Below, piece by piece: positions 1 to 64,000 of a DNA stretch of 64,000 bases. The notes beneath the pieces were generated by a model. That model was not told the DNA's origin. It was given only the letters and a program-made list of their open reading frames with translations, and searched no databases. The stretch is from a virus. Each line of letters begins with the position of its first letter. Within the stretch, counting starts at the first letter, position 1. The stretch lies in the IMG/VR virus record IMGVR_UViG_3300000228_000002, positions 32,001 to 96,000 of that record; one strand, written 5' to 3'. The position numbers and the translations under genes are program-made.

Positions 1-2523
1 GAACACATAGATAGAGTTAGTCTGAACATCTACTTGGTTCTTAACCAAAATACGATCACCATTGGCGAGGACAACCCCATCAATGTTGGCTGGCATTGAG
101 TTCACATCAATGTTGGCTGTAGTAGCTACTTTGACCTTTGCAGTATAGTTGTTGTTCAACTGAACATATGCATTAGTAAGACCAGGCAGAGTTCTTATAG
201 CAGTCTGAATCTGTGATAGCGTAGCATTGTATGCTATGTTGGCAGTAGAGTTGGCATTGTATGTGATCTGGAAAGTTCCAGAAATGGCTTCACTGTCAAA
301 TGCTATTGCTGCTGTCTTGGGTGGTATAGTCAGAACTTCGAGGCCAGCAATAATTAGAGAATCAGCAGAAGCTCCTGCAATTCTCATATTGATCGTAGTT
401 ACTTGGGTTGAATCCAACCCACCAACGATTTTGACTCTCTGAAATCTTTCACCAGAAATATAGGCAATGTTTGAGGAAGCAGTACCAGCCTGACTAACAC
501 TTATAGTGCTTACCGACTGTTCATTGTTGAGTGAAATAGCAAGATCTGGGGACCCTGGTGTAACCTTACACCATAGATACAATTCAGTGATGAAGTCCGT
601 TATTTGGATATCACCAGTGGAAGTGAGGAATACTACCTCAACTTCGCCTGTGTCGGAGTGTGCTCTTCTTACACACGAACCATAGAGAATTACTCTAGGG
701 TCGATTCTCTTTCCACCTTGAGATATACCAAAAGCTGGTCTACCCTCTGGTCTAGAGAACTCTTTTAATCGGAACAGATCATCAATCTTGATAACTTCAT
801 GTGCATGAGCTTTAAGCTCACTCATCAGAAGGTTTCTTGGATTGTTGTTAACTCTTGTAGATCCACCAGGAAGAATGTTGTCGTTAATTTGCGACGGTCT
901 CAAACCGGTGTCGATGTTGACTATTGATATAGAGTTTGCTGTTCTTGCAGTTACTCGATATTCGATGCCAAGACCATCAATGAAAATGTTCCCCACTTTA
1001 ACTAGGGTAGTAAGATCAGGGGCTCCAACATACGTTACTGTGCCTGTAGCTGCACTATAAGTGTACACATATGCATTGTTTTCGAAAGTGTACGTTAGTG
1101 GTACATCAATGTTCTTATCAAAAATTGGCCCAAGCTTAACGTCGTTCTGGAAATAATCATAATCTTCGTTAGTAGCTACGATAGTAGTGTTCTGGTTAGA
1201 ACCCAAGTAGCTAATCAAATCGTCGATGTCTTCTCTTAGTTCTTTGTTTGACTCGTCAGGATTCAGATAAGTATCAAAAGGTTTACCTTTGATGTTCTGA
1301 ATATGTTGAATTGCTTCACCCGATACGAAATCTGATGCAGGACCCTTCTTAGTATCAAACCCTTTGTCTATCGTTCCAAGAATTTTCTTAGCAGAGTACG
1401 ATACTCTTAATGAGGTGTCGATTGGTTGATCTGTGGTGATATAAAGGTTTCCACTGTAGAAACCGTCAGCATCAGCATCAATAGATGGATTAAGGATTTG
1501 GGTTTGAGCCGAGTCCTTATAGATTTGTACAAATCGTGGCCATTTGCCTGCCGAATTGTTGACATAACCTCTATCATAATTCAGGTCGAGAAGAGCAAAA
1601 TACGTAACTGCAGTACCTACTCCACCCTTACCTATATAAACTGGGTGAAGGAGACCAGTCAATTCAATACGACCACCACCAGCAAGGATGAGTAGTTGTG
1701 GTTCGGCTAACGGGTATTCTGTAGTTACAAACGGGTTCAATGCAGACGGTGTACCGTGTGAACCCTGGAGAGCATCCTTTTCATTTCCGTCAAGAAGTCT
1801 GGCTGTGTCTTGTTGAGTGACATATCTGTTAATAATACTAGGTGCACCTACCGAACCGATAGCAGCATCTTTCTGATCATCAGTTAAATGCTTCTCATCA
1901 ACATATAAATTGTTACGGTGCGATGACACTTCATTTTGAAGAGCCAGTGTGTTGGTAAGATTCAACCAAGTGACACCATTCCATGCATAAATCTCAACTA
2001 GACCACCAGCACCACCAATAATAAAGTGATCACCATCGCGATTGTGTTGAGCAGGAAGTTCCGCACTTGTTTGAAGATAGCCTCTGAAAGGGCTTCTTCC
2101 AAGTCTATCGAATGTGTCACGAATATCGTAAGTAATATTTGCAGAAGTGATGGCTAAATCGCCAATACCCAATGTAATGGTACCGAATACAACGTGATCG
2201 CCCTTGTCCAGGAGTGCATTAAAAGCACTGACCTCGTAAGTTCTGTACTCGATAATAGGCTGATCAGCCTGTATCCATTTTGCATATATAGTGAGAACTG
2301 TCGTCTGGTTCAGTGGGATAGCCTGAAACACGTGAGTCTGGGTGTCTTGAACTAGCAAACCTTCATCGGTCATTGCCGTGAAAGGCGTGACAGCTACATC
2401 TAGACCATTTGGTACTAGGAGTGCACCCTGAGTGATACCTTTCTTGAAAGTTACTGCAAATCTCTGGTTAAGGTCAGCTGTGGAATCGTTATTTAACCAT
2501 TTGAAAATCACATTTAATGCCAT
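1..2523 (-). CDS. Tail fibre/baseplate-associated protein, paralogue A (3' end runs off the window; absent from the ORF track)
   Basis: Hand translation from ATG 2523 gives MALNVIFKWLNNDSTADLNQRF...WNGVTWLNLTN...EKHLTDDQK...GSHGTPS, colinear with the 1302-aa ORF. The frame was spot-checked at the start, ~1.1 kb and 1-300. Near the window edge it carries the phage fibre motif VKVATTANID...IDGVVLANGDRILVKNQ. Confidence 0.85.
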   Translation of the reverse strand, partial: MALNVIFKWLNNDSTADLNQRFAVTFKKGITQGALLVPNGLDVAVTPFTAMTDEGLLVQDTQTHVFQAIPLNQTTVLTIYAKWIQADQPIIEYRTYEVSAFNALLDKGDHVVFGTITLGIGDLAITSANITYDIRDTFDRLGRSPFRGYLQTSAELPAQHNRDGDHFIIGGAGGLVEIYAWNGVTWLNLTNTLALQNEVSSHRNNLYVDEKHLTDDQKDAAIGSVGAPSIINRYVTQQDTARLLDGNEKDALQGSHGTPSALNPFVTTEYPLAEPQLLILAGGGRIELTGLLHPVYIGKGGVGTAVTYFALLDLNYDRGYVNNSAGKWPRFVQIYKDSAQTQILNPSIDADADGFYSGNLYITTDQPIDTSLRVSYSAKKILGTIDKGFDTKKGPASDFVSGEAIQHIQNIKGKPFDTYLNPDESNKELREDIDDLISYLGSNQNTTIVATNEDYDYFQNDVKLGPIFDKNIDVPLTYTFENNAYVYTYSAATGTVTYVGAPDLTTLVKVGNIFIDGLGIEYRVTARTANSISIVNIDTGLRPSQINDNILPGGSTRVNNNPRNLLMSELKAHAHEVIKIDDLFRLKEFSRPEGRPAFGISQGGKRIDPRVILYGSCVRRAHSDTGEVEVVFLTSTGDIQITDFITELYLWCKVTPGSPDLAISLNNEQSVSTISVSQAGTASSNIAYISGERFQRVKIVGGLDSTQVTTINMRIAGASADSLIIAGLEVLTIPPKTAAIAFDSEAISGTFQITYNANSTANIAYNATLSQIQTAIRTLPGLTNAYVQLNNNYTAKVKVATTANIDVNSMPANIDGVVLANGDRILVKNQVDVQTNSIYVF

Positions 2524-2582
2524 ATACTGATAACCTTATTTAGTAAATTTGGATTAAAGTTAACGTAGGTGGTTTTGTGCTA

Positions 2583-5500
2583 TTAAACAAAACTACCGCC
2601 ATCAATAATATTTGAGTCACCCTGGCCCTCATCAACTAGATCGAACACGTCTCCAACGGTGGAGATCAAGTCATCTAGAGACTTAGTTCCGTTACCAAAA
2701 TTTCTTCTATCATATTGATTTGAGTAACCGAGGTAGTATCTTGTACTACGGGCCAACTCGTTAGCATAACCAAAATATCCATACGAATTTGTAAAGAATA
2801 TTTGGTTCACGTTAATGTAGAAATCACTAGAGTTAGAGTTATTAGCCATTGGAGATGGAATTTGAACTCTGATAGTGTATTTACCATAGTCTGGAAATTC
2901 AACCTCGATACGTTTACGAGCCGGTACTGCAGCATACATATCAACGATACCGCCAGCGTTACCACCACCAATGATGTCATTTCTGATTATACCACCAGCA
3001 AAGACTGCTCCAGGGAAGTTCTCTTCTTTAACAATTCGGAACGATAAGTCGTTATTGAATTTTGCCTGTACTAATGCATACCCAGAATCATCTGTGGCAG
3101 TGTATTCGAAGGCAAGAGTACGACCGTAGAAAGTCCACTCAAAGTAGGAACCTTCAGCATTTGATCTGTTGTACCTTCCGTAGAGTTTAGTCCAGTCAAT
3201 ACTTGAAGACCAAGGAAGTCCTAGACCATCAATAAATCTTACGAGTGATGTGTAAGCATCGAAGCCCACAGAGCCAAGTGGCAAGTTAGCACCGGGAAGA
3301 TTGCCTGTATTCGGATTGTTAAGGGAAACACGGTAAGCTGCCAAATATTTGATTTGACTAATATCAAGACCAGCTGGTTTATTGACTGCCTCTGGTTCTT
3401 TGAAAATGAACCCCACAATATTCATGTTTTGTGCATTGTAGATTTCCACTTCATATGCTTGGAATCTACCATTAGCAAACAATTGAATTCTTGTGTAGCC
3501 TTCAATGCCTGTTGATTTAGAGATTGCAGGAGAGCCATTTATAGTGTAACTGAATGCAATGTTTGATGAGTTAGCTACAATGATGTCCATTGAAGAACAC
3601 ACGGCACATATCTTGAGTCTCGAAGTTGGGTTAGGGAACACCAGAGCTCTCTCATAACCTTCCACGTTCAGTTCTGTGAAAGATATCTCTTTAGAAATGA
3701 ATTTTGTCGATCCATCCTCAAGGATTGAAACCCTGTCAACCACGATTGGTGGAAGTTGTAGGAATTCACCGAATGTAGCCAAACCGCAGAATTCGGCAAT
3801 AATGCGTCTAGCTTCCACTTCTTTATCATAGGATTCTGAAATTGTAGAACAGATGTGAATTAGTGCACCCGAACCAGCCATGTTGAAGTTTGAATCAAAA
3901 GTTACAACAGGGCCAACGATGTTGGTAATTATTTTAGTTTCCTCGTTAGTGGCAGTGACAACTTTGACTATATCGCCAATTCGGAAGAAATTAGCTAGTT
4001 TAACCGTTCCTGTACCAACCGTAATTTGGTTACTTCCTACGAAAACACTACCCACTGGGGTTAAGCTGTTTCCATCGAAATCAGTCATAGGACTGAAATG
4101 GCTCTGAATTTGGAGCTCTCTATTGTAAAGGATTGATGTCACTGCTCCACGACGGAGAGTACCAACTTCATTCAAAGGAATTACTTCCACTTGATCTTGG
4201 TAAACAGCATCACCCTGAACAAAAGCTCTTCCTGGAAGAAGATTTGCTTGGTCAAATTCCCTACGAATCAAATCAAACCCGTAGAACACGAATTCTGGGG
4301 TTGCATCTGGGATGATAATTTCCACCGTGTGGGTTACACCGTCTTGGAGATTTGATACGATCGGATAGTTCTTAGTCTTGATGTCGGATAGAGTATCGAA
4401 AGACACTGCCAATCCACCATAGCTCAAATCGAAGTTTGGATATGTCACCCCATCAACGATTACTCCAATAGAGGGAGAGCTTGCGTTGGTATCGGAGATA
4501 AGTTCTAGATCAGTGAAGTGTCCAGTGATGGTGTATCTAGCACTATTTACAGAGAACACCTGTGTTTTTGGTCCACCATTAGGTCCAGCTAGTGGATTAG
4601 TGACTGTTCTAGTCTGAATGTTTCCGTAGGCTCTCAGTCTATTCTCTTTATGGATTACAGACTTCAGAGGCTCTTGAATTTCGAATGCTAGTTGACCAGT
4701 TACAGGATGATACTCATTCTCAACTGAAATCATTTTGGAAGCCACAATCCTCTCACGGTGCTGAGCAAGCTGCATTGTAGAAAGATTGATCCTACGAGGA
4801 TTGTCATCTACTTTAACAGACCCGTGTAGAACCTTGCTAATTGTGGTATTGATATTGATAGGAACTTGTGATTTTCTGTTTCTGATTGTAACTGTAGTAG
4901 GAGTTAACCCTACAATTACAAATTCATTATCACCACCATCAACGAAGACGTTTCCACCCACAACAGAACCCAAGTTGGGGGAACCGACATAAGTCACTAC
5001 ACCTGTAATGTTGTTATATGTGAACGTGATCCCAGTTGAATTTTCGAATGTGTAGTTGATTAATCCTACGTTGTTCTCGTATAGCCCTGTATATTCAGGG
5101 ATAGAGTTCATTTTGTCGAAGTCACTTACTACCATGTCAGTAGTAGTGTTGGAGTTAGCATATTGCTTAATATCTCCGACTTCTTCGTAGAGCTCAATGT
5201 TGGAAGCTTTCTCTGGTAGAACAGAATCGTAAGTTATGCCTGATACTTCTTCAAACTTCTTGATCACGTCACGGTTGGTCTGAGCAACTTTCGGTTGGTT
5301 ATCAAATAGAAGATCAATTTTGTAACTACCAAGTGTATTTCTTATTCCGTGAACTAAACGGTATGCCAGATCAGGAACTACGTTGAATTTCAGGTATAGA
5401 GGGCCAGCAATGTAGAAACCGTACTGGTCAATGTCAACTAAAGGTTCTGAACCTGGATCCGAAATCAATTGAGTAAGGCCTGCATCTTTATATATAGCAA

Positions 5501-6491
5501 CAACGTCAACTTCCGTACTATCCGAGTTTAGATATTCTCTATTCTCTGTAGCATGGAACATTTTGAAGTATTGAAGGTGTGAACCGAGACCACCACGGCC
5601 TAAGTATATAGCACCACTGACAACCAGAGGATCTGCCGGAGTGTTGACAGTAGTTATTGTTGGTTGTGCAAATTCTAGACCTTGAGTAACATACTTATTG
5701 GTGCTAGAAGGTGTCCCGTGAGAGCCTACTAGAGCGTCATTCTCACCTTGGGTAGGAATCCTTGGGTCTGTGTCAGTTACGAATTTGTTGGTATTCGATG
5801 GGGCACCAAAAGTTCCCTCAACAGCCAGTTTTTCTGCATCCGTTAAATGCTTCTCGTTGGCAAACAGGTTCTGTCTATGTTGTGTAAGTTGGGTCTGAAG
5901 GGCAATAACGTTGGTCATGTTGATCCAAGTAAAGCCGTTCCAACCGAACATGTTTACTGGGCCACCAATTCCATCAGTGACTTTATATGTATCGCCAATG
6001 AGATTGTCAGTAGCTGGTAACAGAGACTCTGAACTCAGAGTTCCTCTGTCTTGTCTACGACCAATTGGGTCGATAACCATTCTAGGCTTGAGATCAATGT
6101 ACGAAACTAGAACTTCTGTAGCAGTAAGGGGTATTATTACGTGGCCAAATACTATGTACTCATCTTTATTGATTAAACCATCAAAAACACCAGATTCCAC
6201 CACTTCGAAAACCACTGTCGGATCCGAAGTCTGGTTGTACACTACTCTGAGAGCTAGTACATTGGTCTGACCTACTGTTACGTCAACAGTCAAGACATCT
6301 GATGTCTCCTCGGCAACCATACCTTGCTTATTGAACACTTTCCATGGAGATATGTTCACCTTCAATTGAGAAGGGACAACAGTGATATTACCACCACTGA
6401 TAAGTCCAGGTTGAACCAATCCAACAAACCTTTCGTTGATGTCACGGGTAAGGTCTAGGTTACGATATTTTAAGAGGTACTTTCTTGACAT
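2583..6491 (-). CDS. Large tail fibre/baseplate-associated protein, paralogue B
   Basis: 1302 aa, beta-rich, downstream of the baseplate genes. N-terminal ~550 aa are homologous to the 1..2523 ORF. It ends in IDGGSF, typical of phage virion proteins. Confidence 0.75.
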   Translation of the reverse strand: MSRKYLLKYRNLDLTRDINERFVGLVQPGLISGGNITVVPSQLKVNISPWKVFNKQGMVAEETSDVLTVDVTVGQTNVLALRVVYNQTSDPTVVFEVVESGVFDGLINKDEYIVFGHVIIPLTATEVLVSYIDLKPRMVIDPIGRRQDRGTLSSESLLPATDNLIGDTYKVTDGIGGPVNMFGWNGFTWINMTNVIALQTQLTQHRQNLFANEKHLTDAEKLAVEGTFGAPSNTNKFVTDTDPRIPTQGENDALVGSHGTPSSTNKYVTQGLEFAQPTITTVNTPADPLVVSGAIYLGRGGLGSHLQYFKMFHATENREYLNSDSTEVDVVAIYKDAGLTQLISDPGSEPLVDIDQYGFYIAGPLYLKFNVVPDLAYRLVHGIRNTLGSYKIDLLFDNQPKVAQTNRDVIKKFEEVSGITYDSVLPEKASNIELYEEVGDIKQYANSNTTTDMVVSDFDKMNSIPEYTGLYENNVGLINYTFENSTGITFTYNNITGVVTYVGSPNLGSVVGGNVFVDGGDNEFVIVGLTPTTVTIRNRKSQVPININTTISKVLHGSVKVDDNPRRINLSTMQLAQHRERIVASKMISVENEYHPVTGQLAFEIQEPLKSVIHKENRLRAYGNIQTRTVTNPLAGPNGGPKTQVFSVNSARYTITGHFTDLELISDTNASSPSIGVIVDGVTYPNFDLSYGGLAVSFDTLSDIKTKNYPIVSNLQDGVTHTVEIIIPDATPEFVFYGFDLIRREFDQANLLPGRAFVQGDAVYQDQVEVIPLNEVGTLRRGAVTSILYNRELQIQSHFSPMTDFDGNSLTPVGSVFVGSNQITVGTGTVKLANFFRIGDIVKVVTATNEETKIITNIVGPVVTFDSNFNMAGSGALIHICSTISESYDKEVEARRIIAEFCGLATFGEFLQLPPIVVDRVSILEDGSTKFISKEISFTELNVEGYERALVFPNPTSRLKICAVCSSMDIIVANSSNIAFSYTINGSPAISKSTGIEGYTRIQLFANGRFQAYEVEIYNAQNMNIVGFIFKEPEAVNKPAGLDISQIKYLAAYRVSLNNPNTGNLPGANLPLGSVGFDAYTSLVRFIDGLGLPWSSSIDWTKLYGRYNRSNAEGSYFEWTFYGRTLAFEYTATDDSGYALVQAKFNNDLSFRIVKEENFPGAVFAGGIIRNDIIGGGNAGGIVDMYAAVPARKRIEVEFPDYGKYTIRVQIPSPMANNSNSSDFYINVNQIFFTNSYGYFGYANELARSTRYYLGYSNQYDRRNFGNGTKSLDDLISTVGDVFDLVDEGQGDSNIIDGGSFV

Positions 6492-6554
6492 CTATGACTC
6501 CAGAGGGTGTTGTATACCTTTGAAATTTAACTTCGGGCTCAACCCCGAGGTGTC

Positions 6555-6583
6555 TTGACAGGTACAAGGTATTGTGTTATAGC
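6555..6583 (+). promoter_or_regulatory. Sigma70-type promoter, probably giving a leaderless transcript
   Basis: TTGACA (6555) - 17 bp - TATAGC (6578) with an upstream TG. The ATG at 6590 lies 7 nt after the -10. Confidence 0.65.
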
Positions 6584-6589
6584 TATTAA

Positions 6590-6871
6590 ATGTCAGAAAT
6601 CACCTGTACGAAAATCAAGATGTGTAATATTTGCCCCTTCAAAGATTCGGACTTCTAGAAGTCAGAGACTATGCAGGAGGACTATCACAGGGTGGCTATG
6701 CTATCCATGGCCCACGAAGGGGAAGAGGTGTGGACATGCCTGCACCACCTCAACTACGAGAAGTCCGACATAAGGTTTCAGTGCCATAAGGGTGCCAAGG
6801 AACTGGTCAAAGCCAAGAGACATGTCCACGTTATTGACTACGTGCCATGCCACGATATACTTACCCTATAA
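6590..6871 (+). pseudogene. Cys/His-rich small protein interrupted by an in-frame TAG
   Basis: MSEITCTKIKMCNICPFKDSDF*(TAG 6656-6658)KSETMQED...WTCLHH...QCH. Both halves are in one frame. Confidence 0.6.
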
Positions 6872-6888
6872 CAATCCAAGGGGTAGTT

Positions 6889-7077
6889 ATGTCAAGACCA
6901 GCTTCAAAATTAGAAGACCTGAAAGTAGGCAAGACATATAGATGTTGTAACCACGACATCGTATTCGGACAAGAGTGGTTAACACCAGTTGAAATTGATC
7001 TTAAGGAACGCAAGATGATTTACGAGAATGCTGCTCGTAACAGACAGACCGTCAAGTTCAAAGAAAGAATTGGTTAG
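6889..7077 (+). CDS. Hypothetical protein
   Basis: AAGGGG RBS before ATG 6889 (MSRPASK...). Confidence 0.6.
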   Translation: MSRPASKLEDLKVGKTYRCCNHDIVFGQEWLTPVEIDLKERKMIYENAARNRQTVKFKERIG

Positions 7078-7112
7078 TCTGGTTGGTTCTCATTTAACAA
7101 CACTCACCCAGC

Positions 7113-7550
7113 TTAAATCTCAACCTGAATAGCAATAGTTCTCTGCTCAGCATCAGTTTTCACTACAAGTGGTGAGTTACCTACTGCAAAGAGGAATGTC
7201 GTGCCAACGATAGGATCGGCAGGGATTGGAGAATACGTGTACGTGGCAATAAGGCCAATGTTTGATAGGTTCCCTACTGCCTCAAGAAAGTCCAACTCAC
7301 AAGTGTATTCCACACAGTAAGCAGTGACCAATGTCTTATTGGCAATGGCTTTAGGTCCAAATGTCTGACCCGGCAATGTGATCAATGCTGGTTCTGGGGT
7401 AAGAGCCACGTTTGGATCACCAACATCATGCCCACCACCGCCTGTAACGAAATGAGTGATAGTGAATGCCACACCTGATTGGAGAAGATCAGCTAGTGCT
7501 GAACGACCTTTATCGGTTACTGATGCAATGATTGAAAAACTTGATGCCAT
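7113..7550 (-). CDS. Baseplate/tail-collar fibre attachment protein (P2 gpH N-terminus/DUF3751-like)
   Basis: VTDKGRSALADLLQSGVAFTITHFVTGGGG motif, position after the baseplate J/I genes, and a GGAG RBS before ATG 7550. Confidence 0.6.
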   Translation of the reverse strand: MASSFSIIASVTDKGRSALADLLQSGVAFTITHFVTGGGGHDVGDPNVALTPEPALITLPGQTFGPKAIANKTLVTAYCVEYTCELDFLEAVGNLSNIGLIATYTYSPIPADPIVGTTFLFAVGNSPLVVKTDAEQRTIAIQVEI

Positions 7551-7578
7551 TGTAGCTCCATTTATTACAAAATATAAC

Positions 7579-8889
7579 TTAGATTTCTCCACCAGTAATG
7601 GCTAGTTCTATGGCTAGGTCCACATCGTTTCTTGTGGTATTTAAGCTCTGAGTGAAGTAACTATAATAAGGCCAAGGATTTGCATAGTTTGGTGGTGAAT
7701 GTACTATGAAGGTGTCAAGCCCTAGTTGATCGTTCTCATACTGCTCAAATCTTCCAGACAGTGACCATCCTATCCAACCATCCGACCATGGATCGACATC
7801 GTCCGAGTCAAACGGTAGGTTGCTATCAAACGGTTCTTCTATATCAAAAGATTGTCTAGCATTACCAATTGGGTTCTCAAGGACTAGATCGAATGTATAG
7901 CTTGCGCCTTTCATTCTCCACTCCATATAAGAACTGATAGTCATACTAACTCGAATGTTGTTGAAACACTCGGTTCTAGCCAACTGCTGAAGGAAATCCG
8001 CCCCATATCTGTCTAAGTCGAAGGCATGCGTTCTAAGTTTGCCTTGGAAGTAGTATCTGATTTGTTGCTCATTAATATCAACTATTTCATACAAGCTAGG
8101 GTTAGCTGCCAAATACTTGATCAGAGTCACAAACTTGGTGATTCCATAGTTCGGAATCCATGCATGAGCTTCAGTCCCATAGAACTGTGACGCTAGGTTC
8201 GTCCAAGGGTCACCCTCTGGATCGAATTCAAAAGTGTCCTTATCCATCTGATTGTAGACGGGATTGGCAAGAGTCAAGGACTTGATGATATCGTTAACAC
8301 CTTCGTTGGTACCTGGAGAATGGAGAATCCCGCTAACCGCTAATCTGGTAGCAAGTGTCCTTAGAGACTGTATCTCTGGTAACAGGTCTTGTATCGGTAG
8401 AAAAGGTTCCACCAATCTTGTAGCATAAAGGGAGTTGACAGCCTGTTTCTGGACATCAACTTTCCTTATAACGTTGGTATAGAAATCCCTTAGGAATGAC
8501 AACCAGATAGTTAATATGTCGTTTACTGTGATGTAGAAAAAGAAGCTTTCATATACACCATTAGTGGTTTCGATAAGTATCTTGTTCTTACCGAGGCCCA
8601 GTTGTACGGAAATTGTAGATTCAGTAGATGTAGGTATTACATCAAATTCGTCGACGACAGTTCTATCATCTACACCAGCATCGTTGCTTTGAGACCTTTC
8701 AACAAATATCTTAAGAGATTCGTTGAGGCGGTCAGTGGTTAGCCTAAGTACTGTTGGTCTAGGAAGATATGGAATAGTATCCTTGGTAATCTCGTAGAAC
8801 TTGCCCCGAGGAGCACCATAAGGTTGACTATCCCAAATGAGATCAAAGTACGGCTTGTATATCGAATGTTCAATCTCAAGGGTTAACAC
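7579..8889 (-). CDS. Baseplate wedge protein (gpI/gp7-like position)
   Basis: Translationally coupled (TAGTG) to baseplate J. The PGTNEGVNDII segment resembles the 'GT..GI' motif of gpI-like proteins. Confidence 0.5.
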   Translation of the reverse strand: MLTLEIEHSIYKPYFDLIWDSQPYGAPRGKFYEITKDTIPYLPRPTVLRLTTDRLNESLKIFVERSQSNDAGVDDRTVVDEFDVIPTSTESTISVQLGLGKNKILIETTNGVYESFFFYITVNDILTIWLSFLRDFYTNVIRKVDVQKQAVNSLYATRLVEPFLPIQDLLPEIQSLRTLATRLAVSGILHSPGTNEGVNDIIKSLTLANPVYNQMDKDTFEFDPEGDPWTNLASQFYGTEAHAWIPNYGITKFVTLIKYLAANPSLYEIVDINEQQIRYYFQGKLRTHAFDLDRYGADFLQQLARTECFNNIRVSMTISSYMEWRMKGASYTFDLVLENPIGNARQSFDIEEPFDSNLPFDSDDVDPWSDGWIGWSLSGRFEQYENDQLGLDTFIVHSPPNYANPWPYYSYFTQSLNTTRNDVDLAIELAITGGEI

Positions 8890-10286
8890 TATCTAACCGC
8901 CTTGATATCTACATTGTCCTCTACGTACTGAGTGAGTTCATTCAACCCAAGAACAATTGTCTCAAGGTTGGTGATAGAACCTGTGTCTCTTCTAAATCGA
9001 GTAATTCTTAGAGTCTGAATCCCTGCTACGTTTTCGTTGATCAAGTTTCTGATTTCTGCAGGAGAAATTCTATCTCTATTTATAGCCAAGTCCAGGAACT
9101 CTTGAATCTGAGTCCTGACTGCTAGTGCCACTTCTTCGAAGGAATAAGAAGCTAGCACTTTCAATTCTATTGTGATAAGTGGTGATACGAAATTGAACTC
9201 TCTAATTAGATAGTTCGTTTGGAATAGCGATTCTGAAGAATCAGAAAACACTAAATCATCTACATCACTCAACACTTTATTGTAAGAGTAGATGTAGTCC
9301 ACTGTGTCGCCCAGAGCGATAGGTGTATCGAGCAGTATAGTATCAATGGCTTCTTTCGAATTTCCAGTGTCCGAACTAGTGTCTTTAACCAACTCGAAGC
9401 CAACACTCATAGAATTGTTAATCACCACACTGGTGACACTCATAACTGGTTGGTTTTCTGGAACAATTTGGGTTTGACCTGCAGTAGCCACGATAGACTC
9501 ATTTGCCACTTGCTCTTCAGTACCCAGTACATAAATGTCGATTGATGGTCTTAATTGAACTCTTTTGAATTCTGGGTCTGCTGGTGTAACAACCTGAACC
9601 AGTTGTACAAGGCTTGGCAATGTGTCGCTGATTCTTTTCCCTATCCCACTTTGAGTGTTAAGGTTAAGACCAGTCATTGTGTTTTTAAGTCTTTCTGCTT
9701 GTTGAGTTACGGTTTCCGTAGGCAAACCTTGGCTCGACTTGACTCTATTCTCGGTAGCATCGACCCCTGCTACAGTGGTAACGATCCTCTGAACTCTGAA
9801 AGCTGGGAGTGCATATTCCGGCCCTACACCATCAGCTTCCACTCTCACAGCTATTTCATAAGCTCTTCGACCAGCGTTGTAGTATGAGTCTGCTTGAGAT
9901 ACAAGCATTGTTACTGCTTGAGTAGTTCTGTACAGTAGAGTACCAGTAGAGTTACCTACCAGAGTTCCTTGAGGTATTACTACGTTTTCTCTCGGTCTTG
10001 TGAATCTAAGGAAGTATTGGGTATGTGATGATCTAGTACCCTCTCCTGGTCTAGATCCGAAGTTATTAAGTGCTCTTCTAACCTCATCTTCAGTGATTGT
10101 CTCATCGAAGTTCAGGGAGAACAGTTTTCTGAGATTTTCGGCTTCTTCTTCCGTAACGGCAGTAATACCAGACAGTGGAACAGTGAAGAGGTCCTTAATA
10201 GGCCCCTGTACCGTGTCCCAAGAAGGGTCTGATGTCTCTATACTTAAAGCATAGTCTTTTTCTATCTGTTCCGGGGAGCGAGCCAT
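8889..10286 (-). CDS. Baseplate J-like (gp6/gpJ) protein
   Basis: VVIPQGTLVG...YRTT...VEADGVGPEYAL...GLPTETV...AERL is the Baseplate_J pattern. It follows a gp25-like gene. Confidence 0.85.
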   Translation of the reverse strand: MARSPEQIEKDYALSIETSDPSWDTVQGPIKDLFTVPLSGITAVTEEEAENLRKLFSLNFDETITEDEVRRALNNFGSRPGEGTRSSHTQYFLRFTRPRENVVIPQGTLVGNSTGTLLYRTTQAVTMLVSQADSYYNAGRRAYEIAVRVEADGVGPEYALPAFRVQRIVTTVAGVDATENRVKSSQGLPTETVTQQAERLKNTMTGLNLNTQSGIGKRISDTLPSLVQLVQVVTPADPEFKRVQLRPSIDIYVLGTEEQVANESIVATAGQTQIVPENQPVMSVTSVVINNSMSVGFELVKDTSSDTGNSKEAIDTILLDTPIALGDTVDYIYSYNKVLSDVDDLVFSDSSESLFQTNYLIREFNFVSPLITIELKVLASYSFEEVALAVRTQIQEFLDLAINRDRISPAEIRNLINENVAGIQTLRITRFRRDTGSITNLETIVLGLNELTQYVEDNVDIKAVR

Positions 10287-10325
10287 ATTAATTCCTTCAA
10301 TTGTTTCCTATTTAAGGTACAATTG

Positions 10326-10760
10326 TTAACGTGCATAAACCTTATCTATTTCAAGCAAATGGTTGAGTTGGGTTTCATTTAAGTCTCCCACGGTGGTAGC
10401 AAATTCTGCTGTTTCACCTGAACTATGTAGAACCTCTGCTAGGAACACAACCGTAGTCATATCTATTCTCTGAGTAAGAATTTTTTCGATCCTTACAATT
10501 CTATCTCTTTGAGAAGCTGCCACTTGTTTGGAAATAGTTCTGAAGAGTGCATCATAAATAGCTCTCTCAATTGCTACCTCGGCAACATCCGACGATATGT
10601 TCAGTTCGTTGAGGGTACTTCCAGTGTCGAAGAAGTTGCTATAATCTGTCAGAATTGAGTTGGCAACATCTTGAGAAGCCTTTTGAGCTCCGTCAACTAC
10701 TTCCAACACTCCATTCTCATCTCTTGACAATTTGCCATTCGATATTTTTAATGTTTTCAT
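10326..10760 (-). CDS. Baseplate wedge subunit, gp25/gpW-like
   Basis: 144 aa; MKTLKISNGKL...VDGAQKASQDV...GSTL; directly upstream of baseplate J. Confidence 0.65.
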   Translation of the reverse strand: MKTLKISNGKLSRDENGVLEVVDGAQKASQDVANSILTDYSNFFDTGSTLNELNISSDVAEVAIERAIYDALFRTISKQVAASQRDRIVRIEKILTQRIDMTTVVFLAEVLHSSGETAEFATTVGDLNETQLNHLLEIDKVYAR

Positions 10761-10762
10761 CT

Positions 10763-11314
10763 TTATCTACCTTGGTAAGCTGATACTACTTTTTGCCACA
10801 CTTCGAACTCTTTCTTAGTATCGGCATCGGACTTAGATGCTTCCAACCTATCCGAGATAAGAATATTAACGTTGCTATCCTGGAATGCCTGATCTCTCAT
10901 AAATGAAAGTTCTTCTATTGGCTTTCTTATGACAGTCATCAATCGGTTTAATTCTCTTAATGAGTCAAATCTTCTATCTTCCCCTATGATTTCATCTCTA
11001 AATTGCTCATAGTTCTGAGTCTCTTTATCTAGTTCTGCAATCTTTTTGTCGGTATTGGTGGTGATGTTTGCAGCCAAAATTTTGAGTAGTGCATCCCTGT
11101 CTGTGGTATCGTTATTGATCTTAATATTCTGGCGAAGTCTCTGCAGAATCTTCTGTTTGGTTGCCTGTTGTTGTAGAATAAGGTATGCTTCAAAATGGTC
11201 TGATATAATGTTGGTCTGATCAGTCTGCGAATCATAGTACTCTGGCTTCTCGGAAGAGACTTTCTTATTATCATCTACAATCTTCAATTCGTCGTTTGTT
11301 AGATTAATGGCCAT
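10763..11314 (-). CDS. Hypothetical helical protein (structural operon)
   Basis: 183-aa ORF tightly packed in the baseplate operon. Confidence 0.6.
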   Translation of the reverse strand: MAINLTNDELKIVDDNKKVSSEKPEYYDSQTDQTNIISDHFEAYLILQQQATKQKILQRLRQNIKINNDTTDRDALLKILAANITTNTDKKIAELDKETQNYEQFRDEIIGEDRRFDSLRELNRLMTVIRKPIEELSFMRDQAFQDSNVNILISDRLEASKSDADTKKEFEVWQKVVSAYQGR

Positions 11315-11322
11315 TATACACC

Positions 11323-13485
11323 CTATACCGGAACTACAAATTTTCTAATGTTGACTAATGATCCTGACATCAGGGTGCTAGCAGTCTGACCCATACATGT
11401 AGCCCCATTTCTAAAGGTGTCAAGTCTATCAGGTGCAGTGTTGATTTCAGCTCTTAGACTGCCAAGACTACCGCTAAAGGCTGTGAATCCCGCACCTTGA
11501 GCACCGACAATGCTACGTATTTCCCGTAGATATTTGATTGCATCGTCCGTCAACAATTGCGGGGCCTTAATAGTGCAAAACGGTGGAATATAACTGTTAG
11601 CTGAGCCAATGAAACCGTCTATCATAGCTAAAGGCTTACACAAGAGTTCGTCTATGAGAGGAATTAACCGATTTAGAAGCAAAGCTACTAGCTGGTTGAT
11701 CTTCTCAGCTAGTGCTATAATCAAAATTTCCAGAGCTTCCAGGACGCCAGTGTTTAGACCGATGTTGAAGTCAACAGCACACTTGAATACAGATGAATCA
11801 AAGTTTCCTTGACCAATTAGGGTCAAGTACTTGGAAATAAATTCTGCTAATTTCCTCTTCAAAGGTGCAATCTGGGCCAGTAGCTTGTCTCTCAACTGGT
11901 TTACCATGCGAATGGCAGTTTGAGCAGCAGTGGCTATGGCTTTCATCACGTTCTCAATCACTACCCCGATAGTCCTATCGTATAATGCCTTGAGATCTTC
12001 CAAAATCTTGTCTAGTTCACCTATCTTTAGAGTGACATTAAAGTTCTTCATGTAATCAGTTCGTTGGAGTGCTATAAACCCTGGAGTGGTATAGCACGGG
12101 TACCCTTGAACTGGGGTAGCTGGGGGCAGAACTTCGATCAATACTCTACCAGTAAGGGTAGTCATAGTCAATATGAGCTGATCAAGAACTTGCGCTGTCA
12201 GTGTACCACTATTAATGTCTTGTGCAGTCAAAATGTCTGACAGACAAAACAAGATTATAGCATAATTTTGATCTCTCAAAGGTACTTGTGTATTCAACTT
12301 TCTGCTAGAAGGACCACTATCACCGGCTAACTGTGCCATAGTGGACATAAACAACTGCAGTAACTCGTCATCGGTTGCATCCAGGTCGATACCCAAGACG
12401 TATCTCTGGTTGAGTAGAAGATACTCTATCTGGGCATCAGTAAGCCTAGTACGTAGCTTTGCTAAAGTATCAAATTCCGTTACAACCGAGACCTCTGTCA
12501 GAAAGACCGAGATAAGTTGTTTAATTGACATTTCTATCTCTGTCAAAGATTGTTCAATTCGACTCTTCGTAGAGACTGGGTTAATGGAATTAAATCTAGA
12601 TTTGTAATACTCTAGAGATGTCAATAATTCACCACTGGGAGTTTTGACTTCCTGGAATAGTGGGGAGATCACACCCAAATTCGAAGATGGGTCCTCACCA
12701 TCCAGAATAGACGGAAGTTCCTCCTCAAACCCTTGACTGATCCACTTATTGATTACCGATGTTGTATTTTTTGCCGAACCCTTATGGAGTACCGTGCCAG
12801 TAATTTCTTTAATGTTAAACCCAAATCTCTGAGGTATTTCTGCATCAGTCAAATCTGGAACCAATAGTGGTTCCTTTTTGACTACAAGAACAGATCTATC
12901 TGGAAGTTCGACGTAGTCGGATCTGGTTATGGTGTTGTCATTAATACGAGTTCTTATGTCAGTTAGAGACAAACTCTGATTTCCCACATCCGGATCTAAG
13001 ATGTTGGAAGTTATCTGGAATCTGTAAGACACATCCGTTTGTCTGGTTATTTCAGCTTCCAGTTTCACAAGATCCCTACCAGTGGCATTGAATGCTCTTC
13101 TTAGGGTCTCAATATTATCAGGATGTACAGAATCTATGGTTGGCTTTTTGAAGTATATGCCATTACTTAGGACACATGCTGTATTGTCGAAGATGTAACG
13201 TTCGTCATCTTCTTGTGTATTAGGCCCGTCGATCCCAAATAGTGGTGGAAGTTGATCTACATACTGAATAGTAGAACCACCGCTATCACCAGCAGATAAC
13301 ATGTCTTGCAGACTCTCTTCGGCAGTGTCAATATCGGATTCAATGCCTTGATCAACGATTAATTGTTCAATACTGGCTATCGTGTCGTTGGCTTGTTCGA
13401 ATAGTTCTCCTAGCTCATCTGTGATAAGCTTCGAAAGGGTTTCTGTACTATCTATTGAACAATTGATTGGGGTTCTAGCTGCCAT
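11323..13485 (-). CDS. Hypothetical virion protein
   Basis: 720-aa first gene of the baseplate operon, with an amphipathic helical C-terminus. Confidence 0.6.
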   Translation of the reverse strand: MAARTPINCSIDSTETLSKLITDELGELFEQANDTIASIEQLIVDQGIESDIDTAEESLQDMLSAGDSGGSTIQYVDQLPPLFGIDGPNTQEDDERYIFDNTACVLSNGIYFKKPTIDSVHPDNIETLRRAFNATGRDLVKLEAEITRQTDVSYRFQITSNILDPDVGNQSLSLTDIRTRINDNTITRSDYVELPDRSVLVVKKEPLLVPDLTDAEIPQRFGFNIKEITGTVLHKGSAKNTTSVINKWISQGFEEELPSILDGEDPSSNLGVISPLFQEVKTPSGELLTSLEYYKSRFNSINPVSTKSRIEQSLTEIEMSIKQLISVFLTEVSVVTEFDTLAKLRTRLTDAQIEYLLLNQRYVLGIDLDATDDELLQLFMSTMAQLAGDSGPSSRKLNTQVPLRDQNYAIILFCLSDILTAQDINSGTLTAQVLDQLILTMTTLTGRVLIEVLPPATPVQGYPCYTTPGFIALQRTDYMKNFNVTLKIGELDKILEDLKALYDRTIGVVIENVMKAIATAAQTAIRMVNQLRDKLLAQIAPLKRKLAEFISKYLTLIGQGNFDSSVFKCAVDFNIGLNTGVLEALEILIIALAEKINQLVALLLNRLIPLIDELLCKPLAMIDGFIGSANSYIPPFCTIKAPQLLTDDAIKYLREIRSIVGAQGAGFTAFSGSLGSLRAEINTAPDRLDTFRNGATCMGQTASTLMSGSLVNIRKFVVPV

Positions 13486-13533
13486 ATTCGTTAAGTTAAT
13501 TCTGCTTTCTCTTTATCAGGGTTAATTTCAAGT

Positions 13534-14406
13534 ATGATTTTCCACGATGTAGGGAGAGGGTCGGCATCGGCTTACTTCCAGAAAGTAAGCCAAGGTCTAA
13601 ACAAAATTCGATCCGAAGCAGAGGTTGAGAAACGCGACTTATCCTCAAGGGCTGCTCAACCTGGTTATCTGCCCAACCGTGTCCCATGGGTAATGAGTAC
13701 GACGGAGTGGCTAGAACAGGGCTGGGGAATCCAGTGGTGGTCGAATCCCTCCGACGTGACTTGGAATATTCGTCTGCGTCAATCCACCTCAAAAAATGCT
13801 AACTCTACTGTTACACACGTATGGGCTAATAATAATCGTGGTACACACTTTGATGAATTCGTACTGAACATGAATCTACAGTCTGGGAACTTGATTCCTT
13901 TTAATCGGAATAACCCGGTGGAGGCTTCTTCTAGAGAGAATGCCATCGCTCCAGGACTAGTAAATTTCTATGACTTTTTGAAGCTATTAGATGCCCCTAA
14001 GCTCACAGAAGATGGTAGAACAAACCACGTCATTATTAAGTATCATTCTAACATATTTCCATCTCTGACACTTATTGGCCAATTCGAAGCAGAAGGTGTT
14101 AGATTTAGTGATAATTCGAACGACCCAACCAACATTAGTGCTTGGTCTTGTTCGTTCATTGTGTACGATACTAATCCTAGAATATCCGATAACACACGTA
14201 ACACCATCAATAGCGATCTTCTTTCTACCACCTTGAGTAGAATGTATTATCCTGATCCTACAGGCGGTCTGCGTTTTGATACAGCTGAGGTTTACAATCC
14301 AAATAGTGGCGTTCCCGGTATCGATCCTCTAGGTCCTATTGAGCCTCAGCAGGCACCAGAGATTTCAGGTCTTTCATTTAATCCAATAACAGGGAAAAAG
14401 TTTTAA
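13534..14406 (+). CDS. Tail-tube-like/baseplate hub protein
   Basis: WSNPSDVTWN...H.W...NMNLQSG...LIGQF...FSD.SNDP...WSCSF.V resembles tube-fold baseplate initiator proteins. Confidence 0.5.
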   Translation: MIFHDVGRGSASAYFQKVSQGLNKIRSEAEVEKRDLSSRAAQPGYLPNRVPWVMSTTEWLEQGWGIQWWSNPSDVTWNIRLRQSTSKNANSTVTHVWANNNRGTHFDEFVLNMNLQSGNLIPFNRNNPVEASSRENAIAPGLVNFYDFLKLLDAPKLTEDGRTNHVIIKYHSNIFPSLTLIGQFEAEGVRFSDNSNDPTNISAWSCSFIVYDTNPRISDNTRNTINSDLLSTTLSRMYYPDPTGGLRFDTAEVYNPNSGVPGIDPLGPIEPQQAPEISGLSFNPITGKKF

Positions 14407-14418
14407 TAGGGGAACAAT

Positions 14419-15204
14419 ATGGCTAATGTAGCTAATCAAATCACTTTCGTAGACAAACAACCAAATGGTTACTCATACGCAGACTTCATGGATGGGAAGT
14501 GTTTTCTTACTCTGAATCACCTAAATTCTTTGGAGTCTTTTGTTGCTATTAGCAGAAACGGGAACGAAGAGCCAACAATTTACTTCGTCTCAAAGAAATA
14601 CTTGGACGATGCTATAACTCTACTTGGGGTTAGTATGCCAGCTTCTACAGAAATCTCGGTTACTGATGATTTCTTATCAATGGCTATCTTCAAAGTTGTT
14701 GATCAGGTTTCAGGTAAAGTCGATGCAGGAAGAACCAATTCTAGCTATTTGACTGCTCGTATAGTCAATACTAAACAGTATAGTGCCGGGATATTAGTGG
14801 AAGGTTCACAATACAACCTTGCTGAGGTAGCCTCTACCACTAGAGGGTTTGTCTTGGCAAAAGATCACTTCGGGGTACTTAAGGGTTTAATTGATAGCCC
14901 ACCAGTTGAAGAACTCCAATTAGTTGAATTTGATGCCATCCCAGATGCTGGTGCATTTTCTTTAACTATTGGCGAAAGTTCAACAGCTCCAGTAGCCTTC
15001 AATGAAGGTGCAGCTGAGCTACAACTTGCAATTCAGGCGATTGCTGGATATGAGACAGCTTCAGTTATGGGCGACTATACTGCAGGTTTCACATTGAATC
15101 TTGGGTTTGGTAATACTGCTCAGGCTACTGTAAACACCAACACGTTGACAGCTGTTGCTGTACCTGTTGTGATTACGATTAGTACGACTCAAGAAGGCAA
15201 TTAA
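14419..15204 (+). CDS. Virion structural protein with a C-terminal surface module
   Basis: The C-terminal GAFSLTIGESSTAPVAFNEGAAELQLAIQAIAG module also occurs in the 1..2523 ORF (GTFQITYNANSTANIAYNATLSQIQTAIRTLPG). Confidence 0.6.
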   Translation: MANVANQITFVDKQPNGYSYADFMDGKCFLTLNHLNSLESFVAISRNGNEEPTIYFVSKKYLDDAITLLGVSMPASTEISVTDDFLSMAIFKVVDQVSGKVDAGRTNSSYLTARIVNTKQYSAGILVEGSQYNLAEVASTTRGFVLAKDHFGVLKGLIDSPPVEELQLVEFDAIPDAGAFSLTIGESSTAPVAFNEGAAELQLAIQAIAGYETASVMGDYTAGFTLNLGFGNTAQATVNTNTLTAVAVPVVITISTTQEGN

Positions 15205-15210
15205 ACAATC

Positions 15211-15233
15211 AAGGGTAGTGAAAGCTACCCCTT
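15211..15233. terminator. Hairpin between convergent genes, likely a bidirectional terminator
   Basis: AAGGGTAG-TGAAAG-CTACCCCTT. Confidence 0.6.
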
Positions 15234-15498
15234 AAAGTTGTGCAAGTTGTGCTGCTCTGTCGGCTCGAATCTTATCCCAATACTTATCACTTATAATTCT
15301 ATCATTGGCCTCACCAAATGATGTCCAACTTCCACCTACACGCCAACTTGTTTTGTAGATTGAGCCACATCTGATAGCACTAGTCTTCTCGATCTCTGAT
15401 TTCTCCACACGTGATAGGCACTTATCATAGTAACTTGATGGTGTCTCAATCTCAACCACTAATTCTTCTTTAGCTTTCTTTGTAAATGGCCAAAACAT
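15232..15498 (-). CDS. Hypothetical protein
   Basis: GAGGT RBS before ATG 15498 (MFWPFTKK...). The longer start in the ORF track runs through the putative RNA. Confidence 0.65.
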   Translation of the reverse strand: MFWPFTKKAKEELVVEIETPSSYYDKCLSRVEKSEIEKTSAIRCGSIYKTSWRVGGSWTSFGEANDRIISDKYWDKIRADRAAQLAQL

Positions 15499-15520
15499 AT
15501 CTACCTCAGTAATAAGGAAA

Positions 15521-15701
15521 TGGGAGTAGGGCCAATAGAGGAACCAACATTTGAACAGGGCCTCTACTGAGAAACACCCGACAAGTGACAAGGGACAAAT
15601 CGGAAAATACCTCGACATTGCAACAAAAAATGCGTGAGGTTACACTTTCCAACCTGTTATTCATCCACTAGGGATGAAAAGTTCCTTCGATCCTACTCCC
15701 A
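15521..15701 (-). ncRNA. Putative structured RNA (~180 nt) directly 3' of the 188-aa gene
   Basis: Closing stem TGGGAGTAGG/CCTACTCCCA with nested AGGAAC/GTTCCT, TTCATCC/GGATGAA, AACAGG/CCTGTT, CCTC/GAGG and CCGA/TCGG stems, plus periodic TGT motifs. Confidence 0.6.
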
Positions 15702-15706
15702 CCCAG

Positions 15707-16273
15707 TTACAACAGACGTTTAGTCTGAAGTAATTTCGTTTTCACTGCATCTAATTTGATTTTGTTGGTAAGGTTCTTCTCGGCAATTTTGTCTTCGATA
15801 GTCTCAATAAGTTTTCTCTTCCCATGAATCTCATCTTCCATCACATCCATGAATTTCTGGTCAAAGACGTTAACTGTGATGTTCGATTTCGTCCCATATA
15901 CACTAGGACTTTTCATGACATCCACAGCCATTTGGAGTTCATCTGCTAGTTCTTTATCGGTTGGAGCACCACCAGTGATGGAGCCATATTCACTGATTTC
16001 TTTTTCGATGAATACTTTCTCATTAAGAAGTGAGTTGATACCTGATGTTTCGTTTTTGGCTTCTATTTGACGACGGATGTCGTATCGAATTTCGATAAGT
16101 TTGACTCTATCGATTAATTCTTTAGCTTTTGCTTGACCAGCATCTGCAAGAACCTTTTTGGCTTCGTCCAGTGTGTCATTAGCCCGAATTTTGACAGTAG
16201 TATCGAATCCTTTATCCAAATGCTTTTGAATATTGGCTTCAAGTTTCCGTGCTTTCTTAAGACTCATTTCCAT
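15707..16273 (-). CDS. Coiled-coil protein, DIP1984/septicolysin-like pattern
   Basis: MSLKKARKLEANIQ...LIEIRYDIRRQIEAKNETSGINSLL...IEDKIAEKNLTNKI, recognised by pattern only; strong GGAGG RBS. Confidence 0.5.
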   Translation of the reverse strand: MEMSLKKARKLEANIQKHLDKGFDTTVKIRANDTLDEAKKVLADAGQAKAKELIDRVKLIEIRYDIRRQIEAKNETSGINSLLNEKVFIEKEISEYGSITGGAPTDKELADELQMAVDVMKSPSVYGTKSNITVNVFDQKFMDVMEDEIHGKRKLIETIEDKIAEKNLTNKIKLDAVKTKLLQTKRLL

Positions 16274-16314
16274 GCTGGCCTCCCTACTTTTGATTAAGTG
16301 AAGTCTTTTATGGA

Positions 16315-17283
16315 CTAAGTTATGGGCTTGATCTCACCTTCCTTCTTAAGCTGTTTTGCAAGAAGGATAATGTAAGGATTAATAAAGCCTTGCTCGATAT
16401 GGAATGACAGAGTGTTAAGATCGTTAGGGCCTAGGATGTCGTTCAGAATCTCCGTAGGTGTAGGAAATCTACCTTTCTTGGTGATGATCTTGTCGAACAT
16501 CTCGATTCGAACGTGGTGAGTGAATTTATCCCCCAAGCCCACGAACTTGTCGAAGCCATATTCTTTCTCTACGTAGTCAATAACTGTTGCAGATTTTCCA
16601 AGTTTTGGATCTACACACACTGGGTGAATGTCCTTGGCAAACCCTTCATCACTAAGTTTGAGCCAGTCTTGTTCAATAGCCAAAAGAGTCTTCTCAAGTT
16701 CGATCTTATACTCGTTGATCTCAATTGAGGCTGAGGCTTTGGCAATAACGGTCAGAGTCTTCTTCATAGAAGTATTGTACTTTTTGTCCCCCATGATATG
16801 ATCCCATATTTTCCACTCTATTCCTACCAATTCCATATCAACATTGAATGGTTCAACTTCTTCGACCAATGGAACTGTGTTGAAGTAGTTAGACGAGAAC
16901 TCTTCTAATGTGAGGAGTCTATTAGAGTCCAAAATGTAATTAGACGTGGTAAGGTACCAGTTCATACAAAAGGTGTTCTTAAACATACGGAACATCATTG
17001 TCATGAATTGCTGATCGCAGTCTGGGAAGACAGTCTTGATTAGTCTGGCAAGATACTCTTTGAACTCATCGTACCCTACGTAAATCACAATTCTCTCATC
17101 AAACTCCTCAGAATAGCTTACACACTCTTCCACCGTTTGGAGGTCGATAGGTCTTGCCAAATGAGTCTTGATCAGAGAGGTAGATATTTCGTATGAGTCG
17201 GTCTTGAGAACGTAGGAGTGATTCTTCTTAAGAAGTCCTAGCTCAAAGGGTCTCATGTATACGTTCGAAAATAGGTGAATCAT
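16315..17283 (-). CDS. 'MIHL' family hypothetical protein, paralogue 1
   Basis: Begins MIHLFSNVYM; tandem paralogue of the next gene. Confidence 0.7.
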   Translation of the reverse strand: MIHLFSNVYMRPFELGLLKKNHSYVLKTDSYEISTSLIKTHLARPIDLQTVEECVSYSEEFDERIVIYVGYDEFKEYLARLIKTVFPDCDQQFMTMMFRMFKNTFCMNWYLTTSNYILDSNRLLTLEEFSSNYFNTVPLVEEVEPFNVDMELVGIEWKIWDHIMGDKKYNTSMKKTLTVIAKASASIEINEYKIELEKTLLAIEQDWLKLSDEGFAKDIHPVCVDPKLGKSATVIDYVEKEYGFDKFVGLGDKFTHHVRIEMFDKIITKKGRFPTPTEILNDILGPNDLNTLSFHIEQGFINPYIILLAKQLKKEGEIKPIT

Positions 17284-17284
17284 G

Positions 17285-18295
17285 TTACCACCTAGTAAAT
17301 GATAAGAGTTCAGGGTTCATAGTTTTTTTAACAAGAGCAGGTAGGAGCTGGTTATAACGAGCACCAGAATCGTAAAGTCTGGTCATGATCTCTAATTTGT
17401 CATCACCTATGATATCTGCATAGATTTCATCAACAGTGTAGTGACCAATTTCCTTAATACGTCTACAAATCGGGGATGAAACGTATCTTTTTCCTGTTAC
17501 TACTTCATCCACTTCCTTGGAAACTTCTACAAGATCGTAACCTAGCTGAGAGTTCTCGGATATCCTTCCCATGATTGGGTATTTTTGAACCATAAGTTCA
17601 TAGAAGTCTGATTTCATATCCCAATCGTTACAGTGAGAAAGTGCCCAAACCGTGTAGATCATACCAATGTGAACGGCTCGATCTTCGATCTTTTCATTAT
17701 ATAGAAATGGAATAAGTTCTTTAAGTCTCTTTTGGTAGTATTGATTACCCAAAATTGCATTCGATACTACGTGTTCATAACCTATTGATCTGTACAGTTC
17801 ATTAGGAAAAGTGAACTTCTTAATATCCATAGTTAGGAACTCTTCCTTTGGAATGTTCCAGTATGTGTCCACTAATGCTGTAGGATCGCATGAGGTGTTG
17901 TTGTCTCCGAAGACTTTAACTCGATCGAACTTGGTGAGCTCAAAGGATCTGTAGAACATGTAGATTTGGAAAAGTGTTTCTTTGCTAGCTTTATTGAACC
18001 CCGAGTACAGCCATCTGATTATGAACCTTCTAAAGTTTGGAGCATCCATGTAAAGGAGAGTTTTGATTTCTCCATTTTGGGATTCCTCATATAGCTTAAG
18101 GAAAGATGCTTCTTCCTGGACACCGTCATTACCAAACAGCTCTTCCATGGTGGTATATCGTCCACGCCACCGAGAATTTGTAGCTGAAATGAAGTTGTTC
18201 TTGCGATCCGGTGCACCGATGATAATGCCATCAGACCAATCGGGTTGCTGGGTTTCGAAATAAGTTAGATAGACGTTAGAATATAGATGAATCAT
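17285..18295 (-). CDS. 'MIHL' family hypothetical protein, paralogue 2
   Basis: Start at 18295 (MIHLYSNVYL) chosen by homology with paralogue 1. Confidence 0.7.
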   Translation of the reverse strand: MIHLYSNVYLTYFETQQPDWSDGIIIGAPDRKNNFISATNSRWRGRYTTMEELFGNDGVQEEASFLKLYEESQNGEIKTLLYMDAPNFRRFIIRWLYSGFNKASKETLFQIYMFYRSFELTKFDRVKVFGDNNTSCDPTALVDTYWNIPKEEFLTMDIKKFTFPNELYRSIGYEHVVSNAILGNQYYQKRLKELIPFLYNEKIEDRAVHIGMIYTVWALSHCNDWDMKSDFYELMVQKYPIMGRISENSQLGYDLVEVSKEVDEVVTGKRYVSSPICRRIKEIGHYTVDEIYADIIGDDKLEIMTRLYDSGARYNQLLPALVKKTMNPELLSFTRW

Positions 18296-18346
18296 ATAGT
18301 ATTTGTTCCTAGTTCTAAAACTAACTGTGATAATCCAAGGATTTTT

Positions 18347-18916
18347 ATGTTCAAGCATCTAACCAAAGATGGTATAGCGCAGTACGACAACCTTTTGAGT
18401 GCAGAAGAATGTCTTGAATTGATGACATTACAGAACAAGACTGGGCATCAGCATAATAGCTATGATAACACCCGAGAATACGATGTAGACGTTCCTCAAC
18501 ATTACACTGATCGCTTTACCAAAGTCTTTCGTGAGTACTTAAAGCACTACAACATCCTAGATATTTATCAGTACACCGGATCCAAGATGCAGTACACCAA
18601 CGGCGATATCCATGTACATTGCGACCTGGAACAGTACCACGATCAGCCACTACTTAGACATTTCTCGATCCTTATCTACCTGAATGGAGATGATATCGAA
18701 GGTGGTGAGTTAATCCTACCTAGACAAAAAGTCATAATTAAGCCGAAAACTGGCCAACTTATAATTTTTCCTATCGGTGTATTCTATCCACATATGGTTA
18801 ATGTCTGTTACACTGATGTCAAACGATGGGCCTTAAGACCATTTTGGTTGTTAGACCCTTACTCCCCACTATATTTGGATGCTCACTATAGATCATTCGT
18901 TGAGGAAGATAAATGA
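18347..18916 (+). CDS. 2OG-Fe(II) oxygenase, prolyl-4-hydroxylase-like fold
   Basis: HCD...SILIYLN.DDIEGGEL...KPKTGQLIIFP...YPHMV...KR: the HxD..H..R signature. AAGGA RBS before ATG 18347. Confidence 0.88.
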   Translation: MFKHLTKDGIAQYDNLLSAEECLELMTLQNKTGHQHNSYDNTREYDVDVPQHYTDRFTKVFREYLKHYNILDIYQYTGSKMQYTNGDIHVHCDLEQYHDQPLLRHFSILIYLNGDDIEGGELILPRQKVIIKPKTGQLIIFPIGVFYPHMVNVCYTDVKRWALRPFWLLDPYSPLYLDAHYRSFVEEDK

Positions 18917-19851
18917 AAAATTGCCAGGAACTATTCTCTAAAGGTTATGCAGAAGTTGATAGCCTAGAAGAGTGGGAAAATTCTGAAACGTATTGTTATG
19001 TATCATCGATATATAACAAACTGATCAAGAGAGACAAGACAAGCCCTAACTTTATCAATGTGTACGAGAGAAATGGCAAGCTTCTAATCGTGGATAACGT
19101 CTTCTATGATCGCTTCCCTTTACTGACTCCCATTGCATCTTATGTACCAGAGACTCTAGACTATGACACGGATAAGTGGGAGAAAGGCTCCCGTTTGCCT
19201 TTTGCTGTGACTCTGGATAAATACGGGTACTTCGTATCCTATCAGGATAGCGAATTCAAGGACGATCACCCTGATGAGATGTTCCACCTGGGGATCGACA
19301 AGAGACCTGGGGGCCGGGGCCAAAAGATCGGATACTCCCTGGACTACCTTATCGCTCGCAGCCCAGACTTCGAAAAATTTATACACCCGAGGGTCAACTC
19401 GATCCTCATGAAGGGGTATAATAACATGATCGAACTGGCTCACGATAACTTCTCCCTAACCAGATGTACCAACTTCAATCCTTCCTATCAGAAGATGGTT
19501 AAGGGTTATAGGATGGACAGGCACATTGATACCAATGCTGGGGATGCCTTCACTGTGACCTATATCAGTTACCAGATGGATCAGGCACAGAGGATCGAGG
19601 GTCGAGAGATCCTATTCGGCAAGAGATCTGAGAAAGATCTAAACCGTTGGATCGACGACCAAAACCGTAGTGACATCTTACCGGACGATGACATCTCAAG
19701 CCCTGAGATGTTCGAGGATTATGCATGGATCAAACCTAGACACGGTCTGACATTATACGTCAATAGCTGGAATCCAATCTTCTATCATGGAATTAACAAA
19801 TTGGAAAGCGACTCTAAGGTGTACACAGTAATCAACAACTTCAAGTGGTAA
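18913..19851 (+). CDS. Divergent 2OG-Fe(II) oxygenase with an N-terminal extension
   Basis: MDRHID...IEGREILFG...IKPRHG...FYHGI. Confidence 0.7.
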   Translation: MKNCQELFSKGYAEVDSLEEWENSETYCYVSSIYNKLIKRDKTSPNFINVYERNGKLLIVDNVFYDRFPLLTPIASYVPETLDYDTDKWEKGSRLPFAVTLDKYGYFVSYQDSEFKDDHPDEMFHLGIDKRPGGRGQKIGYSLDYLIARSPDFEKFIHPRVNSILMKGYNNMIELAHDNFSLTRCTNFNPSYQKMVKGYRMDRHIDTNAGDAFTVTYISYQMDQAQRIEGREILFGKRSEKDLNRWIDDQNRSDILPDDDISSPEMFEDYAWIKPRHGLTLYVNSWNPIFYHGINKLESDSKVYTVINNFKW

Positions 19852-20353
19852 CTAGATCAGGTGTGTCTCTACTGCGATAGTGAACTCTGATGGGTAGTCT
19901 CTTGTGAGCTTTGCCTTACCATCGATCTTCGATTCCCATACTCCACAATTCTCTGGAAGAGCATAAATATGAAGTTCGGGTTTATCCATTAGGAAACAGT
20001 CGAGCTTCAACTCATAATTTCTGTAGCCATCAGTATACAAATCAATCCCGCCCAAGTTCCTAAATGCTCAAACTGCATGTTAGTGGGCTTTTTCGGTTCG
20101 AACCTTTTTCCAAGATTCGGACAAGAGATAATGTCGGTCCAACAAATGAAAGGGATTACCAATTTGGCAATATCTTGATTTCTTTCTCTTTTGAATTCGT
20201 ACTTCAGATTATGTAGATATTCTGCTGTGAAGCCAGTACCTGGAACTTTGAATTTACTAAGGCTATTGAAGAACATATCTCTGCAAAAATCATAGGCGAT
20301 TGTTTGCTCTTCAGAAATGCTTCCGAGATTGCTTCTCTCTGTACCTGATCCAT
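19852..20353 (-). pseudogene. Frameshifted gene, possibly a capsid-protein-like paralogue
   Basis: ATG 20353 plus the 89-aa and 67-aa ORFs join into one protein if one base is restored near 20313 and one near 20052. Confidence 0.5.
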
Positions 20354-20355
20354 AT

Positions 20356-21819
20356 TTACTCCTCGACGATGATTATGTTTTCCTTTTTTACATTCTTGCC
20401 GGGAATTATAATAGATCCAACTTCAGTTGAGTTATATGCAAGACCAGTGGTAACCAATTCTTCTAACTCTCCCATCTTGCTATCTTCACCGAGTTCGTGC
20501 TTGATTTTAGCTAGCCTTTGGTGATTGTCTGCCAGGTACTTTGACACTATCCAAGCCCTGCCTTCGAATTCGAGCATTCTTAGCTTGCCTTCAAATTTAT
20601 CTGCAACACTTTTGTCAGATGTCCAGAATGAGTCATGGTTTTCTTCATCATGCTCAGATTTGCGATACACCGTACCTTGGTAATCTTCCAACATCCCTTC
20701 TGTCAGAAACCCCGTGAAGTTATCTGCCACAGCATATAAAAATGCCAAGTCTTTCTCTGTCACTCCGTAGCCCAACCACTTTGGTGGCCAGTCCGTGCCC
20801 TCGGCAGTAGCTAGTCTATCCTCTGTAAGTATGAAACCTCCACCTCTGGGCTCCCACCCCAAATCCTTGAACAATTTTCTCGAAATGTTGGTGATTGGTA
20901 CTGCTAGAAGGAACTCGTAGTCTTTATTTTTCGCTTTTTCTACCAGCATGTTTACTAGAGTCTTACCAATTCCTTTCTGATGATATTCTGGATCTACAAC
21001 GATTGATATCTCACCACCACCAGACTCACATGCTATCATGCCAATTGGTTTCCTACCATCAAGTGCAATAAACTCGTAATTCTGGTCGAACATTTCCATG
21101 TAGCTCTGTTCGATCAGGCTATCAAGATCATTAAGAATGTCCTCATCCCCTCTTTTCAGAGTTGATGCATCTTTGTAAGTTATCGTACTAGAAGCCACTA
21201 GATACCGATCAAAGTAGTCTTCCGGAGCTTCATCCATCATTTGTTCAAAGAGCTTAAGGTCCCGTTCGTCCTTCTTAGAAAGAAGTTCTATGATTCTTTC
21301 GTCCACCTCTTCAGGTTGATAATCTCTTTGAGCATCACGTGATCGATACTGATTCTCTTTAATCTCTAAGGCTTGCTTGAGATTTAACTTGCTCCCACCT
21401 TTAGATCCACTCTCCGATAATTCCTCTTTTGGTCGTCCAACTATAGCCCAAGCATCGTAAATGTTGTTCTCCAGGAGGCCAGAGGTTCTATGTGTTCCAT
21501 CCCAAACGTACCCCTTACCATCCTTCTCTATGATTACCAATGGGTCGTTTTTCTGGCTAAGTTCGTCGAGTGGGTACTCTTCCATGAAATACATGAGTCT
21601 TTCGTCGGCATCTTCTTCACCGAATTGACTAAGCCACGATTTGTATTCTGATTCAAGAAACTTGCGAAGATCCACTTTAAGATTTGGCAGGTCGTATTTT
21701 TCAAATGTGAAATCGTACTTGTCCACGTCTGCAGAGCTCTCATCAGTGGTCCATTGAGATTCGTATTCTCTGGCAATCTCTCTCATTTCATCTGAATTGT
21801 ATTGTGCTACTGACTTCAT
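20356..21819 (-). CDS. Multidomain acidic protein: ParB/Srx-like + GNAT acetyltransferase + ART-like C-terminus
   Basis: DPLVII...VWDGTHR (ParB-N), IVVDPEYHQKGIGKTL (GNAT motif A) and TVYRK...SFWTSDKSVADKF (ART-like R/S motifs). Confidence 0.65.
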   Translation of the reverse strand: MKSVAQYNSDEMREIAREYESQWTTDESSADVDKYDFTFEKYDLPNLKVDLRKFLESEYKSWLSQFGEEDADERLMYFMEEYPLDELSQKNDPLVIIEKDGKGYVWDGTHRTSGLLENNIYDAWAIVGRPKEELSESGSKGGSKLNLKQALEIKENQYRSRDAQRDYQPEEVDERIIELLSKKDERDLKLFEQMMDEAPEDYFDRYLVASSTITYKDASTLKRGDEDILNDLDSLIEQSYMEMFDQNYEFIALDGRKPIGMIACESGGGEISIVVDPEYHQKGIGKTLVNMLVEKAKNKDYEFLLAVPITNISRKLFKDLGWEPRGGGFILTEDRLATAEGTDWPPKWLGYGVTEKDLAFLYAVADNFTGFLTEGMLEDYQGTVYRKSEHDEENHDSFWTSDKSVADKFEGKLRMLEFEGRAWIVSKYLADNHQRLAKIKHELGEDSKMGELEELVTTGLAYNSTEVGSIIIPGKNVKKENIIIVEE

Positions 21820-21863
21820 CCCTAAACTCCCGTATTTACCAGAAAATTAATGGCAAATACGAA

Positions 21864-21899
21864 TTCGCCCCGTGAGAGGTTTAATTCCTACGGGGCGAA
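21864..21899. terminator. GC-rich hairpin, likely terminator of the 21927..22796 gene
   Basis: TTCGCCCCGT ... ACGGGGCGAA inverted repeat. Confidence 0.6.
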
Positions 21900-21926
21900 C
21901 TCTATCTTATAGTAAATGTATATATC

Positions 21927-22796
21927 TTATTTACCAGAAGCCATTTTTGCAATCATATCTGGGATCTTACTTCCCTGGTTTTGAACTGATGCTGCTTTAG
22001 CCATGCCACGGGCAAGTTCTGCCTGTTCTTCTGCTGATTCAGGATCGTCATCACCAAGATCGAAAGCCTCTTCTTTCTTAGTCTTTCTGCTAGCAAGAGA
22101 ACGAGCTAGTGCACTTGGTTTAGCAGTTACAGTAGCCGCTTTCTTACCTAAGTCACCTGATCTGTCGAAAAGCTTAGCCTCAACCCATTTCTGAGTATCG
22201 CCATCTTTCACCATACGCTTGATGAAGTGAAGATCAACTTCTGTGAATCCTTCACCATGACGCTTACACTCAGCAAGGAATTGCTTAGCAGTAGTTACAC
22301 CAGCATCAAGCTCATCGACTTTAGCTCTTACACGTGGAGAAATAGACTCAGAAGTAACAGCCTCTTCGATGTCAGCAGTTAAAGCTGCTGCAGATGAGAA
22401 TGTCTTCTTAGTGGCAGTTTCAAGAGAAACACCACGTGCTGCTGCAGAGTGCTGAGAAAGAACGATAGCATCATATTCTTCTTTAGCTTCTTCCGACTTA
22501 AGGAATTCTTCTGCTTGGTCAGAGTCAACAAGAGAGACAATTCTCTTTCTCAGAAGATCTTTGAAATCTGGTGAAGAAAGAAGGATATCTTCAGGGATTG
22601 AGTCTGTGATACAGAGTGGGATGAAAGTATCAGGAACTTCAAAGTGACGCTTACGTGAACCGTCGATGAAGTTGATGATAATAGTACCACGTGTACCAGA
22701 ATCAAAGAGTGAAGTATTCAATACGAAGACTGGTCGTCTTGAACGTACCATCTCTGAAAGTTTACTTGGTTCGTAGGTTTTCCACTTAATGCTCAT
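21927..22796 (-). CDS. Hypothetical protein, probably late/virion
   Basis: 289 aa, strong GGAGG RBS, downstream hairpin. Confidence 0.65.
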   Translation of the reverse strand: MSIKWKTYEPSKLSEMVRSRRPVFVLNTSLFDSGTRGTIIINFIDGSRKRHFEVPDTFIPLCITDSIPEDILLSSPDFKDLLRKRIVSLVDSDQAEEFLKSEEAKEEYDAIVLSQHSAAARGVSLETATKKTFSSAAALTADIEEAVTSESISPRVRAKVDELDAGVTTAKQFLAECKRHGEGFTEVDLHFIKRMVKDGDTQKWVEAKLFDRSGDLGKKAATVTAKPSALARSLASRKTKKEEAFDLGDDDPESAEEQAELARGMAKAASVQNQGSKIPDMIAKMASGK

Positions 22797-22935
22797 TTGA
22801 CCCTCCTAGGGTTCTGTTGACTAGACTGTTTCTCTAGACTGTTGTATGGAGAGATTAATAGGGTTTGGGTGAGTTATATTTTAGGTATTTTCCGACAATA
22901 TTAATTCTTCTAAAGACCTAAAATCGGGGATCAAC

Positions 22936-23109
22936 ATGGTGAAAGTAGGATATTATTACAAAGGCCCGATGTACTTGTACATGGTGGAAGAAATCATCAC
23001 ATTCAAGACAGTAGAACCTACTGTTATTGCAAGAATAGTTGGACAGTCCTCACTCTGGGAAGTAAAAATGAGTGAATTTATGAGTAACACATACTATCAC
23101 AATCCGTAA
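22936..23109 (+). CDS. Small hypothetical protein (57 aa, not in the ORF track)
   Basis: GGGGA RBS; MVKVGYYYKGPMYLYMVEE... Confidence 0.5.
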   Translation: MVKVGYYYKGPMYLYMVEEIITFKTVEPTVIARIVGQSSLWEVKMSEFMSNTYYHNP

Positions 23110-23118
23110 GGAAAACAC

Positions 23119-23331
23119 ATGAGTTTCGAAGGTCGATATCAAAAAATTTGCGAGTATGGTCACTATACCGAAGAATGTGTCTACATGGAATCAGGAAAAT
23201 GTGAGATATGTGGTAGTAAGTGGATAAGAAAAAACCTCGTCGATGATACCAATGAACCTGGTGAAGGGTTTGATCATGGTATGAAAGACGAGGCTCGTAA
23301 GATTAAGAAAAAATCGGGTATCCTGACTTAA
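23119..23331 (+). CDS. Small zinc-ribbon protein
   Basis: CEYGH...CEICG; AAGGA RBS. Confidence 0.6.
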   Translation: MSFEGRYQKICEYGHYTEECVYMESGKCEICGSKWIRKNLVDDTNEPGEGFDHGMKDEARKIKKKSGILT

Positions 23332-23888
23332 GACTCGAAGTACTCTTCCACTTCTTTAAGAAGCTCTTCAGAAGTCACTTTGCCCTTGTACACCACCATA
23401 ATAGTCTCTTCCGAGTATACAACGGTAGAAATATGTGCTGTAGGATTTTTCTGTCCAAGTTCGAAAATCTTCTGCACTTCGTGATATTCAAGCTCTGAAC
23501 TAAGTGTTGCAGTGTAAAGGATCTCGAAGTCCGCAGAAGACTCAGATACATCGCCTCCCATATAAGAAACGATCTCATCAGCCACTTCATCCGTAAATTC
23601 TGGATTTTCGTATGCATGATAAGCTAGCAAATATGGTAAATCGCTCTTGTCTTTTGGATAATTTCCAACACCAGCTGGTCTTTCTGGCCCATAAGTGAAG
23701 AGTTTATGCTTGAGTGTAGATTCTTCCCAAGCAGCCCAGTCATCTTCGTCATCCTGACTTGGCTCTCCGATGTACATGAGGTCTTCTGCAAACTTGTTAT
23801 AGAAATGTTCGAAGGTTTTCCCGTCTAAAACACCTTCAGGTGCAAGGGTATCGTCTAGTAATTGTAGTAGGTCTTTGTCGTAGTCCAT
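23328..23888 (-). CDS. Acidic hypothetical protein
   Basis: 186-aa ORF containing the ESSAD motif. Confidence 0.65.
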   Translation of the reverse strand: MDYDKDLLQLLDDTLAPEGVLDGKTFEHFYNKFAEDLMYIGEPSQDDEDDWAAWEESTLKHKLFTYGPERPAGVGNYPKDKSDLPYLLAYHAYENPEFTDEVADEIVSYMGGDVSESSADFEILYTATLSSELEYHEVQKIFELGQKNPTAHISTVVYSEETIMVVYKGKVTSEELLKEVEEYFES

Positions 23889-23891
23889 TAT

Positions 23892-25235
23892 TTATTCCTT
23901 TTCAGCTTCTTCTAGTAATAATCTAAGTGCCCCACCTAATTCATGATCCTTCACGTCATCGGGTTTCCTGAATCTGGTGTAGAATCCCCTAAATACCGGA
24001 ACATTCGACGGAGCACACTTATCGCATAGCCAATAAGAAAGTTCATACATTTTTCGAAGAATCCAGTATTTCATTTCTTATTTGCCTTGTTGATGTCTTC
24101 GCAGTACGAGGTAAAGACAGATGCCAAATCGTTGAGCATTTTGGCTTCCAGTTCCATATCCTTCACTCTCTTCTGAATGTCGGATAAAGTTTTCTCCTGT
24201 TCCTCTTTAGTGTGAAAGGATACCTTAATTCTCTTTTGAGCTATTTTGGCTAGTTCTTTGGTATGATCATTCAACGTGGATTGAACACCCTCCAAACCAA
24301 TAGTAGCTTTTGATACCGGATCGAATCCCATAACTATTCCTTACCCTTTACTCTTTTCATTCTTTCTTCAAATTTTGCTTTGAATTCTGGTGTGTTAGCT
24401 GCATCTTTAAGTCTCTTATCCAGTTCTTCCACGTAGTTCTCGAACTCGTTGGCTCCTGCAATATGACCCAATTCTCGTTCAGCAATAGCCATTTTCTTGG
24501 CAGTTTTCTTTAATTGTGGTATTAGACTGGCAAAGACGCAAGCATCTCTTTCAGTGATTATCATTGTTGGGTCTTTCATGTTTCTCCTATTTAAGTGCTG
24601 TAAGATATTCGGCTAGTTTCAAATAGCTGTAAGCATGAACCATGTCTTCTGCCTTTGTGACTTGATCTTCAGTGACTATTTTTCTTACCTTCGTTTCAGA
24701 CCAGTCAACATTTAAGACTCTCTTTCTCCAACCGACCACAATGTGTCCGATTTCTGTGATAAATAGGTACCAAGGGGTTGAAACGTCGTATTTGGTAGGG
24801 CAATCACCCCAATATTGATTTACTAGTTCATAGACTTTGGTGTACTTTATGCCGCTGATCTTCATAGCAGATTCAATAGCTTCTCTTTCCTCTTTAACCA
24901 TCTTCTCTTTCTCATATCTGTCCATTTTTTTTCTCCTAGTTCATCCTGAAAGATGTTGATTTGTCGTAACCATCCCATATAGAATCAAGTACCATTACAT
25001 ATTCTTCGATCATCATACCAGCAGAAATCAGATCCGATTTGATAATAGCCATCTTGTCGATGAACTCCTGTCTACCCTGATGATCCATCGGTACAGTACA
25101 GTCTTCTATACTCCTCACCTTGTGCAGGATCCTGTTGAGTGCACTTTGAGTACCCTCAACTCCGACCATTGCCTTGATTCTCTCTTTTCTTCTTAGGCTC
25201 TCTATTTCAGCACCTACAATTGTCTCAGATAGCAT
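23892..25235 (-). CDS. Run of five small hypothetical genes (23892-24074, 24071-24331, 24334-24579, 24587-24925, 24936-25235)
   Basis: Tightly packed co-oriented ORFs with GGAG/AAGG RBSs, downstream of a sigma70 promoter. Confidence 0.6.
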
Positions 25236-25239
25236 AAAA

Positions 25240-26118
25240 TTACCCTTTACTCCAAATGTCCATCATAGTTTTGTACTTCAGAATTTCCTGGACTGACATC
25301 GTAGACAGTTTATTGGCTATGTCCTGGATGAGTGCTTCTTTTGAATCTTTATTCACAGTGAGCGACATCCTTTCGATTGCACGTACCATAGTCTGAACCT
25401 GGACACCGATAGAACCGGTGAAGTTCTGTAGATTCTTATTGATGTCCTCTTTGAACTCTTCGAACTCTTTTCTTATGTCTTCTTTGATTTCTTCTTTAAT
25501 GACTGGTGCCACTATTTCAGAAGTCTTGGTAGTTTTCCATTCATTCGGTAGAGCATGTCCCGCTTTAGACGATAGGTACAGATATTGAGACTCTGATAGA
25601 CCCAACACCCTCCACATACCACGCGATCCTTCACCCCTAACTTTATCTATAATAAGCTTTGATCCAAGCTTGGAATAGACTGCATTGGCATAGGCATCAG
25701 TAAGAGAAGGTACGTACTTGCGCATTTTCTCAGTAACGTCAGCCGATCTGAGCTTGCTCCCAATAGGGTAGAAGTGCATGATAAAGTATATGACCTGGTC
25801 TTCCATTGAGCTATAAGCATTGAGCTTTTCCCTCAGTGGCTTAACGAAGGCTTCTTCAAACTTCTCTTTTATTTCGGATGTTGAGTCGGATCTAGTTTCC
25901 AACCATGGTAGACCTTTGGCTTTGTAAACATCAATGATCTTGTTTCTGAATGGGTGACTGATTTGACTTGTGCAGATCAGAGCTCCGTTTGTGACTGGAA
26001 CTTCTCTGTTGGCCTCGGCATCTGGACGATGTGTGACCTTGAACCCGTAACTTAGAACAAAACGTGTGAACTGGTTGTCTGGCATATGCATACCAGCAAC
26101 GAGAATTTCATTAGTCAT
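25240..26118 (-). CDS. DUF2325-like N-terminal domain + putative winged-helix protein
   Basis: ALICTSQISH...KAKGLPW pattern and a central helix-helix-wing segment. Confidence 0.45.
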   Translation of the reverse strand: MTNEILVAGMHMPDNQFTRFVLSYGFKVTHRPDAEANREVPVTNGALICTSQISHPFRNKIIDVYKAKGLPWLETRSDSTSEIKEKFEEAFVKPLREKLNAYSSMEDQVIYFIMHFYPIGSKLRSADVTEKMRKYVPSLTDAYANAVYSKLGSKLIIDKVRGEGSRGMWRVLGLSESQYLYLSSKAGHALPNEWKTTKTSEIVAPVIKEEIKEDIRKEFEEFKEDINKNLQNFTGSIGVQVQTMVRAIERMSLTVNKDSKEALIQDIANKLSTMSVQEILKYKTMMDIWSKG

Positions 26119-26149
26119 ATGACTCCTTATTTGCTATTTGAGTGGAGGC

Positions 26150-26217
26150 ACTTTACCACAACTAGGGGTTACTAGTCAATACTAGTCTTGCAAGAATGTG
26201 GTGGTTTGTGGTACAAT
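26150..26217. promoter_or_regulatory. Back-to-back sigma70-type early promoters
   Basis: Minus strand: TTGACT(26179-26174)-18-TAAAGT with TG. Plus strand: TTGCAA(26188)-18-TACAAT(26212) with TG. Confidence 0.65.
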
Positions 26218-26236
26218 GCATGAAAGGAGGTAAACC

Positions 26237-26326
26237 ATGAAAGATAAAGACACTTTTTTCTCGCAGACCAATTGCGATCGATGTGGGGAGCCTCTGAGTT
26301 CCAGACAAAGGTATAAATACTTCTGA
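26237..26326 (+). pseudogene. Truncated zinc-finger gene remnant
   Basis: Perfect AAGGAGGT RBS; MKDKDTFFSQTNCDRCG..R stops after 29 aa, before a second Cys pair. Confidence 0.45.
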
Positions 26327-26368
26327 TTAAGGTTGTGGCTACATGCCTAAACGTGATAGCTAGGTCCC

Positions 26369-26563
26369 ATGAAGTATGTTTTCTTGGCTTCCCTTTGCCT
26401 CTCCTGTGGCAGAGAACAGACTGACCCCAAGGTAACAGAGACTCAGAGCCAAAGGCTCGTGGAGTATCAGAAAACCATTTCTGAGGTATGCAAAGATCAG
26501 GAATACCCTCAGACTATCAAGTTGGATGGTAAGGAATACCCCTGTGGGCATCCCGAGGAATAG
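26369..26563 (+). CDS. Small putative lipoprotein
   Basis: MKYVFLASLCLS-C signal/lipobox-like N-terminus. Confidence 0.5.
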   Translation: MKYVFLASLCLSCGREQTDPKVTETQSQRLVEYQKTISEVCKDQEYPQTIKLDGKEYPCGHPEE

Positions 26564-26566
26564 GTA

Positions 26567-26596
26567 TTGTGAAAATGTGGCTCCCCTTGGTATAAT
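26567..26596 (+). promoter_or_regulatory. Sigma70-type promoter
   Basis: TTGTGA-18-TATAAT with an extended TG. Confidence 0.55.
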
Positions 26597-26747
26597 GTCT
26601 TATAACCAAGGGGACATTGAGCGTGACATTGGTAAATCTCTTCGCCTTAAGCAGGTGAATAAAGTGAAGATGCCTAAGTTCCTTGATGAATACGTTAACA
26701 TCAAGACAGTAGCATAACAATATTATTTCGAAAACAGAGAGGACTAA

Positions 26748-27038
26748 ATGAGTGAGATTAAAATTGAATCAATTGAAAATGATATTGAGATTCTTAATTA
26801 TTATGATCTCACCAGTGAAGAACAAAATGAGATCAAAGATAACTATGAGACTGTATCAGAGAGTAGTTTCTTCAGATATCGTGGCGGTCTTTACGACTTA
26901 AATGACTTTATGAAACTTGATAAACACTCTGAATTTATCGGCTGGAATGCCTACCATTCAGACAGTTTTTTTAGTGGTGTAATAATTAAACTTAATAATA
27001 GTGGTGAGACGTTAAACGCTGCTATGTACTTTAGTTAG
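26748..27038 (+). CDS. Hypothetical phage protein
   Basis: GAGAGGA RBS; FFRYRG.LYDL.DFM...W.AY.SDSFFSG. Confidence 0.65.
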   Translation: MSEIKIESIENDIEILNYYDLTSEEQNEIKDNYETVSESSFFRYRGGLYDLNDFMKLDKHSEFIGWNAYHSDSFFSGVIIKLNNSGETLNAAMYFS

Positions 27039-27173
27039 GAGAGGACTAAAAATGGTTGTTCCATATATCGATCTACCAAGCTTCTTACTAGCGTCCCTTA
27101 AGGCAGTAGAAAGAGTGGTATTTTTTGTTCATTCAGATATAGTGAGGACAAGAGATTCGTATGGTAACGATCT

Positions 27174-28109
27174 CTAGTTCTTACTAGCCAACATTCCCAA
27201 ATAGGATTCAGTCACACTAGGGTATCTCAGTGATACCAGGTGCAAAAACCTCTGCTTCTGAGTGATCAGGAATATCAGTGAATTGGCTCTGTTAACTAGC
27301 ATATCCTGGTAGTTCTCTTTATTGAAGTAACCACCAAGAACAGTTGGATTATCACAGATTTGATCACATAGCATCCTGAGATAAGACTCATCAGTATTGA
27401 GAAGTTCCCAAGGGTTGGCAGTGCTTCCCTCTTTCGGATTGAAATACTCATGTATGATCGTTTGAGCGTTGGTGATGTTAACTGCCAGCTGCTGAATTGC
27501 TTGCGGATTCACCAGTCCAACCGATACTGCTTTAACAATATCTCTGGCATGCCCACCAGACGATAGGTATACTGAGATCATCATTTCTTCTGTGATTTCA
27601 GGATTCAAGAATTTCATCAGTGCAAAGGCTTCTGTCTCGGATAGAGTACGAACCTCAAGGGCTGTACATCTTGATCTGATGGTAGGGATAAGCTTCTGAA
27701 CATCAGTGGTACAGAAAATGAAGTAAATCCCTTCTTTCGGCTCCTCGATCACTTTAAGCAGACCCTCCTGGGCTTGCTTAGTCATTGAATGGAACTCATC
27801 GAGAATATAAACCTTGGCTGTACCAAAGCCTGCAAATAGTGTATCGTCTGCAATGGCTCGAACATCGTCGATACCATTGGTGTTAGCAGCATTGATTTCG
27901 TGAATGTCAGATGGGTTGCTGGCTAGAACGTTAGCAAGCATTCTGGCAAAAGTCGTCTTAGTACAACCATATGGACCATGAAATAGGAGTGCTTTAGGAA
28001 TATCAGTAGGATTGGACAACCATTTGTTGATAATTGGCTTCAGGTGTTCCTGGCCAAAAACCTCTGATAATTTCGATGGTCTAAATTCCTTACTCATCTG
28101 TAGCCCCAA
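27174..28109 (-). CDS. dnaX: Clamp-loader ATPase, DNA Pol III gamma/tau-like
   Basis: FRPSKLSEVFGQ, GPYGCTKTT, EINAA..GIDDVR, ILDEFH, LLKVIEEP, TIRSRC. Confidence 0.9.
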   Translation of the reverse strand: MGLQMSKEFRPSKLSEVFGQEHLKPIINKWLSNPTDIPKALLFHGPYGCTKTTFARMLANVLASNPSDIHEINAANTNGIDDVRAIADDTLFAGFGTAKVYILDEFHSMTKQAQEGLLKVIEEPKEGIYFIFCTTDVQKLIPTIRSRCTALEVRTLSETEAFALMKFLNPEITEEMMISVYLSSGGHARDIVKAVSVGLVNPQAIQQLAVNITNAQTIIHEYFNPKEGSTANPWELLNTDESYLRMLCDQICDNPTVLGGYFNKENYQDMLVNRANSLIFLITQKQRFLHLVSLRYPSVTESYLGMLASKN

Positions 28110-28650
28110 CCTTTTTTAACTTATCAACGTTCGGATACCCATCGCCGGTCCATAACCAATCGGCAAAATGAACTCTATCAACATTGTAGTGATTTTGGAA
28201 ATTCTTCTTGAAGTCTTCCATGTCGGAATAAACTCTGGCAAATTTACCATCTGCTTGTTGGCTCTTTCTACCATTATAAACATGCTCATTATTGGCTTTA
28301 TTGATCTGGCCCTTGGTGTAGAAACCAAGCTTTTCTGCAATGATGTATGTTATCCTTGGAACAGCCAATCTAGTTTCAACTTCATGTGCAACACCGGCTG
28401 AGAAAACATTCTTGGAAATGTAGAAAACTGCCAAGTCAGCGTTTAATAAGGCAAAATCGTTGACTCTCATCAAGTAATTGATTCCGACTTCGTTGTTCCC
28501 AATATTCTTAGCGTTTGTCCATGCTTTATCTGGTCTGAATATCAGAGATTCCTTGAATGAATCGGATTCTTCAAAGATTCTTGTCATTTCATCGAAAGCA
28601 TTAAGACTGGATGCCAGGTCAATTGCTGCACCTAAATATACTGAACTCAT
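28090..28650 (-). CDS. Nucleoside 2-deoxyribosyltransferase-like protein
   Basis: VYLGAAID...D..LLNAD...SAGVAHE pattern. Confidence 0.65.
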   Translation of the reverse strand: MSSVYLGAAIDLASSLNAFDEMTRIFEESDSFKESLIFRPDKAWTNAKNIGNNEVGINYLMRVNDFALLNADLAVFYISKNVFSAGVAHEVETRLAVPRITYIIAEKLGFYTKGQINKANNEHVYNGRKSQQADGKFARVYSDMEDFKKNFQNHYNVDRVHFADWLWTGDGYPNVDKLKKVGATDE

Positions 28651-28674
28651 GTAAACCTTCTTGTAGATTGTGTT

Positions 28675-29031
28675 TTACAGAGTGATGGCTCTGAAGTTGT
28701 CTTCGTATCTTTGCTTCAATTGGTCGAATTGCTCTTTCTTTTGTTTATACATTGGTTCGAAGTCGAACTTCACTTCATATTCTTTACCAAGCGGATGGCT
28801 CACACCGGATCCACTTTTCTTCGCAATCTTCAAATCTTCAAATACTGCATTTCCATCTTTATCTACACGTGTCCAAAATGCATTACCGCCTTGCCACCAT
28901 AGTTTATCACCAATTTGAATGTTGTGTTCTGGGTCTACATAAATAGCACAGTAATCTCTAACGTCCAGGGTGTTCACCCATTTGAGATCACCACGATCAT
29001 AGACTTGTACTACTTTACCACCCACGCTCAT
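28675..29031 (-). CDS. Hypothetical protein
   Basis: AAGGAG RBS, 118 aa. Confidence 0.65.
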   Translation of the reverse strand: MSVGGKVVQVYDRGDLKWVNTLDVRDYCAIYVDPEHNIQIGDKLWWQGGNAFWTRVDKDGNAVFEDLKIAKKSGSGVSHPLGKEYEVKFDFEPMYKQKKEQFDQLKQRYEDNFRAITL

Positions 29032-29045
29032 ACATACTCCTTAAT

Positions 29046-29142
29046 TGGCGGTAGGAGGATCCAAACCTTCAAGTCAAAGTTCACGACGACGTGCTTCAAC
29101 AGGTTGATCAACACCCGCATTTATCAATTTCGCCATCCCACC
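29046..29142 (-). tRNA. Degenerate tRNA-like gene (type II, Leu/Ser-like)
   Basis: Acceptor GGTGGGA/TCCTACC + G-CCA and a Leu-like D arm (TGGCGAAATTGATAAATGC). The anticodon loop is expanded and the T arm is damaged. Confidence 0.5.
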
Positions 29143-29162
29143 ATTTCGGACATGTTTTATAA

Positions 29163-30023
29163 TTAAAAAGGATTGCAGTAATTAGGAAGTTGATTATTGA
29201 CTACGAAGTAATCGGTAACCCAATCTGGTTTACCAACATCCTTGTACTCTAGTGTGATCTCTCCGTTCATAGGGAGATTGGTAGTCTGCAGGAATTCCAT
29301 CTTCTTCGACTCACGAATTTCTTTTGCCCACACTTTATCATCTGGATTCCAATAGAACTTCTCTTTCTTGGCTATGCTCTTAATCTCCTCAAATCTTTGT
29401 TTCCGTTCGAAAAAATTCGGTTCTTTATTAGTAGGGAAAGGCCAGCTTGCTCTGATCTCGATACTGTTAGAATGACAGATGGTTAGTGCTTTGTACAGAT
29501 CGTAGTTCGAGGCCACTTTGAGCATGCTCATTACATCCGTCACTGCTCTGTGTGGGAAAGGGTTGATGAAACCGTGTGAATGTTCAAGTGATGCCAGTGC
29601 TTTTGATTTCATCTTTCTCGGATATTCAATATCCCAACATGAATCAACCCACACCTTGGGTTGGAAATATACACCATATCGGGCATAACACATCTTGAGC
29701 ATTTGATAATCATAATCTGTACCGTTGTGGGCCATGATGACATCAGCACTATTGATGAGCTCCGATAAGGTAGTAAGTTCTTTAGCTATTAGCTTCGAAC
29801 CCCACTTTGCTAACAGTTCATCTGTGATACCATTGATCTCAACTACTTCTTCATGGATTGGTAATCGACCTGGTTCATCAATGAGTTCTGAGTAGATTTT
29901 AACTGGAATACTTTCATCCCAATCCCATAGAACTGCACCAATTTCGGTGATTCTATCTTCAGGTTGAGGTCCCTTTGTGATGTCTACATTCATTCCCTCA
30001 AGATCCAAACCTAAAACGATCAT
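29163..30023 (-). CDS. DEDDh 3'-5' exonuclease, DnaQ/epsilon-like
   Basis: LDLEG, AHNG..YD, HRAVTD. Confidence 0.88.
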   Translation of the reverse strand: MIVLGLDLEGMNVDITKGPQPEDRITEIGAVLWDWDESIPVKIYSELIDEPGRLPIHEEVVEINGITDELLAKWGSKLIAKELTTLSELINSADVIMAHNGTDYDYQMLKMCYARYGVYFQPKVWVDSCWDIEYPRKMKSKALASLEHSHGFINPFPHRAVTDVMSMLKVASNYDLYKALTICHSNSIEIRASWPFPTNKEPNFFERKQRFEEIKSIAKKEKFYWNPDDKVWAKEIRESKKMEFLQTTNLPMNGEITLEYKDVGKPDWVTDYFVVNNQLPNYCNPF

Positions 30024-30062
30024 CTAATTCTCCCAAATGTGTTGGGAAATTTTTAGCATCAG

Positions 30063-30316
30063 CTACTTTTGCTTTCTGTTGATTGTTTTCAAGTACGGGT
30101 CTCTGTTTTCCTTGTACTCGGCTATCTCAGGGTTCCCGAAGTAAATAATTGCCAGCCACTCTTTCTTACTGGCTTTAGGCGATGGAAATGCTGATAATCT
30201 TAACGTGGTTATCACTTTGTGGCCATTAGTTCCACAGGTGCCGGATCCTTGCCAGTTTTCAAGCAATGGAGGCATATCCACTTGTAGTGACAAGGTTTGT
30301 TTATATACTTTCTCAT
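30063..30316 (-). pseudogene. Small Cys-rich gene with an apparent 1-nt frameshift
   Basis: MRKYINKPCHYKWICLHCLKTGK joins GSGTCGTNGH...PSPKASKKEW if one G is restored near 30247. Confidence 0.5.
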
Positions 30317-30332
30317 GACCACTTTTACAAAA

Positions 30333-30409
30333 TGGTGCTCGGAGCACGACTCGAACGTGCGGCCTCTTCCTTATCAGGGAAGTGCTCTAACCAACTGAGC
30401 TACACCCCC
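30333..30409 (-). tRNA. tRNA-Ile(GAT)-like gene with an unpaired acceptor stem
   Basis: Canonical D arm, anticodon arm (CTTCC-CTGATAA-GGAAG), T arm (GCACG-TTCGAGT-CGTGC) and ACCA end, but 5' GGGGGTG does not pair with 3' TCCGAGC. Confidence 0.75.
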
Positions 30410-30426
30410 ACATAAACAATACAAAA

Positions 30427-30515
30427 TGGGGTGACGTGTGAGAATTGAACTCACGACCTTCAGGCCCACAACCCGACGCTCTACGCCTTTCGGCTCCAAC
30501 TGAGCTAACGCCACC
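30427..30515 (-). tRNA. tRNA-His(GTG) with encoded G-1 and an extra D-loop hairpin
   Basis: G-GTGGCGT/ACGTCAC-C-CCA, anticodon loop TTGTGGG, and a GCCGAAAGGC insert in the D loop. Confidence 0.85.
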
Positions 30516-30550
30516 ATTTAAAAACTTTCGAACTACCAGAAAGAATTATC

Positions 30551-31096
30551 ATGATCGATGGCGAATTCAACGGGTTGAACCCAAAGAAGGATGATCTACT
30601 CCAATTTGCTATGTTGAAAGCAGTCTTCGATAAAGAGAGTTTCCAGTATTTAGTGTCTCGCAACACTCTTAACATTTTCATTCACTCTGATGCACAACCA
30701 ACAAAGAATTTCCATAGAGAACATTTAACTGAGTGTTTTAAACAAGCTAATGCCAGTAAGATTGACCTTAAGAGAGCCAAGGAATTGGTGGACGAATATG
30801 TTGGTGACTGGTGGGGCACTGCATGGCCATGTGGTGATTGTGTAACTACGGATCTGGCTTTTGCATTCGAGAAAGGTTTATTCAAGAACAATGCCTACGA
30901 TGATAATGATGTGGAAGTCAAAGGTACAGTTGACTATAGAATTCTTGAAATGAAACCTCTTAAGGCTCTTGCAGAAACGTTTGGTTGGGAAAAGCCTAAA
31001 GATGTGCTACGTGAACACGATGCTAGAAATGATTGTTTCAATCAGATGTATGAATTGAACAACTGTCTGGCATTCTTCAAAAAGAAACTCGGTTAG
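30551..31096 (+). CDS. DEDDh exonuclease (oligoribonuclease/3'-5' exoribonuclease-like)
   Basis: IDGEFNGL, D..F, HDARND. Confidence 0.8.
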   Translation: MIDGEFNGLNPKKDDLLQFAMLKAVFDKESFQYLVSRNTLNIFIHSDAQPTKNFHREHLTECFKQANASKIDLKRAKELVDEYVGDWWGTAWPCGDCVTTDLAFAFEKGLFKNNAYDDNDVEVKGTVDYRILEMKPLKALAETFGWEKPKDVLREHDARNDCFNQMYELNNCLAFFKKKLG

Positions 31097-31373
31097 CCTT
31101 CAGTTCTATGAAGTGGGCTAGCATCTCGTCTAGCTCACTCATAAGCCTTTCGTCTACTGGCGATGGCTCGAAATACCAATCTCTGTAGTACAGGTTCCAA
31201 CTTATTCCACCAAACATTTTCTCATAACAAGTGCAGAAGACATGCTGATTGGTCTTCTTCACCAGTCTGTCTCGATGTTTTTCGTCACGAACATTCTTCC
31301 AAGTTCGACCTGCCCCGTCCATCATCGTTGGTGGAAATCCCTTCTTGCTACATAGACTGATTTCTCTTGGCAT
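31077..31373 (-). CDS. Hypothetical protein
   Basis: Start MPREISL is coupled (TAATG) to the upstream gene. Confidence 0.6.
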   Translation of the reverse strand: MPREISLCSKKGFPPTMMDGAGRTWKNVRDEKHRDRLVKKTNQHVFCTCYEKMFGGISWNLYYRDWYFEPSPVDERLMSELDEMLAHFIELKANRVSF

Positions 31374-31714
31374 TATAGTTGTCCGATTAATACTTTCATT
31401 ACATAGAACAGTGCCACAGTAATAAGTACAGTGCAACACCCTTTGAAGTAGTATTCAGCAAGAGGAAACATACCCTTGGCATAGGCTTCTTCATATTCCC
31501 CTTTACTCTTAATTAGACCGAATACTTCTGCAACCCCCATAATAAATATTAGAAATAGCATCATTTTTTCGAAGGGTAGGTTGTTCAAGTTAGTCGGAAA
31601 CACTGGTTGTAGAAACCACGAAATTAGACACTGAACCTTATAGGCAAGTGCTGCCGTGACTGCAAATATTCCAATTACTGATATCCCGAATTTGCCAAAT
31701 GCTTGAAGTATCAT
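31373..31714 (-). CDS. Membrane protein (about 3 TM segments)
   Basis: Three hydrophobic stretches; GAGGAG RBS. Confidence 0.65.
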   Translation of the reverse strand: MILQAFGKFGISVIGIFAVTAALAYKVQCLISWFLQPVFPTNLNNLPFEKMMLFLIFIMGVAEVFGLIKSKGEYEEAYAKGMFPLAEYYFKGCCTVLITVALFYVMKVLIGQL

Positions 31715-32185
31715 ATTTTCTCCTCAATTAGTACGATTTTAACTGATTTAATATCTTTGGATGAGACCATTGTTCCAGATTTCTTATCGTAGTACGTCGA
31801 ACCAGGTGTAAGAATTCCTCTAGCTGCTCTCTCAGCTACGTCTATAGCTTTGATGAACTCCGGTATGACGTATTCATATACACCGAAACTTGACAATTCT
31901 CGTAATCTCTCGTATTCCCCATGCATGAATGCAGTTCGAGTGCGACAATGGTGGATAGCTGATGAACCATAACTTTCAGACTCTAAAGACTCAGTATCAG
32001 TAGCTACTACAAGTTTGTATTTTTCCTTATTTTCATCCAAGAACTTTTGTTCAGCCTCCTTGAGTGTCTATCTTCTCTGTAATTTCATCTACCATTCGAC
32101 GAAGCTCATCAATGCTAGGCTTAGACTGTGTTGGTTCAACAGTTGGTTGTTCACTTGTTAACCACTTGAAGAATTTGATTACCAC
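31711..32185 (-). pseudogene. Hypothetical gene with an apparent frameshift
   Basis: The GTG 32185 frame (...DEITEKI) joins TLKEAEQKFLDENKEKY with a 2-nt repair near 32065. Confidence 0.45.
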
Positions 32186-34965
32186 GTGATAGCCTCTAGG
32201 AACCAATTAGGAAAGAGTCCTGGGTTTCTCTGTACGAAATGTCTGAAAGAGTCATCCATGATATAGGTATGACTCCAATCTGCTTGATGTCGTGTTGCTC
32301 TACCATAGGCCTGCATAACCGTCGTGGCAGTTAGCATCTCATAGTAACCAGAATAAATTTCTTTTCTCAACTGGAGCAATGGGTCTCCAAGATACGGATA
32401 CGGAGTCTTGGCTATAATTTGGAATCTACAGTTTCCGGAAACCACACTTTTTCCGCGTCTTCTTACCACAATCAATCCAGTACTAACTGTTACACAATAT
32501 GCGTCCATTTCTGTATCGTACTCTCTATTGATGTAGTTATGCTCACCTCTAACGAATAGGGAGTAGGGACTATCATACCAATGAACTGCATGCCCATTGA
32601 ACGTGGTTTTGAAACCCGATATGGCTGCTAAGGCTGCTATGGTATCTAGGTTGGATGGTAGGGAGCTTGTGTAACTCTTTTTTCTGGTATTTTTCGGGTT
32701 AGATCCATTCCAATATGGTAATTCTGCTAGTAGAAGTCTTCTCTGTCTCAAGTCGAGTCTGAATAAAGACTCAATGTCCCAATGTTTATCTTGGCTCCAT
32801 TTTCCCAATGTCATCAGTGGAATAATATATGATTTGGGAACATGATAACATTCATCCCCCCTTTTGTTTACTAAAACGTGATACTTGTATTCGAGTCTAT
32901 CCAACAGTTCCTTAATTCTTTTTTTCTTCCTGTCTCTTCTAAATGTTAGCCTAACGTCGGTAACATCTTCACTGGTGACCCAATTACCGTCAGCTTGCAT
33001 AGCCGCTGCTAGTCTGATCTGATCATCACTAAGGTTTATCTCACTCATATTCTCGTATACACCACCACACACAAATTGAAGGCTTTTACCAGTTGGTGCT
33101 TCGCTAGCTTTGGTTAGCCTAGTAGTTCCTGTATCCACCTTTCTCCATAACATGGTGTGATCCGATGTCACCACTAGGTTATTGGTCATAGTATCGTATT
33201 CAGACCACCTCTTAGATTTCGTCCTAACTATTCTTTGTGGGTATTCGAAGTGGATCTTTTCAGTATTTTGTGTGTATGCAGCTACACGTACACCCTCAAC
33301 TAGATTAGGAAAGGGTACCCAACCCGACTCCGTTAGAATCTCAGTTTCAGAATCATAACAGAGCTCATCTTTTAAATCGATACCTTCAGTCATTGATGGT
33401 GAAAGTAGGACAGTGTTTTTGCTCTCTCTATGTCTGGATAGACATTCGTTTTGTTCTCTACTTGATCTTGCGAACAGTAGTCGAGCTCTCAGGTCTTGTC
33501 TGATTCCTGAGTAGATTTGGTTACAAAGGTGGTAAGTCACACCATGGATCATACCTTTATAATCCTTATAGTGATCCATCAAATATTCAATTCGATTGAT
33601 CAACTGTGGGATAACGATTGGGAGGGATTTAGCATTCATCTGGCCTACAGAATAGTTCAGATAAACAGGTCTAATCTCTTTCGGAAATGGTGACGAAGTT
33701 CTAATGATTGCAACATTCTTCTGGTCGATACCTAGCATGTTGCAATAAGTCTCATACCCAAGAATAGTGGCAGATAAGTGAATCCTAATGGGAGCCAGCT
33801 TCTTGATCTTATTGTAATATTTCTCTACTCGAACTGGGTACATCTTGAGTCTCTCAACAAGAGTCACATCTTGTTGATTCATTTCATGATCGACCGATAA
33901 GTTACCTGAATGCAATTGTCCCTTGATGAACTTGATCTTGTGAACCAGTTGTTCGTTCTCCTCAGTGAGGGCATCTTCGTCTTCCTGGATTCTCTCTAAG
34001 ATGTCTTGAAGGAACCCCTCGTACTTGGACGGATTTGCATATTTAGGAATAGAGTTCACACCGAAGGGTGTCAGCATCTTGAGACTTAGAGCCAGTCCCA
34101 CCGAAGAAGACATAACTTCTGGAAAGGAGTGTGCTTCATCAATAATGAGCATTTCTCTTGGTGATATCTGGTCTGGAACATACACAGCATATGAAATCAG
34201 AGTGTGCATATTGAGGAGTGAGAACTTGGAGTCGGATAATGCTCTACTTTTGGCAGTACCGTAGTCGCATCTTCCAAAATTCTCTCTACACTCTTTTCTT
34301 GATTGCTTTGTCTTGTTACATGGAGAACTACTGCAGTCAAAACCATCATTCACATTGCATCGATAGTTTGACTTACCACGAAGATCAGCCAACCAGTTGA
34401 ATTCTGAAAGGTACTGATCTTGGAGAGCCTTGTTAGCAGTGACCAGATAACCCGAATATTGTCTCAAAAGAGAGGCAATTGCAATAGGTGATTTACCTAC
34501 TCCCGTTGGAGCATCAATGATGATGTCAGTTATGTCCTCATTGGCCAGGTATTCATCCAATTTGGAGAATATGGCATGCTGCGTGTGACGGATCTCGCTA
34601 AATGGGAAAGTATTCTTGTATTCTTTCTGTGGTAGCAATTCTTTGATTTGGCTTTCATAAGCATTTGAAACATCTTCTATTCCGGCCACTATGTAACAGA
34701 GAGTTCCAGATAAACCCGATCTCATAGCACTGATTACAGACAACATGTGGTTGTGCTGTTGCTCGGTTGTCTTCTCCCATTCATCTTTTTTGAACATGTC
34801 GCCTTTCTTGTAGTCTTGCAATATGTAGTCAAAATTCTGGGAAGTGAAATTGGTTTCGTTGGCTAGAAAGTCTGTATAAGTATTGAGTGCGTCCTCGAAT
34901 GGCTTGCTCGACTCGGTTACTTCGAGTAATTTGGAAACAAATTTTCCAATAACAGTATCTTTCAT
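32179..34965 (-). CDS. DinG/XPD-family SF2 helicase (Fe-S type) containing an intein
   Basis: Q motif, APTGVGKS, Cys cluster, IIDEAH, LSAT, TEGID, QAYGRATR, D.SF. Confidence 0.9.
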   Translation of the reverse strand: MKDTVIGKFVSKLLEVTESSKPFEDALNTYTDFLANETNFTSQNFDYILQDYKKGDMFKKDEWEKTTEQQHNHMLSVISAMRSGLSGTLCYIVAGIEDVSNAYESQIKELLPQKEYKNTFPFSEIRHTQHAIFSKLDEYLANEDITDIIIDAPTGVGKSPIAIASLLRQYSGYLVTANKALQDQYLSEFNWLADLRGKSNYRCNVNDGFDCSSSPCNKTKQSRKECRENFGRCDYGTAKSRALSDSKFSLLNMHTLISYAVYVPDQISPREMLIIDEAHSFPEVMSSSVGLALSLKMLTPFGVNSIPKYANPSKYEGFLQDILERIQEDEDALTEENEQLVHKIKFIKGQLHSGNLSVDHEMNQQDVTLVERLKMYPVRVEKYYNKIKKLAPIRIHLSATILGYETYCNMLGIDQKNVAIIRTSSPFPKEIRPVYLNYSVGQMNAKSLPIVIPQLINRIEYLMDHYKDYKGMIHGVTYHLCNQIYSGIRQDLRARLLFARSSREQNECLSRHRESKNTVLLSPSMTEGIDLKDELCYDSETEILTESGWVPFPNLVEGVRVAAYTQNTEKIHFEYPQRIVRTKSKRWSEYDTMTNNLVVTSDHTMLWRKVDTGTTRLTKASEAPTGKSLQFVCGGVYENMSEINLSDDQIRLAAAMQADGNWVTSEDVTDVRLTFRRDRKKKRIKELLDRLEYKYHVLVNKRGDECYHVPKSYIIPLMTLGKWSQDKHWDIESLFRLDLRQRRLLLAELPYWNGSNPKNTRKKSYTSSLPSNLDTIAALAAISGFKTTFNGHAVHWYDSPYSLFVRGEHNYINREYDTEMDAYCVTVSTGLIVVRRRGKSVVSGNCRFQIIAKTPYPYLGDPLLQLRKEIYSGYYEMLTATTVMQAYGRATRHQADWSHTYIMDDSFRHFVQRNPGLFPNWFLEAITW
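32431..33360 (-). mobile_element. Intein (310 aa) with a LAGLIDADG-type endonuclease region
   Basis: EL|CYDSETEILTESGW...VVTSDHTM...QADG...YCVTVSTGLIVVRRRGKSVVSGN|CRF. Confidence 0.9.
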
Positions 34966-34996
34966 TTATACGTCCATGGCAGGTGTTTGGGATGGC

Positions 34997-35025
34997 ATTT
35001 TACAATAACTGAGCAAGTTTGTCAA
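34997..35025 (-). promoter_or_regulatory. Sigma70-type promoter for the helicase operon
   Basis: TTGACA-17-TAAAAT. Confidence 0.7.
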
Positions 35026-35041
35026 CCGTGCAGTATATTGT

Positions 35042-35242
35042 TCAACGCTGGAAGTATTGGTCTACTCTAGTTTTGAAATCGCCTTCGGTTAAAGGCTTGA
35101 TATAAATACTGATATACATCATTGTTGGGAGCAACCCTAGGAACAATACTTTGATCTTTTTATCCAGAGATAGATTGCTACACCAGATGTCTCTAATGTA
35201 AAGAAGGCCACAGATTTGAAGAACCATTAGGAATTCACCCAT
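35042..35242 (-). CDS. Small membrane protein
   Basis: Two hydrophobic segments. Confidence 0.5.
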   Translation of the reverse strand: MGEFLMVLQICGLLYIRDIWCSNLSLDKKIKVLFLGLLPTMMYISIYIKPLTEGDFKTRVDQYFQR

Positions 35243-35306
35243 GCGTCAAAATAATTTGTGTGGTGGGTTGTGTAAATGTGATACCACAAGAAACTGGTGA
35301 GAGCTT

Positions 35307-35762
35307 CTAAATAATTACTGGGGAATCTGGTTGCATGTTTACTTTGTTCTTACTCTCGTACTCTTCAGAGATATAGCCCTCTGCCTCAGCACGTTTCATA
35401 AACCTCATCATAAGCTTGCATTCAAGTATCATTCTGGAAGGAGTATGTGTCATATCCCTCATGTGAGATAGTTCATGAGCCAATAGGGATAGCATGTCCA
35501 ATTTTGAATAGTCTGAGAGTTTGATCTTCAGAGGACGGTACTTCTGAATATTCTGGTACTTGGTCATTAATATTATGCGATAGTAGACTGTTTTGTCTTT
35601 TTTCTCGTACTGATTGCATATACCAGAGATACGTTGAACTTCCTTGTGACCGGCTTTAGGAACTCTTGAGATAAGGTGGGTTAGGGTAGCCAATTCCGGA
35701 AGGATTGGTTTAGCATCTTCTAAATATGGAATCATCCATTTAAGCGATTTAGATATTCTCAT
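35307..35762 (-). CDS. Zincin-like metallopeptidase domain protein
   Basis: LAHELSH.....H motif. Confidence 0.7.
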   Translation of the reverse strand: MRISKSLKWMIPYLEDAKPILPELATLTHLISRVPKAGHKEVQRISGICNQYEKKDKTVYYRIILMTKYQNIQKYRPLKIKLSDYSKLDMLSLLAHELSHMRDMTHTPSRMILECKLMMRFMKRAEAEGYISEEYESKNKVNMQPDSPVII

Positions 35763-35796
35763 ACTTGAGTTACCCTCTCTTTAAATGAAAAATAAT

Positions 35797-36609
35797 TCAT
35801 TCAGGAGGCGAATACTCCGGCAGTCCCAATTGACCTCTATATTCTCGGGCCTTGTTGAAAACATCAAACCAGGTGTCGGTCACGGGGTCAGTTATGAAAC
35901 TATTTCCGATCAGGGCATTCATCGGTCTCTCAAGATCCTTGCTAACGGGTATCTCTTGACCCAGAAGAAATCTTCCGAAATCATTGGTACTAATACCACA
36001 TCTAGGTGCTAGACCTACTATTGGTTCATAATACTTGAGGCTTTCGAACCTATTCATTAGTTGATCTGCTAACCAGTCTGTTTCTGTAGGGATCATGATA
36101 CTCTCAGGTAGTCTTATCTCTCTACCACCCTGATTTGCCTTGAGAAGTCTTCCGGCAAACGAGTCCCATGGTTTGTACTTTGAATACAAGTTGGCAACCC
36201 TTACTGCCCACACGTTCTTCTTGAAGTTGTACTCCAGACGAATTAACTCTTCCATCATGGCTTTGGTCACTGCATAGTGTGAGGAAAGGTTCCTGGAGTG
36301 ATTGTAACTGGATCTGCTTTCAGCTACATAGTTTGTGGAGAAACAGACCAGATTGGACTTTGGAAACTTATGAATAAGATCATGAACTCTCCGTACGTGA
36401 CAATCAAATGCTCCATATGGATCATTTTTGCATTCACTCACTGAACCGAACCCTTCGGTATTCCATATCCACGTGCTTTCCGAGTCGGTAATTTCTATCT
36501 CATTTATCGGTTTCCTATGAAACACTATAGGGGAGGATCCGGTCTTGCGATATACTGCTCTGTTTAGCGACTGACCGAGATTTCCTCTACCTAAAACCAC
36601 GTGTTGCAT
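35797..36609 (-). CDS. RmlD-like NDP-sugar reductase (SDR family)
   Basis: LGRGNLG, V..C..DP, FSTNYV, YAVTKAMME, PT...WLA. Confidence 0.75.
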   Translation of the reverse strand: MQHVVLGRGNLGQSLNRAVYRKTGSSPIVFHRKPINEIEITDSESTWIWNTEGFGSVSECKNDPYGAFDCHVRRVHDLIHKFPKSNLVCFSTNYVAESRSSYNHSRNLSSHYAVTKAMMEELIRLEYNFKKNVWAVRVANLYSKYKPWDSFAGRLLKANQGGREIRLPESIMIPTETDWLADQLMNRFESLKYYEPIVGLAPRCGISTNDFGRFLLGQEIPVSKDLERPMNALIGNSFITDPVTDTWFDVFNKAREYRGQLGLPEYSPPE

Positions 36610-36625
36610 ATATATTGTCCTTGCA

Positions 36626-37051
36626 ATGCTTTATATTACACTGTTTTTAGGAATAATTATGTCAGGAATTCAGGAATTTAACTTCAGGTATAGACAGAAA
36701 GAGGATGATTTTTCGAGCTTCTTCAGTCAATTTGAGAGTCCAGAAGAAAAGATTGTTGAAGATGACCTGACTGAGGAAGAGAAAGAATTAGAAAGAAAGA
36801 AACTTCTACACCAAACAAAACAACTCGATCCAAGTAGAACAGTCCTGATAACTCAAAGTATGAGAGATGTGGTTGAATTCCTACAAGTCAACAGACCGGT
36901 GGATAAGAATGCCAAAAAGCAAAAAGGCATCCGTGGATTTGTGGACTATCTCAATATGAAAATGGGCTACTTGACCCACCTAACTCCAAAAGAGTGGGAA
37001 GGCCTGCAAGAAGTCTATAAAGTTGAATTGAATAAGAGACTAAGCACCTGA
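36626..37051 (+). CDS. Hypothetical protein
   Basis: Probable start at MSGIQEF after an AGGA RBS. Confidence 0.55.
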   Translation: MLYITLFLGIIMSGIQEFNFRYRQKEDDFSSFFSQFESPEEKIVEDDLTEEEKELERKKLLHQTKQLDPSRTVLITQSMRDVVEFLQVNRPVDKNAKKQKGIRGFVDYLNMKMGYLTHLTPKEWEGLQEVYKVELNKRLST

Positions 37052-37420
37052 TTTCTGATATTTCTCTATTTCTTCTTTCGTAAAGACCTTGACGTTAGTC
37101 GGTTTCCCAAGTCCTTTATGTGACTTTCTATAACGAAATACCCATGTTCTAGCTTTGTTAAGAGCAGTATACTGACTTTCTGTTACATGATAACCATTGT
37201 TTTTGGCTTTAATAACTATGTCTTTGACTAATTTCCTCACATCCAACAACTTGATCTCGTTGACTGTTGTCTCATTGGAGAAGAATTTGACTAATTGCTC
37301 TGCTTTCCTCATATCCCTTTTTATGCTCAGTTTTGTTTTGGGGATGCTGTTTGTGTACATGTGCACATACGTCCTGCGGACGATAACGGCACCCCAGAAC
37401 TGCGATGGATGGATTAACAA
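37040..37420 (-). CDS. Basic hypothetical protein (start uncertain)
   Basis: Lys-rich ORF downstream of the structured non-coding block. Confidence 0.5.
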   Translation of the reverse strand: MLIHPSQFWGAVIVRRTYVHMYTNSIPKTKLSIKRDMRKAEQLVKFFSNETTVNEIKLLDVRKLVKDIVIKAKNNGYHVTESQYTALNKARTWVFRYRKSHKGLGKPTNVKVFTKEEIEKYQKSGA

Positions 37421-37435
37421 GCGGAGCGGGAAAAT

Positions 37436-38135
37436 ATCCCACCCATTGAATACTCCCTTCGGGAGTGTGCACTAAATGAGCCATTACTATGCACAAGTGC
37501 ATAGATAATAGACTCAAAACTTTAGTGCTTAATATGGGTGGGATTTTGATTAAAAAATACTCTTCGACAAAAGGTTTTCAAAAATTAAAAGAACTTCCGT
37601 TCCCCTATTTTCAAATTGACCATGAGAATTACTTCATTATAGATTCATTGTTGTTATGAATCAATGAAAACTCACCTGGATAGCTACCGCTGGGTTGGAA
37701 AAGTAGAGTTTCACTCTCATAAGGGCAAAGAGGAAAAGAGTATAGGCAATAATGCCAAGATTGTTCATAGGTAAAACCCTCCTTTCTCAAGGGAGGCTAC
37801 TACTAGATCCTTCTTCATTCAATTCATTTGTCCGGTTGATCCCAAAAATTCATTTTCCATCAATTGTGAGTTGATGACAACATAGAAAGCTTGCACCTTC
37901 CTGTACCTGTTAAAATTGTTTATTCGACAATTTATGATTCGTAAGATTAGGTCCCTACTATCATCATTTAACAGTTTGAAAAAGAATCAAAACAAAACGT
38001 CCCCCAGCTCACTGTGTGCCTATCCTTTCTTTTTCATCACCACATATTTTCATATTAGGAGGTGAATCGGCACTCTATGTGAACCGTCTATACCATTTAT
38101 ACCGTGAATAACTAAATACCATGAGTGTGCCTAAA
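37436..38135. other. Large structured non-coding region at the main strand switch (candidate ncRNA and/or replication origin)
   Basis: No credible ORF over ~750 bp and many nested inverted repeats (see findings). Confidence 0.5.
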
Positions 38136-38193
38136 AAGGTAATGAATTGTCAACCATATTTTGGTTTGAATGTTTTTTAGAATATAACATTAG

Positions 38194-38988
38194 TTGATTC
38201 TTTGGCCATGCAGCATAAGGAACGAAATGAATAATGAAATCAGTGAAATTGTCAACCATCTTGCACAGGGTGACATAGACAAAGCCTTGGCATTATCAAG
38301 AGACCTACCAGAGATCAGACAGAAAATCCACTCATCAATTGAATTTTTATCCTATCCCGAGAAGTACAAGGAATTGTATTCTTCCGATATGGAGGACATC
38401 GACGAAAGGAAGCCAGGTCTTTTCATAAATTCAGAGCCAGATTCACGACAACTCAAAATTATTGAACACATAGAGCTTTTGAATAATAAATGGAGAATGC
38501 TTGATATTGGGTGTGCAGATGGCAGTCTGATATCGTATCTTCTTAAGAGACAGTTGATAAGATTTGGCCATGGAGTTGATGCATGGGAATCAGGAATCAA
38601 GTATGCCAAGGCATGGGCTAAAGACAAGAATGTTAAAGCAGAATTCACTTGTTCTCTAGCAGAAGATTTTAATGACACCGACTTGTATGATGTGGTTGTT
38701 ATGGGTGAAGTTCTTGAACATGTTATTCATCCTGAAACACTGTTTAAAAAAGCTCACCAACTTATAGGACCACAAAGACACCTGATCATTACAGTGCCAA
38801 TCGACAGACCACCCGTAACTGAAGAAGAAGCTAAACATCTTCTTTCTGGGAAACCAAATCTGCATGTCAGATTGTTCAATATAGACAAAATTTATCACAT
38901 GTCTAAAAATGCAGGATTCGAGTTTAGAAGACTAGAAATCGAGGGTAGAAACTGGAAGAATCTAGTAGTTACCATGCAGAAATTGTAA
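38194..38988 (+). CDS. Class I SAM-dependent methyltransferase
   Basis: MLDIGCADG, GVD, YDVVVMGEVLEHV, LIITVP. Confidence 0.9.
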   Translation: MILWPCSIRNEMNNEISEIVNHLAQGDIDKALALSRDLPEIRQKIHSSIEFLSYPEKYKELYSSDMEDIDERKPGLFINSEPDSRQLKIIEHIELLNNKWRMLDIGCADGSLISYLLKRQLIRFGHGVDAWESGIKYAKAWAKDKNVKAEFTCSLAEDFNDTDLYDVVVMGEVLEHVIHPETLFKKAHQLIGPQRHLIITVPIDRPPVTEEEAKHLLSGKPNLHVRLFNIDKIYHMSKNAGFEFRRLEIEGRNWKNLVVTMQKL

Positions 38989-39019
38989 TACCTAGTAATA
39001 CCTAGTAATACCTAGTAAT
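38985..39019 (+). repeat. 10-bp tandem repeat GTAATACCTA x3.5
   Basis: Read directly; fills the gap between the methyltransferase and radical SAM genes. Confidence 0.9.
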
Positions 39020-39028
39020 TGAGGGAAG

Positions 39029-40036
39029 ATGCTAATAGAAAAGAAAAGAAACTCCGAAGGAGAATTCTTCGTAAATTTTTTCGAGTTCTGCAATATGAGA
39101 TGCTCATTCTGTTGGCAAGATCATGAGAACCTTGCTGGTGTTGAGACCATAGTGGAACGAGCATGGGATATAATCGACAGAGTTAAGAAAGATAAGAGAA
39201 CTTATTTCATTGTTAACCTGATGGGAGGAGAACTTTTTGCAGATTCTCTACCTGATAGCATCTTCGACTCTTATAGAGGTCATGTCACGGAGCTCAAGAA
39301 CAACTTTCCGAGTGGAAAAACATTTCATATTAACTGGGTGACAAACCTAGTGTATTCCGAGAAGAGACTCAATGAAGTAACAGGTCTTGTAGACTGGTGT
39401 AAGAGCCAGGGTGTAAGTAGTAACCTTACTACATCATTCGACTTTGCAGGTAGATTTACTAAAGAACAGAAAGAAACATTTCGAGCTAACATTTCAGCAG
39501 CTAAACCTTATTTAGGTACTGTGTCTGTGGTTCTAACGAAACCCAATATTGAAAGAATGATGAAGGGCAACGATGAACTTTTTCAATGGTTGTATGATAA
39601 CAACTTTTACATTTACTTCGACTACTACTCACCAGAGAAAAATTTCAAACTCAATGCTCCACCAGACAAACTTCTTCAAGACGGATTATTGTACCTCTTA
39701 AAGAACTATCCAGAAGTTTGGCCTATTAAAGGTTGGAGAGTAAACGACATCAATAAGATGACATGTATGAGTTCCATGATTGTTGACCACACTGGATATA
39801 AGGGGCAATGTAGAGCACTTCTCACTACCAGTGTTGCTGACAAAATGGTAAGCAAGGTTGAAATTGAAAACAATTCATCAATGGAGAAGAGTTTCACTAA
39901 CAAATACAATTGCTTGGAATGTGAATTCTTCCACAAATGTGGAATGGGTTGTTTTCTTCAGCATGACTTCAAAGGCAAAGAAGAATTGGACGAGTGCCTG
40001 TATAAGGAAGTTTTCAGGGAGATTGAGAAGTGCTAG
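39029..40036 (+). CDS. Radical SAM enzyme with a SPASM-like C-terminal Cys cluster
   Basis: CNMRCSFC, MGGE, C-terminal CLEC..FHKC..GC...C. Confidence 0.88.
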   Translation: MLIEKKRNSEGEFFVNFFEFCNMRCSFCWQDHENLAGVETIVERAWDIIDRVKKDKRTYFIVNLMGGELFADSLPDSIFDSYRGHVTELKNNFPSGKTFHINWVTNLVYSEKRLNEVTGLVDWCKSQGVSSNLTTSFDFAGRFTKEQKETFRANISAAKPYLGTVSVVLTKPNIERMMKGNDELFQWLYDNNFYIYFDYYSPEKNFKLNAPPDKLLQDGLLYLLKNYPEVWPIKGWRVNDINKMTCMSSMIVDHTGYKGQCRALLTTSVADKMVSKVEIENNSSMEKSFTNKYNCLECEFFHKCGMGCFLQHDFKGKEELDECLYKEVFREIEKC

Positions 40037-41073
40037 CAGAAAGAATGTTGTCACAGAAACAATCGAAAGTAGCTGAGATAGAAATCCATCTCTTCGAAAA
40101 TTGCAATATTGCCTGCGGTTATTGCTCTCAAGACCACAATGATGCTGGTCCCAACCAAGAGTCCTTTGATAGAAAGAAAAAGTTGGCTAAACAGTACATG
40201 GCAAAGTTGTCTTGGGATAGTGAAAATTGCAGAATTTCCCTCATGGGTGGAGAGTTGTTCCAGGATAAGTTCGATTCTGCAGTATGGGAAATGTACGAGA
40301 AGCTGGTTGTCGATCTTTATACTGAAGCAAAGAAGTGGTTCTCAGGACAAGTAGTAATAGGTGCCACTACAAACTTTTTGTTCTCTGATGATTGGCTACT
40401 GGAAGTACTCATATATGAGTTGAAGAACAACCACGGTATCGACTTCAGATTAAAGACCTCATATGATATGAAGGGGAGACCTTTCACTGATAGACTTACT
40501 CAGAATTTCATGAAGAACCTGACTCTTTTTCGCAGGTTCACAGACTCGATCTCTGTTTGTTTACATAAGCCAAACATACAGGCAATGATCAAGGGTGAAG
40601 ACTCAATACTGAAGCTAATTTCTTATGATACAGAATTATGCTTCGATTGGTACATACCAGATGGCAAGAACGATGCTAAATATTTTCCTACAGATGAAGA
40701 ATGTAAACAAGCATTACTTCACATTATGAAAGAGTACCCTGAATCTTCCCCAGTAAGAGAGATGCTAGCGGGAGAAATAGGGCAAGTTCAATGTTGTTCC
40801 GAGAACAGAGTTCTCATACCTGCTAACGAGATCGTATCCAACTGCATATATCTTCCAAACCAATATAAAAATCCCATGAATCGGGAAACTACATATGATA
40901 AGGCTACAACCTTCATTAAAGAGCAGGGTTGTACCGAATGTCCACACTTTATGAGTTGTAGCTTGTACTGTTATGCCTCATCGGACTATGCAAAAAGGAT
41001 TCAAAATGCAAACTGTTTCATTAGAGAAGCTTATGAACAGTCCATCAATCAAAGAGATCCAGATCAACAGTGA
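40030..41073 (+). CDS. Radical SAM enzyme, paralogue
   Basis: CNIACGYC, MGGE, CTEC..F.SC..YC...C. Confidence 0.88.
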   Translation: MLAERMLSQKQSKVAEIEIHLFENCNIACGYCSQDHNDAGPNQESFDRKKKLAKQYMAKLSWDSENCRISLMGGELFQDKFDSAVWEMYEKLVVDLYTEAKKWFSGQVVIGATTNFLFSDDWLLEVLIYELKNNHGIDFRLKTSYDMKGRPFTDRLTQNFMKNLTLFRRFTDSISVCLHKPNIQAMIKGEDSILKLISYDTELCFDWYIPDGKNDAKYFPTDEECKQALLHIMKEYPESSPVREMLAGEIGQVQCCSENRVLIPANEIVSNCIYLPNQYKNPMNRETTYDKATTFIKEQGCTECPHFMSCSLYCYASSDYAKRIQNANCFIREAYEQSINQRDPDQQ

Positions 41074-41590
41074 TGGAAGTTTAGAAATTTCGTATGCCCC
41101 AAGATCTGCAGAAGCAATTACTATAGCAGTATCTAGAGGACTGTCAATCACTGACGACATAGAGATGATATCCCAGGACAAAGGCAGTGTGGTAGTAGTG
41201 TTCGGATCCGAGGAGACAGAAGACCTAATGGATTATCGAGCCATCAAGTACAAAGAAGATGGGGAACAAGTAAAGAAGTACTATTCAAAGAAATTTTGGG
41301 AGAAACCAAACGTTCAACTACCTATCGGAGCTAGATTGGCAAACCAGTTTGGCATTGGTTATTATTCTGACAGATCAATTTACGACATGTACTTCTTTCA
41401 CGAAAATCAGGTAGTTGTGGAGAAGCATTTTGGATTCAAGATTGGTCTTCCGTACAAGGAAGAACTGCGTTACTACAAGTACGAGTCGGGACTGTATGGT
41501 GTGACTTACGACGAAGATTTGCAAGTGCACAATCTCAAGCGATATCTTTACCCATTCGACCCATACTGTAAAAACCCTTCATACATATAA
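40973..41590 (+). CDS. Hypothetical protein (start probably near 41033)
   Basis: Coupled to the radical SAM operon. Confidence 0.6.
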   Translation: MPHRTMQKGFKMQTVSLEKLMNSPSIKEIQINSDGSLEISYAPRSAEAITIAVSRGLSITDDIEMISQDKGSVVVVFGSEETEDLMDYRAIKYKEDGEQVKKYYSKKFWEKPNVQLPIGARLANQFGIGYYSDRSIYDMYFFHENQVVVEKHFGFKIGLPYKEELRYYKYESGLYGVTYDEDLQVHNLKRYLYPFDPYCKNPSYI

Positions 41591-43006
41591 ATGCGAGACC
41601 AAATCATGTCCAAGACAGAGGTAGTTATAGAAGAGGATTTTGAAGATAATTGCATGGAAATTGCTGCAGACGAAAATCGCACGATTGTAGCCTCTCACCA
41701 AAATTGGGTGGGTCACCACCCTGCGGAAATCGCAGCTGCAAAGATTAAGAAAGCATCAGGTAACTCTGAAGATCAACTACTTCGTGATCTTCGAAAAGAC
41801 ATCTTCACTATACCACTTCTCAAACAAGAGGACTTGGTTCCATTGTTTCATCAATTGGATGGTATCATCACTGAGATAGTCAACAGAATTCTATCCTCAT
41901 CACTTACTATGAGAAGTAGAGTGGTTGACGTGATGGTCAAGGTAGCTGCAGGTAACACATATAACAAGAACATCTACGAAAAAGAAACATCAGCATTAAA
42001 CGAAAAAAGATCTAGTACATATAAAGACCACGAAATCGACTTCATGAATAGATGCTACGATTTCCTCAGAGAGGTTGGCAAGAAAGGCCTTCTCTCGGAA
42101 GAATTGGCTAAGCCCCAGTTCATCAGGGGTGTCTACGAAGAAATACTGGAAGAGTTCGTTGATATGACAAAAGACTATGTGTCAAATCATCACAGTGCAC
42201 TATATGCCAGATTATTGAACGATACCGACAAGCACTCCAAGCACCTTTCTAATTGCGTTGCCATTGAGAATAAACTGATGTTCAAAGATCAGTTGGGTTA
42301 TTCCCTAATCAGAGATGCAGAACAGGCTCATAAGAAATACATCGAAATCAGATCAGTCATCATAGCCCCATATCTTAGAGCAGTGTTTTCACTGGCCAAG
42401 AACCTAGGTAAAAACGTTCACCAGATTCTCGACAACTTCCAGAATGGCTCAATGGGATTGATACGTGCAGTATCTTGTTATTCTATTATTAAGCCAACCT
42501 CTTTCTCATCTGTTGCAAAATCCTGGATTAAGCAAATGATGCTTCTTTGTATCAAGGAAGAAGCCAATTTTGTGAAATTACCTATTGCAACATGGCAGTC
42601 ATTCACAGCTATGGAGAAAGTGCGACAGAAAGCAGGTTGTGAAATTGACGATTACGAATGCATAGCCAAGGCCAATAAAGCCACTCTCGACAAGGTGAAG
42701 TCTGTCTATGAGTCGGTAAAGATGTCACAAGTGTTCTCAATCAATAAGACATATGATCAGAACGAGAAATTGACTCTTGAGGATGTAATTCCAGATGAAA
42801 AAGAGTCTTCGGACGACGTGATTATAGGGGAGCTCCGAGAGTATATTGAGAAGGCTAATCTGAAATTGCAAGAGAAAAAGGTCATTGCCTTAACTCATGG
42901 AATTGCAGATATCATAGTTAGTAAAAGACTAAAAGAAGAAGATATAGAGAAAGAGAAGCTTGTGCAAGCAGCACGTAAAATAGGTTTCTCGTTATCTTAT
43001 CTTTAA
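41591..43006 (+). CDS. RpoD-like sigma factor with a degenerate region 4
   Basis: Region 1.2 IPLLKQED; region 2 YLRAVFSLAK...LDNFQNGSMGLIRAV...FSSVAKSWIKQ; region 3 SINK...LTLEDVIPD. Confidence 0.85.
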   Translation: MRDQIMSKTEVVIEEDFEDNCMEIAADENRTIVASHQNWVGHHPAEIAAAKIKKASGNSEDQLLRDLRKDIFTIPLLKQEDLVPLFHQLDGIITEIVNRILSSSLTMRSRVVDVMVKVAAGNTYNKNIYEKETSALNEKRSSTYKDHEIDFMNRCYDFLREVGKKGLLSEELAKPQFIRGVYEEILEEFVDMTKDYVSNHHSALYARLLNDTDKHSKHLSNCVAIENKLMFKDQLGYSLIRDAEQAHKKYIEIRSVIIAPYLRAVFSLAKNLGKNVHQILDNFQNGSMGLIRAVSCYSIIKPTSFSSVAKSWIKQMMLLCIKEEANFVKLPIATWQSFTAMEKVRQKAGCEIDDYECIAKANKATLDKVKSVYESVKMSQVFSINKTYDQNEKLTLEDVIPDEKESSDDVIIGELREYIEKANLKLQEKKVIALTHGIADIIVSKRLKEEDIEKEKLVQAARKIGFSLSYL

Positions 43007-43011
43007 TAAGC

Positions 43012-43109
43012 GGTATAGAAGCATAAATGGTATAATGGTATAAAATCGGTCAGAACAAAAACTGGCTGTTAACAACGGTATAGTGGTATAATTGGCATAT
43101 GGAGGTATA
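43012..43109 (+). promoter_or_regulatory. GGTATA repeat array in the SSB leader
   Basis: GGTATA at 43012, 43029, 43037, 43077, 43085 and 43104, plus GGCATA at 43094. The last copy overlaps the GGAGGT RBS; two copies form TGGTATAAT. Confidence 0.75.
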
Positions 43110-43111
43110 GT

Positions 43112-44119
43112 ATGCAAGGTATGATGGACAATCGTTACTCGAACATGGGCATTTCAGGCGGCGGATTCGCAAAAGAAGAACGCTGGGACTCAAAAATCCA
43201 ATGGTATGAATTAAAACCTGGCACTTGGAATCAAATCCGAATCTTCGGACCCGTATTCATCGTTGCTCAGAATTGGTTCACTACTCTGAAAGGCAAAAAA
43301 TTCGCTCTTTTCTCATTAGCATGGGATCCATTTGAGCGTTCTTACACAAAAACAGACAATGATCCTATTTGGCAATTCTTCGGAAACCCATTTGATCATG
43401 CAGACGAGAGAATCAAGGCAATTGCTCCTCGTCAACAAGCATATGTACAGGCGTTTATTCGCCCTACAGTAGGCATCCCACAAGGTGGAGATTATCGTCC
43501 ACTTCGTCTCCCTATTTCGGTGATCAACGGTATTCGTAAGGCTGCTGAGTTGAACTTCAAAATGGATGCTAACAATCAAGTGGTTATTGGACAAGATGGT
43601 AAGCCAGAAATTGCAGATCCTACTGATCCACAGTATGGTCTTGATGTACTAGTTTATTATGATCCAAGCAAAACCGGATCTGAGAAGTACTCTGTTCAAT
43701 TGGGCGGTAAATCACCGATCACTCAAGCAGAAGCAGCTTATCAGCCACACTTCATGGCTTGGCACGAAATTATCAAAATGCCTTCAGTAAACGAAGTGAA
43801 AGAAGCTCTCTCACGTAACGGTTACATGGCACTTGCTAACAATGCTGGAGCTAATTCATTCGGAAATGTTTCAGAAGTTGGCGGTTCTATGCCTGCTATG
43901 AATGTGGGAGCAGCACCTGCAGCTCCGGTAGCACCAGCAGTAGCACCAGGCCCAATGGCACCTCCTGCTCCTCAAAACATGACTCCTCCTGCACCAGCAG
44001 CACCTCCTGCTCCTCAAAACATGACTCCTCCTGCACCAGGCATGGGGGTGGGAATTGGTCCTGCACCAGTAGCTCCGACACCAACGGTACCAGCACCACC
44101 AGCACCGGGAAAGTATTAA
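43112..44119 (+). CDS. gp32-like single-stranded DNA-binding protein with a Pro/Ala-rich tail
   Basis: LKPG..QIRI.GP...DPI...Y.Q...DPTDPQYG.D...KYSV pattern; located upstream of RecA. Confidence 0.7.
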   Translation: MQGMMDNRYSNMGISGGGFAKEERWDSKIQWYELKPGTWNQIRIFGPVFIVAQNWFTTLKGKKFALFSLAWDPFERSYTKTDNDPIWQFFGNPFDHADERIKAIAPRQQAYVQAFIRPTVGIPQGGDYRPLRLPISVINGIRKAAELNFKMDANNQVVIGQDGKPEIADPTDPQYGLDVLVYYDPSKTGSEKYSVQLGGKSPITQAEAAYQPHFMAWHEIIKMPSVNEVKEALSRNGYMALANNAGANSFGNVSEVGGSMPAMNVGAAPAAPVAPAVAPGPMAPPAPQNMTPPAPAAPPAPQNMTPPAPGMGVGIGPAPVAPTPTVPAPPAPGKY

Positions 44120-44130
44120 CCCCTGGACTG

Positions 44131-44586
44131 ATGGCTCCACCGTCGGTACCTGTACAGGCTCCACAACAAACAACGGTTGCACCACCACAAATGGTGCAAC
44201 CTGTTCAACCAGTTGTAGAACCGATAGCTCAACCTGTTGCTAGCGCACCAGTAGCTCCTGCACCAGTAGCTCAACCTGTTGCAAGCGCACCAGTAGCTCC
44301 TGCACCAGTAGCTGTTCAGAATACGACACCAGATTCAGGGGAAGCACGGTTCAAGCTACCAGGAAAAACTGCCAAAGTTACTGCGGCAGAGTTTCAAATG
44401 GTAATTAATGAGTATGCCGAGAAATCTAAAAATACTAGTCCCAAGGTCGACAAATTCGTGTACCCCCTAAAAGCAGGTACAAAGGATTATGAAGGGGTTA
44501 ATGTATTTAGTTGTTTTGGCTCTTACAAGTCAGACGAGTACTGCATTAAATGCCCTCTCAGAAAGAACTGCATTATCAACAGATAG
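44131..44586 (+). CDS. Pro-rich linker + Cys4 domain; probable -1 frameshift extension of the SSB
   Basis: In the -1 frame from G GGA AAG (44107-44113); C-terminal CFG.Y....C..CP....C. Confidence 0.7.
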   Translation: MAPPSVPVQAPQQTTVAPPQMVQPVQPVVEPIAQPVASAPVAPAPVAQPVASAPVAPAPVAVQNTTPDSGEARFKLPGKTAKVTAAEFQMVINEYAEKSKNTSPKVDKFVYPLKAGTKDYEGVNVFSCFGSYKSDEYCIKCPLRKNCIINR

Positions 44587-44589
44587 AAG

Positions 44590-44883
44590 GTGCTAATGAA
44601 TCAGATAGGATTAGATCAGTATTTAGAGATCAAAGAAGATATCGAAGTAGGTGTGGTTGTATTTTTCTTAGAGGAGAAGTACAACCACCTCATTAGTGAG
44701 TCTCATTGGCTAAATTTCACTTCACTAGAAGTATATGCAGTTAAGATGAGTGCTGAAGATTTCAAGTCTATGGACATAGGTGTCCACCCAAAAACATTCA
44801 TCATTAAAGATGGCAAAGAAATTTTTGAAATTAATGGCATACCTTCTGAGGATGCTATAGGAGAGTTATATGGGTCTAAGTAG
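44590..44883 (+). CDS. Thioredoxin-fold protein lacking CxxC
   Basis: IGVHPKTFIIKDGKEIFEING C-terminal Trx motif. Confidence 0.55.
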   Translation: MLMNQIGLDQYLEIKEDIEVGVVVFFLEEKYNHLISESHWLNFTSLEVYAVKMSAEDFKSMDIGVHPKTFIIKDGKEIFEINGIPSEDAIGELYGSK

Positions 44884-46267
44884 TTTAGATAACATTTCAG
44901 ATTTACTAAGTGGAGCAGTTAAAGCAGCAGAGAAAGCTACTAAGCTAACATCTGTTTTCCAGAATAAGAGATTGGACGGAAAGCTAGTCCGATCGACTGG
45001 GTTACTATACCTAGACTACAAGATAGGTGGTGGTATTCCTTCAGGTAAGATCATCGGTATTTCGTCTGATGAACACATGGGTAAATCAGCCCTTATGGCA
45101 GAAATGACGTGGGAACAATTACAAGATGGTGGTCACACGGTGTATTTCGACGGGGAAGGTACACAAGATCCAATTTTCTTAGGGAAAAGAGGTATCGATT
45201 ATCAGTCATACCGTGGAAGAAGAAACAAAAATGGCGACCTTATTCCGGGCCAGAGAGATAAAGTGTGGTTCTATCAACCGCATACTGGCGATCAATTCAA
45301 AAAATACATTCACATGCTCTGTACTGCACTACCTGAGAACAGAGAATTACAAAAACCACCACTATTGTTCGGACTAGATTCGGCACTTTCTATCGTATCT
45401 GGTGATATTGCAGAAAATATTGATGGTAACAACACAGCAATGCATGCCAAAATGTATTCTGAGCTCCTACCCATCGTGAATGCGTCTCTACTTCGTTCGG
45501 GTGCTTCTCTGGTCTATACCAACCAACTTCGAGAAGATGTTGGTGCAGGTTTCAAAGGTATGGGGGACACAAAGTATGAACCAGGTGGTAAAGCACTAGG
45601 ATTCTTTGCTTCATGTCGTTTGCGCCTTCAGAAATCTAAAGCCAAGATGAATAACGGTATAGACGACCATCCTTTCCACGAAGAGTTCATCCCAGATATT
45701 AAGCCTAAAGCAGGCGGTGTATGGGAAGAAGGAACAACAATGGAGAAGGACAACAATCTTGATCGTTCCATTATTGTACAGTTCAAAACAATTAAGAACA
45801 AGTTCTTTACACCATTCAAAGTAGGTTACTACAGAATCGTTTTCGAATCTGCAGGTGAGACTGGTTATGGTTTCTGCCCAGTATTCGATGTGTTCTCTAC
45901 TCTTCTAGAAATGGGCCTTATTGTTAAGGCTAACAACAAGAAGACATATAAGCTGAACTTGGATGAGAAAACCAAAGAAATTGAAAAGTGGTTACCAGCA
46001 GTTTTCGATTACTACACACTTAAAGCGGCTATCCTAGCTCATGATAAGCGTGAATTAATTCAAGCTATTAGAAGAATCACTATTGAGTCTGGATGGGCTT
46101 ACGAAGGTGTAGCTGTTGAGGTTTCACCAGAGACAGAAGAATTCGATCCTGCTACTGGCGAAGTTTACGAAGTTCCTGCAGTGGCATTACCTGTTGGAGC
46201 ACCACCAGTTCCAGGAGCACCACCAGTTCCAGGCATGGGCATTATGAACAAAGGGAAAACCAAATGA
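44870..46267 (+). CDS. recA: RecA/UvsX recombinase
   Basis: STGLLYLD..IGGGIPSGKI, GKS, NQLRE, PGGKALGFFAS.RL, KNK...PFK. Confidence 0.92.
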   Translation: MGLSSLDNISDLLSGAVKAAEKATKLTSVFQNKRLDGKLVRSTGLLYLDYKIGGGIPSGKIIGISSDEHMGKSALMAEMTWEQLQDGGHTVYFDGEGTQDPIFLGKRGIDYQSYRGRRNKNGDLIPGQRDKVWFYQPHTGDQFKKYIHMLCTALPENRELQKPPLLFGLDSALSIVSGDIAENIDGNNTAMHAKMYSELLPIVNASLLRSGASLVYTNQLREDVGAGFKGMGDTKYEPGGKALGFFASCRLRLQKSKAKMNNGIDDHPFHEEFIPDIKPKAGGVWEEGTTMEKDNNLDRSIIVQFKTIKNKFFTPFKVGYYRIVFESAGETGYGFCPVFDVFSTLLEMGLIVKANNKKTYKLNLDEKTKEIEKWLPAVFDYYTLKAAILAHDKRELIQAIRRITIESGWAYEGVAVEVSPETEEFDPATGEVYEVPAVALPVGAPPVPGAPPVPGMGIMNKGKTK

Positions 46268-46955
46268 ATATAAGCATTGACTCACAAGATTTGTTAGATA
46301 TTCTACTTGAAGCCGGAATTCAGACCGTAGATGCCAAGGCTCTAATTCTTGATATTTTGACTCTTCAGGAAAATGCAAAGAAGCCACCTGAACAGAAGCC
46401 TACTGCACCAGCAGCACCTACTGCACCAGCACCAAAACATGAAGTTAGAACTCAAGTAGCAGAGAATAAAGTCTATGGTGATACTGTACAAGAGGATCAG
46501 GAAGGTCATGAGGAAGAAGAGGAACAAAGACCTGCTATCACCCGTGTTCAGGGCAAATCAGTAAATGGGTCTCGACCTAAATTTGATGGCTTTGGCGGTG
46601 ATTCTACGGGAGCACTTCGCAGATGAGTAAGAAAAAAAGAGAAAACCAAGATAGCCAAGCAATAGTTTACGCTTGGCTATCAGATTTTGACCCCAAGACG
46701 GTACAAGGCAATGTCTTGGAATCCAATATTGAATATCTAGAGAAGACGATATCAAGACTGGAAGGTCTGATGATAAAGTCTAGTGGAGACTCTAAAACAG
46801 CCTCCACAGCCAGAGCTCGAGCCATAGCGCGAGACACCGAAAAGAGTGTAGCTGGTTTAATAAACGGAATCAAGTATGGAATATCATTCCTACTTCATGG
46901 TAAAGAGGTCAACTTAGATGAAAACAATTCTAGCCAAGGGGAAGAGCTTCAATAG
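46264..46955 (+). CDS. Two hypothetical genes (46264-46626, 46623-46955)
   Basis: ATGA-coupled ORFs between recA and sbcD. Confidence 0.6.
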
Positions 46956-47934
46956 CTTTATCCAAACTAGCGACATTCATATTGGTGAGTCAAGAAATTA
47001 TGCAGGTTACTTGGAAAGACACAAAGATGTCCTGTGGCAAATTATTGCTATAGCCAAGAAGAACAAATGCCCAATACTTATTCCAGGGGACTTATTCCAT
47101 CGGGATGATACTAAACATGATGAATTAAAACTGGCATATGATTTCATTGCAGAGATTGAATCTCAAGGCATATACTGTATTATTACACCAGGAAATCATG
47201 ATCATATTGAGGGAACCAAGACACAATTGGACCCACTTAAAAATCTACCATTCAAATACGTTAAAATAGTCACATGGGAAACCGAAATTATCGAGCTTGG
47301 AAACATTGGTATCATAGCCATGTCATGGCAAGACTATACTGAAGAACAAATTGAAAAGATCGTTAGCCATCATCTGCCTCTAATAGCTGAGTGTGAGCAC
47401 AAGATTGTCATGGTTCATGAATTCATGTATGGTTCGGTTATGGATAATGGAAAAATCATTTCCAAGGGACAGAAGCTTCCTAAGACTCTACCGCAGATTA
47501 ACTACTGGGCAGTAGGCGACATTCATAAGCATCAACCAGCCGGTATGCCAAATGCATGGTATGCCGGTTCTCCACTTCAGTTCAAATTTGATGATGTCAG
47601 AGAGAAGGGAGTGATTAAAGTAAACTTCCCATTCAGAGAGAAACCAGAATTTATCCAACTAAAGTTCAAACCATTCATCACTGTGGAAAGTCCAGATCAG
47701 ATGACAGAAGATGCATATTACTATCTTAAGGCCGATGCCCAGACAGTAGTTAATGCATCCAAAGACAAAAGAATAGTAAGAGCCGAATGGGTACACGAAG
47801 AACAAACTGCTACTGCTGGTCTATCCGATATATCTATTACAGATGGTCTGGCAGAGATTTTGGCTTCAAAAGGTCTTGGAGAAGATTGGCAGGTAAAGGG
47901 TGTTGAATTCGCTAATTCAATAATGAGGCAATAA
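46918..47934 (+). CDS. sbcD: SbcD/Mre11/gp47-like nuclease
   Basis: SDIHIG, GDLFH, GNHD, GDIH, YAGSP. Confidence 0.92.
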   Translation: MKTILAKGKSFNSFIQTSDIHIGESRNYAGYLERHKDVLWQIIAIAKKNKCPILIPGDLFHRDDTKHDELKLAYDFIAEIESQGIYCIITPGNHDHIEGTKTQLDPLKNLPFKYVKIVTWETEIIELGNIGIIAMSWQDYTEEQIEKIVSHHLPLIAECEHKIVMVHEFMYGSVMDNGKIISKGQKLPKTLPQINYWAVGDIHKHQPAGMPNAWYAGSPLQFKFDDVREKGVIKVNFPFREKPEFIQLKFKPFITVESPDQMTEDAYYYLKADAQTVVNASKDKRIVRAEWVHEEQTATAGLSDISITDGLAEILASKGLGEDWQVKGVEFANSIMRQ

Positions 47935-48185
47935 TGAAACTAGGAATCACAAAGTATTCACCATTAGATATCGACACACTTTTGTCTGGTACCAAACGTA
48001 CTTTATCTCCCAATGAGAAATCCGATTATTACATGACTTTTGCAGATAGCGAGGGCTTCAAATCAAGGGTTTGCATTGTATTCAACTCATTGGAATATTT
48101 AAAGAAGAGATCCAACATAACTATTTTAGATGAAGACAACATCACAATAGCAGAAGTTGTGGAAAAGATAAAGGCTTCCAAATGA
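47934..48185 (+). CDS. Hypothetical protein
   Basis: Coupled ORF, 83 aa. Confidence 0.55.
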   Translation: MKLGITKYSPLDIDTLLSGTKRTLSPNEKSDYYMTFADSEGFKSRVCIVFNSLEYLKKRSNITILDEDNITIAEVVEKIKASK

Positions 48186-49198
48186 AATATTTAATAACCG
48201 GTGCAGCAGGGTTCATAGGCTCAAACCTTGTACATCTTCTCAAGAAAAACAAGCCTGAAGCACAAATACTTATAGTTGATAAGATGGGTGTAGGATCTGA
48301 CCCTAAGAACATCGAAGAGAGATATAACGGTACGGTAGACTTAAGGGTAGCAGATGTCACAGACTACGAGGCTATCAAATGTATTGTAGGAGAATTCAAA
48401 CCGAATTACCTAGTTCATGCTGCTGCAGAAAGTCATGTAGATCGATCTATTGATCATCCCCATTCATTTGTTGAGTCTAATATTATAGGAACCCTGAACA
48501 TTCTGGAAGCTGTTAGGTCTAATGATGACCTAATCCATAGCACAAAAATCACGTTTATCTCCACTGACGAGGTCTATGGTCAATTGGGGCCAGAAGATGC
48601 ACCATTTGTGGAAGGACTCAAACATAAACCAAGTTCGGTGTATTCAGCCTCTAAATCGGCAGGGGAGGCACTGGTTCATGCCTATATCAAAACGTATGGT
48701 ATGGATATTAGTATCACCAATTGTTCCAATAATTTTGGGCCTCGTCAACATGATGAAAAGTTTATACCAAAAACGATCAAGAGTATGCTCCAAGGTGATC
48801 CTGTTGAAGTTTATGGAAATGGCTCAAACATTAGAGACTGGATATACGTAGACGATCACAACGAAGCACTTTTGAAAGTTATTCATGGTGGTCTGATAGG
48901 TAAGAACTACAACATCGGTGGTGGTAACGAGAGGACTAATCTCCAGATCGTTGAGGATATAAGAGAGATCGTATTCTCAGAGCCATACCTAGAATATATT
49001 AAAGAATATCACAATATTGAACTGAATCCACTCTCGATTAAGTTCGTTGCAGATCGTAAGGGTCACGATACCAGATATGCAGTAGACTACACAGCTACAT
49101 CCAAAGAGCTTGGTTGGAATCCCGACACGAATAAATACAAAGAGAGACTTCAAGATACAGTTAAATGGTATGTTGACAAGTTAAGAAACTTGAACTGA
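48182..49198 (+). CDS. rfbB: dTDP-glucose 4,6-dehydratase (RmlB)
   Basis: TGAAGFIGS, AAESHVDRSI, STDEVYG, YSASK, CSNNFGP.Q..EK, RDWIYV.DH, DRKGHD.RY. Confidence 0.95.
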   Translation: MKYLITGAAGFIGSNLVHLLKKNKPEAQILIVDKMGVGSDPKNIEERYNGTVDLRVADVTDYEAIKCIVGEFKPNYLVHAAAESHVDRSIDHPHSFVESNIIGTLNILEAVRSNDDLIHSTKITFISTDEVYGQLGPEDAPFVEGLKHKPSSVYSASKSAGEALVHAYIKTYGMDISITNCSNNFGPRQHDEKFIPKTIKSMLQGDPVEVYGNGSNIRDWIYVDDHNEALLKVIHGGLIGKNYNIGGGNERTNLQIVEDIREIVFSEPYLEYIKEYHNIELNPLSIKFVADRKGHDTRYAVDYTATSKELGWNPDTNKYKERLQDTVKWYVDKLRNLN

Positions 49199-49208
49199 TG
49201 AGGATAAA

Positions 49209-49451
49209 ATGAAACCTTTTCTAAATGAGATTACTATCTGTGATCAGATACGCCCAAGAAGAACCTATCTAATCAATGGAAAGCCAGAAAAAATAGTGCG
49301 ATTTATACCAATGCAAAATAGAGAGGGGATGATCGAAGATATTGAGATTTTGCTAGATAAAAAACAAAATCGATATTTTTCATGGAATCTATTTAAAAAT
49401 GGTAAGTCATGGGTCAAAAATATTTATGAAGTTAAGGTGAGTAGATTATGA
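49209..49451 (+). CDS. Hypothetical protein
   Basis: GAGGA RBS, 80 aa. Confidence 0.55.
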   Translation: MKPFLNEITICDQIRPRRTYLINGKPEKIVRFIPMQNREGMIEDIEILLDKKQNRYFSWNLFKNGKSWVKNIYEVKVSRL

Positions 49452-49567
49452 GTAAGAGAAATCGAATCACTAATGAGGCTCTCTGCGCTCAGGTCAGAGC
49501 AAGATCATGTGAGGCTTGCGGTAAATCGGTGGCCGGTGAATGCCATCACATCAAGGAAGGTAAATGA
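49448..49567 (+). pseudogene. Truncated HNH-type gene remnant (39 aa)
   Basis: MSKRNRITNEALCAQVRARSCEACGKSVAGECHHIKEGK*: a CxxC..HH half-site only. Confidence 0.5.
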
Positions 49568-50876
49568 ATCAACCACAACAGTTCGGAAATTTAAAACTCA
49601 AACCTATGACGAACCAGGATATCCAAAATTTGGATCAACCTTTGCCACCAACTCCGGATCAACAGCCTGATGAGAATGACATTTTTGTCCAGGCAAGAAA
49701 AATGAATCAACCACAACCGGAAGCATCGAAACCTGCACCGAAAAAGAACGATCTAGAGGATAAAGCAATTAATATGCACCCTGTCCTCAGGAAGCTCAAA
49801 TCGAAACTGGGTATTGATAGAATCACCGTTCACAAGAAATCTGTGTTGGTTGATGGGGAAGTGTTTGAGTTTGGTTTCACAGAGTATTCAGAAGACCTCA
49901 ACATTTGGTGCCTTACTGAGTCTAGAAACCAATTGATCAGAGGCGAAACTGACGAAAAAGCCATGAGCACATACAACATTCTAAGAGTTGGGTGTTCTCT
50001 AGTTTCTATCAATAATTGCCCGTCCTACGAGGTTTATGGGATTGAACCTAGAGAGGGAGAGATTCCAGCTAGCAGTCAATATTTGTTGTCTGATAGACTT
50101 CGCAAAGCCGTAGCTGTCGAATTCAACCAATTCATCACGAAAGAGGGTGTTGCGTTTGTAGACATCCTAGAGCAATTCTGGCAAGAGAAAATTCTATCTA
50201 GGGTTAGCATTATTTCGGGCAATGCACTAGCCCCAAATGAGGGAGCATTCGTCTGCGAAATAGCAGGTTGTACGTTTGTACACACAGGCTCTACGACTAA
50301 AGAACATTATTGTGTCGAACATGGTGTTAAACTCAAAAAGTCGCTAACCCTAGCTGAACAGGATTCACTCCCTTTGGCCTAAAGGCTACTAACCTCGACC
50401 CAGACCTAAAGATTATAGGTCAGTTAGCAGCCAGAGGTGGGTATACACTAGAACAGATTTCGCATATGGATTATGCCGAGATTTTGTATATTCATTATCA
50501 TCAAGACCTAATGGAACAAGCCAGATACCAACAGCTATTCAAGGCTCTTGGTGTGTTGTGGAGTAAAGAAGACCTAGCCAAACCTACCAAGAGAGATCCT
50601 AATGCCCCCGAGCCAGATGAGGTGTTCATACCTTTATCTATGGTTATCAACCCGAAAGTACTGGATATAGTTCGGTCGGACAAATCTTCAAATAGAAAAG
50701 AGGGTGAGGGAGTCAAGGTATTGTCTGATGGTACCCCTATCGATAAATCGCTTGGGCCAGTCAAATCTATGTCAGACCTGACTAAGGACGAGTTCTTCAA
50801 TCTTATTGGACAACCTATGCCATCCAGAATGTCTAAGGAATCCAAAGAGAAAATGAAAGAGAAGTGGGTAAAGTAG
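49564..50876 (+). CDS. Tail assembly chaperone pair (G 49564-50382; GT via -1 frameshift to 50876)
   Basis: C CCT TTG slippery heptamer at 50370-50376, just before the stop. The -1 frame is open (PFGLKATNLDPDL...) into the 50466..50876 ORF. Confidence 0.75.
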
Positions 50877-50900
50877 TGCGTTCTAGGTTAGATTTATAAC

Positions 50901-51404
50901 ATGCCAATATTACTGCCAAACCATGAAAATTTTTCAATAACAGAGTACAATAGCTGTCTGGGTAAACCTTATTTAGCAAAGTTTTGGACCAAGATCAGTG
51001 GGGCAGGTACAGCAACCTTTAGTATACCGGGTATACAGTTTACTGGGATAAGCACATGGATGCTTAACTCGTATATCCCTGTAGAAGTGTTCCAAGGATT
51101 TTTTGCCAACTTTTCACACCATTCACTTACTGGTGCAGCAACTGTTGCAATAAGTGTTGAATGCTACGATGACACTAAGGTACTATTAGGTACTAGAAAC
51201 TGTTTTTTCTCTGGTGCTTCACCAGTAGGATATACTAACGTTCAAGCATTTATCACTGGTAGCGGAGCCACTGCAACCAATTACATTGCAGGCACGTATT
51301 TCATCAGAGTGAAGGTTACAGTATCAGCCAATACTGGTAACTACTTTCTGTACAGACCATATTTTGACTACATGCCATATGCCCAACAAGCTCTCTACGT
51401 CTAA
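50901..51404 (+). CDS. Beta-sandwich protein, probably virion-associated
   Basis: Beta-rich, G/T/S-rich, with a carbohydrate-binding-like pattern. Confidence 0.5.
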   Translation: MPILLPNHENFSITEYNSCLGKPYLAKFWTKISGAGTATFSIPGIQFTGISTWMLNSYIPVEVFQGFFANFSHHSLTGAATVAISVECYDDTKVLLGTRNCFFSGASPVGYTNVQAFITGSGATATNYIAGTYFIRVKVTVSANTGNYFLYRPYFDYMPYAQQALYV

Positions 51405-51446
51405 TTTCCTTTCCTAAAAAGCGTTATAATACGTGAAGGAAAAGCT

Positions 51447-51998
51447 ATGAGACTTGCTCTTGTCAGGAATAAAGAAAAGCATAACGGGTTCACCATTAAA
51501 GACTTGGATTCGGACACTGAATTCTTCTATTTAGATGGAAATGGTAGTTGTTCCCTTCCGACTATCATGCTTTCAGTAGATCCACACGTAGTGTATGGTA
51601 TGAGTCACCCATCTACTGTCACAAGACTATTCCAGGATGGGCCGCAGATTCTTTTGACCACAAAAAAGCTAGCTCATACACTCTATGAGCACGGAATGAA
51701 AGCCTGTTGGAGCCAAATTGTTCTCGGTAACACCCCAGTGTATACCCAGATGAACACCTTCTACACAGTTCAGGATGAGTTCGAGTTCTCGCCATATAAA
51801 GGCATTACCATTATTGCAAAAGTTCATGGTAAAGAAGACAAACCATTCTTGGAAATTGTGGTTAAAACTGGTGCAGATCCAGTGTACTACAACAAGGCTT
51901 ATGTGATTTGCCCTTCTGGCATAAAACCGCAGGTTAATAACCCTGTGGAGAAGTTCATAAATCCCGACACAATCATGGATTATGCACTGATAGCTTAA
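51447..51998 (+). CDS. Hypothetical protein
   Basis: TATAAT and an AAGGA RBS upstream. Confidence 0.6.
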   Translation: MRLALVRNKEKHNGFTIKDLDSDTEFFYLDGNGSCSLPTIMLSVDPHVVYGMSHPSTVTRLFQDGPQILLTTKKLAHTLYEHGMKACWSQIVLGNTPVYTQMNTFYTVQDEFEFSPYKGITIIAKVHGKEDKPFLEIVVKTGADPVYYNKAYVICPSGIKPQVNNPVEKFINPDTIMDYALIA

Positions 51999-52931
51999 AT
52001 GTCTGAGAAGTTAATACATTTAATCATAAACGAATTGAGCGGACTCAATTATCACCCAGTTAGTGATAAGAGGATCAAAATTCATTGTCCGTTCCACACG
52101 GACTCTAACCCATCTCTAAACGTAGCTTTAGGTCACCCAAAGTTACCTCCTGGTTCGTTCAAATGTTTCTCCTGTGGTGAGAAAGGAACGTGGAACAAGT
52201 TAGCCGAAAGGCTCAAGCTCAAAACCTATCATGATGGCGATCTAAAGAAGTACTATGATAAATCGCAGAAATTTGATGACGATCCATTTCAGGATTTAGG
52301 CAAGGAAATACAAAGAGCCATCGGTGGTGGTGACAATCTTTATGTAAAGGATGGTTTAGAGGAATTGCCATTTGACTTTCAATGGAGAGGAATAGGCAGA
52401 GACTTCTGGATTGGCCTTGGTTGCCAGTATTATTGGGACTACAAAAAGGATCAATTCTATCTCTACATGCCAATGACCATGTATGGTAAGTACATTGGAT
52501 ACACTTTATCAGCAATGACACCGGATCCGGATCACGGAGTTCCTAAGTATCAAACATTTGCCCAGACGGAGTTTGCCCTTCTCAACTACGATAGTCTGGT
52601 TCCCAATAGCACAATAGTAATTGTTGAAGGGCATTTTGACACATGGAGAATGATGAGTTACAGGTTCAACTGTACGGGCATGATAGGAACTGAAAACTGG
52701 TCCAAATACAAGACAGCTTCCATTAAGGCAAAACTACCTAAAAGGGTGATAATATGTACTGATGGCGATCAACCTGGATACAAGGCCGGAAATATGCTCA
52801 ATGAGCTATTTACCGCCGAAGGAATCGACACCGTCTATTACAAACTGCCAGAATTTCCAAAACCTAATGCACTCGACCCAGGCAACATGCCAATAGAGTA
52901 CATCGAAGATCTTAGAAGGTATATCATATGA
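51999..52931 (+). CDS. DNA primase (CHC2 zinc finger + TOPRIM)
   Basis: CPFH.D..PS...CFSCG; IVEG.FD; TDGDQPG; DPG. Confidence 0.9.
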   Translation: MSEKLIHLIINELSGLNYHPVSDKRIKIHCPFHTDSNPSLNVALGHPKLPPGSFKCFSCGEKGTWNKLAERLKLKTYHDGDLKKYYDKSQKFDDDPFQDLGKEIQRAIGGGDNLYVKDGLEELPFDFQWRGIGRDFWIGLGCQYYWDYKKDQFYLYMPMTMYGKYIGYTLSAMTPDPDHGVPKYQTFAQTEFALLNYDSLVPNSTIVIVEGHFDTWRMMSYRFNCTGMIGTENWSKYKTASIKAKLPKRVIICTDGDQPGYKAGNMLNELFTAEGIDTVYYKLPEFPKPNALDPGNMPIEYIEDLRRYII

Positions 52932-55213
52932 AGTTGAAAAGAGTCACTATCAAGAATATCAGAACTTTCAAAGAGGAAACATTTCCTCTTGAGGATAGAG
53001 GATTAGTCTCTATCATTGGTATGAACGGTGCCGGTAAGACCACCCTATTCAATGCAATACGAGCCAACCTATTCAATGCAATGAACGACAAGTCAAAATT
53101 TGACGACCTTGTCAGAAATAAGAAAGATGCACAGATAGTTGTCGAATTCGAGAATAACGGAAAAGAGTACGTGTCCGACTTATCTCGTATCAAAGGCAAG
53201 TGGATATACGAAATTCTAGAAGATAGGGTCAATGTCACTCCTCATAATCAGATCGACGCTAGAAAGATACCAGCTATTGCTATCGGTATCACTGCAGAAG
53301 AATGGGATGCGGCTATTCAGCTTTCTCAGAAAGGTTCACATGTTCTAGTTTCAGGGACACCAGCCAAAAGAAAAGAGTACATCTCCGAATTCTTTGGAAT
53401 CGATGATAAGTACGACGTAATTCAAGACAAATCAAAAGAAGAATTAAAGTCAGTAGAAGCGGCTATTAGAGAAATCGAGTCTTATTCACACACCAAACAA
53501 GCATTAGAAGAAGAACTAAAGCAAACCCACGTTGTTGATGTCAGCACGGAAGAAGCCAAAGTACAAGAACTTGGAAACAAAATCCAGGAAATCAAGAAGA
53601 AAGCAGATGCTCTTAGAGGTGTTCTTACTCTTCAGAGAACTTGGGAGCAGTACTCAGCCGATGCCTATCCTGCAGAATTTGAGCAGGTAGATGCATCTGC
53701 ATGGCTACACCACTTCCAAAATGAGAAATTGTCTCTTGAATCAAGAGTAAACAACTACAAGAAAGCTAGTGAATATAACACTAGAGTAGAAGTTTCTAAT
53801 CAGCAATACGACAGTCTTGAGAAGTGGTTGAGTGACAATAGCCTATTAGCATCAAGATATACTGAACCATCAAGCGCATATGTGAACGAGAGAGCAACAC
53901 TGAGAGCCAAAAAGCAGATTGCTCAATCACGGAACCTTTACACTACCCAATTGAAAGAACTTCAACACCTAGAAGGGAAAGTTCTACAAGACACGACTAG
54001 CGACGAACGGGCTCTATCGGAAATGAGATCAGAGTATGCTGTTATGTCTGCTAAGTACACGGCCACTATGAACGGTAAATGTCCAACCTGCGGATCTGAG
54101 TTTTCTCATGATCATGTTATGGGCGACTATCAAAAGTTAGTAGACCTAGGGAACAAGATCACAGAGTACGACCAAAAGATTGCTGCTATCAAAATCGAGA
54201 ACGTTCAAATAGGGAAATACTCAAGCATTCAACAGCAACTAGCCAACATTCCAGAATTTACTTCGAATGAAGACCTTCATCTTTCTGGCCTTGAGCAAGA
54301 TATAGACAAGGTAATCGACTATCAGAACAAGAAGAAAGTCTTTGAAGGTATGACCAAATCAGAGCCGATGGATTTAGGGGTTCTACCTACTGAACAAGAA
54401 GTGGCTCAAAACAAAGTGAACCTTGACTTCTACCAGAAAATGGTCAATGCTCGATCTATCTGTCCTCAGTCTGCCCCATCAGAAATTTCATCTACTGAAA
54501 TCGAAGCTGAGATTTCAAGAATGTCAAAAGAAGTTCTGCCTCTTGAAGAAGAAATAGTAGTTCTACGTTCTTCTATTATGGCAGCAGACAAGATGAAACA
54601 ATCCAAGAAGAGAATTGAGGACCAGATTGAAACTATCAATCAGAAATTTGGAACTCTGGGTAAACTCCACGAAGAGGAGCTATTCTGGAAATCTATGGTG
54701 TTTGCCTATGGTCCTAAGGGTTTAAGAGTTATTCAGTTACAAAAAATTATGGACCTGATCCTCTCAGTTCTGCCTGCTTATACTGCCAGAATGTTCAATG
54801 GCAAGAGAATATCTTTCTCAACCGAGGTAGATGCTGGTAGTATTTCCATTATTGCCACACGTGAAGATGACGAAGGTACCTATACCAACGATATTTCAAG
54901 CTTGTCCGGTGGTGAGGCATCTAAGATGACAGTGTGTCTAATCTTTGCAGTAGCCAAAGCAAGATTGGCCAAGAAGAAATCCAATATTATCGTCTTGGAT
55001 GAGGTTGATGCTCAAGTGGATGAAGAAGGGAAATTCTTGTTCGTAAATGAGCTCCTACCTATGATGAGAGATGAATTCGAGTCAGTATTCGTTATTTCTC
55101 ACTCTAAGGACACATCGCAGACAGCAATTTTCGACGAGAACCTGTTGTTCAGCAAGCCAGAGAATCTTCACTACACTGAAATAAGAAGCTTGGGTAAGTC
55201 GATAGGGAACTGA
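52928..55213 (+). CDS. sbcC: SbcC/Rad50/gp46-like ATPase
   Basis: GMNGAGKT, coiled coil with a CPTC hook, LSGGE, LDEVD, ISH. Confidence 0.92.
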   Translation: MKLKRVTIKNIRTFKEETFPLEDRGLVSIIGMNGAGKTTLFNAIRANLFNAMNDKSKFDDLVRNKKDAQIVVEFENNGKEYVSDLSRIKGKWIYEILEDRVNVTPHNQIDARKIPAIAIGITAEEWDAAIQLSQKGSHVLVSGTPAKRKEYISEFFGIDDKYDVIQDKSKEELKSVEAAIREIESYSHTKQALEEELKQTHVVDVSTEEAKVQELGNKIQEIKKKADALRGVLTLQRTWEQYSADAYPAEFEQVDASAWLHHFQNEKLSLESRVNNYKKASEYNTRVEVSNQQYDSLEKWLSDNSLLASRYTEPSSAYVNERATLRAKKQIAQSRNLYTTQLKELQHLEGKVLQDTTSDERALSEMRSEYAVMSAKYTATMNGKCPTCGSEFSHDHVMGDYQKLVDLGNKITEYDQKIAAIKIENVQIGKYSSIQQQLANIPEFTSNEDLHLSGLEQDIDKVIDYQNKKKVFEGMTKSEPMDLGVLPTEQEVAQNKVNLDFYQKMVNARSICPQSAPSEISSTEIEAEISRMSKEVLPLEEEIVVLRSSIMAADKMKQSKKRIEDQIETINQKFGTLGKLHEEELFWKSMVFAYGPKGLRVIQLQKIMDLILSVLPAYTARMFNGKRISFSTEVDAGSISIIATREDDEGTYTNDISSLSGGEASKMTVCLIFAVAKARLAKKKSNIIVLDEVDAQVDEEGKFLFVNELLPMMRDEFESVFVISHSKDTSQTAIFDENLLFSKPENLHYTEIRSLGKSIGN

Positions 55214-55283
55214 TTTTCGCTCCCCGTTAGTTAATTTCTAAGAAAAGCAAGCCACCTCCCTTGAAGGTGCTTTAACTAATGGG

Positions 55284-55511
55284 TTGTTTATGGTCGTTCG
55301 TTCTTACTACAAAGATGGAGCTTTATCAGGTATCATCGAAGTCACAAAAATGGTTGACTCGAAGCCAGCTCAGTATCAAATGTGCCTGATCCACTCGATC
55401 AACGGCATACTGTTAAAGAAAGATTTTGATTCAGCAGACAAGGCCTTTAGTAAGGCTACCACTCTCGGCTACATCAGAACGAAATGGAATACTAAAGAGA
55501 TCAAACTATGA
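55284..55511 (+). CDS. Hypothetical protein
   Basis: ATGA-coupled to the collagen-like gene. Confidence 0.55.
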
Positions 55512-58168
55512 GTACATTGCAAAATGGATATTTAAGAATATATAACCAATTAGTGGCATATCCGCTTACTATCAAAATTGATTTGATTGGTGATGTAGCC
55601 AAGTCCATTAGTCTGGATGCTAATGGTTACGAAGATATTCCACTGGAAATCTATTTTGCAGGTGTGTCTGACTTAGTGGTATTGCGTGAACAAGGTCTGA
55701 TAACCTACGATGATCCAACTTTCATCTCTAATGGTGTTACTGGTCCACGTGGTGCCACAGGGCCAGGTGTTGGTGAACAGGGTGTTACTGGTCCACAGGG
55801 TATCCAAGGAGAGCAAGGCTCAACTGGGGTCCAAGGTATTCAAGGGAACACTGGATCTCAAGGTCAAACAGGTATTCAAGGTCTTGGTCAAACTGGTTTA
55901 CAAGGACCACAAGGTACTCAAGGTCAAACAGGTATTCAAGGTCTTGGTCAAACTGGTTTACAAGGTGAAACCGGCATTCAGGGACCACAAGGTGATGCAG
56001 GGTCTACTGGTATTCAAGGACCAATTGGATCGACTGGTATAGACGGTATTCTAGGAGCACAAGGTCCAGCAGGGTCTACTGGTGCAGGAATTCAAGGCCC
56101 AACTGGTGCTCAAGGAAATCAAGGACAACAAGGAACTACTGGTCTGCAAGGGCCACAAGGGTTTATGGGTGTTACAGGAGCACAAGGCCATCAAGGAACT
56201 CAAGGTCAGCAAGGTCAACAAGGTACCACTGGCTTCGGAATAACTGGTCAACAAGGTACTACTGGTCAATCTGGTATTAACGGATCTCAAGGTCAAACCG
56301 GGGTTCAGGGTGTACAAGGTCAAACTGGTGTCCGTGGTGATGATGGGGTAGACGGTGCAGCTGGCCCTCAAGGACAACAAGGAACAACCGGTGCTCAAGG
56401 TGCCAAAGGCTCTACGGGGCTTAAAGGCGACACAGGATCTCAAGGTATTCCGGGTACCCAAGGACAACAAGGTACCACTGGTTTTGGTATTCAAGGTCAA
56501 ACTGGTGTCCAAGGCTCACAAGGACCACAAGGGACTACGGGGGTTGGCACAGTAGGGACTACGGGACAACAAGGTCCTACGGGTATCTCTGGACTACAAG
56601 GAAATACTGGTGTTAAGGGTTCTCAGGGGACAACTGGTGCCACTGGCGATCAGGGGTCAACTGGTGCGGCTGGAATTCAGGGTCAAACTGGTGCTCAGGG
56701 TCAACAGGGTAATCAAGGTGTAACTGGTGCTCAAGGTGAGACAGGTGCCAAAGGTGCTACTGGTTTTGGTGTAACCGGATCCAAAGGTGACACTGGTGCA
56801 CAAGGATCTCAAGGTGAGACTGGATTGGCTGGCACTACAGGTGCTCAAGGTACCACGGGATCACAAGGCCAACGCGGAGCTACTGGTCTACAGGGTAATG
56901 ATGGAAGTGATGGAACGACAGGTGTTAAAGGTGTAACTGGTGTACAAGGTGTAACTGGTGCCACTATATATGGACCAACTGGTCTGCAGGGACCAACAGG
57001 TCAACGTGGAGCTACCGGACAGGGAACTCCTGGTACTCAGGGGGCTACTGGTGTCCAGGGTGACAAAGGTCATACAGGCTTATCAGGAAGCCAGGGGACT
57101 ACAGGTATCCGTGGAGAGCAAGGCGAAACTGGAACACAAGGGGTACAAGGTACTCAAGGTGTAATTGGATCTCAAGGTCATACGGGTGTTGTAGGTCAAA
57201 TAGGAGCAACAGGCGTTGCAGGCAGCATAGGATCACTTGGAGCAACCGGTGTTCAAGGTTCTCAAGGAACCACGGGTGCTAGAGGACATACAGGAGCATT
57301 GGGTGAAACTGGTGTTGCTGGTGAAACTGGTATATCAGGACCGACTGGTGTCCAAGGTGACACTGGGGTACGTGGTCACACAGGTGCTGATGGTATCGGT
57401 ATTCAAGGTCAAACAGGTACAGCTGGACCACAGGGTGTCCAAGGAAACGTAGGGTTTACAGGACTTCAAGGTGGTCAGGGCGATACTGGTGTTCAGGGTA
57501 ATACAGGAATTCAAGGACAAACCGGAATTCAAGGACAAACCGGAATTCAAGGTTCTACAGGTACTCAAGGTCTAGGAATAACTGGTTTAAGAGGACCCAC
57601 TGGGCCACAAGGTACAACTGGACCGCAAGGTGTGGGGGCTACTGGTCTACAAGGTATTCCAGGTGTCCAAGGTGAGCAAGGTGAAACAGGCCCAGCAGGT
57701 GTAGGATTCACCGGTTTACAAGGCCCACAAGGTGCCCCAGGAACAATTGGCCCACAAGGTGAAACTGGTATCCAAGGTGACGACGGTGGTGAGGGTATTC
57801 AAGGTCCTATCGGTGCTACGGGTATCCAAGGAACAACTGGTCCTCTCGGGCAAACAGGTGTTCAAGGAACAACTGGTCCACTAGGTAACACTGGTGTTCA
57901 AGGTACAACTGGCCCAGACTTCTCAGCAGACAGAAGAATAGGTGTGACAGCCATTGCCAATGCTTCTGATACTATAGTTGTAGCATTTACCACTTTAGGT
58001 ACCACAAATTATTCTGTTTTGGTTGAAGTTCAGAACACGGTAGACCCGACACCATTGCATTTCTCACATACTATCATAGCTAAATCGAATACAGGATTTA
58101 CCATAAAGATGAATGCAGTTACTGATTCGGCAAACTATATTCTGAATTGGCTTGCTATAAGATACTAA
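55508..58168 (+). CDS. Collagen-like fibre protein
   Basis: About 730 aa of G-X-Y, mostly alternating GxT/GxQ, with a C-terminal beta domain (...TGFTI...NWLAI). Confidence 0.9.
55857..55965 (+). repeat. Perfect internal duplication (60-bp period) in the collagen gene
   Basis: 55857-55905 is identical to 55917-55965. Confidence 0.85.
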
Positions 58169-58170
58169 TC

Positions 58171-59289
58171 TTATACAGTCATTACTGGGAATAAGTATTC
58201 TACAACACCAGAAGCACTTTGTTCTTGGTAGTATACTGCTTTCTTATTTCCGTACCAGAGGAATGTATCTTCAAGCAATTGGGTGAATTCCTCGAACGAT
58301 TTAGTATGCACGTTGATCACAAATTGAGCAACATTTTCATACATTTCGAGACTATTGAATTTGATTCCATTATAGGTAACTCCACCAGACTTAGAATTCG
58401 TATACCCTAGATCAAGTTCTTTCGAAGCAGCCTTGATTTTGAGTTGGATATGTGTTACTGCCTTCTTATCGTTCGTGCTTCCACTAATCGACTTAATTGC
58501 AGAAGTCAGTTCTTTCTTCTCTAAGTTACCACCAAAAGCCCAACTACTGTATCCTTCGAGAATAGACTGAAATCTATCCACATCGTCGGTAAGTTGAGCA
58601 GACACCAGAAGCATGCTACCAGAACGAATTTTGACTGCCATTTCCTGGACTTCAATTGTGGTAATTCCTTCTTTTTCCAAATACTTGTTAAGGAACGAAC
58701 TGAGAATGATTCTAGGTATAACCACTTTGAATTCTGGTGTAGACTCGCCTGAAGTAGTAAATCTGCACAAGCTATAACCATCAGAAGCAGATATTTCTAT
58801 TCCCTTCTCTGTGGACTTGATCTCCACAGGTGCCTTATTGGCATCCCCACGGTAGAATGAATATGGAAGTTTCACTTTTTGAACAGCTTTAAGTAATGCA
58901 CTATTATTAATAGTGACACTCTCAATTGCCTTAACTTTCCTTTCTCTGAGCTCCTGATGTTGGAAGTCAGAGCGAATCTCAACCTTTAGTTTCCCTGAAT
59001 TGACATAAACCGTGTTACTCATGAAATCAATAGTAGCTTCTTTAGTCGGATATTTAAGTTTGGCAATGTTCTTGATGTCAAAGCTAAAGCCCTTCATATC
59101 GAGCTTGTTTTCTACAACTTCGAACACTCCTATGAACTTCAACTGCACTATTTCATTTTGCAGAGATATAGACTTGTCCTCAATGTGGACACCGATGACG
59201 GATCTCTTTTTGAGAGACATCTCGGAGTATTTCAAGACAATGTCCACTATATTCTGCAGGTCTTCTACTGCAATTGTTAATTTGAGCAA
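58171..59289 (-). CDS. dnaN: Sliding clamp, DNA Pol III beta-like
   Basis: 372 aa; ASDGYSL (cf. ATDGHRL), VVIPR, C-terminal YLFPV. Confidence 0.75.
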   Translation of the reverse strand: MLKLTIAVEDLQNIVDIVLKYSEMSLKKRSVIGVHIEDKSISLQNEIVQLKFIGVFEVVENKLDMKGFSFDIKNIAKLKYPTKEATIDFMSNTVYVNSGKLKVEIRSDFQHQELRERKVKAIESVTINNSALLKAVQKVKLPYSFYRGDANKAPVEIKSTEKGIEISASDGYSLCRFTTSGESTPEFKVVIPRIILSSFLNKYLEKEGITTIEVQEMAVKIRSGSMLLVSAQLTDDVDRFQSILEGYSSWAFGGNLEKKELTSAIKSISGSTNDKKAVTHIQLKIKAASKELDLGYTNSKSGGVTYNGIKFNSLEMYENVAQFVINVHTKSFEEFTQLLEDTFLWYGNKKAVYYQEQSASGVVEYLFPVMTV

Positions 59290-59300
59290 GTGAGGTTCCT

Positions 59301-60512
59301 TTGAAAATATCAGCTATCATAGACAGCAACGTTGTATCAGGTACGATTTTATTGGACGACTTAAGTCCTTTGACTCTGACACTTATCCACAGATACATAG
59401 ACTCTGGTGTTGCCAAGCATCTTACTATAAACACAGTAAATTGTCAACCTCATAAAACAGTCTTCGATTTCGCCTTTTTAAATCCTTATTATGTGGAAAA
59501 TCTTTTTGTTGACGTTAATGGAACACTACAAGAAGTGATGCAACCAGGCACTGATCAATTGGACGATACACCTAATCCGTTGAACGACCAGGTTTACACT
59601 GAGAATCAAATTCCAGTTCTTGCTGAAGTGGAAATCTTGGAGGTAGAACCGGTCATGAGGGACTTCAATCAAGAATTTGAAGCTCTGTCTCACTCCCCTG
59701 CTCCCAACCTTATCAACATGGAAGATTACTCTGCCAACTCTCATTTCATTTTCGATGACAAGGGGATCAGGTTCACTGCAAACGGCCTAGTTACTATAGC
59801 CTCAGATGTTTTTGAATTGAACCACTCATCTGAATTGACCGTAGCTATTCTTGGTGATGCACCAAATAAAGCACGACTGGTACTGATAAACCAATCAGGG
59901 CAGGAAAGAATTGTTCTACTGGAATCACCATATGACCTCTACGATAGGAAATGCTTTTCTACTTCGGTAGTCTCCTCTACTATGGAAGCCAGAATAGAAT
60001 TAGACTACGAGACAGAAACAGATGCTAGAAACATCAGAATAAAAGATATTTATGTAGGCAAGACTGCACAATACTTCGAATCCCCTGATATGGATAACAG
60101 AGTTGTGAAAGAAGTGGATATCACCACTTACACATCGACTTCTTTCATATTTGACTTCGAAAGACTACCACCATTTGGTTTGAGAACTTTACTTGATTTC
60201 ATAGATCCAAGCGGATTGAAGATTCAATTTTCCAATTCAAGAGTTAGAGTAAGCAAAAGAGTTAATGGTACTGTGACTCAGACTATTATGTCTCCCATCG
60301 TGGATAACACGAAACAGATTGGAGTGGTTATCGACGACTTCGGTCTGAAGATTTACTCCAACAACATCGTAGTAAAAGAGACACAATTTGAGATGCCAGT
60401 GGAACCAGGCGACTATGCAGCCAGTTTGGGGTCAACCCCTTCTGATCCGGACTATGACTCCAATACTGTCTTGAAATTGGTAGTAGTTAATAAAAATCCT
60501 TTCGAAAGCTAA
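59301..60512 (+). CDS. Hypothetical beta-rich protein
   Basis: 403 aa; the C-terminus has a LamG-like pattern. Confidence 0.55.
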   Translation: MKISAIIDSNVVSGTILLDDLSPLTLTLIHRYIDSGVAKHLTINTVNCQPHKTVFDFAFLNPYYVENLFVDVNGTLQEVMQPGTDQLDDTPNPLNDQVYTENQIPVLAEVEILEVEPVMRDFNQEFEALSHSPAPNLINMEDYSANSHFIFDDKGIRFTANGLVTIASDVFELNHSSELTVAILGDAPNKARLVLINQSGQERIVLLESPYDLYDRKCFSTSVVSSTMEARIELDYETETDARNIRIKDIYVGKTAQYFESPDMDNRVVKEVDITTYTSTSFIFDFERLPPFGLRTLLDFIDPSGLKIQFSNSRVRVSKRVNGTVTQTIMSPIVDNTKQIGVVIDDFGLKIYSNNIVVKETQFEMPVEPGDYAASLGSTPSDPDYDSNTVLKLVVVNKNPFES

Positions 60513-60525
60513 TTCAAGAGGTAAC

Positions 60526-61038
60526 ATGCTAACTGTCTTTGCTGGCCCGATGTTTTCGGGCAAAACTACTGCTCTTATTGAACAATCCAGAAAGCTCACG
60601 GTGGATCACATTTGGAAACCAAGAAAGGATACACGTGATGAATCCTCTGTAGTTAGATCCCACGATGGTCAGGAGGTTCAAGCATCTATCTTGGACAGTA
60701 AACAACAAATACAACACTTGAATTCCGTACTGGTAGACGAATTTCAATTTCTACCCAGAGATTTGGCCTCAAGTATCATAGATTATTCACGTAATTCAGA
60801 TGTTTATGTGTCTATGCTGGATATGGACTTTCGTGGTGAGAAATTCGAGAACTTTAATCTCATTCTGGACAGTCACGTAGCAAAGAGACTGGAATACAAA
60901 CGTGCAAGATGTACTGTTTGTGACGGAGAGGCAATGTACTCCTTTAGAAAGGTGAAGTCTTCCGACTTAATCTTGTGTGGAGCAGGGGAATCATATGAGC
61001 CAAGGTGTTCTGACCACTTTTCAGTGCTACAGTTGTAG
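60526..61038 (+). CDS. tdk: Thymidine kinase (type II)
   Basis: GPMFSGKTT, KP..DTR, VDEFQF, LDMDFRGE.F, C..C, GAGESYEPRC. Confidence 0.95.
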   Translation: MLTVFAGPMFSGKTTALIEQSRKLTVDHIWKPRKDTRDESSVVRSHDGQEVQASILDSKQQIQHLNSVLVDEFQFLPRDLASSIIDYSRNSDVYVSMLDMDFRGEKFENFNLILDSHVAKRLEYKRARCTVCDGEAMYSFRKVKSSDLILCGAGESYEPRCSDHFSVLQL

Positions 61039-61522
61039 AGAACAATTTCCTTCCATACATCAGCACACCCACCACAAAATACCGCAGTCCTTGGGTGGTA
61101 AAGATACGCTTGAGAACTTGGTCAATCTTTGTCCACAGTGCCACGATCTACTACACAACATAGCCTACAAGCTCATTTCAAAGAAACAATCTGTCTCTTT
61201 TCTCGAAGACATGGTACTTATGATCTTGAAGGATCAGGGGTCAGTCAAGAGATGTATGGAGCTAGCCTTTCTCGTCCGTGATGAGATGATCATGCAAAAA
61301 GAAAAGGAGAGGGATCCGAACGACTTTGCAGATATTTACATAAGGATGAGACTCAAGCATAAGAAAAAGCTTCATGAGTGGGCTAAATCATCCAAAATAT
61401 CACTGGAAGATTTAACCAGGAATATATTGCTCAAGGCATTATCAGATAAATTCAACATCACAATAGATCACTCTGGCGAAGCTAAAGCGGTACGTCAAAA
61501 TAAAAAGAACGGAAATACCTAG
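60977..61522 (+). CDS. HNH domain fused to a ribbon-helix-helix-like domain
   Basis: C..C...HHKIP.S.GG.D..ENL..LC..CH; C-terminal IYIRMRLKHKKKLHEWAKSSKISLEDLTRNIL. Confidence 0.7.
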   Translation: MEQGNHMSQGVLTTFQCYSCREQFPSIHQHTHHKIPQSLGGKDTLENLVNLCPQCHDLLHNIAYKLISKKQSVSFLEDMVLMILKDQGSVKRCMELAFLVRDEMIMQKEKERDPNDFADIYIRMRLKHKKKLHEWAKSSKISLEDLTRNILLKALSDKFNITIDHSGEAKAVRQNKKNGNT

Positions 61523-61534
61523 TTCCGAATGGAA

Positions 61535-61618
61535 CAATATTATTAACAACCCTATTAATAATACTACGAGCAATACTGTTCACAATATTGTTCACAATAT
61601 TGTTCACAATCCTATTAT
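61535..61618. repeat. Degenerate 12-bp tandem array (7 units, core CAATAYTGTTCA)
   Basis: CAATATTATTAA/CAACCCTATTAA/TAATACTACGAG/CAATACTGTTCA/CAATATTGTTCA/CAATATTGTTCA/CAATCCTATTAT. Confidence 0.8.
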
Positions 61619-61701
61619 TGACAGCTTTATCAAGCTCATGTTCTGATTTTCTGGCTCTTGCAATTCAACAATTTATTAACCCTAATCAAGGAGAAGTCGA
61701 G

Positions 61702-63147
61702 ATGGGTGCTATTCAAGTGAACAAAGATGTTTCTGGTTTAAATCAAGTTAAAGCTACAAGCAGTGCAAGCTTTCAGCAGAATTTGGAGAGTTTCGTAGAG
61801 AGCCTCAATATTTCTGAGAAAGGGAAAGCAAGCTTTCGTCGTGAGGTGGTGAAGTTAGTTCTCACTATCCAAGACAAAATGGGAGCCACTGTCCTCCGTA
61901 CCATGATGAAGGACATTGAAGGACATGATTACCTAGAAGACTTTGTTTTCTGGAAGAAGCAATATCTTGACGTTTCTGCCTACGTTCAGAGAGTTCTGTG
62001 GAGAGAAGTAGTTTATTTCATTCAGAAAAAAGACTTTCAAGGGAACGATCCACAGACCAATAAGGACGTAATGTACTGTATCCGTTGGTTGGCAGATAAA
62101 GACATTCAAAAAATAGTTGAAATGAAGATCAACCACAATCTCAATGCTGCTCTCGATCTCAATGCTGACTCTTTCACTACGGGGAAGACCACACAAAGAG
62201 ACCTCTATGCCTATGTGAGATCAAAGGCTCAGACACTCAAGTATTTATCTAAATATGACTACGGTATAGAGCCTGAAGATTTCGTCCAGGAAGTAGTAGA
62301 GGAATTAATCAGAGTTAATAATATCTACAATAGATCGTCTGGTAAGAACCTTGATGAGTCAGTTAAGATCGACTCTGCAATTAAGGCCTACGTTGAGGTT
62401 GCACTTAATAATAAGATCAACCAAGTTAAAGACTATTGGTCTTCTGACTCTCGTAGACGTGTGACATCTACTCATGCCGCCGAGTACAGAAAGAGAGCCA
62501 ATCTAAGAAAAGCCCTTAAGAAAGAAGTTGATTTAGAAAAGATTGCAAAAATCAACAAGGAACTGGGAGAACTAGAAGAGTTCCTCAGGACTAAGAACCA
62601 TGACTACTACTCTGTAGTAACTCCACTTGTGAGAAATAACGAGTCTGAGGATCGTGAAGTTGATGCACAGGAAATCAACCCAAACATCATCATTCCAAAC
62701 ACCACAGATGAAGATATCTGGTCGAATGATCTTATTCTTGACCTTCCTCAACGTGTATCAAGGTGTGTATCAATCATCCTTGGAAATCACGATGACGAGT
62801 TCTATAATTGGATTAAAGACAATGGTATGAGTGCTGAGGTAGAGAAAGACCTTAATCGCTATTTCAAAGCAGCTATGGACTTCTGTGGGGTTGAGCGAGA
62901 TGAATTGCGTTCAAACCCTGTCATCATTCAGGCCCTAAGCACTGCACCTGCTACGAAAAAATCAGTGTATGTTAAGGGAGCTGATGTAATGGTGCAAAAC
63001 GTCCAGACTATGAAAATCCATCCTGCCAAACTGGAAGATGAAAGAGAAGATGGAACTATAATTTTCAAACTGACTGCAGTTAAAAGTTCTAGAGAGATTG
63101 ACTCTGCCTTCGATAAAAAGTGGAAGTTAATTAGCAGAATTAACTAA
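61702..63147 (+). CDS. Large protein with a divergent sigma-factor-like region
   Basis: AAGGAG RBS before ATG 61702. IEPEDFVQE...Y...ALNNKI resembles region 2 and LDLPQRVSRCV resembles the start of region 4. Confidence 0.45.
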   Translation: MGAIQVNKDVSGLNQVKATSSASFQQNLESFVESLNISEKGKASFRREVVKLVLTIQDKMGATVLRTMMKDIEGHDYLEDFVFWKKQYLDVSAYVQRVLWREVVYFIQKKDFQGNDPQTNKDVMYCIRWLADKDIQKIVEMKINHNLNAALDLNADSFTTGKTTQRDLYAYVRSKAQTLKYLSKYDYGIEPEDFVQEVVEELIRVNNIYNRSSGKNLDESVKIDSAIKAYVEVALNNKINQVKDYWSSDSRRRVTSTHAAEYRKRANLRKALKKEVDLEKIAKINKELGELEEFLRTKNHDYYSVVTPLVRNNESEDREVDAQEINPNIIIPNTTDEDIWSNDLILDLPQRVSRCVSIILGNHDDEFYNWIKDNGMSAEVEKDLNRYFKAAMDFCGVERDELRSNPVIIQALSTAPATKKSVYVKGADVMVQNVQTMKIHPAKLEDEREDGTIIFKLTAVKSSREIDSAFDKKWKLISRIN

Positions 63148-63659
63148 TGAGATATTGCGAGTGTGGTTCTGAAATTCCGTACAGAGCTATAATTGATGGC
63201 AAGTATAGAAACCTACGTAATCGTACTAGGTGCCTAACTTGCCTACCATTTCTGACTAGTCCTTATTCCGCCAATGAGGAAGAAAGACAGCAGAGGGCCT
63301 TACAGAAAGGTAGAGAGAAGCAGAAGCGTCACTATGATAAGATGAGGGATCAACTTGGTGAGGGTCCTGTCAAGATAAGACGTAGGGAATTTAAGGAGAA
63401 GTTGATAGCTCACTTTGGTGGAAAGTGTATAGGGTGTGGATACAATAAATGTTCAGAGGTACTCTGTTTTCATCATATAAATCCTGAAGAAAAAGAGTTC
63501 TCTCTTTCCAAACGAGAAATGGTCTATTCCTATGATAGGTTATTAGCTGAGGCAAATAAGTGTGTACTATTGTGTTCCAACTGCCATATGGAACTGCATG
63601 CAGGAGAAGAAGACATAAAAGAGATCGTAGAAAAGTGGGACTGTGGTGCAATTGGTTAG
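63147..63659 (+). CDS. Free-standing HNH homing endonuclease
   Basis: GGKC..CGY.KC...L.FHH.NP..K...E..KC.LLC.NCH.E.H. Confidence 0.88.
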   Translation: MRYCECGSEIPYRAIIDGKYRNLRNRTRCLTCLPFLTSPYSANEEERQQRALQKGREKQKRHYDKMRDQLGEGPVKIRRREFKEKLIAHFGGKCIGCGYNKCSEVLCFHHINPEEKEFSLSKREMVYSYDRLLAEANKCVLLCSNCHMELHAGEEDIKEIVEKWDCGAIG

Positions 63660-63714
63660 CGCGGGCCGCTCATAACGGCCGAGTTGGTGGGTTCGAGTCC
63701 CCCCGGTCCCACCA
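63637..63714 (+). tRNA. tRNA with CAT anticodon (Ile2 or elongator Met)
   Basis: GGGACTG/CGGTCCC-A-CCA; GGCCG-CTCATAA-CGGCC; TTCGAGT T loop. Confidence 0.85.
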
Positions 63715-63731
63715 TTATTAAGGAACAATAT

Positions 63732-63992
63732 ATGTTTGATTTTTTCAAAAATATCACGACTACCAAGATCACCAGAACTATCAATGGTAAGGAAGTCACT
63801 GGTGACGAAAACCCAGAGCTTTGGAAGAAGTTTGATATCACTATGGAGAAATTCAATGACACCATGACTTCTTTCGATGAGACCATGGAGGAACTCGGTA
63901 AAACTACCACCACCAGTTCCAGTTCCGAAGAGGTAGAACTTTATGGTACATCTAAGGAAGATGCACTTAGTAAAGCAAATGCTATTCCGTAA
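63732..63992 (+). CDS. Hypothetical protein
   Basis: AAGGA RBS before MFDFFKN... Confidence 0.55.
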   Translation: MFDFFKNITTTKITRTINGKEVTGDENPELWKKFDITMEKFNDTMTSFDETMEELGKTTTTSSSSEEVELYGTSKEDALSKANAIP

Positions 63993-64000
63993 ATGGGTTT

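What the first reader, a model, noticed from the sequence alone, without database searches (positions are those of the whole stretch)
15521..16273. Coiled-coil protein gene followed by a closed structured RNA with 7-nt periodic UGU motifs: candidate protein-RNA system
Seen: 5 nt after the stop of the 188-aa gene, a ~180-nt element begins that is closed by a perfect 10-bp stem (TGGGAGTAGG 15521-15530 / CCTACTCCCA 15692-15701) and holds at least five nested helices. One loop region reads UUUGUCC-CUUGUCA-CUUGUCG-GGUGUUU, with UGU at exact 7-nt spacing (plus-strand ACA at 15574, 15581, 15588, 15595). Two more UGU pairs occur at 8-nt spacing. This is far more structure than a terminator needs. Recalled, not verified: the protein pattern resembles the DIP1984/septicolysin-like helical-hairpin proteins, which oligomerise. 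Inference: an oligomeric ring may bind the periodic repeats one per subunit (TRAP-like), forming a two-component ribonucleoprotein of unknown function, such as regulation, anti-defence or a toxin/RNA-antitoxin pair.
Basis: partly seen in the sequence, partly recalled or inferred. Interest (0 to 1): 0.8.

Follow-up and report, generated by a model that had tools for sequence, protein, structure and literature searches.

The report
Phage helical protein with heptad-repeat RNA
Directly behind a small all-helical phage gene lies a folded RNA of about 187 bases that carries UUG motifs every seven bases; the same gene-plus-RNA pair recurs in many large phages, is in no catalogue I could search, and probably forms an undescribed protein-RNA particle.

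Summary
Window 15518-15704 (minus strand) starts 2 nt after the stop of the 188-aa gene (15707-16273). It folds far better than shuffles (z -4.8 and -7.0) and carries four UUG/GUG units at exact 7-nt spacing.

It is not a one-off. Of 18 distinct loci that encode a homologue (24-61% identity), 17 have a closed 172-245-nt element on the same strand, 2-52 nt after the stop. Pseudomonas phage PA5oct lacks it.

Over the 17 elements, UUG recurs at lag 7 41 times against 3.6 expected. Window versus its nearest available relative: 32 matched pairs, 7 compensatory, 0 broken.

Neither partner is catalogued: no Rfam match and no Pfam or NCBIfam family. The best fold match is weak: PDB 3kdq, Z 9.7.

The protein family is large and viral (1296 cluster representatives). 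A homodimer is predicted.

Binding, expression and function are untested. Most likely it is a dedicated ribonucleoprotein.

This scan noted the same family earlier on other DNA (e1-5652321). I found no paper on it.

The parts
15707..16273 (-). Gene for the 188-aa all-helical partner protein (stop codon included). The conserved N-terminus reads M-E-L-x-L-[RK]-K-A-R-K-L-E.
   Evidence: ORF. Seven close homologues and 1296 cluster representatives at E<=1e-3. AlphaFold2 model with mean pLDDT 90.8. No Pfam, NCBIfam or PHROG function.
16279..16284 (-). GGGAGG ribosome-binding site, 5 nt before the ATG of the 188-aa gene.
   Evidence: Read directly.
15518..15704 (-). The whole structured RNA element, 187 nt, from closing stem to closing stem.
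   Evidence: Folds. The boundary at 15513-15516 is where contigs of relatives stop matching (tables 7 and 8).
15680..15703 (-). P1, 5' strand of the long closing stem.
   Evidence: Compared with L002: P1a has 9 pairs, 3 changed on both sides; P1c has 6 pairs, 1 changed on both sides; none broken.
15519..15545 (-). P1, 3' strand of the closing stem, followed by a U-rich run.
15660..15678 (-). P2 hairpin: UUCA NNN, loop, NNN UGAA.
   Evidence: The same hairpin occurs in L002 and L004, with 1 and 2 pairs changed on both sides.
15595..15657 (-). P3 long hairpin: an outer stem, an internal loop UGUAA, then P3b (ACCUC/GAGGU). The apical part ends in UUGUUGCAAUGUC.
   Evidence: P3b has 2 of 5 pairs changed on both sides against L002.
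15572..15599 (-). Heptad array of four 7-nt units: UUUGUCC CUUGUCA CUUGUCG GGUGUUU.
   Evidence: Family-wide 7-nt period.
15548..15587 (-). P4 domain, a local hairpin that overlaps the last heptads.
15536..15557 (-). Conserved 3' motif UGUUCAAAUGUUGGUUCCUCUA, running into the P1 3' strand. It is nearly identical in L002.

Best explanation
The 188-aa gene and the RNA behind it are one two-part module of large phages.

Inferred from position: the RNA is transcribed as the 3' extension of the protein's own mRNA. Only 2-52 nt separate the stop codon from the element, which leaves little room for a separate promoter.

Shown by covariation and fold statistics: a long terminal stem and the 5' hairpins P2 and P3 close the RNA. 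They hold out a 3' half rich in (U)UUG(U) motifs spaced 7 nt apart.

Predicted, not shown: the protein forms a symmetric dimer. Its conserved basic N-terminal helix and its C-terminal strand-helix lie outside the dimer interface, at the two far ends.

Inferred: these ends read the heptad-spaced UUG motifs, so several dimers line up on one RNA and form a defined ribonucleoprotein. It would work like proteins that bind short periodic motifs (HutP, TRAP, CsrA on CsrB, Vipr on vrRNA), but it belongs to none of those families.

What the particle then does is not known. Possibilities are control of its own mRNA, sequestering or guiding something, or entering the virion.
For: (1) Linkage. 17 of 18 distinct homologue loci carry a closed 172-245-nt element on the gene's strand, 2-52 nt after the stop. 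Protein identity to the window falls as low as 24%.

Flanking genes differ between loci. They include a convergent gene (L002), a true terminator followed by another gene (L004), and a tRNA 25 nt downstream (L007). In relatives of the window the 88-aa ORF downstream is absent, yet the RNA is kept.

(2) One copy per genome, at the gene. Model R2 hits exactly once in each of 5 whole viral records, two of them at least 90% complete. TTGY x3 heptad arrays occur only at the element in CcrColossus (4 overlapping matches, 0 in the control). In Vibrio phage 2.275.O there is 1 match, at the element (1 in the control).

(3) Periodicity over 17 elements. UUG at lag 7: 41 observed, 3.6 expected, z 19.5. 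At lag 14: 21 observed, 3.4 expected, z 9.7. Runs of 3 or more UG at 7-nt spacing occur in 11 of 17 elements.

(4) Structure. z is -7.0 (window), -6.3 (L002), -6.7 (L003), and -5.1 to -6.3 for the Caulobacter and Brevundimonas phages. Window versus L002: 32 pairs, 24 the same, 1 changed on one side, 7 changed on both sides, 0 broken. In the model-fitted alignment of another subgroup, 91.9% of cells are paired against 63.4% when shuffled and 35-44% when slid, and 18 of 23 pairs change on both sides.

(5) Strand. The sense strand is more stable than the antisense in 14 of 17 elements, and has more G-U pairs in 14 of 17 (window 12 against 4).

(6) Protein. Homodimer score 0.71, best of 3 controls 0.00. 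The mark was reached by 20 of 30 proteins solved as pairs of one chain and by 1 of 23 solved as single chains; these counts hold only roughly because my own alignment was used. The runs agree in at least 95% of contacts and the partner's pLDDT is at least 90. The invariant residues L5, R9-L11 and N167 are absent from the listed interface residues.
Against: No experiment or read data show that the RNA accumulates or that the protein binds it; no RNA holder was on offer.

PA5oct keeps the protein without any adjacent element. It has no TTGY x3 array anywhere in its 287 kb, and none of the three annotated ncRNAs I fetched (of four) has heptads. So the protein can exist without a recognisable cis RNA.

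The family is not basic overall: median pI 6.5, with 56 of 143 members above 7.

Covariance models built from other subgroups do not recognise the window's element; the best right-strand score is 4.3-5.2 bits. So the RNAs of different subgroups are linked by position, architecture and motif content, not by a significant alignment.

Fold z-scores are weak for four elements (L005, L011, L015, L016: -0.4 to -1.7).

A dimer does not by itself explain a 7-nt period.
Confidence: 0.5

Rival explanations
1. The element is a purely cis-acting part of the mRNA. It would be a 3' or intercistronic structure that blocks 3'-exonucleases, ends transcription, or serves as an operator through which the protein controls only its own message. 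No free-standing particle would exist.
For: The element is always co-directional and starts 2-52 nt after the stop. A U-rich run follows the P1 3' strand in many loci, for example L002, L003, L008, L009 and L012 (read). No separate promoter-like site lies between the gene and the element in the window.
Against: L004 has its own canonical terminator after the element, and L014 has a terminator-like hairpin with a U-rich tail there, so the element is not simply the terminator. In the window, transcription must read through it into the 88-aa ORF before the only terminator-like site, at 15211-15232. A stabiliser needs neither about 200 nt of conserved multi-helix structure nor heptad-spaced motifs.
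Confidence: 0.2
2. The element is a stand-alone phage non-coding RNA that acts on something other than its neighbour protein. For example, it could be a sponge or decoy for a host RNA-binding protein or nuclease that recognises U/G-rich motifs. On this view the gene linkage reflects only shared inheritance or shared timing.
For: The family's 3' half is single-stranded and motif-rich, like sponge RNAs. tRNA genes lie within 2-3 kb in 4 of 13 loci scanned (L004, L007, L008, L009), which fits a stable-RNA transcription unit. PA5oct shows that protein and RNA can be uncoupled.
Against: The pair stays adjacent while every other neighbour changes, across protein identities down to 24% (17 of 18 loci). 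The RNA occurs once per genome, and only at this gene.
Confidence: 0.15
3. It is a DNA-level element, such as an origin, a packaging site, or a protein-binding repeat array or cruciform, and not an RNA.
For: Inverted repeats and short periodic repeats also mark DNA-binding sites. The antisense strand also folds better than shuffles (z -4.6 for the window).
Against: G-U pairs favour one strand (12 against 4 in the window; more in the sense strand in 14 of 17 elements). Orientation relative to the gene is fixed in 17 of 17 elements. A 7-nt period does not match the DNA helical repeat.
Confidence: 0.03

Closest known systems
VIPR systems (Vipr protein + vrRNA). Source: bioRxiv 10.64898/2026.04.26.720920; I read the abstract, the first part of Results and found passages. 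Companion preprints 10.64898/2026.04.26.720927 and 10.64898/2026.10.15.759431 were seen only as search listings.
   Same: Both are phage-encoded minimal loci: a small protein gene flanked by a non-coding RNA of about 100-200 nt. In both, the RNA combines short-period repeats (fixed letters alternating with freer ones) with a conserved structured part. In VIPR the protomers line up along the repeat tract, according to the listing of the companion preprint.
   Different: Vipr is a RAMP/RRM-fold protein; this protein is all-helical. The vrRNA repeat is YNNGG with a 5-nt period in 9-16 copies; here it is (U)UUG(U)NN with a 7-nt period in 2-7 copies, and 0 of 17 elements have even three YNNGG in a row. 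Here a long terminal stem closes the RNA, there is one RNA per genome, and no vap-like accessory gene stands out among the neighbours I looked at. DNA targeting is shown for VIPR; nothing is shown here.
HutP with hut mRNA, and TRAP with the trp leader, of Bacillus subtilis. Recalled from memory; no paper was read here.
   Same: An oligomeric protein reads a trinucleotide motif repeated at a short fixed spacing on single-stranded RNA. HutP: UAG every 7 nt. TRAP: GAG/UAG every 5-6 nt.
   Different: Those proteins are alpha/beta rings that act on 5' leaders to control termination. Here the protein is helical with a predicted dimer, the motif is UUG, and the RNA lies 3' of the gene inside a closed scaffold of about 190 nt.
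PDB 3kdq, an uncharacterised conserved protein of Corynebacterium diphtheriae.
   Same: It is the best structural match and the only one that spans the whole protein: Z 9.7, 140 of 152 residues aligned; Foldseek probability 0.93.
   Different: rmsd is 7.3 and identity 13%. The Z is below the tool's caution line for helical proteins. There is no sequence-profile match. The function of 3kdq is itself unknown.
CsrA/RsmE with CsrB/RsmZ-type sponge RNAs (recalled).
   Same: A dimeric protein is bound many times over by one structured RNA that displays many copies of a short motif.
   Different: The motif differs (GGA in hairpin loops) and so does the protein fold. Those RNAs are not encoded behind the protein gene and show no fixed 7-nt period.
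phi29 packaging RNA (pRNA, Rfam RF00044; details recalled).
   Same: It is a phage RNA of about 170 nt whose 5' and 3' ends pair into a closing helix around a multi-helix core.
   Different: No Rfam match of any kind at the element. pRNA has no heptad repeats and binds the portal. No link to packaging genes was seen here.

Membership tests
VIPR (Vipr + vrRNA) | The partner protein is a RAMP with an RRM core, G-loop and thumb (as described in the preprint). | tested here: not met
   The AlphaFold2 model (pLDDT 90.8) has six helices and only two 3-residue strands, so it has no RRM sheet.
VIPR (Vipr + vrRNA) | The RNA carries at least 4 tandem YNNGG units (5-nt period). | tested here: not met
   0 of 17 elements have even 3 YNNGG in a row. 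The period found is 7.
DIP1984-like / PDB 3kdq fold family | Sequence-profile match to a curated family model. | tested here: not met
   No Pfam family for 143 of 143 members at E<=0.01, other than scattered chance coiled-coil hits. No relevant NCBIfam hit for 8 of 8 members. No PDB sequence hit with profiles A3 or A4.
DIP1984-like / PDB 3kdq fold family | Shared three-dimensional fold. | tested here: inconclusive
   3kdq is the top match: Z 9.7, rmsd 7.3, 140 aligned; Foldseek E 0.22, TM 0.44-0.52. This is below the tool's stated level of trust for helical proteins.
Any Rfam 15 family (including pRNA, 6S, YrlA/Y RNA, tmRNA, riboswitches) | Covariance-model match at the family's gathering score. 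| tested here: not met
   Whole window: only two tRNAs, both elsewhere. Region 15400-15800 in E-value mode: two chance-level hits, at E 1.8 and 4.9, neither inside the element's helices. 13 related loci: only tRNAs.
HutP/TRAP-type periodic-motif RNA-binding rings | Ring oligomer (6-mer or 11-mer) with one motif site per subunit. | tested here: inconclusive
   Only two copies were folded, and a symmetric dimer is predicted. Higher orders were not tested.
HutP/TRAP-type periodic-motif RNA-binding rings | The RNA target lies in the 5' leader and overlaps a terminator/antiterminator. | tested here: not met
   The element lies 3' of the gene in 17 of 17 loci.
Type III toxin-antitoxin (ToxIN-like) | Tandem direct repeats of about 30-40 nt upstream of an endoribonuclease toxin gene (feature recalled). 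| tested here: not met
   Tandem Repeats Finder finds only a 7-nt unit in 2.7 copies. The RNA lies downstream of the gene. The protein is all-helical.

The most novel reading that the evidence does not exclude
The pair is a second, independently evolved 'repeat-code' ribonucleoprotein of phages, analogous to VIPR but built from an unrelated all-helical protein that reads a 7-nt unit. The fixed (U)UUG would be gripped by the protein. The 3-4 freer letters of each heptad would together specify a nucleic-acid target, for example a competing mobile element or a host transcript.

The one hint for this: between the RNAs of CcrColossus and CcrPW, 5 of the 6 substitutions fall in non-UUG positions of the 6-unit heptad array, which is about a fifth of the element.

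Against it: in another subgroup the motif-rich 3' stretch is among the best conserved parts, with 2 changes in 38 nt between L016 and L012.
Probability: 0.1. Interest if true: 0.95.

Novelty: categorically new. Interest (0 to 1): 0.75.

Why it matters
If the protein does bind this RNA, large phages of several host groups (Caulobacter, Brevundimonas, Vibrio, and many uncultured soil and water phages) share a ribonucleoprotein that is absent from the RNA and protein catalogues searched here (Rfam; Pfam, NCBIfam, PHROGs) and from the papers I could search.

Phage protein-RNA pairs with short periodic repeats have just proved to be a new class of programmable nucleic-acid recognition (VIPR). A second class with a different protein fold and a different period would widen that field and give a new RNA-binding fold.

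The work also gives a possible first functional handle on a protein family of at least 1296 sequence clusters that has no annotation. It names cultured phages in which the idea can be tested directly.

Tried and rejected
The contigs of the closest homologues P0002-P0005 (60-80% identity) could therefore not be fetched. The window's own RNA subtype is represented only by L002, and more loosely by L003 and L004.

2. Homologue searches that added nothing:
- The single protein and alignment A1 in viral contigs found no relative.
- Alignment A4 was too diverse for the tool.
- A9 found only contigs already held.
- A5 in genome contigs found none (0 of 7 candidate stretches).
- tblastn of P0010 and P0060 against phages found none. 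P0098 found only the PA5oct group again.
- blastn of the region against phages found nothing.

3. MAFFT cannot align these RNAs. RNAalifold gave 0 pairs for one five-sequence set, and the window/L002 alignment is shifted in P1 and P2. mafft-qinsi is not installed. I started my own structure-aware aligner but gave it up because pairwise distances were 0.5-0.8.

4. Three covariance models were built (R1-R3), seeded from one subgroup and widened twice.
- They reach L003, L005, L008, L009, L011, L013, L029 and L031, and weakly L004 (E 0.41).
- They never reach the window, L002, L007 or L030.
- Alignments A11 and A13 contain false rows. The L008 minus-strand match lies inside a plus-strand ORF. The L028 match lies outside any element.

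5. Two crude tests of the closing stem alone did not discriminate and are not used as support. They were the longest uninterrupted helix and duplexfold of the 5' part against the 3' part.

6. Expression: no RNA holder was listed. The runs laid were contigs only.

7. PA5oct: three of its four published ncRNAs were fetched, and none has heptads. ncRNA004 was not fetched.

8. A second TTGY x3 array in this genome (G000:103512-103529) lies antisense within a coding region and is taken as chance.

9. Literature searches found no description of this pair. A six-term search inside 10.64898/2026.10.21.760802 gave 0 occurrences. That preprint's period-7 and period-8 arrays are palindromic 'beads on a string' without a partner protein, in Patescibacteriota and Chloroflexota respectively (section 2.3), so they are not this family.

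PA5oct Table S5 (virion proteins) may bear on the note that gp304 was seen by mass spectrometry. For that I rely on the 'ESI-MS/MS' note in the GenBank record and on the figure legend.
Full report
WHAT THE WINDOW IS. The window is bases 32001-96000 of a 122-kb viral metagenome record rated 49% complete, so it comes from a large phage. GC content is about 41% throughout.

The gene at 15707-16273 (minus strand) encodes 188 residues and is preceded by GGGAGG. Its stop codon is followed, 2 nt later, by the element at 15518-15704.

Then comes an 88-aa ORF (15232-15498, minus strand) and a terminator-like hairpin at 15211-15232.

CHECK OF THE OBSERVATION.
- The 211-nt stretch folds at -76 kcal/mol, z -4.82, with 0 of 200 shuffles as good. 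The trimmed 187 nt give z -7.0.
- The fold has a long closing stem P1 (three segments), hairpin P2, a long hairpin P3 with nested parts, and a P4 domain.
- The heptads UUUGUCC CUUGUCA CUUGUCG GGUGUUU lie at 15572-15599. Tandem Repeats Finder sees period 7.
- The closing stem taken alone is not significant: 2 of 40 shuffles reach 13 pairs with G-U allowed.
- Contigs of relatives in four public runs carry 1-2-nt indels inside the element, so it is not coding.
- Three of those contigs stop matching at 15513-15516 and run on into the end of the convergent 261-aa gene (table 7). This sets the 3' boundary. It also shows that the 88-aa ORF is an extra in this phage and not a partner of the RNA.

RECURRENCE. 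The protein has six close homologues (43-80% identity). A profile finds 1296 cluster representatives at E<=1e-3, 440 of them at E<=1e-10. Nearly all of the 150 listed are 182-209 aa long.

DNA could be obtained for 18 distinct loci:
- the window itself;
- two metagenome contigs, L002 and L003;
- ten distinct viral contigs, after removing two duplicates;
- Vibrio phage 2.275.O;
- Pseudomonas phage PA5oct, Caulobacter phages CcrColossus and CcrPW, and Brevundimonas phage Kabachok.

In 17 of the 18 loci a closed element of 172-245 nt starts 2-52 nt after the stop codon on the same strand. The closing stems differ in sequence from locus to locus.

The exception is PA5oct. It has a 71-nt promoter-like gap followed by a glutaredoxin-like gene. 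It has no TTGY x3 array anywhere in its genome. None of the three published ncRNAs I fetched has heptads.

Neighbouring genes are otherwise not conserved. tRNA genes lie within 2-3 kb in 4 of 13 loci scanned.

Model R2 hits once per record, at the gene, in 5 of 5 whole viral records.

THE PERIOD IS A FAMILY TRAIT. Over the 17 elements, UUG recurs at lag 7 41 times against 3.6 expected from dinucleotide shuffles (z 19.5). At lag 14 it recurs 21 times against 3.4 (z 9.7). UGU and UG behave alike.
- Runs reach 7 units in L013, 6 in the two Caulobacter phages, 5 in Kabachok and 4 in the window.
- 11 of 17 elements have runs of 3 or more units; the rest have pairs.
- CcrColossus and CcrPW are close relatives, so they count twice in these sums.

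STRUCTURE AND STRAND.
- Sense-strand z-scores are strong for 7 elements (-5.1 to -7.0), moderate for 6 and weak for 4.
- The sense strand is more stable than the antisense in 14 of 17 elements, and has more G-U pairs in 14 of 17. This points to an RNA read in the gene's direction.
- I matched helices by hand between the window and L002, whose protein is 61% identical. Of 32 pairs, 24 are the same, 1 changed on one side, 7 changed on both sides and 0 are broken.
- P2 (UUCA-NNN / NNN-UGAA) recurs in the Vibrio phage with two more double changes.
- For another subgroup, the model-fitted alignment A11 has 91.9% of cells paired. Shuffled partners give 63.4% and slid partners 35-44%. 18 of 23 pairs change on both sides. 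Two cautions apply: the alignment was fitted to that structure, and it holds two false rows.

LIMITS OF HOMOLOGY. The three covariance models, seeded from one subgroup and widened twice, reach most other subgroups. They do not recognise the window's element, L002, L007 or L030. The RNAs of different subgroups are therefore tied together by four things: the homologous protein, the position, the closed architecture and the heptads. They are not tied by a significant RNA alignment.

THE PROTEIN.
- AlphaFold2 gives a confident all-helical model (pLDDT 90.8) with a short N-terminal and a short C-terminal strand.
- There is no Pfam, NCBIfam or PHROG function and no PDB sequence match.
- Structurally it matches uncharacterised proteins of large phages, with TM up to 0.87. 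Among them are Erwinia phage pEa_SNUABM_47, CcrColossus and Vibrio phage Vp_R1. It matches two giant viruses more weakly.
- In the PDB the best match, and the only full-length one, is 3kdq (Z 9.7).
- The ESM Atlas places it among viral 'hypothetical protein' clusters.
- Two copies are predicted to form a symmetric dimer: score 0.71, best of 3 controls 0.00. The mark was reached by 20 of 30 solved one-chain pairs and by 1 of 23 single chains; these counts are rough because my own alignment was used. Contacts agree at 95% or more, and pLDDT is 90.
- The interface uses residues 19-141. The conserved basic N-terminal helix (LRKARKLE) and the conserved C-terminal K166-N167...K171 stretch lie outside it.
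- The family is not basic overall, with median pI 6.5.

COMPARISON WITH WHAT IS KNOWN. Rfam has nothing at the element in the window or in 13 related loci.

The nearest described concept is VIPR: a phage RAMP protein with vrRNAs made of YNNGG 5-nt repeats plus a structured tail. Here the protein fold, the period and the motif all differ, so this is not a VIPR.

HutP and TRAP (recalled) share the principle of periodic trinucleotide reading.

A preprint that mapped periodic intergenic arrays reports periods of 5, 18 and 60-79 nt. Its two palindromic period-7 and period-8 clusters have no partner protein, and none of six search terms for this family occurs in it. Five literature searches found no description.

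Earlier notes of this scan describe the same kind of pair on other DNA. One of them (e1-5652321) names CcrColossus, which I confirmed as a carrier. So the scan has met this family before.

READING. Most likely (about 0.5) the pair forms a dedicated ribonucleoprotein. The RNA is made as the tail of the protein's own message, and dimers dock on the heptad-spaced UUG motifs that the closed scaffold holds out.
- Shown: conservation, linkage, fold, period and strand bias.
- Predicted: the dimer.
- Inferred: binding, stoichiometry and any function.

The rivals are a purely cis-acting mRNA element (0.2), a stand-alone RNA aimed at a host factor (0.15) and a DNA element (0.03).

The boldest reading not excluded is a VIPR-like repeat code with a 7-nt unit. 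One hint favours it: 5 of the 6 substitutions between two close relatives fall in non-UUG heptad positions. The strong conservation of the same region in another subgroup speaks against it.

Noticed in passing
window 15232-15498 (minus strand): The 88-aa ORF between the RNA and the convergent 261-aa gene is absent from relatives. Their contigs run from the 3' end of the RNA (15513-15516) straight into the end of the 261-aa gene. The ORF is therefore a recent insertion here, or a deletion there.
   Followed up: partly
L028 2501-3064 (Pseudomonas phage PA5oct gp304): This is a homologue of the partner protein without any downstream element. The record flags it 'ESI-MS/MS', which in the PA5oct paper marks proteins found in virions. 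The family may therefore be virion-associated.
   Followed up: partly
L029 3095-3139, L031 3107-3158, L030 3098-3143: In the Caulobacter and Brevundimonas phages an extra GC-rich hairpin, with no U tract, sits between the stop codon and the element. It could be a processing site or a pause site.
   Followed up: no
L016 2602-2774, L012 2608-2788, L014 2594-2773: In this subgroup an internal segment (for example GGGAUUG, or GGGAC) can also pair with the 3' strand of the closing stem, in competition with the 5' strand. This may be an alternative fold or a pseudoknot. It remains unexplained.
   Followed up: no
L004, L007, L008, L009: tRNA genes lie within 2-3 kb of the pair in 4 of 13 loci scanned. 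In L007 a tRNA starts 25 nt after the element.
   Followed up: partly
L008 2946-4576: Directly downstream of the pair, this phage contig encodes a small ClpS-like protein followed by a ClpA-like AAA+ protein. I named both by eye from the translations and did not search them.
   Followed up: no
G000:C1:103512-103529 (outside the window): This is the only other TTGY x3 heptad array in the genome. It lies antisense inside a 309-aa open reading frame, at an N/Q-rich stretch, and is taken as chance.
   Followed up: yes
window 30344-30402 (minus strand): The Rfam tRNA model matches only positions 8-63 of 71 here. ARAGORN calls a 68-nt tRNA-Ile at 30333-30400.
   Followed up: no

Follow-up and report, generated by a model that had tools for sequence, protein, structure and literature searches.

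A putative programmed −1 frameshift joining a gp32-type single-stranded DNA-binding protein to a four-cysteine domain in a jumbo-size soil phage

Two adjacent open reading frames (ORFs) in the window, the 64,000-nt stretch of the IMG/VR record IMGVR_UViG_3300000228_000002 analysed here, probably form one gene of a jumbo-size soil phage, encoding a gp32-type single-stranded DNA-binding protein (SSB) that, judging from its sequence and that of its relatives, would be decoded in two ways through a programmed −1 frameshift (Table 1). Most ribosomes would read 43112-44119, stop at the TAA and release the 335-aa SSB, with the core and half of the linker. Some would slip back by one base on G GGA AAG (44107-44113), where tRNA-Gly would re-pair from GGA to GGG and tRNA-Lys from AAG to AAA. 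The slipped ribosomes would miss the stop and read VLTPGL and the 44131 ORF, giving a predicted long isoform of 491 aa (334 + 6 + 151) with the 87-aa four-cysteine (Cys4) domain. Slippage is probably made more frequent by the neighbouring stop codon and by the hairpin that starts 11 nt downstream. The initial annotation had proposed a short and a long SSB made by such a shift; this reading gives the best fit to the comparative data, and the slip and its rate are what we infer from it.

Table 1. Features of the SSB locus, in coordinates of the window.
Feature	Position	Strand	Description
0-frame ORF, 335 aa	43112..44119	+	Short isoform; predicted gp32-type SSB core at about residues 20-247, then a Pro/Ala-rich linker of about 85 residues ending ...PAPGKY
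Perfect 42-nt (14-codon) tandem duplication	43958..44039	+	In the SSB linker; Tandem Repeats Finder (TRF), 2.0 copies, 100% match
Slippery heptamer G GGA AAG	44107..44113	+	Proposed site of the −1 slip, in phase as X XXY YYZ; encodes Gly-Lys in either frame
Bridging −1 codons GTA TTA ACC CCT GGA CTG (VLTPGL)	44113..44130	+	Without stop and without ATG/GTG/TTG; join the shift site to ATG 44131
0-frame stop TAA	44117..44119	+	One sense codon (TAT) past the heptamer
Predicted hairpin, 10 bp, one bulge, loop CUCCA	44125..44150	+	Starts 11 nt past the heptamer; candidate 3' stimulator
−1-frame ORF, 151 aa	44131..44586	+	Pro/Ala/Val/Gln-rich linker of about 65 residues, followed by the conserved Cys4 domain; would form the C-terminal part of the long isoform
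42-nt tandem duplication	44225..44313	+	In the linker of the −1 ORF; TRF, 2.1 copies, 97% match
Conserved C-terminal domain, 87 aa	44323..44583	+	Invariant C-x9-C-x2-C-x5-C; C64, C74, C77 and C83 in domain numbering, in 34/34 rows

The SSB reading frame and its junction

The 0-frame ORF matched one family only, PHROG 15004 'single strand DNA binding protein' (E 2.1e-10 over 80 residues), and no Pfam family at E ≤ 0.01, and a PDB sequence-profile search with it gave low-complexity noise only. The AlphaFold model of residues 1-250 has a pLDDT of 85.9, and the six Foldseek matches at E ≤ 0.001 are all gp32 of RB69 or T4 with a probability of 1.00, the best being 2a1k_B (E 1.7e-8, TM 0.53/0.62), with 1gpc at E 8.2e-8. 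By this model, the SSB has the T4 gp32-type core fold, an OB fold with insertions. The gp32 core carries a zinc-binding Cys/His subdomain; in an alignment inspected by eye, the window's clade, with the window itself and a second split locus, L002, lacks Cys at the core columns that hold C...C-x-x-C-like residues in fused relatives. The gp32 C-terminus is an acidic tail. With T4 and RB69 gp32, the window shares the predicted core fold, a RecA/UvsX-like recombinase as neighbour, and the logic of a core followed by a C-terminal interaction region; it differs in having an identity of only 13-15%, no Pfam match, and a Pro/Ala linker with a putatively optional Cys4 domain instead of the acidic tail. 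The contig depth is doubled across the tandem duplication of the SSB linker (43958..44039).

At the end of the SSB ORF, the 0-frame codons are CCG (44105-44107), GGA (44108-44110), AAG (44111-44113), TAT (44114-44116), and TAA (44117-44119), so that G GGA AAG is a correctly phased X XXY YYZ site, as the initial annotation had read it. Its reading of the −1 frame as GTA TTA ACC CCT GGA CTG ATG, leading without a stop into the 44131 ORF, also holds. The open −1 frame extends from 43855 to 44586 and counts 243 codons, 92 of them upstream of ATG 44131, and G GGA AAG is the sole in-phase XXXYYYZ in this 92-codon stretch; L002 likewise has a single in-phase heptamer where its −1 frame is open. Across the 64-kb window, seven in-phase X XXA AAG heptamers occur in 59 crude ORFs totalling 18,052 codons and, given the peptide and the codon usage of the phage, the probability of CCG GGA AAG is 0.12 × 0.25 × 0.45 = 0.0135.

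The most efficient motifs in E. coli are C_CC.A_AA.G, G_GG.A_AA.G and A_AA.A_AA.G, according to the available portions of PMC4066793 and PMC5009743; in the former, efficient heptamers reach up to 54% frameshifting with a pseudoknot, and the same heptamers give about 0.3% without a stimulator. By the ranking in that portion of PMC4066793, both the window heptamer and that of L002 belong to the top three bacterial −1 heptamers.

The hairpin reported behind the site is predicted both in the window and in L002. In the window, G12-G21 pairs with C27-C37 (numbered from the first base past the heptamer), with a predicted energy of −12.7 kcal/mol. Among 1537 in-frame 40-nt windows of 41591-46200, this hairpin ranks in the best 1.6%. 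When its own 62 nt are shuffled, 34 of 200 sequences fold equally well, which makes it ordinary by that measure (z −0.92). L002 has a predicted hairpin of 11 bp at the same 11-nt distance (−18.0 kcal/mol, best 0.7% of local windows, n=598). Nine of the ten 5'-arm positions are paired in both loci, and two pairs are compensatory between them, one changing from G-C to A-U and the other from A-U to G-C. The 11-nt spacing speaks against the hairpin as a typical stimulator, most of which sit 5-9 nt from the shift site (PMC5009743, in the part available). No frameshift element was matched in Rfam, and no upstream Shine-Dalgarno (SD)-like stimulator was seen by eye in the window or in L002. The second-ORF ATG lies inside the predicted hairpin in both loci.

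The translation signals of the two ORFs are different. The SSB start has a strong SD (GGAGG, anti-SD duplex −10.6 kcal/mol), and the neighbouring RecA-like and Trx-like ORFs have duplexes of −7.3 and −4.6 kcal/mol, respectively. For ATG 44131, the best duplex is −3.0 kcal/mol, which confirms the weak ribosome-binding site initially noted there, and the second ORF of L002 has −1.5/−1.9 kcal/mol. Neither a sigma-70-like promoter nor a + strand terminator was found between the two ORFs.

The four-cysteine domain and its relatives

The second ORF continues the Pro/Ala linker and ends in four Cys, as initially annotated: C128, C138, C141, and C147, encoded at 44512-14, 44542-44, 44551-53, and 44569-71. 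They are invariant in two alignments of relatives (14/14 and 34/34), and the domain has 24 invariant columns among the 14 sequences, at identities down to 46%. The linker before it is variable in length; a near relative in run X4 lacks 27 nt at 44238, within the duplication 44225..44313, and the relative P0015 has 142 aa versus the 151 aa of the window ORF.

The window's domain had no Pfam or PHROG match, and among 34 members of the domain any weak Pfam match was common to at most two. An ESM Atlas search with the domain returned nothing usable, a Foldseek search of the PDB with its model gave nothing at E ≤ 0.001, and VIA-align gave a best Z of 2.7; the model has a pLDDT of 67, with the Cys region below 50. 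Because of these negative searches, the fold is left without an assignment, which does not make it new. The sequence suggests that the four Cys are a probable metal site, for either Zn or Fe-S. The spacing C-Xn-C-X2-C-X5-C is that of the [4Fe-4S] cluster in WhiB-like and EndoIII-MutY proteins, and the C-x9-C-x2-C-x5-C of the domain fits this cluster loop. HMMER aligned its YCIKCPLRKNC to WhiB7 LCVSCPIRRQCLA over 13 residues, a non-significant match (E 1.2); the PDB profile search with the domain gave E values of 1.2 and 6.1, spanning 13-14 residues only. As to its role, our guess is a metal-bound module that recruits partners, in place of the acidic interaction tail of gp32 and of bacterial SSBs.

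The search with the 151-aa ORF gave 25 matches, nine of them distant relatives that each encode 360-474 aa in one ORF, with the domain at its C-terminus. The N-terminal parts of these nine align with the window SSB, and their layout in one ORF is SSB core, Pro-rich linker, and Cys4 domain. Since relatives encode them as a single ORF, the two ORFs of the window are read as halves of one protein. The fused form is also found in L007 and L008 (535 and 475 aa), which, as part of L007-L010, were located with the narrow alignment A4, and these two share with the window the gene order of sigma factor, SSB, a small Trx-like 'DIGVHPKT' ORF, and RecA-like protein. Another 13 of the 25 matches are short proteins that hold the domain alone. 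They may come from contig fragments or from additional splits, or the domain may function unattached as well.

The split form is conserved as well. Twelve homologues of the 151-aa ORF (109-149 aa) exist as separate called ORFs, and the 12 split SSBs (316-340 aa, identity down to 54%) form one clade with an SH-aLRT of 100. Four same-size contig pairs carry an SSB and a short domain ORF. All 12 SSBs have Lys as the last or next to last residue, ending in PGKY (2), PGKI (3), PK (6) or PVK (1). Junction DNA was compared at two split loci, the window and L002, and the other members of the clade were judged from their protein ends. L002, a single locus from a scan of JGI metagenome contigs (60% identity), has C CCA AAG at 1364-1370, in phase, with TAA directly behind and the domain in the −1 frame. 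All three X bases of the heptamer differ between the window and L002, yet within each genome they are identical to each other. At the place of VLTPGL, the −1 frame of L002 reads VMTPEP, there inside the called ORF, and the nucleotides GTAWTRACCCCTG are common to both. The ATG lies 12 nt past the stop in the window, and stop and start overlap as TAATG in L002.

The expected conservation of a heptamer and stop in homologues is borne out by L002 and by the Lys endings; it fails in P0011, whose PVK end has a Val codon that excludes X XXA AAG and leaves at best an A AAG tetramer. The opposite outcome foreseen in the initial annotation, homologues that are all single ORFs with no slippery site, is contradicted by the 12-member clade and by the L002 heptamer. 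Scans of IMG/VR with the SSB, the 151-aa ORF, and the alignments A1, A2, and A9 gave no close relatives, and the window's own record is possibly absent from the set scanned. GTDB genome contigs scanned with A2 and A1 gave no relatives; in the phage GenBank set, blastn gave no match and tblastn of the 151-aa ORF nothing meaningful (E 6).

Alternative explanations

A single-base indel anywhere in the 92 codons over which the −1 frame is open before the ATG would look alike, so the split could in principle reflect a 1-nt assembly or sequencing deletion, or a recent inactivation that leaves the Cys4 part silent. In Logan contigs from two runs, possibly the source sample, 44010-44254 or more is covered at depths of 31 and 26 with no differences and no gaps. 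A diverged relative in run X4 has one 3614-nt contig spanning the stretch, with in-frame indels only (+3 and −27), and another in run X5 has only an in-frame indel of +9. The contigs of all four runs are free of indels at 44100-44131, which answers the suggested check for a 1-nt deletion, and assembly error is excluded. All 12 clade members stop at the equivalent place, and the invariance of the domain is not what would be expected of a dead gene. Together, the 12-member clade, its Lys-ended SSBs, and the four runs without an indel argue for a conserved split rather than an error, and an artefact or a dead gene has next to no credibility. A frame change through transcriptional slippage, or elsewhere in the overlap rather than by ribosomes on the heptamer, is nearly as improbable. 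The long open −1 frame makes other sites geometrically possible, but neither the window nor L002 has a further in-phase heptamer in the overlap. For transcriptional slippage, long stretches of A or T are required, and the junction has no homopolymer run beyond A3/G3. Some short, low-depth contigs of X4 and X5, which fit over 34-40 nt of the Pro/Ala-coding stretch and diverge at 44103-44108, were taken as other Pro/Ala-coding sequences.

Gene fission deserves more weight, although it too is unlikely. Here, an ancestral fused gene would have lost one nucleotide in its linker and so come apart into two genes, the Cys4 protein would be made alone by termination-reinitiation, the frameshifting would be incidental, and the free domain might bind the SSB non-covalently. 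Close or overlapping stop and start codons are the classic arrangement for translational coupling, and both the 12-nt gap of the window and the TAATG of L002 permit it; the hairpin around the ATG in both loci could serve coupling instead of slippage. Gene callers in public data give the domain its own ORF (12 clusters), and the 13 domain-only proteins among the 25 matches point in the same direction. Nevertheless, fission leaves unexplained why the SSB genes of two diverged loci should have top heptamers, correctly phased and with co-varying X bases, among their final codons, and why 12 of 12 SSBs end in Lys in an otherwise Lys-free and poorly conserved linker. Neither does it explain why no SD has evolved at the second ORF, nor why VLTPGL, which lies upstream of the ATG, matches coding residues of L002, and it is hard to see why a free protein should open with a Pro/Ala linker of 40-65 residues. 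On the comparative evidence, a programmed −1 frameshift is the favoured reading.

Comparison with known systems and significance

In lambda G/GT, GGGAAAG with a stop immediately downstream shifts about 4% of ribosomes, for a fixed ratio of about 96:4 (PMC3296357, as far as available), and Table 1 and the available text of that source bear out the identification of GGGAAAG as the lambda slippery sequence. The window resembles lambda in the identical heptamer, Gly-Lys in both frames, the stop right behind, and a longer frameshift product with a C-terminal domain. The differences are the gene, a gp32-type SSB of replication and recombination in place of a virion-assembly chaperone, and the hairpin downstream at both loci. 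IS3/IS911 OrfA-OrfAB also joins overlapping −1 ORFs through an X XXA AAG-type motif and a 3' structure (PMC4066793, part available); unlike the window, it is a mobile-element transposase with a longer ORF overlap and pseudoknot or three-way-junction stimulators.

The analogy with dnaX gamma/tau, drawn initially, stands in so far as two isoforms are proposed, while lambda G/GT is the closer model, since the shifted dnaX product is shorter. In dnaX, a −1 shift at X XXA AAG with a 3' hairpin yields two isoforms that differ in whether they carry C-terminal interaction domains. Ribosomes that shift there terminate soon afterwards and release the shorter product; the signal has a 6-nt spacer and, upstream, an SD-like stimulator. 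In the window, a slip would lengthen the product, the spacer has 11 nt, and no SD-like element is seen upstream.

Literature searches gave no described −1 frameshift in any SSB, and the available part of PMC5009743 mentions none. The SSB case proposed here is an addition to the known −1 frameshift mechanism, and conserved phage −1 frameshifts are few beyond tail chaperones, capsid genes, and transposases. If the reading is true, phages tune the share of SSB molecules that bear a partner-binding domain, having reached the logic of dnaX tau/gamma with the signal of lambda G/GT, and the 151-aa 'hypothetical protein' and its relatives would have to be re-annotated as the C-terminal part of the SSB. 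The analysis also delimits a four-cysteine domain, unnamed until now, at the SSB C-terminus of a wide group of large soil phages, and the two co-varying heptamers with an adjacent stop and an 11-nt hairpin make a compact natural cassette for studying stimulation by a stop codon and a distant hairpin.

A more speculative idea, to which we give little credence, is that the Cys4 domain is a 4Fe-4S module and that the slip ratio couples the share of Fe-S-bearing SSB to the sulfur or iron-sulfur status of the host. In lambda, frameshifting on GGGAAAG is altered by the 2-thiolation of tRNA-Lys(UUU), a modification that is in competition for sulfur with Fe-S assembly (PMC3296357, in the part available). 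Since the shift would use tRNA-Lys(UUU), the phage could thereby link its SSB composition to host status, and if such coupling were true, the composition of a replication protein would be a read-out of host physiology.

The SSBs of phiRSL1-, Motura-, and PhiXhv-like jumbo phages were rejected as carriers of the Cys4 domain, having neither the domain nor a frameshift in their sequences. They are single ORFs of 475-504 aa with long acidic/basic low-complexity tails, that of Motura ending in DDDIPF. Their cores are homologous to that of the window (24-27% identity, E 1e-6 to 3e-9), and these phages have the same order of sigma factor, SSB, and RecA.

The SSB gene and its two reading frames

The parent virus record of the window has 122 kb at an estimated completeness of 49%, which indicates a jumbo-size phage, and a G+C content of 41%; its tRNAs are Ile and Met only, tRNA-Lys being absent from the 122-kb record. 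The SSB ORF had no Pfam match and only a partial one to PHROG 15004, 'single strand DNA binding protein' (E 2.1e-10). The AlphaFold model of residues 1-250 (22-row alignment) reached a pLDDT of 85.9, and all six of its Foldseek matches at E<=0.001 were the RB69 and T4 gp32 core (best 2a1k_B, E 1.7e-8, and 1gpc, E 8.2e-8; TM 0.5-0.66), so that the product is, as modelled, an SSB of the gp32 type. A Pro/Ala-rich linker takes up residues ~250-335. By Pfam and PHROG searches, the upstream neighbour of the SSB gene is sigma-factor-like; downstream lie a small ORF and a RecA/UvsX-like gene. The RecA/UvsX-like proteins of the window (44870-46267) and of L008, a locus with a fused SSB (4774-6222), likewise have Pro-rich tails (PVGAPPVPGAPPVPG... 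and PLPPLPPPILATPPP..., respectively), which resemble the SSB linker.

Features of the SSB region in the window and related loci
Feature	Locus	Coordinates	Strand	Remarks
SSB ORF	window	43112..44119	+	335 aa; 3' end CCG GGA AAG TAT TAA
Last codons of SSB ORF	window	CCG 44105-07, GGA 44108-10, AAG 44111-13, TAT 44114-16, stop 44117-44119		
Heptamer	window	44107-44113		G GGA AAG
Cys4 domain ORF	window	44131..44586	+	151 aa; -1 relative to SSB ORF
Tandem duplication, SSB linker	window	43958-44039		42 nt (14 codons), ~2 copies, 100% match
Tandem duplication, -1 ORF linker	window	44225-44313		42 nt (14 codons), ~2 copies, 97% match
SSB ORF	L002	357..1373		3' end GCC CCA AAG TAA
Heptamer	L002	1364-1370		C CCA AAG
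Cys4 domain ORF	L002	1373..1717		-1 relative to SSB ORF; ATG overlaps SSB stop
Small DIGVHPKT ORF	window	44596-44883		or GTG start 44590
Small DIGVHPKT ORF	L002	1720-2016		
Small DIGVHPKT ORF	L007	4479-4973		
Small DIGVHPKT ORF	L008	4323-4667		

The initial annotation proposed a programmed -1 frameshift producing a short SSB and a long one with a Cys4 domain. Counting codons back from the stop bears out its phased X XXY YYZ heptamer, G GGA AAG, with one sense codon between heptamer and stop, and the -1 frame reads as it described, GTA TTA ACC CCT GGA CTG and then the ATG of the domain ORF. Without a stop, this frame extends over 243 codons, from 92 codons upstream of that ATG. As background, a crude set of 59 window ORFs (18,052 codons) contains 50 in-phase XXXYYYZ heptamers, seven of them X XXA AAG; at the codon usage of the phage (CCG 0.12, GGA 0.25, AAG 0.45), Pro-Gly-Lys is written CCG GGA AAG with a probability of 0.0135. 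Elsewhere, two minus-strand ORFs (20356-21819 and 28090-28650) have in-phase A AAA AAG 8 and 6 codons before their stops, with -1 continuations of 61 aa and only 7 aa, respectively.

The 151-aa ORF opens with about 65 more residues of Pro/Ala/Val/Gln linker and ends in an 87-aa conserved domain with a C-terminal C-x9-C-x2-C-x5-C, both in agreement with the earlier description. The two duplications, together with 27 nt missing at 44238 in a near relative, indicate that linker length is strain-variable. The Cys4 domain matched no Pfam or PHROG family and gave no ESM Atlas lead; its model had a pLDDT of 67, and structure searches with it, the Cys region being modelled below 50, found no fold match. 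The sole lead, which is not significant (E 1.2), aligns YCIKCPLRKNC over 13 residues with the WhiB7 Cys motif. The spacing resembles that of 4Fe-4S motifs in WhiB-like proteins and EndoIII/MutY, with no membership claimed. As far as the searched libraries show, this appears to be an uncharacterised domain ending the SSBs of a wider phage group.

Fused relatives and conservation of the split

With the 151-aa ORF as query, HMMER yielded 25 matches from a full scan of 1.84 billion representatives: nine long single ORFs (360-474 aa) that carry the Cys4 domain C-terminally, 13 short proteins (61-159 aa) and three matching the low-complexity linker only. The N-terminal parts of the nine long proteins align to the SSB core of the window (P0037 lacks its beginning), followed by a Pro/Gln/Ala linker of 100-200 residues. 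The fused form is also present in the two IMG/VR loci examined, L007 (535 aa) and L008 (475 aa), which share the gene order of the window (sigma factor, SSB, small DIGVHPKT ORF, RecA-like). The predicted frameshift product, 334 + 6 + 151 = 491 aa, lies inside the fused-form size range, and by these alignments the two ORFs are probably halves of one protein.

In word-indexed searches, which covered lengths up to 587 aa, 11 further SSBs (316-340 aa) turned up at 54-85% identity, and no fused form in this identity range. Lys is the last or next-to-last residue in all 12 split SSBs including the window (PGKY 2, PGKI 3, PK 6, PVK 1), in a linker that is poorly conserved around it and otherwise nearly Lys-free. 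In a tree of 25 SSB cores, which left out L002 (the same as P0008 except for the start), L009, L010 and the incomplete P0037, all 12 split forms cluster in a single clade (SH-aLRT 100), apart from two groups that hold the 10 fused forms, with phiRSL1-like SSBs as outgroup. The short domain ORF forms 12 clusters (109-149 aa), four of which match an SSB cluster in longest-contig size (12398, 15388, 34369 and 3291).

Logan contigs from four runs were compared over 43100-44900. A 1-nt assembly deletion, which the initial annotation had wanted excluded, is not seen: 44100-44131 is free of indels in all four. Two of the runs, possibly the source sample itself, match at least 44010-44254 without differences or gaps at depths of 31 and 26. 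At the shift site, the comparison with two diverged relatives concerns indels only; one (X4, a 3614-nt contig with 105 substitutions) has indels only at 44013-44020 (+1+1+1) and 44238 (-27), and the other (X5) has +1, +2 and +6, all upstream of the site. On these comparisons the split is conserved and no error.

Proposed shift site, accessory signals and alternative readings

In L002, a diverged split locus with 60% identity, the in-phase heptamer is directly followed by the stop. The junctions align without gaps (...GGGAAAGTATTAACCCCTG... in the window, ...CCCAAAGTAATGACCCCTG... in L002), and all three X bases differ between the loci and are identical to one another inside each, the pattern that P-site tRNA re-pairing requires. 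The expectation that homologues keep heptamer and stop holds for L002 but not for P0011, a split-clade SSB that ends in PVK and cannot have the heptamer; junction DNA was compared in two independent loci, the window and L002. According to PMC3296357, GGGAAAG is indeed the lambda G/GT slippery sequence, encoding Gly-Lys in both frames, with the gpG stop immediately downstream and about 4% of ribosomes shifting. PMC4066793 names C CCA AAG, G GGA AAG and A AAA AAG as the most efficient motifs, with up to 54% frameshifting with a pseudoknot and about 0.3% without a stimulator.

The hairpin noted past the site is predicted in the window (10 bp, -12.7 kcal/mol) and in L002 (11 bp, -18.0 kcal/mol), its 5' arm beginning at the 12th base past the heptamer in both. 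Nine of the 10 positions in the 5' arm are base-paired in either locus; two pairs have compensatory changes (G-C to A-U, A-U to G-C), and a third is altered in one arm only. Compared with in-frame 40-nt windows nearby, the hairpin ranks in the best 1.6% (n=1537) in the window and 0.7% (n=598) in L002; against shuffles of its own 62 nt, G+C-rich in the window, it is unremarkable there (z -0.92) and stands out in L002 (z -4.2). Stimulator spacing is usually 5-9 nt and here 11 nt, 12-15 nt being also known (PMC5009743). A perfect 10-bp inverted repeat (GGTTGCACCA ... TGGTGCAACC, 44174-44201) lies some 60 nt past the heptamer, where the -1 ORF encodes linker, and is the source of most of the z of -3.1 of a 102-nt fold; in L002, too, another hairpin lies further downstream. 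Rfam matched no family.

In both loci the domain ORF lacks a usable Shine-Dalgarno (-3.0 kcal/mol at the 44131 ATG, consistent with the weak RBS annotated; -1.5 and -1.9 in L002), against -4.6 to -10.6 kcal/mol for the SSB, small ORF and RecA-like gene. VLTPGL, encoded by the six -1 codons before the ATG in the window, is the counterpart of VMTPEP inside the L002 ORF, so homologous coding begins upstream of this ATG, with no start codon there. Between the two ORFs there is no sigma-70-like promoter or plus-strand terminator.

Here a programmed -1 frameshift like that of lambda G/GT is proposed as the most likely reading, held with fair confidence; the slip would give a fraction of SSB molecules the linker's second half and the Cys4 domain. 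It is weakened by the two DNA junctions only, P0011, the long spacer and a product deduced from sequence. Its main rival, a true gene split with the Cys4 domain made by termination-reinitiation, is compatible with the stop-start arrangement of both loci (TAATG overlap in L002, 12-nt gap in the window) and with the 13 matches that are short and domain-only. It does not account for the top-class heptamers that co-vary, the terminal Lys that is kept or the lack of a Shine-Dalgarno, and is considered unlikely; both processes could operate side by side. The heptamer is the only in-phase XXXYYYZ across the open -1 stretch, and RNA-level slippage or another shift site is poorly supported and very improbable; an assembly error or dead gene, likewise poorly supported, is the least probable.

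No described phage SSB case was known to the initial annotation, and literature searches, with subscription-only papers and supplements outside their scope, found none; by term look-up, SSB frameshifting is absent from the PRFect paper, a 2025 preprint and the first 300,000 characters of the Atkins 2016 review (PMC5009743). The mechanism is textbook, and SSB is a new gene for it.

Distant SSBs and the neighbouring ORF

The sigma/SSB/RecA order is kept in the more distant Motura, phiRSL1 and PhiXhv-12, whose SSBs, in contrast, are single ORFs (475-504 aa) with acidic/basic tails and without the Cys4 domain. The Achromobacter phage Motura SSB (L003, 1884-3398) has a tail in which acidic runs alternate with Lys-rich ones over about 250 residues; it ends in DDDIPF, the tip motif of bacterial SSBs. 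At core columns ~95-116 of the alignment of fused and split SSBs (A3), Cys of the fused relatives (e.g., ...C..YD..., ...CPVC...) is gone from the split clade, including the window; this may mean that a gp32-like zinc site was lost in the same clade in which the gene was split. The DIGVHPKT ORF, which separates the SSB/Cys4 gene from the RecA-like gene in every listed locus, has no Pfam or PHROG match and by eye suggests a thioredoxin-type fold that lacks CXXC. In Vibrio phage vB_VcorM_GR11A (L006, 2010-3761), the SSB homologue has 339 aa, and a distinct acidic ORF, annotated as 217 aa, starts 78 nt behind it, which may be an unrelated route to separate core and tail.
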